Origin: Candidatus Electrothrix yaqonensis
GTDB lineage: Bacteria > Desulfobacterota > Desulfobulbia > Desulfobulbales > Desulfobulbaceae
DNA: 32,000 nucleotides
Assembly: GCA_047651235.1 (NCBI GenBank)
Contig: CP178758.1
Span: 1,680,001-1,712,000 of the forward strand
Direction of reading: 5' to 3'
In this document: in pieces, positions 1 through 32,000 of the stretch
Layout: every line of letters starts with the position of its first letter
Numbering within the stretch: the stretch's first letter is position 1
Translations under genes and position numbers: made by a program
The notes under the pieces: model-generated
Told to the model about the DNA's origin: nothing
What the model saw: only the letters and a program-made list of their open reading frames with translations
Database searches by the model: none

Positions 1-245
1 TTGAGTACCTGCATCTCAATGATGACCTTGCGGTGGTCGGACAGGACAGCCTTGACATCCACATAGCTGTCTTTCATGCCTTTGAGCAGGGGCACCTGAT
101 AGGGATCAACAATGGTGAGATCCGTGATTCCGGCGTCCCCGAAGTCAATGACCGCGTTGAGGAAATCAATCAGGATCGCCTTGGACTGCTCGCTGCCGAA
201 GACTCGCTTAAAGGCGAAGTCAGTTTTAACATCTAGGAAGTCCAT
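1..245 (-). CDS. Rpn/YhgA-like PD-(D/E)XK nuclease family protein (PDDEXK_2, 'putative transposase' family); N-terminal 81 codons, gene continues past the left edge
   Basis: Hand translation of the minus strand from ATG at 245-243 gives MDFLDVKTDFAFKRVFGSEQSKAILIDFLNAVIDFGDAGITDLTIVDPYQVPLLKGMKDSYVDVKAVLSDHRKVIIEMQVL. It stays open to position 1. It shows the family-typical N-terminus (DxKxDxxFKxxF) and a D-V-K...E-M-Q nuclease core. It is missing from the ORF track because there is no stop in the window. Confidence 0.7.
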   Translation of the reverse strand, partial: MDFLDVKTDFAFKRVFGSEQSKAILIDFLNAVIDFGDAGITDLTIVDPYQVPLLKGMKDSYVDVKAVLSDHRKVIIEMQVL

Positions 246-247
246 GA

Positions 248-442
248 CTATCTTAATGAAAGGAGCTTCCTGAGTGTGATAGTATCTGTTTCATTTTTCA
301 TATATTTTTCAAACGGGATAGCTTCTTCGCCTCTTGTGGCTCTCAGCAGCTTGAGATCATCCATATCTTCTTTTGAGACGATTTCCAACCCATCTTTTTC
401 GACCAGCTTTTCGTTGCTGATATTAATAGTTATGGAGTGCAT
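248..442 (-). CDS. small hypothetical protein (64 aa), 2 nt upstream of the Rpn-like gene
   Basis: ORF track; GAGG lies about 9 nt upstream of the ATG. It is AT-rich relative to the backbone and its stop is 2 nt before the Rpn-like start, so co-transcription is likely. No family recognised. Confidence 0.4.
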   Translation of the reverse strand: MHSITINISNEKLVEKDGLEIVSKEDMDDLKLLRATRGEEAIPFEKYMKNETDTITLRKLLSLR

Positions 443-570
443 ACTTGTTTACCTCGTATTCTTCTGGCTCCCAAACTCCAGCTTGGGAGCACGTATTTCT
501 GAAGCTTTGCTTCTTGTTTGAAGCGGAGCTTCACGGTGTCTGTGCGCAAGCAGAGCTTGGGTGCCAGCTG

Positions 571-646
571 TAAAAATCTCCTTGGATTGTTCGCTGTCGA
601 AGACCTGCCTGAAGGTAAAGTCAGTTTTAACATCAAGGAAGTCCAT
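571..646 (-). pseudogene. 5' remnant (about 25 codons) of a second Rpn/PDDEXK_2 gene
   Basis: MDFLDVKTDFTFRQVFDSEQSKEI from ATG 646-644 parallels the N-terminus of the gene at 1-245. By hand alignment the DNA is roughly 80% identical to 186-247. The reading then diverges into unrelated sequence. Confidence 0.6.
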
Positions 647-663
647 GAGATCTGGAGTATCAC

Positions 664-1707
664 TCACCAATCTACTGGTTTTATAGATTCAAATTTATTA
701 CTGACCCATAATCTTGCTTTATCAGGTAATTGCCCTCCAATGCCATTCTCTTCAGAGACCTGTTCCCATACCAACACATGATATGCCGCTGGTTTGTCCT
801 GGAGTTGTTTTTTTATATCTGACAAGTATAATTTTGCTAATTGCATGATTTGGTTATCATACTTAGAGGTAAGTCCGCATGAGGGCTTTGCTTTTGGAGT
901 TCCGTTTGCAATTATTCGCTCTATTAACTCAGTTTTCGAGCCAGATTTTTTTATACTATGTTTACCGCAGATTTCTCGTAATTCCTTAACGGTGAGGGAT
1001 TCAAAATATAGACTTTGGGTTTCATTAGTTTCGGGAAGTTGTTTTAACAACCCAATCTTAACCAACTGATGATGGATAGATTTAGTCATTGGCCATTGTA
1101 GAGCTGCTTGTTCTTCTTTCATCCATCGAACTTCCTCGTGAAATGGTAGCCATCCTGCTGGAGGTTTCTTAACACCAAGTTTCTTTAAAGTTGATGGTTT
1201 AAGCATTATATCAAACTCTTCAACTTCTATATCAAGAGCGTTAGGATCAAGGTCATTGTCAAAATCTTCTTGGCAGTATGATTTCTTGTCGTAAGCCATC
1301 TCTAAAAAATCATTTCTATAGTCCGTGAGATCTGTTATTCGGACTAAAGTTTCTTCAGTATATGGAAAGACAGGAAATTGAAATCCACTTGATGCGACTA
1401 CTGGTTTCCTTGTTTTTAATGGCTTGTTCTTTACTTCATTTTTTCTTTCAATGGCTTCCGAAATAAGAACGGACATCATTCTTAATGAAGGTTCATTCGG
1501 GATGATTATTCCTAAATCATTGGCAAAGTCAATTTGTTTTTGAGTCGCTGGTTCTTGTGGCAATTCTATTATTTCTTCGGGAGTTGTTCCGTCTGCTAAT
1601 GCTTTCTGGATAGCTTCCTCTTTACTAAAAACTGAATAAATTTTTTTTCTTTTTCTGCCTGTCTTCGTCCCAACACCTTGTATCTCAAAGTCTATTAATA
1701 TCTTCAT
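664..1707 (-). CDS. hypothetical protein with SAP DNA-binding motif (347 aa), AT-rich gene
   Basis: Long ORF. The segment LTVKELREICGKHSIKKSGSKTELIERII fits the SAP motif (L..L.V.ELR.....G....G.K.ELI.RI). A sampled 60-nt line is about 35% G+C, against about 50-60% in backbone genes. No clear SD sequence. Confidence 0.55.
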   Translation of the reverse strand: MKILIDFEIQGVGTKTGRKRKKIYSVFSKEEAIQKALADGTTPEEIIELPQEPATQKQIDFANDLGIIIPNEPSLRMMSVLISEAIERKNEVKNKPLKTRKPVVASSGFQFPVFPYTEETLVRITDLTDYRNDFLEMAYDKKSYCQEDFDNDLDPNALDIEVEEFDIMLKPSTLKKLGVKKPPAGWLPFHEEVRWMKEEQAALQWPMTKSIHHQLVKIGLLKQLPETNETQSLYFESLTVKELREICGKHSIKKSGSKTELIERIIANGTPKAKPSCGLTSKYDNQIMQLAKLYLSDIKKQLQDKPAAYHVLVWEQVSEENGIGGQLPDKARLWVSNKFESIKPVDW

Positions 1708-1857
1708 AACGTTGTATGCTAGTTAGAGATAAACCCCAAAAATTGAGGAGAACTTAGCTCTCCCCAAACATTTCCTCTGAAAAATCAGACTATGATCTTA
1801 TCGTCCCGCAAGAGGCTCACGATATAGCCCGGTGATTCATCTCCGGGCCGGGAGACA

Positions 1858-2088
1858 TTATAACGCAGCCTTCCCCAACTGAAGCAACCGCGCCTGCACA
1901 CTGTCCAGCACCGAATCCCGGATAAACGCGCTTGCCCCGATAATCTCAATACCAATCAACTCCCCGGCGGCATTCACCTCCGCCGTGATATTCGGACTGA
2001 CCTCAACACTGCCCGCCTCGGGTTCATCGGAAAGGGCAAGATGCAGAATATCTTCCTGGGCAAAATACTTCATACGATTTTCAGGCAT
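1858..2088 (-). CDS. DUF2283-family protein (putative antitoxin partner)
   Basis: MKYFAQEDILHLALSDEPEAGSVEVSPNITAEVNAAGELIGIEIIGAS matches the DUF2283 pattern (YD.e.D.l.i.l...s.e....d.d..G.l.GIEi..AS). The start at 2088 overlaps the upstream stop (ATGCCTGA); the alternative start is 2073. The track's 94-aa version is probably over-extended. Confidence 0.65.
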   Translation of the reverse strand: MPENRMKYFAQEDILHLALSDEPEAGSVEVSPNITAEVNAAGELIGIEIIGASAFIRDSVLDSVQARLLQLGKAAL

Positions 2089-2356
2089 TTCTGAACCTCC
2101 CTGATCTGAGTCTGGCTGTAATCTGTTTCTTATCCGTTGCATGAACAGTCACCGGAATGATTTCCTTCCCTTTGATTTCATACGGCACCATAACAAGAGC
2201 ATTACCGTGCCGACCGACTGCAATCATTCTTTCCGTTTGAGTATCTGCGTACCGCTCGGAAGAATACCGCAGAATCTCCTCGATAACAACAGGATCATAG
2301 CCGCGCAGGCTGAACCGGTATTTCATGTACTCTGTCCAGACAACCGTTTTCTCCAT
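2081..2356 (-). CDS. small DUF4258-like protein (putative toxin partner of the DUF2283 gene)
   Basis: 91-aa ORF translationally coupled to the DUF2283 gene. The sequence shape (WTEYMKYRFSLRGYDPVVIEEILRYS...VTVHAT) recalls proteins usually found upstream of DUF2283 genes. Family assignment is from memory only. Confidence 0.45.
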   Translation of the reverse strand: MEKTVVWTEYMKYRFSLRGYDPVVIEEILRYSSERYADTQTERMIAVGRHGNALVMVPYEIKGKEIIPVTVHATDKKQITARLRSGRFRNA

Positions 2357-2742
2357 TTTTCTTCTCGTGTACCCTGTTCAAGCGTATCCGGCAATACGGC
2401 CAACGGCAGCCCTCCGGGATCTCACGCATTATGTAACCAATCCATCCAAGGCAGCAATCCTGGTCTCCATCTCAACCACCGAAATGGCATCCGGCAAATC
2501 CGCGCTGATTTTTCTCAAGCCCTTCTTCCCAAGCACCTTCTCACCCAACCGCTTCGGCCCCGGACACAGATCTGGCAGGGACAATCATCCCATGTGGCAC
2601 TATCAGGCAGACTGTTCAGTATCCTGCTCTCGACCTGCATTTTTCCAGCCTCCATTGACAGCTCCGCCCGCCGCTGAAGCAGCGGACTATGTTCGTATCG
2701 TCTCTCCGGGACATATTTTTCCCGTTACAGACATCCTCGATA

Positions 2743-3111
2743 TCAATTTGCATAGATTGCCCACGGTGCCAAAGCATTTTCCCAAGTTGGTAATGTAGAG
2801 CAAGAATATGCATCATTCGTATACTGAATACTGACAGATCGATTCGACACCTGAGCAACCATCAAAATTCCTAACCACCCTCGACAAGTCGATACAGACA
2901 CGCCTTTAAACGGAGTATAAAGATTGCATACATCCCTGCCTTCTCCGTCTGGAAATAATGCTGTTGAAACTACCGAGACACGACCAGTCTGAGCAATACC
3001 GACTCTTGAGACTGAGCCATCACACTGAAATGAGGCATGAACTACTGTTAACGGAGCCAACATCAATACCATCAATGCAACTGCCACTACTACCATTTTT
3101 ATATTAATCAT
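2743..3111 (-). CDS. small exported Cys-containing hypothetical protein (122 aa)
   Basis: N-terminal signal-peptide-like segment MINIKMVVVAVALMVLMLAPLTVVHA|S. GGGGA lies upstream of the ATG. No family recognised. Confidence 0.5.
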   Translation of the reverse strand: MINIKMVVVAVALMVLMLAPLTVVHASFQCDGSVSRVGIAQTGRVSVVSTALFPDGEGRDVCNLYTPFKGVSVSTCRGWLGILMVAQVSNRSVSIQYTNDAYSCSTLPTWENALAPWAIYAN

Positions 3112-3243
3112 CTTTTCCCCTATATTCTGGTGGATTCCTTGATGCTCTCTGTTCCCACTTTACACTCTCCAGCAGGTATCTTGACAGAAAATTATGACCA
3201 TGACACCATAGTCATAATAAAAAAACAATACGGAGCAAACGCC

Positions 3244-3480
3244 ATGCCGGAGAGTGTTTCAAAATCACGTTTCAAACCCCATGCCCTCAAGTATTTCCGG
3301 GAAATCCAGGAAACCGGGCAGGAGCTGATCATCACGGATCATGGGAAACCGGTAATCAGAATATCCCCTTTTCAGGAAAAACCCCGGACCGTACTGGAAG
3401 AACTGCGCAATTCCGTGCTCCGCTATGATGATCCGCTGGAGCCGGTTGCGCAGGATGACTGGGACGTGCTGAAAAAATGA
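3244..3480 (+). CDS. Phd/YefM-type antitoxin
   Basis: MPESVSKSRFKPHALKYFREIQETGQELIITDHGKPVIRISPF is a typical Phd/YefM core. Its stop overlaps the vapC start (ATGA at 3477-3480). The track start at 3130 is probably over-extended. Confidence 0.75.
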   Translation: MPESVSKSRFKPHALKYFREIQETGQELIITDHGKPVIRISPFQEKPRTVLEELRNSVLRYDDPLEPVAQDDWDVLKK

Positions 3481-4012
3481 TTGTCCTGGACACTCATGCC
3501 TGGCTCTGGTGGATCAGCAGCCCGGAAAAGCTCGGACCCGCAGCCGCCACAGCCATTGAGCACGCAATGACGGGAAACGGTATCCTTCTTTCCTCCATTT
3601 CCACCGGGGAAATCGCCCTGCTCGTCCGCAAAGGAAGACTGGTTCTGTCCCTGGATATGCGAATTAGGGGTTAAAATCTATGACGAAAAATCAGGAAGAT
3701 AAAGCTGCCAGATTCTGCAGAATCGGAACGGCTCTTCTGTAACTATCTGTTTTTACTGAGACCGGATAATCCAACTCCTAATTCGCATTGGATGTACACG
3801 ACTGGGTGCGCAAAACAGAAGGCCTGCCCTTTGTCCGTTTTATGCCGGTGGACAACACCATCGCCCTTCGGTCGGTTGCTCTGCCCGGCGCATTTCACGC
3901 TGATCCGGCAGACCGTATCATTACCGCCACAGCCCTCACCACAGGCTCAGCCCTGGTGACCAAAGATGAAAAAATATGGGCCTGTTTCTTTGTCCGGACA
4001 ATCTGGGATTGA
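3477..4012 (+). pseudogene. vapC: PIN-domain VapC toxin gene interrupted by a 132-bp MITE
   Basis: ORFs 3477-3674 (MIVLDTHAWLWW...) and 3788-4012 (...HADPADRIITATAL...TKDEKI) are the two halves of one PIN protein. Removing 3657-3793 (the element plus one TGGAT) rejoins them in frame as ...LVLSLD|VHDWVRK.... Confidence 0.8.
3657..3788. mobile_element. 132-bp MITE-like insertion with 16-bp terminal inverted repeats and a 5-bp target duplication
   Basis: The TIRs are ATGCGAATTAGGGGTT (3657-3672) and AACTCCTAATTCGCAT (3773-3788), complementary at 15 of 16 positions. They are flanked by TGGAT at 3652-3656 and 3789-3793. There is an internal 14-nt palindrome GATTCTGCAGAATC (3711-3724) and no coding capacity. 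Confidence 0.75.
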
Positions 4013-4103
4013 GTCCTCCTGAAGCTCGCCCGAAAACAAAAAAGAAGAAGTCATAGCCCTGCGCACCGACTATCCCCTGTCCGCGTGCAAATCGCCCATC
4101 TGC

Positions 4104-4997
4104 TCAATACGGCAGAATCACCACCTTGTCTTCCTTAAACAACGGCACCAGCAGGCGATGCCGTTTGGTATCAACACCGAGATCAGCAGGAGACACCAGC
4201 CCGTCTGCCAGCACGGTAAATTTTTCATCCTTTCCCAGCGCATAAATTGCAGAACCTGTCCAGCTGGAGACAATCAGGCGTCCGTCCGCCAATCTGACCA
4301 GACCGTCCAGCCCGCCGGTTGGCGGAGTCGGCAGGGCTGTCCGCTTCCCGGAGGAATCAATGCTGAACAATTCCCCCGACCCCAAGGTGTTCACCACGAG
4401 ATGACCGCTGTCGTTCCAGATACCGTTAGGATGACCCATTTCTTTATCTTTCATGATGACCTTGTACTGGCCGTCGGGCCAGACCTGATACACCGCATCC
4501 GTGCCGGACGGCACCATGCCCCCGGCAAAGCCGGTATCCGTCACATAGACCGAGCCGTCCGGGCCGGGAGTCATTCCGTTCAGGAAGGTGCTGCCCTCAA
4601 TGGCAATGGATGTCTTTTGTTCTCCACCGGGCAAACCGAACACCTGCACCTGATTGAGATCCGCGACAAACAAATTACCGTCCACAACTGCCGAACCCTT
4701 AGGGGCATTTAACATTACGTTTTCCTTGGCACCATCAATCCATTTGAGGGCAACAACGCTGCCGTCCGGTTTGAGCTTGGCAATAAATCCGTTGCCGTCA
4801 GCCGCACTTGGGCTGCCGTTGATGTTACTGACCAGATAGACATCTTCACCGGCATAATACTCGACAGATTCAGGCGTTGAAAAGCCGACATCGCTGACAA
4901 CAATGCGCTCCTGATCTTCACCGGCGAGTGCTCCTGCTGACCAGAAGATTGCCAGCAGGATGACTGCGAAGTTTCCCAACGTATTTTTTGCGTTCAT
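4104..4997 (-). CDS. periplasmic beta-propeller protein (SMP-30/gluconolactonase/LRE- or NHL-like repeats)
   Basis: Start chosen at MNAKNTLGNFAVILLAIFWSAGALA (signal peptide). The protein has repeated G-rich, D/N-containing strand patterns (PDGSVYVTD, NGIWNDSGHLVVN, LDGLVRLADGRLIVS). The track's 354-aa version is probably over-extended. Confidence 0.6.
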   Translation of the reverse strand: MNAKNTLGNFAVILLAIFWSAGALAGEDQERIVVSDVGFSTPESVEYYAGEDVYLVSNINGSPSAADGNGFIAKLKPDGSVVALKWIDGAKENVMLNAPKGSAVVDGNLFVADLNQVQVFGLPGGEQKTSIAIEGSTFLNGMTPGPDGSVYVTDTGFAGGMVPSGTDAVYQVWPDGQYKVIMKDKEMGHPNGIWNDSGHLVVNTLGSGELFSIDSSGKRTALPTPPTGGLDGLVRLADGRLIVSSWTGSAIYALGKDEKFTVLADGLVSPADLGVDTKRHRLLVPLFKEDKVVILPY

Positions 4998-5191
4998 AAC
5001 TGCATCCTTTGAATTCTTATCGTCTTCCTGCCTGCCGTCCTGCATCGGAACAGGGAACAGTAACCCCGGAGCTTGGCAATGGAATTGCCGCAACCTCACC
5101 TTTTTATCATCACACCTCTTCAGATTCAACCTAAATCTCCCGGTAATTACACCGGCTGACGCAGGCACGGCGACTCACGGTGCAATGCAGC

Positions 5192-5407
5192 TCACCCGCT
5201 GCATTTTTCTTTTTCATCACCACCGGTCAGCCCGGTAAAATTATGCGTGAGGAATTCACATTCTGCCGGGGTGAGATCAAAGCGTAGCTGGGCATCGCTG
5301 ATCACCTTGGTACGCTGTTTTTCCGGGTGGTCCAGCATGGTTTCACCGATCCAGCCGACTGCTTTCTGCAGGTTTGTCGATAGGGCTGCCGTTGGTTTTT
5401 CCGCCAT
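5192..5407 (-). CDS. small hypothetical protein (71 aa)
   Basis: ORF with GGAGAA upstream of the ATG. No family recognised. Confidence 0.4.
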   Translation of the reverse strand: MAEKPTAALSTNLQKAVGWIGETMLDHPEKQRTKVISDAQLRFDLTPAECEFLTHNFTGLTGGDEKEKCSG

Positions 5408-5563
5408 TTCTGTTCTCCATAGTTTCCTGAAAAGATGCAGGACGCGCTGTGCTGCAGCCGACTTTCTCTTTGTCTCTTCATCTTACAAGTTCCTCCTTGA
5501 CTGTCAATCATAACCAATGCTAAGATAAAGATATATCAACAACCTTGAAGGAGTACGTTTAAC

Positions 5564-6115
5564 ATGGAAGACCTTACCGGCCATTTTCTCATATCAACAC
5601 CACAGATGCCCGATCCCAGATTTCGGGAGCAGGTCATTTTTCTCTGCGCGCATAACCGGGAAGGTGCTATGGGTGTGGCCATCAACAATCCCAACCAAGA
5701 AATTTCCATGATGGAAGTCCTGCTCAGTACCAATATCCCGCTGCCGGAGGGCCCGCTGCCGCCGGTGTACAACGGCGGGCCTGTGGAAATGGAGTCAGGA
5801 TTCCTTCTGTACAGTTCAGATTATCAGACCGGAAATTCGCTCAAAGTGACACCGCAGGTGTTTCTTTCCCGTGAATCCAAGCTTCTGGAGGACATCTCCA
5901 AGGGCAAGGGGCCAAAGGATTATCTGTTTCTGCTGGGGTATGCGGGCTGGGGCCCGGGGCAGCTTGAGGATGAGCTGATGGATAATTCCTGGCTCACCGT
6001 GCCCGGAGATATTGAGGTGCTGTTTCATACCCCGGATGAGCTGAAATGGAAACAGGCCGCGCGCAGGTACGGGATCAATATTTCTATACTCAGCGACATT
6101 ATCGGCAACGCCTGA
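5564..6115 (+). CDS. YqgE/AlgH family protein (UPF0301)
   Basis: LTGHFLISTPQMPDPRFREQVIFLCAHNREGAMGVAINNP and GYAGWGPGQLEDEL are hallmark segments. GAAGGAG RBS at 5547-5553. Confidence 0.85.
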   Translation: MEDLTGHFLISTPQMPDPRFREQVIFLCAHNREGAMGVAINNPNQEISMMEVLLSTNIPLPEGPLPPVYNGGPVEMESGFLLYSSDYQTGNSLKVTPQVFLSRESKLLEDISKGKGPKDYLFLLGYAGWGPGQLEDELMDNSWLTVPGDIEVLFHTPDELKWKQAARRYGINISILSDIIGNA

Positions 6116-6192
6116 TTTTTTCCGGTGCAACCGAAGGGGAGCGTATAACTTCAAGGTTTCAAAAAAAACACCAGCCAGCAAGGAGATATATC

Positions 6193-7002
6193 ATGTATAG
6201 TATGTCATATAGTATGAAGGGGCTGCTTCTGTTCTTTTCAATTCTGCTGCTGCTCAGCACTCCGGCTGCAGCCGGAAATATCACTGTGCAGGTGATCAGC
6301 GGTGACGGATATATTTTTCCGACCTATCCAACCGATTCCCGGGACGGCAGTTATCGGGCCTATCTGCAGGCTCAACGCAATGCCCGGTACGGCATCCGCA
6401 TCAGGAACAACACCGGGCGGCGTATCGGCCTGGTGATTGCGGTGGACGGTCGGAATATCATTTCCGGAGACAGGTCAGATCTGCGCAACACGGAAAGGAT
6501 GTATATTCTCGGCCCGTATGAGGAGGCAACCTACAACGGCTGGCGCACAACCAGAAATCAGGTGAGCCGGTTTTATTTTTCCGATGCAGAGGACTCCTAT
6601 GCCGGAGCATGGGGTGATCACAGCGCAATGGGGGTGATCGCAGTTGCCGCGTATCCGGAAAAGCGACGGCGGTTCCGCCACCGGTCACATCGACCGCGCC
6701 TTTTTTCGCAGCGTTCAGTACCGACTGCGCCGCGTAGTAAGTACGGAGCAGCCGACTCGGCACCCGGAACCGGCTACGGTGAGGGAGAATACTCTTCTTC
6801 TGTAGAGGTTTCCTTCAGACCGAAGCGCTATCCGCTGGAAAAGCAATTTTATAAATATGAATGGCGCAGAACCTTGTGCCGCAAGGGGATTATCTCATGC
6901 CGCCGTCCGCATCATCACAGGGACCGGAACCGTTTCTGGCCTAATGAAAACAGCGGCAACAACGGCTATGCCCCGCCCCCGCCGAAATACTGGAGGCGGT
7001 AA
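6193..7002 (+). CDS. exported hypothetical protein with Arg/His/Pro-rich C-terminus
   Basis: Start at ATG 6193 preceded by AAGGAG. Signal-like MKGLLLFFSILLLLSTPAAA. The track start at 6046 overlaps yqgE and is rejected. Confidence 0.55.
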   Translation: MYSMSYSMKGLLLFFSILLLLSTPAAAGNITVQVISGDGYIFPTYPTDSRDGSYRAYLQAQRNARYGIRIRNNTGRRIGLVIAVDGRNIISGDRSDLRNTERMYILGPYEEATYNGWRTTRNQVSRFYFSDAEDSYAGAWGDHSAMGVIAVAAYPEKRRRFRHRSHRPRLFSQRSVPTAPRSKYGAADSAPGTGYGEGEYSSSVEVSFRPKRYPLEKQFYKYEWRRTLCRKGIISCRRPHHHRDRNRFWPNENSGNNGYAPPPPKYWRR

Positions 7003-7030
7003 ATCGTGATCGGCAGAGCAGGAAGCTGTC

Positions 7031-9784
7031 TCACTGTCCTGCTTTCTCCGGGGCGAAAAAGCGCAGCCGGTTGGCATTGGTCACCACGGTGACTGACGAC
7101 ATGGCCATGGCTGCGGAAGCGAACATGGGCGGAAGCAGCCATCCGGTGATCGGGAAGAACAGACCGGCTGCCAGTGGAATGCCCAGTACGTTGTAGATAA
7201 AGGCCCCGAACAGATTCTGTCTGATATTGGCGACAACAGCCTGCGAAAGGGCAATCGCTGTTGCCGCCTGGCTCAGGGCGCCACCGGCCAGGGTGATATC
7301 TCCGCTGTCAATGGCCACATCTGTACCTGAGCCGACAGCAAAACCTGTATCGGCCCGGGAAAGGGCCGGAGCATCATTCACCCCGTCGCCCACCATTCCC
7401 ACCGTATACCCTTTTTCTTGCAGTTCCCGCACGATCCGGAGCTTGTCTTCCGGCATAACTTCGGCATGAAACTCCGTGATACCCAGTTCATCGGCTACGG
7501 CTCGGGCAGCAGCCCGGTTGTCGCCGGTGCACATCACCACTGTAATGCCCTGCTGCTGCAGCTGCCGGACTGCACGGGCAGAATCTTTACGCAACGGATC
7601 ACGCAGGATCAGGAGTCCCAGCACAGCTTTTTCGTCAGCAAGCCAGACCGGTGTTGCTCCCTGTGCCGCCTGTTTTTCGGCAACTGTCCGCAGGCTCTCC
7701 GGCAGGACAGGTCCGCTTTCCTCCATAAAACGGGCACTGCCCAGCCTGTACAGCATTCCGTCAATCCGGGCCTGCACCCCTTTGCCGGAGACAGCTGTAA
7801 AATCGTGCAGAGCACGGGGGCTGATCTCCTGTTCTTCTCCGCTCCGAACAACAGCCCGGGCCAGGGGATGCTCGGACGCAGTTTCCAGGCTGACTGCAAT
7901 TTCCAGCAGCCTGCGGCGGTTGCTGCCTTGGGCAGGATGCATGTCGCTGATTGCAGGTTTTCCCTCGGTCAGTGTGCCGGTTTTGTCCACTGCCAGACAG
8001 TCTGTCCTGCCTGCTGACTGCAGGCCGTCCGGGTTGCGGATCAGGATGTTCAGCTCAGCTGCACGCCCGGTGCCCACCATCACCGCAATGGGAGCGGCCA
8101 GCCCCAGAGCGCAGGGACAGGCAATGACCAGCACGGCAATGGCGGCGGTCAGGGCATAGGCTGCTGCCGGTTCCGGCCCGATTGCCAGCCAGACTGCAAA
8201 GGTCAGCAGAGAAATACACAACACCACCGGGACAAAGACCGCAGCCACCTGGTCGGCCAGCCGGGCAATGGGCGGTTTGCCCAGCCGGGCCTGTTTCACC
8301 ATCCTGATGATCCGGGCCAGAGTAGTGTCTTCACCTGTGCCGGTGACAGCAAAGGTGAACGAACCGGTTGTGTTCACGGTTCCGCCGGTCACCGGGTCGT
8401 CCGGATTTTTGCTGACCGGGAGGGGTTCTCCGGTAAGCATGGATTCATCCACTGCTGTAGAACCGTCCACGATTCTACCGTCAATGGGGATCTTTTCTCC
8501 GGGCCGCACCCGGATCAGGTCATCAGGCCGGAGCAGGGAAACCGGTACTTCCACCTCTTTTGTGGTTCCGGCCTGCTGCCGGAGGACATGGGCGGATTTT
8601 GCCCGCAGACCGATCAGAGAGCTGAGTGCTTCGCCGGTAGTCTGTTTTGCCCGGACTTCAAGCGCATGGCCGAACTGAAGAAATGCCAGGATCATGACCG
8701 AGGCGTCCAGATAGAGGCGGCTGTCCCGGCCCGGCAGAAAATCCGGCTTGAGAATCAGCAGGATTGAGGCCAGCCAGGCCGCCGAGGTGCCAAGGGCGAT
8801 CAGGGTGTTCATGTCGGAACTGCCCCGCAGAGCCTGTTTCCAGGCGTGGCTGTAATACTGTCTGCCGCTGAAATACATAACCGCGAGACAGAGTATGGCC
8901 AGCAGGCCCCAGAACAGACGGGCCGACTCCAGAGACGGGAACAGCCCGGACATCTCTCCTGCCATGATACCGAAGCCGGTCAGGGCTGCAGCTGTGGCCC
9001 GCTGCCAGGAGCGACGTATTTCCTGCCGGTTTTCCGTTGCCTGTTCAAGCTGAGGGTCGGTATACTGTTCTTCAATCACTGCCCGGGTCCCTGCATCCCG
9101 GAGTAGCAGCACAACTTCGGCCGGATGGAGAGCAGTCCTGAGCAGTAGTCGCCCGTCCTGCTCCTGCAGAATCAGCCCGGCATCATGGGGCCGCAGCAGC
9201 TGTTCTACATTTTGCCGATCCAGTGCCCCATTCTCAGCGTCAGCCAAAAAAAATCCAGCATCATTTTCGTCTGTCATGAGAGAAGCTGCATAACCCCGCC
9301 GGGCAACAGCCTCTACTGCTTCCTGCGGTACGCCGCCCTGCACAACTGCCTGCTGTTCCAGCAGATCAACAGTGCAGTTTTTTACCCCGTCCACTGCCAT
9401 GACTGCCTGTTCAACCTTGCGCACACAGGCTGCACAGCTCATATTGCCGATGCGGAGGATATACTGCTGCTCCGCCGCTGCATCCTGTTTTTCCGCCGGG
9501 TGCAGCGCCGCATCTCCCCTGTCCTGTTTCCCGGCAATGGATGCTCTCTCTTCTTCAGACATCGGCCGGGCAGCATAGCCGGATCTGCTGATCGCCTGGA
9601 CAACCACGTCCGGCTCTCCGCCCTGTACAGAGACCCTGCCGTCTTCAAGATTGACATGCACCTCTGTTACACCGGGGACAGATCGGACCGCTTTGGTCAC
9701 CGTGGCCTCACAGTGCTGACAGCTCATGCCGTCAACAAGCAGGGTATACGAATCAGAATCAGAAGAGGAAAGATGATCTGTCAT
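7031..9784 (-). CDS. copA: copper-translocating P1B-type ATPase
   Basis: Two N-terminal HMA domains ([16 protein letters not shown]), CPC motif (ACPCALGLA), DKTGTLT phosphorylation site and GDGVNDAP hinge. Confidence 0.95.
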
Positions 9785-9974
9785 GAAATGCTCCTGTTGT
9801 TGAAGTAATGATCCCTGCTGTCAGGCCGGCGGAAACCGGTGTCTGCCCCTGACGGAATGACGGGACCGGAAAAGCATCATCTCCCGCAGGGCAGAAGAAG
9901 ACGGAGGGGTGAGATATCGCCGGGTGCAGTGTTCGGCAGCAACGCCGTATCCTGTCTGCTCCCAGGAGATGAAG

Positions 9975-10196
9975 TTATCTATTCCGGCATAGGACGCGCC
10001 GTATAGCCAGCCTCGTTAATGGCTTGGAGACGGCATCCGGCTTTCCGCCCTGCATAGCGACCTTGCCGTCTTCCAGATTAACTTTGGCCTCTGTTACACC
10101 GGGGACAGAGCGAGCTGCTTCGGTCACAGCGGCTTCACAATGTTTACAGCTCATGCCTTCTACCAGTAGGGTGTAGAAAGAAGATTGGTCATGCAT
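9975..10196 (-). CDS. copZ: CopZ-like HMA copper chaperone, C-terminus apparently frameshifted
   Basis: [58 protein letters not shown] closely parallels the CopA N-terminus. The last 15 residues (PLTRLAIRRVLCRNR) are aberrant, while the neighbouring frame reads AINEAGYTARPMPE*. The track's 183-aa version is rejected. Confidence 0.7.
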   Translation of the reverse strand: MHDQSSFYTLLVEGMSCKHCEAAVTEAARSVPGVTEAKVNLEDGKVAMQGGKPDAVSKPLTRLAIRRVLCRNR

Positions 10197-10327
10197 GGAA
10201 TGCTCCTGTTGTTGAGGTAATTTGAGGTGATGATCTCCGCTGTCAGGACAGCAGAATATCGGTGTCTGCCCCTGATGGAGCCGGAAACAAGAGAGCAGCG
10301 TCAGGGCCATAAGGCAGCAGGGCCGTA

Positions 10328-11332
10328 TTATGCCCCCTCTCGCCGCAGCCAGCTGACCAGCCGTTCCATGCCCTGCTCTGTGGACACATCTTCCCGGTAG
10401 CCTAACAGAGTCTCCGCCTTTTTTTTGCTGAACCAGTGGGACATGGCCAGCTGCTCGGCCAGAAAACGGGTCATCTTCGATTCCCGGCGGATCTGCAGCA
10501 GCCCGTAAACTTTTTCCAGCAGCCAACCGGCGGCTTTTGCGGTTCTCAAACTGACGCGGGCAGTGACCGGGGAAACGCCTGTCCGGGCAAAAAGATCGTT
10601 GATCCAGGGCCAGAGTTCCACCGGCTCCTGCTGGCCGATAAAAAAAGCATGGCCTGCAGCACTGCCCTCCCCGGCCAGATTGTCCGCTGCCAGCAGATGG
10701 GCTCGGACCACGTTGTCGATATAGGCGATATCCACCCGGTTTCTGCCGCTGCCGACGATGCGCAGGCTTCCTTCCCGCCCACGGGCCATGAGCCGGGGAA
10801 TCAGGTTGGTATCGCCCGGTCCCCAGACCAGATGGGGCCGGATGGCGGCTGTCCGCAATTGATCACTGCTGTTGCGCAGCACATGCTGCTCGGCCAGAAT
10901 TTTCGTGGCCGCATAGGCACAGAACGGTCGGGAGGAGTAGGGGAGCGATTCATCCGCTCCCTCCAGATCAGCGCCGTCAAACACCACGGACGGAGTTGAA
11001 GTATGCACCAGCGTCCGTATCCCCAGTTCGCTGCAGGCTGCCAGCACGTTCAGGGTACCGAGAACGTTAACGGCATAATATTCCTCAAACGGCCCCCAGA
11101 TACCGGCTTTGGCTGCAACATGAAATACTGTGTCACACCCGTCCGCTGCCTGCCGGACAGCAACCTGATCGCGGATGTCTCCCCGGATACAGACGGCACC
11201 AACTGCTTCAGCAGCTGGATATCGATGCCTGCCCAGCACCCGCACTGCTCTGCCTTGTCGGCAGAGTTCCCGCACCAGCGCAAGACCGATAAAACCGCCG
11301 CCTCCGGTAACCAATACATTCTGCTGTTTCAT
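10328..11332 (-). CDS. NAD-dependent epimerase/dehydratase, 3-beta-hydroxysteroid dehydrogenase/isomerase-like
   Basis: N-terminal Rossmann motif VLVTGGGGFIGLALV and a YAATK catalytic-type motif (YxxxK). Confidence 0.8.
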   Translation of the reverse strand: MKQQNVLVTGGGGFIGLALVRELCRQGRAVRVLGRHRYPAAEAVGAVCIRGDIRDQVAVRQAADGCDTVFHVAAKAGIWGPFEEYYAVNVLGTLNVLAACSELGIRTLVHTSTPSVVFDGADLEGADESLPYSSRPFCAYAATKILAEQHVLRNSSDQLRTAAIRPHLVWGPGDTNLIPRLMARGREGSLRIVGSGRNRVDIAYIDNVVRAHLLAADNLAGEGSAAGHAFFIGQQEPVELWPWINDLFARTGVSPVTARVSLRTAKAAGWLLEKVYGLLQIRRESKMTRFLAEQLAMSHWFSKKKAETLLGYREDVSTEQGMERLVSWLRREGA

Positions 11333-11396
11333 AAAAAAATAATCATTATAATCGTGAGTTATATCCGTTATTCAGGTGCTTGGTTTCCGCTTTCCG

Positions 11397-11618
11397 CTAC
11401 CTGAGCAGACCGACCACCTCTCCCTCTTCCGGGAACCGGCCTGTCTCTTTCTTGGAATACACCTGCCTGCCGTCCGCGCAGACAAGGAATACGCCGCCGG
11501 AACCGGGGACCAGTTCAACCTCAGCTTCTGCGCCGAATGCCTTGTGCAGTTCTTCCTCCAACCTGGAGGCTTTTGGTTTGTAGTTTCACGCCGTGCAGTA
11601 TTCAATGGTTATTTTCAT
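11397..11618 (-). CDS. SelW/Rdx-family selenoprotein with in-frame UGA (CxxU)
   Basis: Hand translation gives MKITIEYCTA-U-NYKPKASRLEEELHKAFGAEAEVELVPGSGGVFLVCADGRQVYSKKETGRFPEEGEVVGLLR*. The UGA is at 11588-11586. AGGAGA RBS lies upstream of ATG 11618. The CxxU redox motif, the GGxF motif and RFPE are typical of the Rdx fold. It is missed by the ORF track because of the TGA. Confidence 0.75.
11555..11569 (-). promoter_or_regulatory. candidate bacterial SECIS apical hairpin
   Basis: On the minus-strand RNA, CCUCC-AGGUU-GGAGG begins 16 nt after the UGA. The loop G residues fall in the distance range usually described for bSECIS elements. The stem is only 5 bp, so this is tentative. Confidence 0.4.
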
Positions 11619-11651
11619 AATCGTTCTCCTGTGTTGCTTGTTTGTGAAAAT

Positions 11652-11688
11652 TCCGGGCTGTCGGATTGTACAGAATGAACAGCCCGGA
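11652..11688 (-). terminator. possible intrinsic terminator downstream of mutY
   Basis: TCCGGGCTGT...ACAGCCCGGA forms a 10-bp stem. On the minus strand it is followed by AATTTTCA, a short U tract. Confidence 0.4.
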
Positions 11689-11746
11689 TACAGCGCTCCT
11701 TTTTTCTTACTCAAGAACAAAAGGATGCGCAAGAGAGCAGCTGCGC

Positions 11747-12844
11747 TTACGGCGTTTTTGCGGCATTATTTTTCTGCTGCATTTTTCCGATGAGCTGACG
11801 ATGTCCGGCAGGAAAGGCAAAGGCGTCCAGTTCATCTTGCCTGACCCATCTGAACTGACTTGCGGCGTGGAGCGCCGGGGTTGGCCCGGAGCTGTGCTGC
11901 AGGGTGCAGAAAAAGGCATTCAGGGTGACCCGGTATTTGGTATAATAATGGACAACTGCGGCAAAGGGCTGCAGATCAGTCACCTGAAACTCGGTTTCCT
12001 CTGCAATCTCCCGGACTGCGGCCTGCTCCGGCGTTTCTCCTTCCCTGAGCCGTCCGCCGGGAAATTCCCATAAGCCGCCCCAGACATCGTCCTCCAGACG
12101 CTGCTGGATGTATATCCGGTCATCCCGGCGGATAATCCCGCAGGCCATGATGATATCGACCTTCTTTTCCTTTTTTCCGGGAACAGGACGCAGATCGACA
12201 ACATCCGCTGCAAAGGCTTGGCAGCATTGCCGGACCGGACAGCCGGTGCAGTCGGGATTTTTCGGCGTACAGACCAGAGCGCCGAATTCCATCAGAGCCT
12301 GATTAAAATTCCGCGCATCATCTGCGGGCAGAAGGTCAGTGCAGCGTTGGAGCAGCAGTTTTCGGGTCGCGACCTGCTTTACCGGCCGGTCAATATTGTC
12401 GAACCGAGAGAAAATCCGTTCCACATTGGCATCCAGCAGCGGCACCGGTTGATTGAAGGCAATGGACAGAATAGCGGCGGCCGTGTACGGGCCGATGCCG
12501 GGCAGGGCAAGCAGCTGCTCCTGATTATCGGGCAGCTCTGCGCCGTGTTCCCGCACCAGAATATCAGCAGCTTTGCGGATATTCCGCACCCGGCTGTAGT
12601 ATCCCAGCCCCTCCCACGCCTTGAGCACCTCCTGTTCCGGCGCAGCAGCCAAGGTACGGATGTCCGGAAATCGGTCAATCCAAGTATTAAAATACTGCAC
12701 CACCCGATCCATCTGGGTCTGTTGCCCCATGATTTCCGAAATCCAGACGTGATAGGGATGATACTCCTGCCGCCACGGCAGGGGGCGCTGATTTTCAGCA
12801 AACCAGGAAAGGAAGGTGTTTTGAAGAGAAGAGATGACTTTCAA
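11747..12844 (-). CDS. mutY: A/G-specific adenine DNA glycosylase
   Basis: HhH-GPD region (LPGIGPYTAAAILSIAF), 4Fe-4S cluster loop C-x6-C-x2-C-x5-C (CTPKNPDCTGCPVRQC) and a C-terminal NUDIX-like domain (GGLWEFPGGRLREGE). Apparent TTG start at 12844. Confidence 0.9.
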   Translation of the reverse strand: MKVISSLQNTFLSWFAENQRPLPWRQEYHPYHVWISEIMGQQTQMDRVVQYFNTWIDRFPDIRTLAAAPEQEVLKAWEGLGYYSRVRNIRKAADILVREHGAELPDNQEQLLALPGIGPYTAAAILSIAFNQPVPLLDANVERIFSRFDNIDRPVKQVATRKLLLQRCTDLLPADDARNFNQALMEFGALVCTPKNPDCTGCPVRQCCQAFAADVVDLRPVPGKKEKKVDIIMACGIIRRDDRIYIQQRLEDDVWGGLWEFPGGRLREGETPEQAAVREIAEETEFQVTDLQPFAAVVHYYTKYRVTLNAFFCTLQHSSGPTPALHAASQFRWVRQDELDAFAFPAGHRQLIGKMQQKNNAAKTP

Positions 12845-12975
12845 AATGAGTACCTTAAAAGGGTGAACAACAAACCGTCAGAGAATGAACTGAGAAATGA
12901 TGATTCAACAAAAAGGAAGCGGAGGAGAAAAAGCAGGAGTTTCTTGGTGGAAGAGTATGTAACCCGATTGATTAC

Positions 12976-13227
12976 TTCTACTTTGGCACTCACAAAGGCT
13001 GTGGTAATAATTTGCAATTCCGTTGTTTCTCATATGCGAAATCAATCGAAGCTTGCCTCTTTTCATGCCGTTGACGAAGCTGTCTTATAACTTCATCTTC
13101 GTTTACATCTCGACGTGGAAGAATTGACTTGAGTAATGTTGTTATATCAGCGCAACTCAATAACGGGACACCGACTTGATGGTATAATCGTTGCTCGACC
13201 ATAAACAACATGGCCATCATGACCATA
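12976..13227 (-). mobile_element. inverted 252-bp fragment (3' end) of an IS701-like element
   Basis: Its reverse complement matches 13977-14227 with only one indel and one mismatch by hand alignment. It encodes an intact transposase C-terminus (...LLKSILPRRDVNEDEVIRQLRQRHEKRQASIDFAYEKQRN...). It ends with TTCTACTTTG, the same 10-mer found at both ends of the neighbouring copy. Confidence 0.75.
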
Positions 13228-13228
13228 A

Positions 13229-14227
13229 TTCTACTTTGTCAACCATAACCTTTTGATCTATTTGTAAAAACTTCTTGCAATATCCGGATAAAGTTGTATC
13301 TTTCATTAGGAAAATTTTATCGCTTTTTGATCAAGATAGCACCTGATAACAGCTATCAAAAAAATACCCGTCAATCGCCCTGATTATAACTTTATTCTTT
13401 TTATGAACGCTCCCAGCCCCGAAAAAAGAAGTCCCCATGACAAATTCTTTGAGTTGACCGGCATCGCCCGGCAACTTACGTCTTTTCACGAAAGATATCA
13501 TCTCTTTTTTAAGAGACATACAGTAAGTTTGTCAGATAAAGCATTCCAATACTTGAAAGGTTTATTCCAGGCTGACAAAAAAACATGGAACGTATGGAGG
13601 AAAAGGTTCCGGGCGTTAAATATGAGCCCCTCCAGTATTTTCTTTCCGACTCGAACTGGGATTGGCGTCCTGTAAACAACCAAGTAGCTAAAGATGCGGA
13701 TAACATTTTTGGAGGAAAGGAAGATAGCGCTCTTTTAATTGATGAATCCGGGATACCCAAAAAGGGTAAAATGTCTGTTGGGGTTTCTCGTCAATGGTGC
13801 GGGCAGCTTGGTAAAACCGACAACTGTCAAGTAGTAGTGTTTGCAACTTTGGGATATGGTCGCTTTTCAACGCCGATCGACTGTCGGCTGTATTTACCGA
13901 AAAGCTGGACGGATGACAAGGAACGTTGTCTTAAGGCTAAGGCTCGGGGATGGCTGGCTTGGCATCATCATATGACTATGGTCATGATGGCCATGTTGTT
14001 TATGGTCGAGCAACGATTATACCATCAAGTCGGTGTCCCGTTATTGAGTTGCGCTGATATAACAACATTACTCAAGTCAATTTTCCACGTCGAGATGTAA
14101 ACGAAGATGAAGTTATAAGACAGCTTTGTCAACGGCATGAAAAGAGGCAAGCTTCGATTGATTTCGCATATGAGAAACAACGGAATTGCAAATTATTACC
14201 ACAGCCTTTGTGAGTGCCAAAGTAGAA
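13229..14227 (+). mobile_element. IS701-like element, internally deleted and frameshifted (non-autonomous)
   Basis: The termini share the inverted 10-mer TTCTACTTTG (13229-13238; reverse complement at 14218-14227). The transposase reading is MNAPSPEKR...FQADKK, then a frameshift in an A7 run near 13578, then MERMEEKVPGVKYEPLQYFLSDSNWDW...LIDESGIPKKGKMSVGVSRQWCGQLGKTDNCQV. It then jumps to the C-terminal GWLAWHHHMTMVMMAMLF, so the central catalytic part is missing. Confidence 0.75.
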
Positions 14228-14700
14228 ATATTCATTGCGACGGCAAAACTCTCCGGGGAAGTTTCGATAACATGAAGGATATAGCTGGAGCAACATAATT
14301 TGAATATGCCTACAAGAGGCATAAGTTTTGCCTTCACGCCTTTCAGACAGCTGATCCTGTATTCAGTTTATACTGCTCCAGCTATATTAATCAGCTTCAG
14401 ATATTGAGCGCTTTTGCCGGCGACCGCGCTGTCGTTCTCGGCCATGAAGAAATCAGGGAGAAAAGCAATGAAATCCCGGCGGCGCGGAAACTGATGAAAG
14501 AACTCGGTTTATCCGACCGCATTTGACCGCTCCCGAATTCGTTGCAATCCGCACATATTTGCAAAACTGAGAAGCTTTGCTCTCAATATTCTTCGTAAGA
14601 ACAAGGTGAAAAATGTCAGCCGGGAGCTTTTCAGGAACTGTATGGATATAAATCGTCTGTTTGATTACGCCGGGATTTTCTAGAATTGAACAGCCCTGGG
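14228..14700 (+). pseudogene. ISAs1-family transposase remnants (5'-truncated, internally deleted, MITE-disrupted)
   Basis: Hand translation gives NIHCDGKTLRGSFDNMKD, then the MITE, then (I)NQLQILSAFAGDRAVVLGHEEIREKSNEIPAARKLMKELGLSD, then RIRCNPHIFAKLRSFALNILRKNKVKNVSRELFRNCMDINRLFDYAGIF*. These are typical ISAs1-family blocks from memory. A possible end sequence AATTGAACAGCCCTG lies near 14690-14700. Confidence 0.65.
14282..14384 (+). mobile_element. 103-bp MITE, copy 1 (TA target duplication, 11-bp perfect TIR TAGCTGGAGCA)
   Basis: Flanked by TA at 14280-14281 and 14385-14386. Removing the element plus one TA restores ...NMKDINQLQILSAF... in the ISAs1 reading frame. Confidence 0.8.
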
Positions 14701-14745
14701 GGTGAACCCGGCTCTGCTCTGAGTATGAGGAGTTGCAGCAAAGCC

Positions 14746-15031
14746 TTATTTATGCTGCTCGTGCAGCTTGGTGCGAACGGCCTTCAAGGTTCGACGGTGT
14801 GCTCCTAACTTAGGATGTCTGATGCGCTCTTCAAATTTTACAGCATGGCTGATATATAACTCCGCTTTGGCAAAGTCACCTTGGTCTTTGTGGATCAAAC
14901 CCATATTCCAACTACTTGCAGTCATACCAATTTTGTCACCAATCTCACTACTTATAGCTAAGCTCTGCTGTAAATACTTCAACGCAGCAATCACCTTGGG
15001 TATCATAAACGCCACCTATTGCTCTGTAAAA
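14746..15031 (-). pseudogene. C-terminal stump of a TPR-repeat protein
   Basis: ALKYLQQSLAISSEIGDKIGMTASSWNMGLIHKDQGDFAKAELYISHAV has TPR_12-like periodicity. A second frame just upstream reads ...YRAIGGVYDTQGD. This implies a frameshift near 14995 and truncation near 15035-15045 where the next IS fragment begins. Confidence 0.5.
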
Positions 15032-15110
15032 GCTAAAATTTAGGGTGCTGTACCTAAAACTAATATGGCTATTAGTTACGCAGTTGATCAGATTCTGTTA
15101 ATATGTCGCC

Positions 15111-15440
15111 ATGAATAAATCCAAAGTAACAGAATACGATTACATAGATTTTCTGATCGGTACCCAGAAAGTTTACAGTTGCACTGAAGCGGAACGTGTT
15201 CAACCGGGTGAGGCAATCGGTCCTTCCCATGACGCATTCACCCGGCAGCTGCACCGCCTTTTTCCAAGTACTGATCGACTCTGGACTGAAGCCGAAGATC
15301 ATGTTGAGCTGAGCAAAGGGTATCTGATCGGTGACGACAGTACGTTGGACAAACTTTACAGTCGCAAAATCGAGCTGGTAACCCGCCATTGGTCCGGCAA
15401 ACACAAAAAGGCTGTTTCAGGTATCAACCTGCTGACCCTG
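15111..15440 (+). pseudogene. N-terminal fragment of an IS4/IS701-like DDE transposase
   Basis: MNKSKVTEYDYIDFLIGTQKVYSCTEAERVQP...LIGDDSTLDKLYSRKIELVTRHWSGKHKKAVSGINLLTL is the conserved N-terminal third of a widespread DDE transposase group. It stops abruptly at about 15440, where IS630-type sequence takes over. Confidence 0.6.
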
Positions 15441-16073
15441 TCCCGGCAATAGAGAACCATCCTGAACGTGTTGATTATGAGTATGAGCGTAACGGTACCG
15501 CCAGTATTTTCATGTTTATCGAGCCGTTGTCAGGCCGGCGTGAAGCCACTGCCCGTCCCCGGCGGACTAAAACAGATTGGGCTGTCGAAGTGGCCCGGCT
15601 CCTTGAGAGCCGCTGTGCGGAATGTAAAAAAATCACGTTGGTCTGCGACAATCTCAATACTCATACAAAGGGAGCGTTGTATGAAGCTTTCAGTCCGGAT
15701 CGTGCCCGTGCATGAGTACGCCGAATTGAGTTTTGTTACACGCCGAAACATGGAAGCTGGCTCAATATAGCTGGAGCAGTATAAACTGAATACAGGATCA
15801 GCTATCTGAAAGGCGTGAAGGCAAAACTTATGCCTCTTGTGGGCATATTCAAATTATGTTGCTCCAGCTATATAGCTGAAAACGAGCTGAGTTCCATGAC
15901 CAGACAATGTCTTTCTGGTCGTCGTATCGGAGATATCGAGACGTTACAAAAAGAGATTGCCTCATGGTCAACTGATGTGAACAACAAACAGTCAACGTGG
16001 TGTCGATTGGCAAATGAAAATTTCTAACGCCCGGTGCAAATTAAAATCCGTTTACCCTAAAATTAAGTCGTGA
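15441..16073 (+). pseudogene. C-terminal half of an IS630-family transposase (nonsense codon, MITE insertion, frameshift)
   Basis: The reading is ENHPERVDYEYERNGTASIFMFIEP...ITLVCDNLNTHTKGALYEAF, then an in-frame TGA at 15713-15715, then RRIEFCYTPKHGSWLNIAENELS interrupted by the MITE at 15768. A frameshift near 15985 precedes VDWQMKISNARCKLKSVYPKIKS*. Confidence 0.75.
15768..15870 (-). mobile_element. 103-bp MITE, copy 2 (inverted relative to copy 1)
   Basis: Its reverse complement is identical to copy 1 at 101 of 103 positions by hand alignment. It is flanked by TA at 15766-15767 and 15871-15872. Excision with one TA restores GSWLNIAENELS. Confidence 0.8.
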
Positions 16074-16227
16074 CGGAGCACTAATTTCTGCACATCGCTT
16101 CCATACTTCCCCTGAACACTAATAAATGACCCAAATCGATCAATTTGAAAGTGTATTTCGGGATGCTGCACATGTACCTTTCGGCCGTGACACAGAGGGC
16201 TACAGCTCCTGATGCAGCCCTGAAATC

Positions 16228-16515
16228 TCAGCCGACGACCTTGGGTACCACAAAGGCTTCCCCGTTTTCCTGCGGGGCATTGGCCAAGGCTTTTTCTCTC
16301 GGCAGGGATTCCCGCACCTCATCTTCCCGAAAGGCGTTGACTCTGCTCTGCGTATGGGTGGTGACCGGGACGCCCTCGGTATCCAGCTCGTCCAGTTTGG
16401 CCACATAACTGAGAATGGTGTCCAGCTGCGGTGTCAGCTTTGCAATTTCATCTTCTGTCAGTTCAAGGCGGGCAAGAGCTGCCACCCGTTCAACTTCCTG
16501 TCTGGTTATTTTCAT
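16228..16515 (-). CDS. gatC: Asp/Glu-tRNA amidotransferase subunit C
   Basis: MKITRQEVERVAALARLELTEDEIAKLTPQLDTILSYVAKLDELDTEGV is a canonical GatC sequence. Start taken at MKIT (16515). Confidence 0.9.
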   Translation of the reverse strand: MKITRQEVERVAALARLELTEDEIAKLTPQLDTILSYVAKLDELDTEGVPVTTHTQSRVNAFREDEVRESLPREKALANAPQENGEAFVVPKVVG

Positions 16516-16568
16516 AATCCTGTCCTCCGGTCCATCCCGCATCTGTCCAAATTTCGATTACTTCTCCA

Positions 16569-17345
16569 TTACCGGGGCAGCATTGACCGATGAAACTGCA
16601 CCACCTCCGCATAAGAGCAGCCGCTGCCGCCGAAGATATCTAGAGCGCTGCCGACCGTGGCATCAAGCCGTGCCTGACCGGCTCTGCAGATAAGCTCCAG
16701 ATCGCTCATCTTACTGACTCCGCCCGCATAGGTAATGGGATTCCTGACCTCGGCTTCAGCCAGAAGTCCAATCAGCCGTTCCTCCACGCCCATGCATTTT
16801 CCCTCCACATCAACCGCGTGAATCAGAAATTCATCGCAGCTGTTTTCCAGCTCCCTGAGCAGCTCCCTGTTGATCCGGAGGTCGGTGAATTTCTGCCAGC
16901 GGTCTGTGACCACGTAATAGCCGTCGTTTTTCCATCGGCAGCTGAGGTCCAGTACCAGTCGTTCCCTGCCGGTCAGGCGGCACAGCCGGTCCAGTCGGTC
17001 CGCGTCAAGTTGGCCGTCGTGAAAGACATAAGATGTCACAATGACATGGGATGCCCCCTGTTCCAACCATTTTTCCGCATTGGCAGGAGAGATCCCTCCG
17101 CCGATTTGCATTCCGCCCGGCCAGCCGCTCAGAGCATCCATTGCCGCCTCTTCATTGCCGGGGCCAAGCATGATCACATGCCCGCCGACAAGATTATCCT
17201 GCCGGTACAGACGGGAGTAATGGGAAGGGGAAAATTCGGAGGAAAAATTGGTCCGCAGGACTGCAGCATCATCGTCACTCAGAGTGGAGCCGACAATCTG
17301 TTTCACTCTGCCGTTATGCAGGTCTATACAGGGACGGAAGCGCAT
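16569..17345 (-). CDS. hisA: eukaryote-type HisA (His6-like ProFAR isomerase)
   Basis: MRFRPCIDLHNGRVKQIVGSTL...HVIMLGPGN...IGGGI...HVIVTSYVF...LVLDLSCR...EFLIHAVDVEG...ITYAGGV...SALDIFGG runs collinear with yeast His6 as remembered. Start taken at 17345. Confidence 0.8.
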   Translation of the reverse strand: MRFRPCIDLHNGRVKQIVGSTLSDDDAAVLRTNFSSEFSPSHYSRLYRQDNLVGGHVIMLGPGNEEAAMDALSGWPGGMQIGGGISPANAEKWLEQGASHVIVTSYVFHDGQLDADRLDRLCRLTGRERLVLDLSCRWKNDGYYVVTDRWQKFTDLRINRELLRELENSCDEFLIHAVDVEGKCMGVEERLIGLLAEAEVRNPITYAGGVSKMSDLELICRAGQARLDATVGSALDIFGGSGCSYAEVVQFHRSMLPR

Positions 17346-17473
17346 CGGAACATCAGGAAAGTATGGGAGCAAAAGTCCGGCGGAAAAAAGCAGGATGCTG
17401 CGTAAAAGGAATACGGACTCCCCCTACATCCTGCTTTTCAGATAAAATCAGACTGTTTTTTTAAGACTGTATT

Positions 17474-18172
17474 TCAGTCGTCCAGCTTCACCATCATACT
17501 GGCCGGATCAAGACAGAGCTGGCATTCATTACCGGCACATCCATCTTTGTTATGCCGGATGATTTCCAGCTGCGTATGCTCCTCATCCGGTTTGATCAGC
17601 ACAACCGTCTCAAAGAGATCGTCCAGTTCATGACAGGGGGCCGGCACACCGGTCGGGGATACCCGGTCATCCTCCCGATGGCTGGTCGCGGAAAACCAAG
17701 TCTGCAGACGCAGAGTCTCCATCAGATTCTTCACATCTTCCAGCTGTGTATGATCGGTCTGCTCAAAATCAAAACCGTCAATCACCACACAGTCCGGCTT
17801 AAAAATATCCTGGAGGATCAGATCGTTCAGCCGTTCTTCCAGCCGGTCGCGATCAAAAACAGACTCCTTGAACGTCATGATCATCCGGTGCTGCCGGACC
17901 ATCTCGATCAGTTCATGCGGCTTGGCCACTGAACATTCCTGGAGAATAACTTCAAGAATATCATCGTACCAGAGCTTGGTTTTTTCCAGATTCTCCCCGA
18001 TACTGATATGGACAACCCGTTTGCCGCGCAGAATGGAATCCAGCGCTATCTGGACCAGAAGAGCGGTTTTTCCCAGTCCTGCACGGGCCATGACCAGCCC
18101 CATTTTTTTCTCGTTTCCGGCCAGATTCAAAACCCGTAAAGGGTTCTTTTTGACCAGCGGTTCATATCCCAT
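17474..18172 (-). CDS. RecA-superfamily (KaiC/DnaB-like) P-loop ATPase, function unknown
   Basis: Walker A is ARAGLGKTALL and Walker B-like is CVVIDGFD. There is a C-terminal Cys cluster CAGNECQLC. Confidence 0.55.
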   Translation of the reverse strand: MGYEPLVKKNPLRVLNLAGNEKKMGLVMARAGLGKTALLVQIALDSILRGKRVVHISIGENLEKTKLWYDDILEVILQECSVAKPHELIEMVRQHRMIMTFKESVFDRDRLEERLNDLILQDIFKPDCVVIDGFDFEQTDHTQLEDVKNLMETLRLQTWFSATSHREDDRVSPTGVPAPCHELDDLFETVVLIKPDEEHTQLEIIRHNKDGCAGNECQLCLDPASMMVKLDD

Positions 18173-18263
18173 GATGCCACCTCTTTTTTGTCTCTCGTCT
18201 GTCTGAAGCTAACGCATTCGGTCCGCAGCAGAGGCCGACCGTTTTTTTCTGCATGCAGGTTAG

Positions 18264-20348
18264 TTATCCGTTCTTTTTGGATTCCTCGAACTCCTTGATC
18301 AGCTCATCGGAAATGCTCTTCGGTACCTGCTTGTAGGAAGCAAATTCCATAGTAAATTCAGCCTTGCCCTGAGTCAGCGAGCGCAGGGTTGTGGAATAGC
18401 CGAACATCTCGGACAGAGGCATCTCCGCCTCCACAACCGTGTAAGTGCCCTCTTCCGCTGTACCCACGATCATACCGCGGCGCTGATTCAGGCTGCCCAT
18501 GATCGACCCCTGAAATTCAGACGGTCCTTCCACCGCCACTTTCATGATCGGCTCCATGATCACTGCGCCCGCCTTTTTATATCCTTCTTTAAAAGCACCC
18601 TTGGCAGCCTGCTGGAAGGCCATATCTGAGGAGTCCACAGAATGGTAGCTACCGTCGTTGATCAGGCAGCGCACCCCGGTGATCGGCGCACCGATGAGGA
18701 AACCCTTTGCCATGGATGCCTGGAATCCCTTGTCGCAGGAAGGAATGTACTCGCGCGGAATCACACCACCCACGATCTCATCGACAAATTCGTATTCTTC
18801 CTCTTCCAGCGGCTCCATATAACCTGCCACCCGACCGAACTGACCGGAACCACCGGTCTGCTTTTTATGGGTGTAGTTAAAATCCGCGTGCTGGGTAATG
18901 GCCTCACGGTAGGCAACCCGTGGTGCACCCACCTCAACCTCGGCCTTGTACTCCCGCTTCATACGCTCGATATACACATCCAGGTGCAGCTCGCCCATCC
19001 CGGAAATAATGGTCTCCCCGGTTTCATGATCGACAAAGGTTTGAAAGGTCGGGTCTTCCTTGCCGAATCGATTCAAAGCCTTGGACATATTATCCTGGGC
19101 CTTGTTGTCCTTGGGCGTAATAGCCAGGGAGATAACCGGCGCAGGCACATGCATGGAACTCATGGACCAGTTGATCGAACTGCTGCAGAAGGTATCGCCG
19201 GAGGCACAGTCGATACCGAACAGGCCCACAATATCACCGGAACCGGCCTCTTCGATTTCCTCCATTTCATTGGCGTGCATCCGCACCAGACGCCCGACTT
19301 TGACTTTTTTACCGGTTCTGGTGTTGATGATCGTATCCCCTTTTTTCAGAATACCCTGGTAGGTACGGACATAGGTTAGCTGACCGTAGCGGCCGTCCTC
19401 CAGCTTAAAGGCCAGAGCAACCAGCGGATCATTCGGGTTATTGGAAACCGTGACCTTCTCTTCATCCTTATCCAGATCAAGGGCGGTATTTTCCACGTCG
19501 GTCGGGGAGGGCAGGTACTGCTCGACAGCATCCAGCAGGGGCTGGACCCCTTTATTTTTATAGGCAGAGCCGATCATTACCGGAGCCAGCTCCAAAGCCA
19601 GTGTCCCCTTGCGGATAGCCGCACGGACCAGCTCTTCCGGAATATCCTCTTCCTCCAGCATGGCCTCCATCAGCTCATCCGAGAACATGGACACCGCATC
19701 TAGCAGTTCTTCCCGCTTTTCTTCAGCTGCATCCTGCAGGTTGTCCGGAATCTTTTCATAACGGATATCCTGCCCCTGATCGCCGTCAAAATAGACAGCC
19801 TTCATGGTGACCAGATCCACCATGCCTTCCAGGTCGGATTCCAGCCCGATGGGCAGCTGGATCATAACGGCGTTGAGATTGAGCTTATCCCGCAGCTGCT
19901 GGACAACCCGCTCCGGGTTGGCACCTGTCCGGTCGCATTTATTGATAAAGGCGATACGCGGCACATTGTAGCGGGTCATCTGCCGGTCCACCGTGATAGA
20001 CTGGGACTGGACCCCGCCCACAGAACAGAGAATCAGGATAGCACCGTCCAGCACACGCAGGGCCCGCTCCACTTCAACGGTAAAATCCACATGGCCCGGT
20101 GTGTCAATGATATTGATATCGATATCTTTCCAGGAGCAGTAGGTGGCTGCTGACTGAATGGTGATGCCCCGCTCCTTTTCCAGCTCCATAGAATCCATGG
20201 TCGCGCCGACGCCATCCTTGCCGCGCACCTCATGAATGGCGTGGATGCGCTGGGTATAGTAAAGTATCCGTTCGGTAAGCGTGGTCTTGCCCGAATCGAT
20301 ATGGGCGCTGATGCCGATATTACGTACTTTATCCAGATCTTTGTTCAT
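18264..20348 (-). CDS. fusA: elongation factor G (stand-alone copy)
   Basis: G1 [10 protein letters not shown]3 DTPGHVDF, G4 NKCD, and full five-domain length (694 aa). It is not flanked by rpsL/rpsG/tuf. Confidence 0.95.
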
Positions 20349-20759
20349 CTTGTATTCCTCTGTTCCAGCTGCCTGACCGCTGACGTTATCCGTTCCTCCG
20401 GGCGGAGAGCCGAATAAAAAACGAATAAAAAGTTTGCTGTTTGCCCGGGCAAACAGACATGAAAAATAAAAGAGGAGTCACAGTGCATTCTGCAACCCCT
20501 CCAATTCCTGTGTCCGAGAAGATGCCGGAACAACATCACCAGCATCTCGACAAACACCAGAAAACTGACATTTAAAAGACAGGAAGTCTTCCTATACTAA
20601 AAAATCATTTTTTATACACCACACAATCGGAATACGCAAGATAAAACTGGTCAGACAGGGTGGGGAAAAAGAATTTTACCTGTACAGGATAACATGTTAA
20701 GAAGAAATGCTTTTGCAGACGCTCAGCATAGAAGTGTCTATGGCGGCAAGAAAAATTGG

Positions 20760-20788
20760 TTCGACTTTTGAGGTTGCGCGATTATAAT
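20760..20788 (+). promoter_or_regulatory. candidate sigma70 promoter for the TRASH-tal operon
   Basis: TTCGAC (20760-20765), a 17-nt spacer, then a perfect TATAAT (20783-20788), about 57 nt upstream of ATG 20845. Confidence 0.4.
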
Positions 20789-20844
20789 ACTCGTATGAAT
20801 TTTATTCAATTAATCAGGAAAGAGCGGTCAGTCGGAGGCAGAGC

Positions 20845-21141
20845 ATGAGTCCGCAGCGTTTACTGCTCCTTGCTGTCCTGCTCTATATCGGCTGGCGGCT
20901 GGTACGCAGCCTGATCCGTGAAAAAATCAGGCAGGAGCTCCAGCAGGAAAGGGCAAAGGCCGGACAGGCGGCGCAAAATGCACAGACAACGGTCCGGGAT
21001 GTGCTGGTGGAAGATCCGGTGTGCCATACGCTGATTCCCAAAGATCAGGCGATCCGTTTGCGTCAGGACAGCAAAACCTATTATTTCTGCAGCGATTCCT
21101 GCTGCGATCAATTTACCGGCAACCCCGGAGGAAAAGAATGA
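20845..21141 (+). CDS. membrane-anchored YHS/TRASH-domain (metal-binding) protein
   Basis: N-terminal TM helix [16 protein letters not shown]-terminal [16 protein letters not shown]...[12 protein letters not shown] matches the TRASH/YHS Cys pattern. GGAGG RBS. Confidence 0.65.
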
Positions 21142-21782
21142 AGTTTTTTATTGATACGGCAAATATTGAAGAGATCAGACAGGGGGTTGCGCTGGGCATG
21201 GTGGACGGCGTCACTACCAACCCCTCGCTTGTTGCCAAAGAGCAGCGGCCTTTTACAGAGATCCTTGCCGATATCTGTGCCTTGGTGGACGGTCCGATCA
21301 GTGCCGAAGTCATAAGCCCTGATGCTGAGGGCATGGTGAGCGAGGCCCGTGAACTGGCGCAGCTGCATAAGAATATCGTCATCAAAATTCCCATGACCGA
21401 GGATGGCCTGAAAGCGGTCAGACTGCTTGCAGCGGAAGAGATCCGGACCAACGTGACCCTGATCTTTTCCTCTACCCAAGCGCTGCTTGCTGCCAAGGCC
21501 GGAGCCGCCTATGTCAGTCCCTTTGTCGGCCGGCTTGATGATATTTCCCAGAACGGTATGGAACTGATCAGCGATATTATGACCATTTTCAGGAACTATA
21601 ACCTGCCGACCGAGGTGATTGTTGCGTCGGTGCGTAGTCCCATGCATGTGGCGCAGTCCGCCCTGATCGGCGCGGATATTGCTACGATTCCATACAAGGT
21701 CATCGCGCAGATGACCCGGCATCCGTTAACAGATATCGGCATGGAAAAATTTCTTGCCGACTGGGAAAAACGGCAAAAATAA
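21138..21782 (+). CDS. tal: transaldolase / fructose-6-phosphate aldolase (short type 3B)
   Basis: [31 protein letters not shown] and the catalytic-Lys region IVIKIP. The start overlaps the upstream stop (ATGA). Confidence 0.9.
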
Positions 21783-21788
21783 TTTCTT

Positions 21789-22565
21789 GTGCTCATGCGG
21801 TTTTCTGTTGCAGGCTCCATACTTCTTGTTTCCTGGCTGCTGTTCTGTTTATTCTGTTCAGCGCAGGAAGCAGTGTCCGAGGATAAAATCTACAGATATG
21901 TTGATGAGCAGGGGGTTGCACATTATACGAATGTCCCCACTGACAGATATGAAGCCTTCACCTTTCCCCCTCTGTCAAATCCGAAGCAGGAAGGAATAAC
22001 CTTCAGAACCCCGAAGGTACGCCGCACGGACCGGAAGACCCTGCGGCTCCGCAGCAGGAAAGACCGTTCCAGAACCCGAGCTGATCATGGCACAGATACA
22101 TTTGATCATCATATCCGGAATGCAGCGCGTACCCACCGCCTTGATCCTCTGCTGATCAAAGCGGTGATCAAAACCGAGTCTAATTTCAACCGGTATGCTG
22201 TTTCTCCCAAAGGAGCCCAAGGACTCATGCAGCTCATGCCTGCCACAGCCAGACACCTCAAGGTCAGGGATCCGTTTGACCCGCAGCAGAATATCTACGG
22301 CGGCGCCAAGTATATCAGAGAACTCCTCGGACAGTTCAAGGGCAATCTGCATCTCAGCCTGGCTGCCTATAATGCCGGTCCGGCGCGGGTGATGAAAAAA
22401 AAGAGAATCCCCCGGATTCCGGAAACGATTGCCTATGTCCGCAAAGTGATCCGGCAGTACAGGGCCTACAAAAAAAACAGTAGACGGCAGACCTCTAACC
22501 ATCGTGATAACCGGGTCCCGCTGACGACCAGCATCCAGGTACGACAGATGGAAACCGTAAACTGA
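21789..22565 (+). CDS. lytic transglycosylase (SLT domain) with N-terminal DUF4124
   Basis: ESNFNRYAVSPKGAQGLMQLMP...YGGAKYIRELL...LAAYNAGPARV are SLT motifs. IYRYVDEQGVAHYTNVP is DUF4124-like. It has a signal peptide. The start is GTG 21789 or ATG 21795. Confidence 0.85.
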   Translation: MLMRFSVAGSILLVSWLLFCLFCSAQEAVSEDKIYRYVDEQGVAHYTNVPTDRYEAFTFPPLSNPKQEGITFRTPKVRRTDRKTLRLRSRKDRSRTRADHGTDTFDHHIRNAARTHRLDPLLIKAVIKTESNFNRYAVSPKGAQGLMQLMPATARHLKVRDPFDPQQNIYGGAKYIRELLGQFKGNLHLSLAAYNAGPARVMKKKRIPRIPETIAYVRKVIRQYRAYKKNSRRQTSNHRDNRVPLTTSIQVRQMETVN

Positions 22566-22593
22566 CCCTTTCTGCTTCTGCACGAGGAATATT

Positions 22594-23169
22594 GTGATAC
22601 AACAGCTGCCGAATCTGATCACCGGAGGCCGTCTTGTTCTGACCGTGCTGCTGGCCGTTCTGCTCATGTTTGAGCAGAAGACAAGTACAGCCCTGCTCTG
22701 CTGCCTGCTTTTTGCTCTGGCTGCCTCCACCGACTGGGTGGACGGCTATCTTGCCCGTCGTTTCGGGGCAGTAACCACCCTTGGCAAGCTGATGGACCCT
22801 CTGGCCGACAAGCTGCTTGTGGCCACAGCTCTGATCATGCTGATCCCGCTCCACCGGATTCCGGCCTGGGTTTCCCTTGTCATCCTCTCCCGTGAGATGC
22901 TGGTCACCGGCCTGCGGGGCGCAGCCTCGTCAAGCGGCATTGTCGTTGCTGCCAGCGGCTTGGGAAAAATAAAATCCATTGTCCAGTATATCGGCTTGGG
23001 ATTCCTTATTTTCCCCCTCGGCCTGCTGCCGATCCCGTATCTTCACCAGATCGGCCAAGGCATTGTTTATATTGCTCTGGTGCTTACCGTCTGGTCAGGA
23101 CTTGATTATTTCTATAAACTGCGCCGGGTCTTTCTCGATAAAGAAGGTCAGGAGGGCGGGAAGCGGTAA
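22594..23169 (+). CDS. pgsA: CDP-diacylglycerol--glycerol-3-phosphate 3-phosphatidyltransferase
   Basis: The CDP-alcohol phosphotransferase motif DWVDGYLARRFGAVTTLGKLMDPLADK. GTG start preceded by GAGG. Confidence 0.9.
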   Translation: MIQQLPNLITGGRLVLTVLLAVLLMFEQKTSTALLCCLLFALAASTDWVDGYLARRFGAVTTLGKLMDPLADKLLVATALIMLIPLHRIPAWVSLVILSREMLVTGLRGAASSSGIVVAASGLGKIKSIVQYIGLGFLIFPLGLLPIPYLHQIGQGIVYIALVLTVWSGLDYFYKLRRVFLDKEGQEGGKR

Positions 23170-23210
23170 TTTTTCTTCCCCCCCCTTCCCTCCTTTTGAC
23201 AGGCTTCGTC

Positions 23211-23801
23211 TCAGCGCAGCCGTGCCCGGATATTCTCCTTGTGCTGCTCCAATGCCTCATTATAGCGGTCAGAAAGCTCTGTTTCCATTCTGCCCAGTTC
23301 TTCATTGACCTTGGCTGCCAAGGCATGTTCCGGATTAACGCCGCTGGCCTGCAGTTCTGCAGCCTGCTGGGCAAGCACATGCTCGTACTGCATTCGTATC
23401 TGGTCTTCCAGCTGCTGCCTGAGCTGATCCCGGTGTTGATTATACTGGCCGAGAATATGCTGCAGCTCGGAACAGATGCTGCACACATCTCCGGCATTGC
23501 CGCTGATCTCCAGCAGTCCGTTGACGGCCTTGTCTGTCCGCTCTTTGCCGAGTTCGTCGCGGTACAGAAAAATATTGCGCAGCAGGGTCTCCACCATGCC
23601 GCAGCGGATTGTCATCTGCTGCTCACCCGGCTGTTCAGCCAGGGCAGCTGACAGACTGTCCGCCTTGTCGTCGAGAAAATCCGCAGCCAACTTCATACCC
23701 AGCCTGCGCTCATCTTCCTGCTGCAGCTCATCATTGCTCGCCTTACTCATACGGGCAGCCCGTTCCATGACCAGCTCCAGAGTGGATTTTATTTCTGCCA
23801 T
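23211..23801 (-). CDS. hypothetical helical/coiled-coil protein (196 aa)
   Basis: Clean ORF with backbone-like composition. No family recognised. Confidence 0.5.
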   Translation of the reverse strand: MAEIKSTLELVMERAARMSKASNDELQQEDERRLGMKLAADFLDDKADSLSAALAEQPGEQQMTIRCGMVETLLRNIFLYRDELGKERTDKAVNGLLEISGNAGDVCSICSELQHILGQYNQHRDQLRQQLEDQIRMQYEHVLAQQAAELQASGVNPEHALAAKVNEELGRMETELSDRYNEALEQHKENIRARLR

Positions 23802-23938
23802 TCTATTTCTCCTTGCCGCTGTTTCTGCAGCGAATTGTCAATTATTCAATATTGCGTGGTCCTGCGATCGTAATCTCTGATATAATTTTACACTTAAAAT
23901 CTCATAGTTTACCGAACCATTGTCCGATTGCTTTCTCT

Positions 23939-24073
23939 TTACAAAATTCCCAGGATATGGATATCGTCTTTCAAGAGTTCACTGAGGAAACCTTCCAGGA
24001 TGTCGAAATTGGCCTTGCTCCGCAGGAGCTTTTTCATGGCCCAGTCAAAGCTGACGAGTTTTCGGGTTGGCAT
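23939..24073 (-). pseudogene. 5' remnant of an Rpn/PDDEXK_2 nuclease gene (nonsense codon, then decay)
   Basis: Hand translation from ATG 24073 gives MPTRKLVSFDWAMKKLLRSKANFDILEGFLSELLKDDIHILGIL*. The residues after the TAA (RESNRT) still resemble the expected ...SESN.. continuation. It is below the ORF-track length cut-off. Confidence 0.6.
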
Positions 24074-24090
24074 GTTGATTCTCTGTGCTG

Positions 24091-24948
24091 TTAGGGCTTC
24101 ATCTTTCTGAACGCAGCAATATGGTCTCTGACTTCAGGATCGACCTTGTCATCATCGGCAATCTTGCGCGCCAAGGCCAAACGGCAATCCACTGCATCTT
24201 CCTGTTTTTCTCCCAGCAAGTGTAATCGCTTGAGAATCGCCTTGCCGTTCAGAATCCGATTTACTTGATGCCATTGGTTGACAGGATCATCGTTGTCGTC
24301 ACCGGCAAAACACGCAGCCTTGTTTATTTTTTCATCCAGCTCTACTGAATCAACGCCTTGCTTTTTCAAACTGGTTCGCAAGTCCTGAGACGTGCCCGAT
24401 AACCCGGCCATACTATCGCTGACTTTTTTCTCACCCTTAACATGACAACAGGCATCAGCAGCTGTGAGCACGGTAAATAACTCAACTTCATCTGATGACA
24501 ACGGAATTGGTGCAGGTCGTTCCTGGACATTGCCAAAACGGTCGGCCTTGACGGAGGCAATAATATCCGGTTCCAGCAGCAGGTAGTTTTCTATCTCCCA
24601 GCGACTAAGCACCTTGATATTCTCTCCATATGGCTGACAGGCCCTGAAGTCGCTATCGTCATACTCCCACCAGCACTGCCAATGACGATCTTTCAGCAGA
24701 ACATCGCGGTCAACCAAGCCGACACTTTTAATTCCCTTCTCCTTGTCATTATTCACTTTCCTGATGACCTGATTACAGCCGCCACCCTGCCCTTTTTCGC
24801 CAGCAGAGCGAAACTCTATATTCTCATCATAAAACCAACGATCGCCAATAATCACCCTGTCTTCTTCGGATTCCAGATAAACAACCACCCGGCTCAGATA
24901 GGATTTCTCTGCGAACTCCGTTGCTGATTTATCTTTGAAGGCCGTCAT
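24091..24948 (-). CDS. DUF4435/Toprim-like protein (AriB-like, OLD-family-type nuclease domain)
   Basis: Acidic Toprim-type motifs are VVVYLESEEDRVI and VGLVDRDVL, followed by WEIENYLLLEP, which is typical of DUF4435. The start is 9 nt after the upstream ATPase stop. Confidence 0.65.
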   Translation of the reverse strand: MTAFKDKSATEFAEKSYLSRVVVYLESEEDRVIIGDRWFYDENIEFRSAGEKGQGGGCNQVIRKVNNDKEKGIKSVGLVDRDVLLKDRHWQCWWEYDDSDFRACQPYGENIKVLSRWEIENYLLLEPDIIASVKADRFGNVQERPAPIPLSSDEVELFTVLTAADACCHVKGEKKVSDSMAGLSGTSQDLRTSLKKQGVDSVELDEKINKAACFAGDDNDDPVNQWHQVNRILNGKAILKRLHLLGEKQEDAVDCRLALARKIADDDKVDPEVRDHIAAFRKMKP

Positions 24949-24957
24949 ACTCGAACA

Positions 24958-26124
24958 TTACTCCATGTTCTCTTCTATAATTTCGCCACCCTTACGTAAT
25001 CCCTTTTCTTTATGCTCAAACCCGAAGGCCCGCAGCATTTCTATGGAATGCGTGGCAAGAATAATGGTGATTCCCGGATATTCCTGAGCAAACTCGCGCA
25101 ACTGTTTCATCAGGCGTTTCTGCCAGTTCGGGTGGAGATGAATTTCCGGCTCATCAATCAGGATAATAGAATTGCGGGTGCAGTGCGCCCCAATACGCAG
25201 GAAGAGCTGGACCAAGTTCTTTTCTCCACTGCTCAACCGGTCCAGTCCATGCTCCTGGCCCTTGGAAACAACGATTGCCTCCGGCGGCGTTTTACGTACA
25301 CCTTTGAGAAAGGTCGTGCTGCCCTGAAAGACGCGCTTATTGATAATATCAACGGCTTTTTCCAGGCGACCATCGTCCAGCCATTTCATCCAGACCAGCA
25401 CGTTATCTAAAGAATTTCCCCAGGATTTGCTGTGGGAAGAAAATTTTCGGACAGGGCTGTAGCCCCAATAATCAGGTTCGGAAATCCGTCGCCTTTGCGA
25501 GGTTATCTTCGGAATGTTGCGGTATGCACTGAAGTGGAGTAAGGTCGGAAGTCCACAAGAACTTATCTCAAAATTATCCGGGTCAGCCCCTTCCCGCTGG
25601 CGGAACAGCGTTTGTATTTTTTTTCTTGTGACATGATTCTGAGATATAAAACGAAAGGTTCCTTTCGCTCTCCATTGAAATCCTCTTTTTTCCTGTCGCT
25701 CCGCCCCATGCTTGTGCAAATCTTCGTCGCTCCAGACAAAAAGACGATCTTCGGAAAATTTACCAGTCTCATCAGAAAAATTCCCGGCCAACAAGGAAAG
25801 AACTATATTTCGAGGTGTATTATCATCTTCAACGACCTGTACAAGTATATCCCATTGAACAGCAAGCTCTCCGTTGTCCAAGCCCTCCACGCCGCAAGAG
25901 GTCATTTCTTCCTTGCCAAGCATCCCCATAAGAGCTGTCATAATCTCCAGCACGGTTGTTTTCCCCCTGCCGTTTTCTGACATAAGGAGAAAAACATTGC
26001 ATGGCTTTCCCTCTTCATCTGTGAAGTCTATCTCATAGGGATTCTCTGGAAACGGTCCGTTTCCTTCGATTCGGAGGCGTAGAGGTTGGAAGGCATTGAT
26101 GACTGGAATGGTTATTTTATCCAT
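24958..26124 (-). CDS. ABC/SMC-type ATPase of the AAA_15/AAA_21 group (AriA-like)
   Basis: Walker A ENGRGKTTVLE, signature LSSGEKNLVQL, Walker B IILIDEPEIHLHP and H-loop ILATHS. About 250 aa are inserted between Walker A and the signature. Confidence 0.75.
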   Translation of the reverse strand: MDKITIPVINAFQPLRLRIEGNGPFPENPYEIDFTDEEGKPCNVFLLMSENGRGKTTVLEIMTALMGMLGKEEMTSCGVEGLDNGELAVQWDILVQVVEDDNTPRNIVLSLLAGNFSDETGKFSEDRLFVWSDEDLHKHGAERQEKRGFQWRAKGTFRFISQNHVTRKKIQTLFRQREGADPDNFEISSCGLPTLLHFSAYRNIPKITSQRRRISEPDYWGYSPVRKFSSHSKSWGNSLDNVLVWMKWLDDGRLEKAVDIINKRVFQGSTTFLKGVRKTPPEAIVVSKGQEHGLDRLSSGEKNLVQLFLRIGAHCTRNSIILIDEPEIHLHPNWQKRLMKQLREFAQEYPGITIILATHSIEMLRAFGFEHKEKGLRKGGEIIEENME

Positions 26125-26146
26125 TAACCTTTTAATTCTATTTGCA

Positions 26147-28156
26147 TTATGAAGCTACAGGTATTTGAACCTCTTTAAGGCTCACTGCGCTATTCGCAAT
26201 AGAAATCTCAACTAATTCGTTCGCCGTTTTCTCTTTAGCAAAAAGAGCCTCTCGTTCTAATTTGAGTTTTTCATCGATAAAATTATGCCTGAGTTCAAAC
26301 TCTGTAAATATCTCACTCCATGTTTTTGCATAAAATTTTATTCTTCCGTTATCTTGATATAGTAGCAGCCCTTTTTCTCCGTGAGGTTTATTTGTCTCTA
26401 TTTGTACTTCAATAAAACCAGATGTATCGAACCGTTTCCCAACAAGATAAAATTTCCACGTAATGTTGGAAGCATTAAACTCAGGCTGTTTCTTTATAAC
26501 GTCAATATATCGAAGAACCTGAAGATATTCTTTTTGTCCCAGGTTAATTCGATTATGCTTCAACTCAACAACTACATTTTCAATTGTATCGGTCAATTTA
26601 TTTTGCCGACATGCGAAAATATCCATCTCTCTATTTTTATCGAGATGTTCGATTTTCCGGTCATAAATGGTTCCTGATATTTCGTAAACATATCGCCTTA
26701 ATGCTTCCTCAAACTTAGGTTCAGCCGCCGTAACAAGATGATATTGCTCTCCAAAAAACCAATAATTATTTTCTATCAACGTCTGCAAATGATTAACTTC
26801 ATTTGCTTTCAAATCGCTATTAAAAACTAATTCTTTCAAGATGTAATAGGTTCTATATCTATCCTCAATCAATTTGATTGTAGAAATAATTCTATTCAAC
26901 CTTGTTGACTTAAAAAGACCTGCAAGCTCCTCTCTTACTTCCGACTCTAAACTTGCCACTTCTTCCAAAATAGTGAGAATATGCTCACGCTCATTTGAAT
27001 CCAGCAGTAAATCTAAAAATCTAACAAAAGTTTTCTTTTGTTCTAAGTTGAGATTAGAAAATATTTTTGGCTGAACTTCATATAAACTAATTATAGTATC
27101 CTTCAATTCATTTTTGCGGAGTACATCCCAATCATTTTTATATTCTGGAAGAATACCATTCTTCTCAAACTCTTCGACCATTGCAAGAGCATAATCTCTC
27201 AAATAAGGCTTTCTTTTTAACCTTAAATAGTTACCAAGCTCTTTATGTAAGAATTTATATTCAACAGAATTCCTTGCCTTTGTAAAAAGAGACAATTGAG
27301 TAGAATCCTCGTTTGAGGAAAAATCAAAATCTTTAAAAAAATCACTAACAATAAAAACACTATGATAGAAATGATCTCCTTTTCTATTCATAGTTGTATA
27401 CCTCTTAAATATCTCTTTCTGAGAGCTATCAAGATAATAAAATCTTGAATATTCTTTATTTAATGGTTCTCGCCATTGAAAAAAACGTATCCCAAAAAAA
27501 GTCTTTTCTTCGAAGTTAAGTTCAAACTCATCGTTATCACATATAAGCTGTTCATAGTCTATCGGCTCCCCATTCACTATCAATCTGTAATCTTTTGATT
27601 TATTCAACTCGAGAAACCAACAAAATTCTTTCTTTAAATATGGAATAATGTCTCCTTCCATATCATTCTGGCTTATAGTAAGGTTATTAAAAATTACTGT
27701 GGTACCTGACCTAGATTCTTCTTTCTTATTTTTTTCTACTTGATACCTTTTTAGATCCCAAGCACTAACGCTTATCACCCCACTTGTTATTCCACCATTT
27801 TCATAAGCAGTATGCCATTCGGCATGATCAGCAAAGGTGAAAAAGGTTAGCCTTCCTACTCCATTTTTTCCATGTAGTATAGACGAATGCTTAGGAGATT
27901 GAATCTGTATTGTCTTCTCTGAGTCATAAAATTTATCAAATTTCTCTTTTAAATTATCAAGATCTATCCCGTGTCCATCATCTTTTATTGAAAGCTGCTC
28001 TATTACCCCAAGCTTGTCCAACTCATAATTGATTTCTACTGTTCTTGCTTTTGCGTCAAATCCATTCCATATATATTCGGCCACTCCGTGGTAACATTTA
28101 TACCTTTTAAGGACTTTCTTGATCCCTGAAGATGTTATTTTAACGTCTCGTTTCAT
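26147..28156 (-). CDS. GHKL (Bergerat-fold) ATPase fused to a C-terminal PD-(D/E)xK, DUF4263/Shedu-like nuclease module (669 aa)
   Basis: N box E27-x3-N31-x2-D34 (VAEYIWNGFDAKA), G1 DDGHGI, G2 GKNGVGRLTFF, then SGTTVIF. The C-terminus reads NYWFFGEQYHLV...MDIFAC...VVVELKH...EYLQVLRY (D...ExK...Q..Y). Sampled 60-nt lines are about 27-35% G+C. Confidence 0.7.
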   Translation of the reverse strand: MKRDVKITSSGIKKVLKRYKCYHGVAEYIWNGFDAKARTVEINYELDKLGVIEQLSIKDDGHGIDLDNLKEKFDKFYDSEKTIQIQSPKHSSILHGKNGVGRLTFFTFADHAEWHTAYENGGITSGVISVSAWDLKRYQVEKNKKEESRSGTTVIFNNLTISQNDMEGDIIPYLKKEFCWFLELNKSKDYRLIVNGEPIDYEQLICDNDEFELNFEEKTFFGIRFFQWREPLNKEYSRFYYLDSSQKEIFKRYTTMNRKGDHFYHSVFIVSDFFKDFDFSSNEDSTQLSLFTKARNSVEYKFLHKELGNYLRLKRKPYLRDYALAMVEEFEKNGILPEYKNDWDVLRKNELKDTIISLYEVQPKIFSNLNLEQKKTFVRFLDLLLDSNEREHILTILEEVASLESEVREELAGLFKSTRLNRIISTIKLIEDRYRTYYILKELVFNSDLKANEVNHLQTLIENNYWFFGEQYHLVTAAEPKFEEALRRYVYEISGTIYDRKIEHLDKNREMDIFACRQNKLTDTIENVVVELKHNRINLGQKEYLQVLRYIDVIKKQPEFNASNITWKFYLVGKRFDTSGFIEVQIETNKPHGEKGLLLYQDNGRIKFYAKTWSEIFTEFELRHNFIDEKLKLEREALFAKEKTANELVEISIANSAVSLKEVQIPVAS

Positions 28157-28244
28157 AGATCCTATCCATCTTTCCTTTCACCGCCAAGCCCCCAAAAACA
28201 CAAACAACCCACTTAACTTCAGAGTATTACAAAGCAATCACAAA

Positions 28245-28997
28245 TCATTCTTCCCCCAACTCCGCTATCTCATCCACCGACAACCCAGTAGCCTCAGCCA
28301 CAAACTCACGAGTAACACCTTTCCGTAGCAAATTCTTTGCAACGAGCCGCGTTGCCTCCTTGGCCCCTTCCTCAATCATCCTGGCCCGCTCCTCCGGCGA
28401 AAGATGATCTCGCCGGATGGATTCAAACAGCTTCTGAATAACCCCTTCAGGATACTGACTCTCATCCACCTCTTCATCAAGGGTATCATTAATGGCCCGC
28501 AACCATTCCCGATACGGCTCCGGTGTTTCCTTGAAAACGTATTTTGGACAGAGATAAATGACTTTATGGGAAATTTCGCCGAGCGGATTACCTGCCAGAT
28601 CATGTGGATCAAAATCAACCACTGCAATATCCCGCTGATGGCGGTCGCTGGAGGTGAGGACAACCACAGTATACACCGTCAGGGGAGGACGATAATTTTT
28701 AGAGCTTGCAACCTGTTCCAGCAGAGCCGCGCAATGATAATAGAGAAAACGATCATAATGATCGTTGGTCCGGGCATGTTGGATATCGACAATAAGCCGA
28801 TGCTCATTGTCTTCCGCAAAGAGATCAAAGCGGGGTTTGACGTAGCCAATGGGTGGATCAAATTCCTTTTCTGTCTCCACACGGTCAAAGCTGACAGGCC
28901 GACCGATCATAGCCTGGGCAAAGGCAGTGAAAATCTCCGGGTCGCAGAAGGCCTTCTTAAAAACAACACCGTATTTCAAAGATGCTACTTTCTTCAT
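28245..28997 (-). CDS. Rpn-family PD-(D/E)XK nuclease ('putative transposase', PDDEXK_2-like), full length
   Basis: LKYGVVFKKAFCDPEIFTAFAQAMI N-terminus, FDLFAEDNEHRLIVDIQH nuclease core and a helical C-terminal tail. It lies 88 nt upstream of the GHKL gene on the same strand. Confidence 0.7.
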   Translation of the reverse strand: MKKVASLKYGVVFKKAFCDPEIFTAFAQAMIGRPVSFDRVETEKEFDPPIGYVKPRFDLFAEDNEHRLIVDIQHARTNDHYDRFLYYHCAALLEQVASSKNYRPPLTVYTVVVLTSSDRHQRDIAVVDFDPHDLAGNPLGEISHKVIYLCPKYVFKETPEPYREWLRAINDTLDEEVDESQYPEGVIQKLFESIRRDHLSPEERARMIEEGAKEATRLVAKNLLRKGVTREFVAEATGLSVDEIAELGEE

Positions 28998-29055
28998 TCA
29001 TACGTACCAGGCTGAATTCAAGAGAGAAACACTGCCCAAAATATCCAAAAAACAA

Positions 29056-29673
29056 TCACCCCTTCCGCATCAAGGCCGGATAATCCTCGCGCAGGAAATT
29101 ATGGAGCAGCACCGGCCCAACACCGGTCATGATGGATTCGGGATGAAACTGCACGCCCTCCACATTCAGGGTCTTATGGCGTATACCCATCAACTCACCT
29201 TGATCTGTATGAGCTGTAACCTCAAGGCAATCCGGCAGAGTGGATTCCTCCACCACCAACGAATGATAGCGCATTCCGTCAAAAGGATTATCCAGACCGT
29301 AGAACACCCCGCGACCATCGTGGTGCATGGGACTGGTCTTGCCGTGCATCACCCTACCCGCCCGGATTACCTTACCACCAAAGGCCTCGCCGATGGATTG
29401 GTGCCCAAGACAAACACCGAGGATAGGAATCTTGCCGCTAAAATACTGAATAGCCTCCACAGAGATTCCCGCTTCCTTGGGGGTGCAGGGACCAGGGGAA
29501 ATCAGCAAGCGGTCCGGTGCCATATCAGCAATTTCCTGCACCGTGATCTTATCGTTGCGAAAGACCCGGATATCCGGCTGCTGCCAGTCCGCAGGCGCAC
29601 CCGGAGGGGCGGCAGCAAGGGTCTGGACAATATTAAAGGTAAACGAATCGTAGTTATCAATAAGAACAATCAC
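29056..29673 (-). CDS. trpG: anthranilate synthase component II (glutamine amidotransferase, TrpG/PabA)
   Basis: IVLIDNYDSFTFNIVQ, the catalytic ILGVCLGHQ, and FHPES. GTG start 2 nt after the trpE stop. Confidence 0.9.
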   Translation of the reverse strand: MIVLIDNYDSFTFNIVQTLAAAPPGAPADWQQPDIRVFRNDKITVQEIADMAPDRLLISPGPCTPKEAGISVEAIQYFSGKIPILGVCLGHQSIGEAFGGKVIRAGRVMHGKTSPMHHDGRGVFYGLDNPFDGMRYHSLVVEESTLPDCLEVTAHTDQGELMGIRHKTLNVEGVQFHPESIMTGVGPVLLHNFLREDYPALMRKG

Positions 29674-29675
29674 GG

Positions 29676-31181
29676 TTAGATCCCCTGTTCAGCAAGTTCT
29701 ACAGCCCGGCGTAAGCCTTTGGCCTTGTTGACCGTTTCCTCGAATTCTTTTTCCGGCACAGAGTCGGCCACAATCCCAGCCCCGGCCTGAATCCAGATAT
29801 CGTTCCCCTTCATCACAAAAGTGCGGATGGTGATGCAGAAATCCATGTTGCCGGAAAACCCAAAATACCCCACTGCCCCGGCATAGGGGCCGCGCCGTGC
29901 CGGTTCCAGCTCGTCGATGATCTCCATTGCCCGGATCTTGGGTGCCCCGCTGACTGTCCCGGCCGGGAAACAGGCCTCCAGCACGTCAAACTGATCCTTG
30001 CCCTCTGCCAGTCTGCCGTGGACCCCGGAAACAATATGCATAACATGGCTGTACTGCTCAACCACCAACAGATCACCAGTAGCTACTGAGCCGCCTGCCG
30101 CCACCCGGCCCACATCATTACGCCCCAAGTCCACCAACATCAGATGCTCGGCCCGTTCTTTGGGATCCGCCAGTAGCTCCTCTTCCAGCTCCTTGTCCTC
30201 CTGCGGGGTTGCGCCCCGCTTCCGGGTTCCGGCAATGGGCCGCAGCTCTATCTCGCCGTCTTCCAGACGCACCAGAATTTCCGGCGAGGAACCGATCAAA
30301 ATGATATCGTCCAGACGCAGGTAGAACAGATAGGGACTGGGATTGATATGGCGCAGGGATCGGTAGAGGAGAAAGGGATCCAGCTCGGTTTTGGTCTGAA
30401 AGCGTTGAGACAACACCACCTGAATGATATCACCGGCCAGAATGTATTCCTTGGCCCGCTCCACCATAGCGGAAAAGGTCGGCTCATCCATATTGGAGGT
30501 GAAGGTGTGCGCCGGGCAGCCGCCCGCGTGTGCTGCCAACGAAGCAGGTAACGGCCCTCTGATCTGCTCGATAATTTTATTGATACGCCTGCAGCCGTCC
30601 TCATAGAGCGCGGTGCTGTCCGCCCTGCCCTCTTCTTTGTCAGGCACAACATTACAAACCACGGTCAGGGTTTGATTGACCGAATCGTGGATCAGTACCA
30701 GCCGGGGGACAATAAAGGAGGAATCCGGCATATCAAGGGGCGGATGCTGATCCGGCATTTTCTCGATAAAACGGATCATATCATAGCCGAGGAATCCGAC
30801 AGCGCCGCCGTAGAAACGGGGCAGGCCCGGTGCGGTGCTGGCGTTGAAGGAGGTCAGCAGATCCCGCAGTGCCTGAAACGGATTCACGCCCTCCCGGACA
30901 TCCTCAGTCTCAGCCTCAATCTTGGAACTGGCTCTTCGCAGAGTGACCGTGCTTCCGGCAGAAGAAAAAGACAGCAGCGGGTCCAGTCCGATAAAAGAAT
31001 ACCGACCCCACTTTTCCCCGCCTTCCATGGATTCAAACAGGAAGGCGTGCTCTTCCTTTTCTGCGACCTTGGCAAAAATGGTCAGCGGGGTGTCGAGGTC
31101 CGCGACAATCGTCCGATGCAGCGGAACAAGCCCGGCCTGCTCCAGCATCGCGGCAAATGCTTCCTGATCAGGAGAATACAT
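29676..31181 (-). CDS. trpE: anthranilate synthase component I
   Basis: LFESMEGGEKWGRYSFIG, PSPYLFYL, GAGIVADSVPEKEFEET and other chorismate-binding motifs. Start taken at MYSPDQ (31181). Confidence 0.9.
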   Translation of the reverse strand: MYSPDQEAFAAMLEQAGLVPLHRTIVADLDTPLTIFAKVAEKEEHAFLFESMEGGEKWGRYSFIGLDPLLSFSSAGSTVTLRRASSKIEAETEDVREGVNPFQALRDLLTSFNASTAPGLPRFYGGAVGFLGYDMIRFIEKMPDQHPPLDMPDSSFIVPRLVLIHDSVNQTLTVVCNVVPDKEEGRADSTALYEDGCRRINKIIEQIRGPLPASLAAHAGGCPAHTFTSNMDEPTFSAMVERAKEYILAGDIIQVVLSQRFQTKTELDPFLLYRSLRHINPSPYLFYLRLDDIILIGSSPEILVRLEDGEIELRPIAGTRKRGATPQEDKELEEELLADPKERAEHLMLVDLGRNDVGRVAAGGSVATGDLLVVEQYSHVMHIVSGVHGRLAEGKDQFDVLEACFPAGTVSGAPKIRAMEIIDELEPARRGPYAGAVGYFGFSGNMDFCITIRTFVMKGNDIWIQAGAGIVADSVPEKEFEETVNKAKGLRRAVELAEQGI

Positions 31182-31275
31182 GTTTATCCTCTCACAACAG
31201 TACAATCAAAGTATAACCAAAAGAACCCGCCTCACGTTCACGGCAATGCACATGGCAATGAACATGGACAGGAAA

Positions 31276-31309
31276 CAAAAAAAGCCACGGAAGACCAGCT
31301 TCCATGGCT
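31276..31309 (-). terminator. intrinsic terminator downstream of rpsT
   Basis: The minus strand reads AGCCATGGAAG-CTGGT-CTTCCGTGGCT (an 11-bp stem with one G-U pair), followed by TTTTTTTG. Confidence 0.8.
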
Positions 31310-31364
31310 CATAACTCTGCTTCGGCAGCCGGAGAATTCCCTGCGAATTCTCTGCGCAGACCGG

Positions 31365-31637
31365 TCAGCTGAGAGGCATCATGCGGTTAACCCGTAAAGT
31401 CAGCCTGGAGATTTTGCGGGACGCAGTCTTTTTGTGAATAGTCCCCTTACCTGCTGTCTTCTGGATAACGGGAATTGCTGCCTGCAATGCCTCCTGCGCC
31501 GCATCTTCGGCACCGGCCACCAATGCCTCTTCAACCCGGCGGACCGCAGTATGCATTCTTGATTTATTCATCCGATTCCGCATACGACGCACTTGAGACT
31601 GTCTGTGCCTCTTTAACGCTGATTTGTGATTAGCCAT
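31365..31637 (-). CDS. rpsT: 30S ribosomal protein S20
   Basis: MANHKSALKRHRQSQVRRMRNRMNKSRMHTAVRRVEEAL is a canonical S20 N-terminus. Confidence 0.95.
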   Translation of the reverse strand: MANHKSALKRHRQSQVRRMRNRMNKSRMHTAVRRVEEALVAGAEDAAQEALQAAIPVIQKTAGKGTIHKKTASRKISRLTLRVNRMMPLS

Positions 31638-31774
31638 ACAAACTCCTTGAACTGTCCTTAACTCATTAATCCTGATATATTATTCTGAACTGTTTCCCTG
31701 AGGACAGGTTATGTGCGGCAAAGTATGAAATAACTCTGCACAGCCTGATTACAACCTGATTATTTTGCATATAC

Positions 31775-31803
31775 CGTATAGCGAAATAACGTGCTCCTGT
31801 CAA
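31775..31803 (-). promoter_or_regulatory. candidate sigma70 promoter for rpsT
   Basis: On the minus strand, TTGACA (31803-31798), a 17-nt spacer, then TATACG (31780-31775). This implies a leader of about 130 nt. Confidence 0.45.
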
Positions 31804-31866
31804 CTGTATTTCCGGGAATATGCATTCTGCCCTGCCTTTTCTTTTCAATTTAATCCAGGCTGATTC

Positions 31867-32000
31867 TCAGCGAACAGCTTTTTTGAGATTCACCCCGATT
31901 GCTCCTGTAAAATCTGCCGAATCAACCAGCGCCCCGTCCAATCGCGCCTCGGTAAGGTCTGCTCCGGTAAAATCGGCAAGATATAAATCAGCCTTGCGCA
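31867..32000 (-). CDS. pentapeptide-repeat protein, C-terminal 43 codons (gene enters from the right edge)
   Basis: Hand translation gives RKADLYLADFTGADLTEARLDGALVDSADFTGAIGVNLKKAVR*, with A(D/N)LxX periodicity. The stop is at 31869-31867. Confidence 0.6.
   Translation of the reverse strand, partial: RKADLYLADFTGADLTEARLDGALVDSADFTGAIGVNLKKAVR

Follow-up and report, generated by a model that had tools for sequence, protein, structure and literature searches.

A GHKL ATPase-nuclease gene and a PARIS-like ATPase/Toprim pair in Candidatus Electrothrix yaqonensis: probably two stacked defence modules

Closest described systems

Iyer et al. 2008 (PMC2292703) described the paraMORC3 architecture, which often stands alone, and Gu et al. 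(bioRxiv 2023.08.10.552793) the GHKL class of Shedu. Such proteins are encoded by a single gene of ~670 aa and combine an N-terminal HATPase_c_3 domain carrying motifs I–IV, a middle domain like that of Hsp90, MutL and MORC, and a C-terminal PD-(D/E)xK nuclease with a D...ExK pattern. They spread sporadically by horizontal transfer and are common in Bacteroidota. VcSduA from VSP-II of Vibrio cholerae WASA is a single-gene GHKL-Shedu (Type 1D), and either mutation, E27A or K557A, inactivates it (PMC12137116).

PARIS (AriA/AriB), a class 4 OLD-type split ATPase/Toprim system, consists of an AAA_15/AAA_21 ABC ATPase gene followed by a DUF4435-type Toprim gene and is an autonomous pair of phage and satellite hotspots. 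PARIS-like OLD-ABC/TOPRIM modules also occur inside BREX loci (StySA of Salmonella LT2; NAR 2026 survey), where the ATPase and DUF4435 genes lie in an epigenetic-modification operon. Modification does not require the pair there, and a role as backup against anti-restriction proteins has been suggested for it (StySA, PMC9009780; BREX/BR, PMC12839542). Septu joins the ABC ATPase PtuA to the HNH protein PtuB. Among phosphorothioation (PT) systems, previous work covers the DndE-HerA/FtsK fusion DndEi (review PMC6435447; PMC10853773). As restriction partners, PT systems are known to have DndFGH, SspE, SspFGH and PbeABCD, with HNH, HKD, REase, URI, HEPN and PIN proteins as neighbours; an OLD-ABC/Toprim pair is not among these partners in the accessible Dnd/PT literature.

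Anatomy of the block and the GHKL gene

The window is the whole stretch of 32,000 nucleotides that was analysed. A preliminary description had reported three minus-strand ORFs in it, separated by 22 nt (ORF1–ORF2) and 9 nt (ORF2–ORF3), and had read them either as a new three-component immune system or as two stacked systems. The ORF listing reproduced these coordinates exactly. The features of the locus are:

26147–28156, minus strand: ORF1 (669 aa), GHKL ATPase with Hsp90/MutL/MORC-like middle domain and C-terminal RecB-like PD-(D/E)xK nuclease; paraMORC3 / GHKL-Shedu-like
26125–26146, minus strand: ORF1–ORF2 spacer of 22 nt, product of cassette replacement
24958–26124, minus strand: ORF2 (388 aa), OLD/AriA-type ABC ATPase
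25576–25866, minus strand: recombination tract in ORF2 (291 nt, codons 87–183), identical to Ca. Electrothrix marina L003
24091–24948, minus strand: ORF3 (285 aa), divergent DUF4435-type Toprim nuclease
29056–29673, minus strand: trpG, conserved chromosomal anchor beside a variable defence slot of cable bacteria
28245–28997, minus strand: intact upstream Rpn gene, PDDEXK_2 / HTH_Rpn_C (Pfam PDDEXK_2 1.3e-7; NCBIfam TIGR01784 2.8e-11)
23924–24073, minus strand: downstream Rpn remnant, the first 50 codons and then a stop

ORF1 matched HATPase_c_3 in Pfam (2.5e-16), and Foldseek returned Hsp90/TRAP1, MutL and MORC over ~400 columns with E values of 1e-10 to 1e-9. When motif conservation was scored over homologue sets of 45 and 36, the Bergerat residues (motif I E27/N31/D34; II D59/G61/G63; III G96/G99/G101; IV T152) and the nuclease residues (D512, E531-L-K533, Q546xxxY550) were invariant or nearly so; the catalytic E27 is shared with VcSduA, where it is the site of E27A. 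HSDR_N_2 was found in 35/36 homologues and SduA_C, weakly, in 3/36. The Shedu signature DUF4263/SduA_C was not detected in the C-terminal domain of ORF1 itself, and its likeness to Shedu is one of architecture only, VcSduA having been compared by description. ORF1 also weakly resembles restriction enzymes of the BbrUII/HgiDII family. Its architecture is not new, since it matches paraMORC3 and the GHKL class of Shedu, and the earlier view of it as an undescribed partner has to be given up. [quoted passage not shown]

ORF1 is a foreign cassette, horizontally acquired from a low-GC donor. Its GC content is 0.33 against 0.47 for ORF2 and 0.48 for ORF3, a sharp composition break, and its family numbers >1871 proteins, mostly from Bacteroidota, whereas that of ORF3 comprises 34 proteins, mostly from Electrothrix. 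Because GC, family size and taxonomy all differ, ORF1 and the ORF2–ORF3 pair have separate origins. Electronema homologues of ORF1 have a GC of ~0.30 although their flanks are at 0.54–0.64. In Electronema PJ and VV the homologue stands alone past trpG, bracketed in PJ by a 63-bp direct repeat, and trpE-trpG lies upstream of the lone homologue in Electronema L002 and L007. Plasmids and a Pasteurella phage carry further standalone relatives.

Around ORF1 homologues at 80 loci from many phyla there was no ORF3-like gene (0/80) and just two ABC matches, both weak and non-adjacent. Of the neighbours directly downstream, 74 were surveyed, and the 25 families listed for them include none of AAA_21, AAA_15 and DUF4435. 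The sister sample L165 has an intact ORF1 (88.5% aa identity, dN/dS 0.10, 15/15 motif residues kept), while its ORF2 breaks off after codon 57 and it has lost ORF3. Given the lack of a conserved ABC/Toprim neighbour, the standalone relatives and the retention of ORF1 alone in L165, ORF1 can be regarded as autonomous.

The ATPase/Toprim pair and its Dnd context

ORF2 matched AAA_21 (1.2e-15) and AAA_15 (2.5e-14) above the Pfam cutoffs, and its Walker A (G52..K55T56T57), signature (L297SSGEK302), Walker B (D324E325) and H359 residues are invariant in six homologues. AriA is among its best PDB sequence matches (8ux9, 8.6e-7) but, as with the PADLOC PtuA, AriAB and AriA models, the match is limited to the C-terminal ABC motifs, and ORF2 has 388 aa compared with 464 aa for AriA. 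The best PADLOC models were those for PtuA, and sister strains carry an HNH gene directly upstream of the ATPase. However, the window has no HNH partner and the HNH proteins of the sister strains, unlike that of Septu, are encoded upstream of the ATPase, resemble PT-DNA-binding type IV enzymes and are accompanied by a Toprim gene after the ATPase.

In 22 homologues of ORF3, E26, D80 (nearly invariant)-R81-D82 and R116-W-E-x-E-N-Y122 are conserved, including the Toprim Glu and DxD of PARIS. The Pfam DUF4435 match of ORF3 is below cutoff (17.8 bits, cutoff 27; E=0.003), though DUF4435 is the sole family match of the ORF3 family (16/22 members, best 1.6e-8), and PADLOC AriB matched at 4.1e-5. For the AF2 model (pLDDT 87.6) the top PDB fold match was AriB (8v46_D; E 0.037, prob 0.92), with a TM of just 0.40. 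Apart from the sub-threshold DUF4435 score, the domain calls and motifs given earlier for all three ORFs were borne out, as was the broad PARIS-like label for ORF2–ORF3, with AriA/AriB among the PADLOC and PDB matches. By analogy with PARIS, the ATPase would restrain the Toprim nuclease, and a phage cue, for which an anti-restriction protein is a candidate, would free or activate it so that infection is aborted.

The preliminary description overlooked the Dnd-cluster origin of the pair. Unlike PARIS, the ORF2–ORF3 family almost always forms genes 4–5 of a dndC-dndD-dndEi cluster. In 48/54 informative metagenome loci of ORF3 relatives dndEi lies immediately upstream of the ABC gene, the usual order being dndC-dndD-dndE::FtsK-ABC-Toprim, and the pair and dnd genes co-diverge (rho 0.51–0.73, Mantel 0/2000). 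An ORF1 homologue precedes the pair in 0/54 of these loci; the sole GHKL-type neighbour of a pair (L098) is nuclease-less, of another architecture, and 28% identical over the N-terminal 150 residues only. In other Electrothrix genomes the five-gene phosphorothioation cluster fills the same trpG–Rpn site. This ancestral setting of the pair is a bona fide dndC-dndD-dndE::FtsK module, DndC and DndD passing the NCBIfam cutoffs (358 vs 290 bits; 275 vs 246), and in L012 the dndEi stop overlaps the ABC start. The window differs from Dnd systems in that the dnd genes are missing, and the best 120 matches included no close DndC encoded on the YB6 chromosome.

In Electrothrix the slot holds dndCDEi in L012, L013, L004 and L167 and the GHKL gene in the window and L165; L003 and L166 carry there an HNH_2 gene similar to enzymes that restrict PT-DNA. 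In L012, L013 and L166 trpE-trpG lies upstream of the slot. The gap between the slot gene and the ORF2 homologue is 22 nt in the window and 12 nt in L003, with a 4-nt overlap in L012. A DNA-directed defence (Dnd, HNH or GHKL-nuclease) always lies upstream of the pair in the sampled Electrothrix. Window positions 30104–28369 align with L012/L013 1–1739 (85%) and positions 26092–24086 with L012 6884–8863. Because both blocks flank the swapped segment, 2.3 kb with ORF1 replaces 5.1 kb of dndC-dndD-dndEi. The left recombination breakpoint lies within the 3' part, or at the stop codon, of the upstream Rpn gene, homology stopping at window 28369 for the dnd-type L012 and at 28250 for the HNH-type L003. 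On the other side it begins only at 26102 (L003) or 26092 (L012), 8–11 codons inside ORF2. The same 22-nt junction occurs in L165, and is thus old enough to be common to two loci with 84.6% nucleotide identity overall. Of the Rpn genes placed earlier on both flanks, only that upstream is intact. What remains of its downstream counterpart is 50 codons, matched by residues 1–50 of the L003 downstream Rpn protein (309 aa; tblastn, 92% identity, E 4e-24).

Judged from these sequences, ORF2–ORF3 is the remnant of a five-gene phosphorothioation cluster, orphaned when the low-GC ORF1 cassette took the place of the three dnd genes. Its ancestral role may have been that of a backup to the PT-modification system. 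Pairs without dnd recur in L104, L116, L161 and L166, the neighbours in L116 and L161 (a 750-aa protein amid cobalamin genes, and a VWA protein) having no recognisable defence domain. Because dN/dS between the window and L003, both dnd-less, is 0.056 for ORF2 and 0.075 for ORF3 (at dS 0.5 and 1.1), the pair persists under purifying selection without dnd. ORF2 is 95% identical in amino acids to L003 and 80% to L012. Its 291-nt tract, the longest exact match between the window and L003 against a background of ~85% identity, marks recent recombination in a variable insert; over codons 87–183 ORF2 is only 50–63% identical to the dnd-linked alleles of L012 and L004. The two alleles of this middle segment track dnd-linked versus dnd-less context, which could reflect partner adaptation.

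Competing readings of the block

The evidence favours the second of the two alternatives raised at the outset: the block is probably (about 0.72) two independent, unrelated defence modules that became neighbours via cassette replacement at a slot beside trpG and Rpn. A single integrated system of two ATPases and two nucleases is very improbable. The common orientation, the very short gaps and the recurrence of the junction in L165 would suit it. However, the synteny of ORF1 homologues with AAA_21/DUF4435 pairs that had been set beforehand as a test was absent over 80 loci, ORF3 relatives are preceded by dndC-dndD-dndEi and not by a GHKL gene in 48/54 informative loci, GC breaks between ORF1 and ORF2/3, autonomous relatives are documented for each module, and L165 keeps ORF1 under purifying selection with the pair gone. 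The same orientation, the 22-nt gap and the failure to recognise any terminator or promoter at the ORF junctions do make co-transcription possible, and a single transcript is plausible as a by-product of the insertion.

The near-obligate linkage to dndC, dndD and dndEi, the co-divergence and the overlapping reading frames in L012 could instead point to a classical PT restriction arm, an OLD-type nuclease cutting DNA without phosphorothioate, or to modification machinery, surviving here as a relic, inert or silenced; according to reviews, DndFGH is absent from many Dnd modification clusters, which may rely on other nucleases (PMC6435447, PMC10853773). This is doubtful. A cutter of unmodified DNA would be expected to be lethal or soon lost once dnd had gone, yet all catalytic motifs are kept under low dN/dS, dnd-less pairs recur, and the nearest fold and HMM relatives, AriB and AriA, are abortive-infection proteins and not restriction enzymes. 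It is also unlikely, if less strikingly so, that the pair is a portable backup effector for whichever DNA-targeting defence sits upstream, firing when that defence is inhibited, with ORF1 and ORF2–ORF3 layered in function but forming separate complexes. A slot filled with such a defence in every Electrothrix locus, the tight spacing, the context-specific insert alleles with a tract common to two dnd-less loci, and the published concept of PARIS-like backups in BREX loci (PMC12839542) are consistent with it. Against this, L165 retains ORF1 without the pair, the pairs of L116 and L161 adjoin genes of no evident defence type, the ORF1 family is never found with the pair elsewhere, and the correlation of allele with context comprises four independent loci only, and linkage to the recombination tract can account for it too.

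The pair can be set beside the BREX-nested modules. It differs from them in that its host system is Dnd phosphorothioation in place of BREX methylation, and in its near-obligate dnd linkage and co-divergence with the dnd genes. As far as the PT/Dnd and PARIS literature was accessible, no description of a Dnd-coupled PARIS-like pair was found, and this pair is the more interesting by-product of the analysis.

The three-gene block and the architecture of ORF1

Three genes lie together on the minus strand downstream of trpE-trpG-Rpn. Their positions and the gaps between them, 22 nt from ORF1 to ORF2 and 9 nt from ORF2 to ORF3, are exactly those given in the preliminary description.

Genes of the three-gene block in the window
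26147-28156, minus strand: ORF1, 669 aa, GHKL ATPase with a nuclease
24958-26124, minus strand: ORF2, 388 aa, ABC ATPase
24091-24948, minus strand: ORF3, 285 aa, Toprim protein

All of the motifs cited in that description were found to be invariant or nearly so in the family alignments of ORF1, ORF2 and ORF3. Its domain assignments were borne out by Pfam for ORF1 (HATPase_c_3) and ORF2 (AAA_21 and AAA_15) but not for ORF3, whose DUF4435 match of 17.8 bits lies below the curated cutoff of 27. ORF1 is 100% identical to a protein encoded on the 3.74-Mb contig of the cable bacterium Candidatus Electrothrix sp. YB6, which the window therefore matches. The GC content, absent from the preliminary description, is 33% for ORF1, 47-48% for ORF2 and ORF3 and 54-57% for trpG and trpE. 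A scan for promoters and terminators was uninformative, promoter-like sites being fewer than in shuffled sequence, and no Rfam families or tandem repeats were found across the window. The first codons of ORF2 (26096-26119) and ORF1 (28119-28142) are similar over 24 nt (75%) with the common core TAAAATAAC, by microhomology or chance; the similarity was rejected as a recombination microhomology because it is too short to tell from chance. Elsewhere in the window, the region 13000-16500 has few ORFs and 41-47% GC, with DDE_5 transposase fragments at 13585-14100 and 15111-15452 that are apparently degraded IS elements. A 347-aa SAP-domain protein at 664-1707 (minus strand), in a region of 40-43% GC at the left end, may mark another foreign segment.

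HATPase_c_3 matched ORF1 (E 2.5e-16) and 36 of 36 diverse homologues, and Bergerat motifs I-IV are kept across the homologues. When the predicted structure (pLDDT 75.9) was searched with Foldseek, it aligned over ~400 columns, spanning the GHKL and middle domains, with the N-terminal and middle domains of TRAP1/Hsp90, MutL and MORC2/3/4 (E 1e-10 to 1e-9). Within the nuclease region, the C-terminal 230 residues, E470/E479, D512, E531-x-K533 and QxxxY show little or no variation. The nuclease fold gave weak HMM matches to HSDR_N_2, NucS and YraN; HSDR_N_2, a PD-(D/E)xK family, matched 35 of the 36 diverse homologues. SduA_C (DUF4263) matched three of the 36 weakly (best E 0.01) and did not match ORF1 itself at E<=0.1. 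The C-terminal profile found no match among PDB sequences, though the PDB includes solved structures of SduA, and ORF1 with its family profile found nothing there past the GHKL N-terminus.

ORF1 had been put forward as an undescribed partner; its architecture is already in the literature as paraMORC3, which combines a GHKL ATPase, an S5-type domain and a C-terminal RecB-family RE-fold nuclease with E-D-ExK. The nuclease-bearing paraMORC3 proteins of Bacteroidetes and Proteobacteria are often standalone, others lying inside R-M operons (Iyer, Abhiman & Aravind 2008, PMC2292703). Compared with the published description, ORF1 matches paraMORC3 in domain layout and nuclease motifs, and its family, mostly Bacteroidota and mostly standalone, matches it in taxonomic spread. 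The Shedu nucleases also include a class with HATPase_c_3 and a middle domain (Gu et al., bioRxiv 2023.08.10.552793), and one protein with GHKL and DUF4263, VcSduA of Vibrio cholerae, earlier annotated as paraMORC3, gives phage protection as a single gene and requires E27 and K557 (Adams et al. 2025, PMC12137116). ORF1 shares with this GHKL-class (Type 1D) Shedu the N-terminal HATPase_c_3 and the Hsp90/MORC-like middle domain and, at the level of genomic context, the single-gene organisation. Judged by its architecture, ORF1 adds a member to a family of self-contained proteins already on record, paraMORC3/GHKL-Shedu-like.

Distribution and likely autonomy of ORF1 relatives

Among 185,579 species genomes scanned, 347 relatives of ORF1 were found. 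The best 80 of these 347 loci were examined and come from Bacteroidota, which predominate, Chloroflexota, Firmicutes, Cyanobacteria, CPR bacteria and Archaea. Searched with the family HMMs, none of the 80 loci had an ORF3-like gene near the ORF1 homologue, and ABC genes of the ORF2 family appeared as two weak, non-adjacent matches. Neither AAA_21, AAA_15 nor DUF4435 was among the 25 Pfam families listed for 74 immediate downstream neighbours. Just one downstream neighbour recurred, the type I R-M specificity subunit (HsdS/Methylase_S), in 9 of the 74. It lies directly 3' of the ORF1 homologue, often with overlapping stop and start, in L022, L024, L027, L030, L034, L036, L038, L048 and other loci, and so some members of the ORF1 family belong to type I R-M operons.

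Two Electronema genomes have the ORF1 homologue alone, right after trpE-trpG. In one of them, Electronema PJ, it lies between two direct copies of the 3' end of trpG, 63 bp long and 97% identical (L002:5856-5918 and L002:8019-8081); the repeat marks a discrete insertion, seemingly one made at a hotspot beside trpG. Forty-one plasmids and two Pasteurella phages also carry full-length ORF1 relatives, with no ABC or Toprim genes beside them. The relative in phage Pmp14 (L171:3995-5953), also present in Pmp3, is distant (~24% identity over 94% of the query) and sits between tail genes of these temperate phages, a moron-like position.

The most telling case that ORF1 does not travel with the ORF2-ORF3 pair is L165, a contig of 3.3 kb from a different sample, on which Rpn is followed by an intact ORF1 at 88.5% identity and the same 22-nt spacer before ORF2. 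ORF2 then stops after codon 57, just past Walker A, and the rest of the pair is gone, a 205-aa unrelated gene with no Pfam match taking its place (L165:2378-3190). ORF1 of this contig keeps 15 of 15 motif residues, with dN/dS 0.10. Another locus, L098, was considered as a second case of a GHKL protein with the pair and was rejected: its protein has HATPase_c_3 and a histidine-kinase-type HATPase_c without a nuclease, and its 28% identity to ORF1 is confined to the N-terminal 150 residues. This 689-aa double-HATPase protein is encoded at L098:3041-6689 together with a receiver-like and an MBL-fold protein, upstream of an ABC/Toprim pair that lacks dnd; it is a paraMORC arrangement of two-component-like type rather than a homologue of ORF1.

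The ATPase-Toprim pair and its link to dnd

The ATPase ORF2 matched AAA_21 with 58.8 bits (cutoff 27) and AAA_15 with 54.1 bits (cutoff 32.1), and its Walker A, signature, Walker B and H-loop are invariant in the family alignment. Its match to the AriA and AriAB models of PADLOC and to AriA in the PDB is limited to the C-terminal ~85 residues, and its best PADLOC matches are PtuA models, through the C-terminal ABC motifs only. For the Toprim protein, DUF4435 was detected at E<=0.01 in 16 of 22 family members (best 1.6e-8). The PADLOC match of ORF3 to AriB had E 4.1e-5, and among 350,542 PDB chains its top Foldseek match was AriB 8v46_D (E 0.037, TM 0.40). ORF3 and its family profile had no match among PDB sequences. 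E26 and D80-R81-D82 are conserved in the family alignment, as are the gene order, ATPase then Toprim, and the 9-nt spacing.

Fold and HMM searches thus give modest support for the PARIS-like label. PARIS (AriA/AriB) has an ABC-type ATPase, all of whose ABC motifs are matched by ORF2. It is triggered by anti-restriction proteins such as Ocr, and the released AriB cleaves host tRNA. PARIS is an autonomous two-gene unit, whereas the ORF2-ORF3 family usually forms genes 4 and 5 of a dnd cluster (48 of 54 informative loci). Septu (PtuAB) also has a PtuA-like ATPase that ORF2 matches, but its HNH protein PtuB is absent from the window and the partner here is a Toprim protein. PARIS-like pairs nested in modification loci have been described for StySA BREX (PMC9009780) and for BREX-related systems generally (PMC12839542).

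The ORF3 family comprises 34 clusters, mostly from Electrothrix. At the same site in L012, L013 and L167 the order is trpE-trpG-Rpn-DndC-DndD-DndE::FtsK-ABC-ORF3-like, with the DndC and DndD of the dnd-type Electrothrix loci above NCBI equivalog cutoffs, and more remote relatives, those of Desulfosarcina among them, share this five-gene order. A metagenome scan for the pair gave 71 loci, 54 of which have enough upstream sequence to be informative. The DndE::HerA/FtsK fusion (DndEi) lies directly upstream of the ABC gene in the 48 dnd-linked loci, and two more have a rearranged or partial dnd context. The five-gene cluster is at L012:1973-8858, where the end of DndEi and the start of the ABC gene share 4 nt, and also in L008-L010, L013, L167 and ~48 of the loci L094-L164. 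Co-divergence was measured from pairwise distances in 26 non-identical complete clusters. Distances of the ABC and ORF3-like proteins correlated with those of DndC, DndD and DndEi (Spearman 0.51-0.73; 0/2000 Mantel permutations), the ABC-DndEi value of 0.73 being close to the 0.76 of DndD-DndEi. The pair was found without dnd in the window and in L003, L104, L116, L161 and L166. It is probably a diverged form of the PARIS/OLD split architecture, dedicated to Dnd and left as an orphan in this genome.

The preliminary description had offered two readings of the block. A new three-component immune system is now very improbable: none of the 80 best ORF1 loci has an ORF3-like gene, and the pair is linked to dnd in 48 of 54 informative loci. 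Two stacked systems, the other reading, is the only part of the interpretation that the data support. The mechanisms proposed for both modules are inferred by analogy.

Turnover at the trpG-Rpn site and its meaning

Comparison with the dnd-type locus L012 maps the replacement. Window 30104-28369 aligns with L012 1-1739 and window 26092-24086 with L012 6884-8863; between them lie 2.3 kb here (the Rpn 3' end and ORF1) and 5.1 kb of dndC-dndD-dndEi in L012. One breakpoint falls in or at the 3' end of Rpn, the other within ORF2 after 8-11 codons. The genes dndC, dndD and dndE are absent from the window, and no close DndC from the YB6 chromosome was among the best 120 DndC relatives, a divergent copy elsewhere being possible.

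On both sides, the arrangement nearest to the window is that of L003 (Ca. Electrothrix marina), where the slot is taken by an HNH_2 protein of 326 aa similar to restriction endonucleases that bind phosphorothioated DNA (NF045808, 131 bits, below the cutoff of 180). The trpG site of L166 is in the same HNH state. Strains with HNH_2 may have switched from making DNA phosphorothioation (PT) to targeting it.

Features bordering or filling the variable slot
24073-23924 in the window, minus strand: remnant of a second Rpn/PDDEXK_2 gene, first 50 codons at 92% identity and then a stop, just 3' of ORF3
L003:3850-4830, L166:5874-6854 and L122:1090-2031: HNH_2 gene in place of dndCDEi

In E. marina and L167 this second Rpn gene lies downstream of the pair, and Rpn genes border the variable slot in the Electrothrix contexts sampled. 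At L166:3329-5829, trpG is separated from HNH_2-ABC-Toprim by three Rpn paralogues in tandem (274, 266 and 274 aa).

Codons 87-183 of ORF2 (window 25576-25866) are identical to L003 over 291 nt in a background of ~85% identity, which indicates recent recombination; against dnd-linked alleles the same codons are only 50-63% identical. This ATPase insert may be adapted to its context, its alleles tracking the slot content in four independent loci. Between the window and L003, both dnd-less, dN/dS is 0.056 for ORF2 (dS 0.50) and 0.075 for ORF3 (dS 1.1), and every catalytic motif of the pair is kept. The persistence of the pair without dnd argues against a simple nuclease cutting unmodified DNA and fits a PARIS-like, trigger-dependent effector.

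A bolder proposal, which we consider unlikely, is that the pair represents an apparently undescribed Dnd-coupled OLD-ABC/Toprim effector class, adding to the partners of PT systems beside DndFGH, SspE, SspFGH and PbeABCD. In cable bacteria it may be a portable guard whose upstream nuclease has changed repeatedly, being in turn Dnd, HNH and the GHKL-nuclease, with codons 87-183 of the ATPase, its recombining middle part, as the adaptor. ORF1 and ORF2-ORF3 would then be functionally layered in the window, though not one ancestral system. The DndE-HerA/FtsK fusion is already known (PMC6435447, PMC10853773). The main text of the 2024 Dnd reappraisal lists HKD, HNH, REase, URI, HEPN and PIN, with no OLD-ABC/Toprim partner among them (PMC10853773), an earlier description elsewhere being possible. 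About 45% of Dnd modification clusters are without DndFGH, and the search for nuclease partners is flagged as open in reviews (PMC6435447).

For genome scans, the block is a caution that co-orientation and tight spacing in a defence island are not proof of one system. The five-gene cluster is a concrete candidate for the nuclease partner or backup effector of Dnd systems that lack DndFGH. At one chromosomal site, cable bacteria carry a natural allelic series of Dnd, HNH, GHKL-nuclease and pair-deleted states, that is, turnover of defence cassettes with mapped breakpoints beside Rpn recombination-promoting nuclease genes.

What the first reader, a model, noticed from the sequence alone, without database searches (positions are those of the whole stretch)
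26147..28156. Compositionally foreign 669-aa GHKL ATPase with a Shedu/DUF4263-like PD-(D/E)xK C-terminus
**Seen in sequence:**
- N-terminal GHKL motifs: E27/N31/D34, DDGHGI, GKNGVGRLTFF and SGTTVIF.
- An uncharacterised, largely helical middle region of about 300 aa.
- A C-terminal block NYWFFGEQYHLV...REMDIFAC...ENVVVELKHNRINLGQKEYLQVLRY. It has the order and spacing I associate with DUF4263 (Shedu SduA) restriction-endonuclease-fold domains.
- Hand counts of two 60-nt lines give about 27% and 35% G+C. That compares with about 57% in a line of the adjacent ATPase gene and about 48% in trpG. This gene therefore looks separately acquired from a low-GC donor and dropped between the Rpn gene and the PARIS-like pair.

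**Established knowledge:** prokaryotic MORC/paraMORC GHKL ATPases fused or linked to nuclease domains have been predicted as conflict-system components. Shedu nuclease domains are known to be coupled to diverse N-terminal sensor domains.

**Inference:** a GHKL-regulated Shedu-type nuclease would be an unusual single-protein effector.
Basis: partly seen in the sequence, partly recalled or inferred. Interest (0 to 1): 0.7.

Follow-up and report, generated by a model that had tools for sequence, protein, structure and literature searches.

The report
GHKL ATPase fused to Shedu-type nuclease
This AT-rich gene in a cable bacterium encodes one protein that joins an Hsp90/MutL-type ATPase to a restriction-enzyme-like nuclease, a kind of anti-phage defence protein that was predicted in 2008 and shown to work in Vibrio cholerae in 2025, so it is real but not new.

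Summary
The ORF at 26147-28156 (-) encodes 669 aa and has 33% G+C (GC3 0.28), against 47-57% in its neighbours. The N-terminus is a GHKL ATPase (Pfam HATPase_c_3, E 2.5e-16), and the model resembles Hsp90, TopoII, MutL and MORC. The C-terminus (about residues 451-632) models confidently (pLDDT 88.8) as a PD-(D/E)xK nuclease. D512, E531 and K533 are invariant in 212 of 212 homologues.

The protein itself does not match the Pfam SduA_C (DUF4263) or PADLOC SduA models. However, its C-terminal profile aligns to a 584-aa family that carries both HATPase_c_3 and SduA_C (hhalign 97.4%, E 1.1e-11), with the catalytic residues in register.

The architecture is already published. It was named paraMORC3 (Iyer 2008) and later Shedu type 1D (Gu 2023). 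VcSduA was shown to be an anti-phage protein that needs both its ATPase (E27A) and its nuclease (K557A) (Adams 2025).

The claim that the gene was dropped between the Rpn gene and the PARIS-like pair is not supported. In Electronema the homologue directly follows trpG. Low G+C is also a family-wide trait: the gene is below its flanks in 49 of 49 loci.

Verdict: a new member of a known kind, of modest interest.

The parts
26147..28156 (-). Complete CDS of 669 aa plus stop codon: a single-polypeptide GHKL-ATPase/PD-(D/E)xK nuclease.
   Evidence: ORF list. It is 100% identical to P0001, annotated 'ATP-binding protein', Candidatus Electrothrix sp. YB6. G+C 0.33, GC3 0.28.
27677..28156 (-). Residues 1-160: GHKL (Bergerat-fold) ATPase domain. 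Motif I is E27-x3-N31-x2-D34, motif II is D59-x-G61-x-G63, motif III is G96/G99/G101, and motif IV is G151-T152.
   Evidence: Pfam HATPase_c_3, E 2.5e-16, 60.4 bits against a cutoff of 25, residues 24-139. Conservation in 212 homologues: E27 206, N31 211, D59 210, G99 210, G101 210, T152 208. The best Foldseek PDB matches are Hsp90/TRAP1, TopoII, MutL and MORC.
27302..27676 (-). Residues about 161-285: beta-rich middle domain, probably the GHKL-associated transducer (S5-like) domain.
   Evidence: DSSP strands at 191-270. Foldseek alignments of 315-450 columns to the N-terminal plus middle modules of Hsp90, TopoII and MORC. Conserved T254, N257, H265 and S266. The boundaries are approximate, and the S5 assignment is inferred from the literature.
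26807..27301 (-). Residues about 286-450: all-helical linker or clamp region.
   Evidence: Helices 286-445 in the model, with pLDDT 50-90. No Pfam hit. It aligns column for column with the helical region of the 584-aa GHKL+SduA_C family in the full-length hhalign.
26261..26806 (-). Residues about 451-632: PD-(D/E)xK nuclease domain of the Shedu (SduA_C/DUF4263) lineage. Key residues are E453, Q458, E462, W466, G469-E470, D512, E531-x-K533, Q546 and Y550.
   Evidence: The model of residues 440-640 has pLDDT 88.8 and pTM 0.84, with alpha-beta-beta-beta-alpha-beta order. Best Foldseek PDB hits are EndoMS/NucS (E 9.8e-3, prob 0.99), MspJI, EcoRI, McrC, FokI, BamHI, Cap4 and HamA. hhalign to the nuclease region of the PF13589+PF14082 family gives prob 97.4%, E 1.1e-11, over 145 columns. 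D512, E531 and K533 are conserved in 212/212, and E470 and Q546 in 211/212. There is a weak Pfam HSDR_N_2 hit (E 0.0026).
26150..26260 (-). Residues about 633-669: poorly conserved, low-confidence C-terminal tail.
   Evidence: pLDDT below 50 at 627-635, 658-663 and 665-669. The alignment columns are variable.

Best explanation
The gene encodes a stand-alone anti-phage or anti-plasmid nuclease of the paraMORC3 / Shedu type 1D kind.

**Shown here**
- One polypeptide joins an intact GHKL ATPase with a transducer-like domain, a roughly 165-aa helical linker, and an intact PD-(D/E)xK nuclease.
- That nuclease is homologous to the SduA_C (DUF4263) domain of a recognised GHKL-Shedu family.
- Both catalytic centres are under strong purifying selection.

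**Inferred from VcSduA and from general GHKL and Shedu biology**
- The protein is proposed to dimerise through its GHKL domains.
- ATP binding and hydrolysis is proposed to drive a clamp-like movement of the middle and helical region.
- That movement would license the C-terminal nuclease to cut invading DNA directly, without killing the host.

It works on its own. The neighbouring Rpn gene and the AAA/DUF4435 pair are separate occupants of the same small defence island downstream of trpG.
For: - **GHKL domain:** above the Pfam threshold, with all four motifs present.
- **Whole-protein model:** it matches Hsp90/TRAP1, TopoII, MutL and MORC ATPase modules.
- **C-terminal model:** pLDDT 88.8. Its top solved-structure matches are almost all PD-(D/E)xK nucleases, with EndoMS/NucS first. 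Loeff et al. report distant homology between SduA and NucS/EndoMS.
- **Catalytic conservation:** D512, E531 and K533 are invariant in 212 full-length homologues spanning 26-100% identity. E27 is kept in 206 and N31 in 211.
- **Profile-profile homology:** against a 584-aa family whose members carry PF13589+PF14082 and which sources name 'DUF4263 domain-containing protein'. Full length gives prob 99.6%, E 7.9e-24, over 530 columns. The C-terminus alone gives prob 97.4%, E 1.1e-11. E470 aligns to D, D512 to D, E531-x-K533 to ExK, and Q546 to Q.
- **Weak direct hits in the family:** some members touch the SduA models. Pfam SduA_C is hit by 4 of 28 (best E 6.4e-4). PADLOC SduA reaches 7.8e-7.
- **Mobile, defence-like distribution:**
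  - 305 relatives among 185,579 species genomes, spread over Bacteroidota, Chloroflexota, Firmicutes, Cyanobacteria, CPR (candidate phyla radiation) and archaea.
  - Copies on plasmids and in two Pasteurella phages.
  - No universal partner gene. About 10 of 84 loci lie inside type I R-M operons.
  - Always AT-richer than the flanks.
- **Literature:**
  - paraMORC3 is GHKL + S5 + a restriction-endonuclease-fold domain with E-D-ExK. It is stand-alone and found in proteobacteria and bacteroidetes (PMC2292703).
  - Shedu type 1D includes HATPase_c_3 + N24 + DUF4263 (10.1101/2023.08.10.552793).
  - VcSduA protects against T1-like phages and vibriophage X29. Protection is lost in E27A and K557A, and it holds at all tested multiplicities of infection, meaning it is non-abortive (PMC12137116).
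Against: - The window protein itself does not match Pfam SduA_C, any PADLOC SduA model, or any NCBIfam Shedu model.
- The nearest Pfam family for the C-terminus is HSDR_N_2, hit by 27 of 28 family members.
- No solved Shedu chain appeared among the top 50 Foldseek matches.
- Neither the C-terminal profile nor the 584-aa family profile found Shedu chains in PDB sequences.
- I could not obtain the VcSduA sequence, so its relation to this subfamily is untested.
- No function was measured here. The oligomeric state and the ATP-gating step are inferences.
Confidence: 0.75

Rival explanations
1. It is the ATP-dependent restriction subunit of an R-M-type system, of the paraMORC/HgiDII kind. In this reading it discriminates self from non-self through a DNA modification made by an unlinked methyltransferase, or it attacks modified DNA as a type IV enzyme does.
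For: - The N-terminal 180 aa resemble the NCBIfam BbrUII/HgiDII restriction-enzyme model (E 2.5e-15).
- Family members hit the PADLOC REase_II model PDLC03419 (up to 2.5e-9).
- The C-terminus resembles HSDR_N_2.
- About 10 of 84 loci sit between hsdR and hsdS/hsdM.
- One relative fuses the same nuclease to a PglX-like methyltransferase.
- Iyer et al. placed the paraMORCs mainly in R-M systems.
Against: - The BbrUII/HgiDII match scores 56 bits against a cutoff of 550, and it covers only the GHKL domain.
- None of the ten large ORFs scanned in the window showed a methyltransferase domain, and neither did any of the five genes scanned around the locus.
- Most loci have no conserved partner.
- Iyer et al. 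themselves noted that the nuclease-bearing paraMORC3 genes are stand-alone.
- VcSduA works alone in E. coli.
Confidence: 0.12
2. It is a housekeeping DNA-repair or DNA-maintenance factor of cable bacteria: a MutL-like ATPase joined to a NucS-like nuclease, retained vertically next to trpEG.
For: - The same slot downstream of trpG is occupied in Electrothrix and in two Electronema genomes.
- Between-genus identity of 64-68% is in the range of ribosomal protein S20 (67-69%).
- The best structural match of the nuclease is EndoMS/NucS.
- Some sources name relatives 'DNA mismatch repair protein'.
Against: - The distribution is extremely patchy. Relatives occur in 305 of 185,579 species genomes. The only cable-bacterial genome among the 80 best loci is Electronema sp. 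PJ.
- G+C of 0.30-0.33 persists against hosts of 0.50-0.59.
- Bacteroidales sequences nest inside the cable-bacterial clade in a neighbour-joining tree.
- Copies occur on plasmids and phages.
- The neighbours are defence-type genes.
Confidence: 0.05
3. It is an abortive-infection or toxin-type effector. Once triggered, it degrades host DNA as well as phage DNA, possibly in concert with the adjacent AAA/DUF4435 pair.
For: - Only 22 bp separate its stop codon from the start of the AAA ATPase gene on the same strand.
- A type 1B Shedu (PD-T4-8) was proposed to act by abortive infection.
- A KELShedu system is reported to be abortive (abstract of PMC12577705).
Against: - The pair is absent next to the homologue in Electronema.
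- In the 88%-identical relative the ATPase ORF is truncated after 58 aa while the GHKL gene stays intact.
- No partner is conserved across 84 loci.
- VcSduA protected at all tested multiplicities of infection.
Confidence: 0.08

Closest known systems
paraMORC3 family (Iyer, Abhiman & Aravind 2008, PMC2292703)
   Same: - N-terminal GHKL ATPase with a middle domain, followed by an extra C-terminal restriction-endonuclease-fold domain with an E-D-ExK signature. Here that signature is E470, D512 and E531-x-K533.
- Sporadic, laterally mobile distribution centred on bacteroidetes and proteobacteria.
- The nuclease-bearing members are stand-alone genes with no conserved neighbourhood.
   Different: - I had no paraMORC3 seed sequences, so identity with that family rests on matching its published description, not on an alignment.
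- This copy sits in a Desulfobulbaceae cable bacterium.
Shedu type 1D with a GHKL N-terminus (Gu et al. 2023, 10.1101/2023.08.10.552793). Represented here by the 584-aa HATPase_c_3 + SduA_C family (e.g. Croceibacter atlanticus, P0288).
   Same: - Same domain order.
- Homologous over 530 columns (hhalign 99.6%, E 7.9e-24).
- The nuclease domains are homologous on their own (97.4%, E 1.1e-11), with the catalytic residues in register.
   Different: - About 85 aa longer, with a longer middle and linker region.
- Only about 20% identity to the 584-aa family.
- Its C-terminus is not detected by Pfam SduA_C or PADLOC SduA, and instead scores weakly on HSDR_N_2.
- The two types can sit side by side in one genome, as in L085, so they are distinct paralogous lineages.
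VcSduA of Vibrio cholerae VSP-II(WASA) (Adams et al. 2025, PMC12137116)
   Same: - Single protein with a GHKL ATPase (catalytic E27, the same position as here), a clamp-like middle and a PD-(D/E)xK nuclease.
- Shown to defend against phages, with both activities required.
   Different: - The sequence was never retrieved, so homology to this subfamily is untested.
- Its ExK lysine is K557, against K533 here.
- It is reported to carry a DUF4263 domain, which this protein does not match directly.
Canonical Shedu SduA (B. cereus type 1A; E. coli EcSduA, PDB 8PS4/8PS5)
   Same: - A PD-(D/E)xK nuclease core preceded by a helical linker and regulated by an N-terminal domain.
- Distant NucS/EndoMS similarity is reported for SduA and is seen here too.
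   Different: - The N-terminal sensor is a GHKL ATPase rather than an sPC4/Whirly or novel fold.
- No direct sequence or Foldseek match to solved Shedu chains.
- Tetramer or octamer assembly was not examined.
MORC, MutL and Hsp90 GHKL ATPases
   Same: A Bergerat-fold ATPase plus a transducer-like domain. These are the top structural matches of the whole-protein model.
   Different: - Sequence identity is only 10-16%.
- None of them carries a PD-(D/E)xK domain at the C-terminus.
- Iyer et al. state that the paraMORCs lack the MORC-specific motif.

Membership tests
GHKL (Bergerat-fold) ATPase superfamily | Motifs I (ExxxNxxD), II (DxGxG), III (glycine-rich lid) and IV (GT). | tested here: met
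   E27/N31/D34, D59-G61-G63, G96/G99/G101 and G151-T152 are present. They are conserved in 204-211 of 212 homologues.
GHKL (Bergerat-fold) ATPase superfamily | Pfam HATPase_c_3 above the gathering threshold, and a GHKL fold. | tested here: met
   60.4 bits against a cutoff of 25. Foldseek E 4e-10 to 1e-8 to Hsp90/TRAP1, TopoII, MutL and MORC.
paraMORC3 (Iyer et al. 2008) | GHKL followed by an S5-fold (transducer) domain. | tested here: inconclusive
paraMORC3 (Iyer et al. 2008) | An additional conserved C-terminal restriction-endonuclease-fold domain with E-D-ExK. | tested here: met
   E470, D512 and E531-x-K533 are conserved in 211-212 of 212. The fold is PD-(D/E)xK.
paraMORC3 (Iyer et al. 2008) | Stand-alone gene with a sporadic distribution rich in bacteroidetes and proteobacteria. 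| tested here: met
   No partner is shared across 84 loci. For the taxa.
paraMORC3 (Iyer et al. 2008) | Sequence membership, meaning alignment to the family's own seed sequences. | not tested
Shedu (SduA, DUF4263 / Pfam PF14082 SduA_C) | A direct match of the protein to the SduA_C / DUF4263 model. | tested here: not met
   No PF14082 hit, even with the E-value limit raised to 10 on the isolated C-terminus. No PADLOC SduA hit at E<=0.1. Only 4 of 28 family members reach SduA_C, and those are sub-threshold.
Shedu (SduA, DUF4263 / Pfam PF14082 SduA_C) | Homology of the nuclease domain to bona fide DUF4263 domains by iterative or profile methods. This is the criterion Gu et al. used, via PSI-BLAST run to convergence. 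| tested here: met
   hhalign of the C-terminal profile against the PF14082-positive 584-aa family gives prob 97.4%, E 1.1e-11, over 145 columns. One member of that family scores 27.1 bits on SduA_C against a cutoff of 27.
Shedu (SduA, DUF4263 / Pfam PF14082 SduA_C) | Conserved D...ExK...Q catalytic set. | tested here: met
   D512, E531 and K533 in 212/212, and Q546 in 211/212. They align to D, ExK and Q of the SduA_C family.
Shedu (SduA, DUF4263 / Pfam PF14082 SduA_C) | Structural match to solved SduA nuclease domains (8PS4/8PS5, B. cereus Shedu). | tested here: inconclusive
Shedu (SduA, DUF4263 / Pfam PF14082 SduA_C) | Anti-phage activity that depends on the nuclease, and oligomerisation through the nuclease domain. 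| not testable with these tools
   This needs plaque assays and biochemistry. It is known for VcSduA only from the literature.
BbrUII/HgiDII restriction enzymes (NCBIfam NF050001) | A full-length match above the curated cutoff. | tested here: not met
   56.1 bits against a cutoff of 550. Only residues 25-202 match.
HsdR N-terminal nuclease domain (Pfam HSDR_N_2) | A match above the gathering threshold. | tested here: not met
   18.2 bits against a cutoff of 25 for this protein. Some relatives exceed the cutoff, at 27.7-28.1 bits. This shows shared PD-(D/E)xK ancestry rather than membership.

The most novel reading that the evidence does not exclude
The roughly 660-680-aa lineage to which this protein belongs may be a distinct and very widespread branch of GHKL-nuclease defence proteins that current detectors miss. 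That lineage has a catalytic Glu at residues 27-29, an ExK lysine at 530-541, and an HSDR_N_2-like signature. The Pfam SduA_C and PADLOC SduA models do not pick it up.

In cable bacteria it may have been held at one chromosomal slot downstream of trpG since before Electrothrix and Electronema diverged. All that time it would have kept about 30% G+C in hosts of 50-59% G+C. That would imply active selection for AT-richness, for example for xenogeneic silencing or expression control, rather than recent transfer.
Probability: 0.3. Interest if true: 0.4.

Novelty: new member of a known kind. Interest (0 to 1): 0.25.

Why it matters
- **Annotation:** it turns a bare 'ATP-binding protein' label in a cable-bacterium genome into a specific, testable prediction of a single-gene ATP-gated immune nuclease.
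- **A practical gap:** the window protein, and 24 of the 28 C-terminal domains scanned from its lineage, escape the Pfam SduA_C model. PADLOC's SduA models likewise miss the window protein and match only a few of the 30 relatives scanned. The lineage is large: 1871 word-index hits, and 305 of 185,579 species genomes. Surveys of Shedu that rely on those models are therefore likely to undercount the GHKL class.
- **No new biology:** the concept was predicted in 2008 and demonstrated in 2025.

Tried and rejected
- **Direct HMM routes to Shedu.** Pfam, PADLOC and NCBIfam gave no SduA hit on the whole protein or on the isolated C-terminus. Profile searches of PDB sequences with the C-terminal profile and with the 584-aa family profile found no Shedu chain.
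- **Retrieving VcSduA.**
  - Supplementary Table 7 of PMC12137116 is truncated in the held copy.
  - The Gu et al. supplements are not held.
  - Cluster look-ups of distant members gave no Vibrio cholerae protein.
  - A profile search seeded with Salmonella, Pasteurella-phage and Bradyrhizobium relatives found several Vibrio species but not V. cholerae.
  - No protein with E27 and K557 exists among the 542 fetched.
- **Mobile-element borders.** There is no tRNA in the window, and no meaningful direct or inverted repeats flank 23.6-29.2 kb.
- **Promoter and terminator scan.** Nothing rose above the shuffled expectation.
- **Functional link to the adjacent AAA/DUF4435 pair.** I rejected this because the pair is missing or decayed in relatives.
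Full report
**1. What is in the sequence**

The minus-strand ORF at 26147..28156 starts with ATG and encodes 669 aa. An AGGA lies 6-9 nt upstream of the start.

The composition claim is correct and sharp. The gene has G+C 0.330 and GC3 0.281. By comparison:
- The AAA ATPase gene has G+C 0.472, the DUF4435 gene 0.480 and the Rpn gene 0.493.
- trpG has 0.542 and trpE 0.567, and the neighbours' GC3 runs from 0.50 to 0.66.
- The sliding profile falls to 0.29-0.34 only inside the gene.

The window comes from Candidatus Electrothrix sp. YB6. The protein is 100% identical to XOF35231.1, which is annotated only as 'ATP-binding protein'.

**2. N-terminal half**

- Pfam HATPase_c_3 matches residues 24-139 (E 2.5e-16, 60.4 bits against a cutoff of 25).
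- An AlphaFold2 model built on 29 homologues has mean pLDDT 75.
- Its best solved-structure matches are Hsp90/TRAP1, topoisomerase II, MutL and MORC2/3/4 ATPase modules. These alignments span 315-450 columns, so they cover the GHKL domain plus a following beta-rich domain at residues about 161-285.
- The 'helical middle of about 300 aa' is therefore a transducer-like domain followed by a helical linker of about 165 aa (residues 286-450).
- In 212 full-length homologues (26-100% identity), the ATPase residues are conserved: E27 in 206, N31 in 211, D59 in 210, G99 and G101 in 210, and T152 in 208.

**3. C-terminal domain**

- Residues 440-640, modelled separately on 28 diverse sequences, give pLDDT 88.8 and pTM 0.84.
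- The element order is helix (E453, Q458, E462, W466, G469-E470), strand, helix, strand (D512), strand (E531-x-K533), helix (Q546, Y550), strand.
- Foldseek against the PDB returns almost only PD-(D/E)xK nucleases at the top. These are EndoMS/NucS (E 9.8e-3, prob 0.99), MspJI, EcoRI, McrC, FokI, BamHI, Cap4 and HamA. All are weak, and no Shedu chain is in the top 50.
- D512, E531 and K533 are invariant in 212 of 212 homologues. E470 and Q546 are conserved in 211 of 212.
- The refutation condition 'non-nuclease fold or unconserved catalytic residues' is therefore not met.

**4. Is it Shedu/DUF4263?**

Direct tests fail:
- There is no Pfam SduA_C hit on the protein or on its isolated C-terminus, even with a permissive E-value limit.
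- There is no PADLOC SduA hit and no NCBIfam hit beyond the GHKL domain.
- The nearest Pfam family is HSDR_N_2, matched by 27 of 28 family C-termini with a best E of 4.4e-7. SduA_C is touched by only 4 of 28, with a best E of 6.4e-4.
- PADLOC SduA models are hit by a few distant members, up to 7.8e-7. Those matches fall on the linker and the start of the nuclease domain.

A bridge turned up by chance:
- In contig L085 the homologue P0005 lies next to a split gene. One piece carries HATPase_c_3. The other carries SduA_C at Pfam's threshold (27.1 bits, E 5.4e-6).
- That gene belongs to a 584-aa family whose members carry PF13589+PF14082 and are named 'DUF4263 domain-containing protein' by some sources.
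- Profile-profile comparison of my family with that family gives prob 99.6%, E 7.9e-24, over 530 columns.
- The C-terminal profile alone gives prob 97.4%, E 1.1e-11, over 145 columns. E470 aligns to D, D512 to D, ExK to ExK, and Q546 to Q. The pairwise BLAST alignment shows the same register.

The C-terminus is therefore a divergent member of the Shedu nuclease lineage. It is detectable only by profile methods, which is how Gu et al. defined the family (PSI-BLAST run to convergence).

**5. What is already known**

- Iyer, Abhiman and Aravind (2008) defined paraMORC3 as GHKL + S5 + a C-terminal restriction-endonuclease-fold domain with E-D-ExK. They described it as common in proteobacteria and bacteroidetes, laterally mobile, and often stand-alone. 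That description fits this family point by point.
- Gu et al. (2023) list GHKL (HATPase_c_3 + 'N24' middle domain) among the type 1D Shedu architectures.
- Adams et al. (2025) showed that VcSduA, a GHKL-DUF4263 protein of V. cholerae, protects E. coli against T1-like phages and protects V. cholerae against X29. E27A and K557A each abolish protection. Protection holds at all tested multiplicities of infection. The protein is predicted to be an entwined dimer with a clamp-like middle domain.
- I could not retrieve the VcSduA sequence. Whether it belongs to this 660-680-aa lineage or to the 584-aa lineage remains open.

**6. Distribution and context**

- The family is large and patchy. The word-index search gave 1871 hits. 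The C-terminus alone found 812 cluster representatives. A scan of 185,579 species genomes found 305 relatives, spread over Bacteroidota, Ignavibacteria, Chloroflexota, Clostridia, Cyanobacteria, Acidobacteria, CPR (candidate phyla radiation) bacteria and archaea.
- More distant full-length relatives (23-44% identity) sit on plasmids of Deinococcus, rhizobia, Salmonella, Phaeobacter and Streptomyces. Two Pasteurella phages carry one, and in Pmp14 it lies between tail genes.
- Across 84 loci no partner gene is shared. About ten loci, almost all in Bacteroidota, lie between hsdR and hsdS/hsdM of type I R-M operons.
- One relative fuses the same nuclease domain to a PglX-like methyltransferase.
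- No methyltransferase domain was found in the ten large ORFs scanned in this window, or in the five genes scanned around the locus.

**7. History of the locus**

- In Electronema sp. PJ and VV the order is S20-trpE-trpG followed immediately by the homologue (67% and 63% identity). There is no Rpn gene and no AAA/DUF4435 pair. Gene G+C is 0.31 and 0.30 in local backgrounds of 0.51 and 0.59.
- An 88%-identical relative from a sequencing run shares Rpn-GHKL-AAA at 84.6% DNA identity over 2.5 kb. Its AAA ORF stops after 58 aa.
- Between the two genera, identities are TrpE 78%, TrpG 86%, S20 67-69%, and the GHKL protein 64-68%.
- The GHKL gene is therefore the shared occupant of this slot, and the Rpn gene and the PARIS-like pair are the variable additions.
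- I cannot decide between ancient vertical retention and a recurrent hot spot. Bacteroidales sequences nest within the cable-bacterial clade in a neighbour-joining tree. No other cable-bacterial species genome appeared among the best 80 loci.
- Low G+C is a property of the family, not of one donor. The gene is below its flanks in 49 of 49 loci, with means of 0.33 against 0.43.
- No tRNA and no flanking repeats mark an element border.

**8. Mechanism**

- Shown here: two intact, strongly conserved catalytic centres in one polypeptide, and homology to a recognised GHKL-Shedu family.
- Inferred: GHKL-mediated dimerisation, and ATP-driven clamp movement of the middle and helical region that licenses the nuclease to cut invading DNA without killing the host. 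This follows the VcSduA data and general GHKL and Shedu mechanisms.
- Rivals: an R-M-type restriction subunit with an unlinked methylase (0.12), an abortive effector (0.08), and a housekeeping repair factor (0.05).

**9. Verdict**

The structural interpretation is supported at profile level. The acquisition scenario and the novelty claim are not supported. This is a new member of a known kind. The useful side result is that the window protein, and most of the relatives scanned from its large lineage, escape the current Pfam and PADLOC Shedu models.

Noticed in passing
window 24091-26124 (-): Directly downstream, on the same strand and after a 22-bp gap, lie two genes. One is a 388-aa AAA_21/AAA_15 ATPase, whose best PADLOC hits are PtuA (2.5e-23) and AriA/AriAB (3e-21). 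The other is a 285-aa protein with weak DUF4435/AriB matches (E 0.003 and 4e-5). Together they look like a PARIS-like or Septu-like two-gene defence pair. In the 88%-identical relative (L089) the ATPase ORF stops after 58 aa.
   Followed up: partly
window 28245-28997 (-): A 250-aa Rpn-family / PDDEXK_2 'recombination-promoting nuclease/putative transposase' sits between trpG and the GHKL gene. It is absent from the same slot in Electronema PJ and VV, where trpG is followed directly by the GHKL homologue.
   Followed up: partly
49 related loci (L004-L083) and window 26147-28156: The gene is AT-richer than its flanks in 49 of 49 loci examined (mean 0.33 against 0.43). This includes hosts with 0.59-0.65 G+C, where the gene stays at 0.34-0.43. 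Low G+C is therefore a family trait. The cause is unexplained: it could be constant transfer, selection for silencing, or the K/N/I/F-rich amino-acid composition.
   Followed up: partly
L085:1847-7127 (GCA_016278705.1 contig JADQBI010000047.1): Two different GHKL-nuclease paralogues lie in tandem just downstream of a phage-type integrase. One is a 584-aa-type HATPase_c_3 + SduA_C gene that is split into ORFs of 96 and 475 aa. The other is an intact 666-aa homologue of the window protein.
   Followed up: partly
L087:3995-5953 (Pasteurella phage Pmp14, OR544131.1); also phage Pmp3: In phage Pmp14 a 652-aa full-length relative (about 24% identity, with E27 and an ExK at 530-532) is encoded between tail-module genes and is annotated 'hypothetical protein'. 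This looks like a phage-borne copy of the defence gene. Phage Pmp3 also carries a relative, but its context was not examined.
   Followed up: no
L012, L014, L017, L020, L024, L026, L028, L037 and others: In about 10 of 84 loci, almost all in Bacteroidota, the gene is inserted between hsdR (upstream) and hsdS/hsdM (downstream) of a type I R-M operon. A 500-aa ORF shared by seven of the 84 loci (not annotated here) accompanies it in some of them.
   Followed up: partly
protein P0243 (771 aa): Here the same nuclease domain (41% identity over residues 555-748) is fused to a PglX/type IIG-like N6-adenine methyltransferase instead of a GHKL ATPase. This shows that the nuclease module is shuffled between N-terminal partners, as reported for Shedu.
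   Followed up: no
window 23211-23801 (-) and 23800-24090: A 196-aa ORF has only a weak DUF6657 match and host-like G+C (0.56). G+C falls to about 0.45-0.49 across 23.8-26.1 kb and again across 28.2-29.0 kb, so the island spans roughly 23.8-29.0 kb between this ORF and trpG. The host-like pgsA-like gene lies beyond the ORF.
   Followed up: no
window 21789-23900 and 29000-31400, both strands: Many long ORFs overlap real genes on the opposite strand, for example 21975-22730, 28849-29679 and 30672-31397. These are the usual artefacts of stop-poor, higher-GC DNA and not genes.
   Followed up: no
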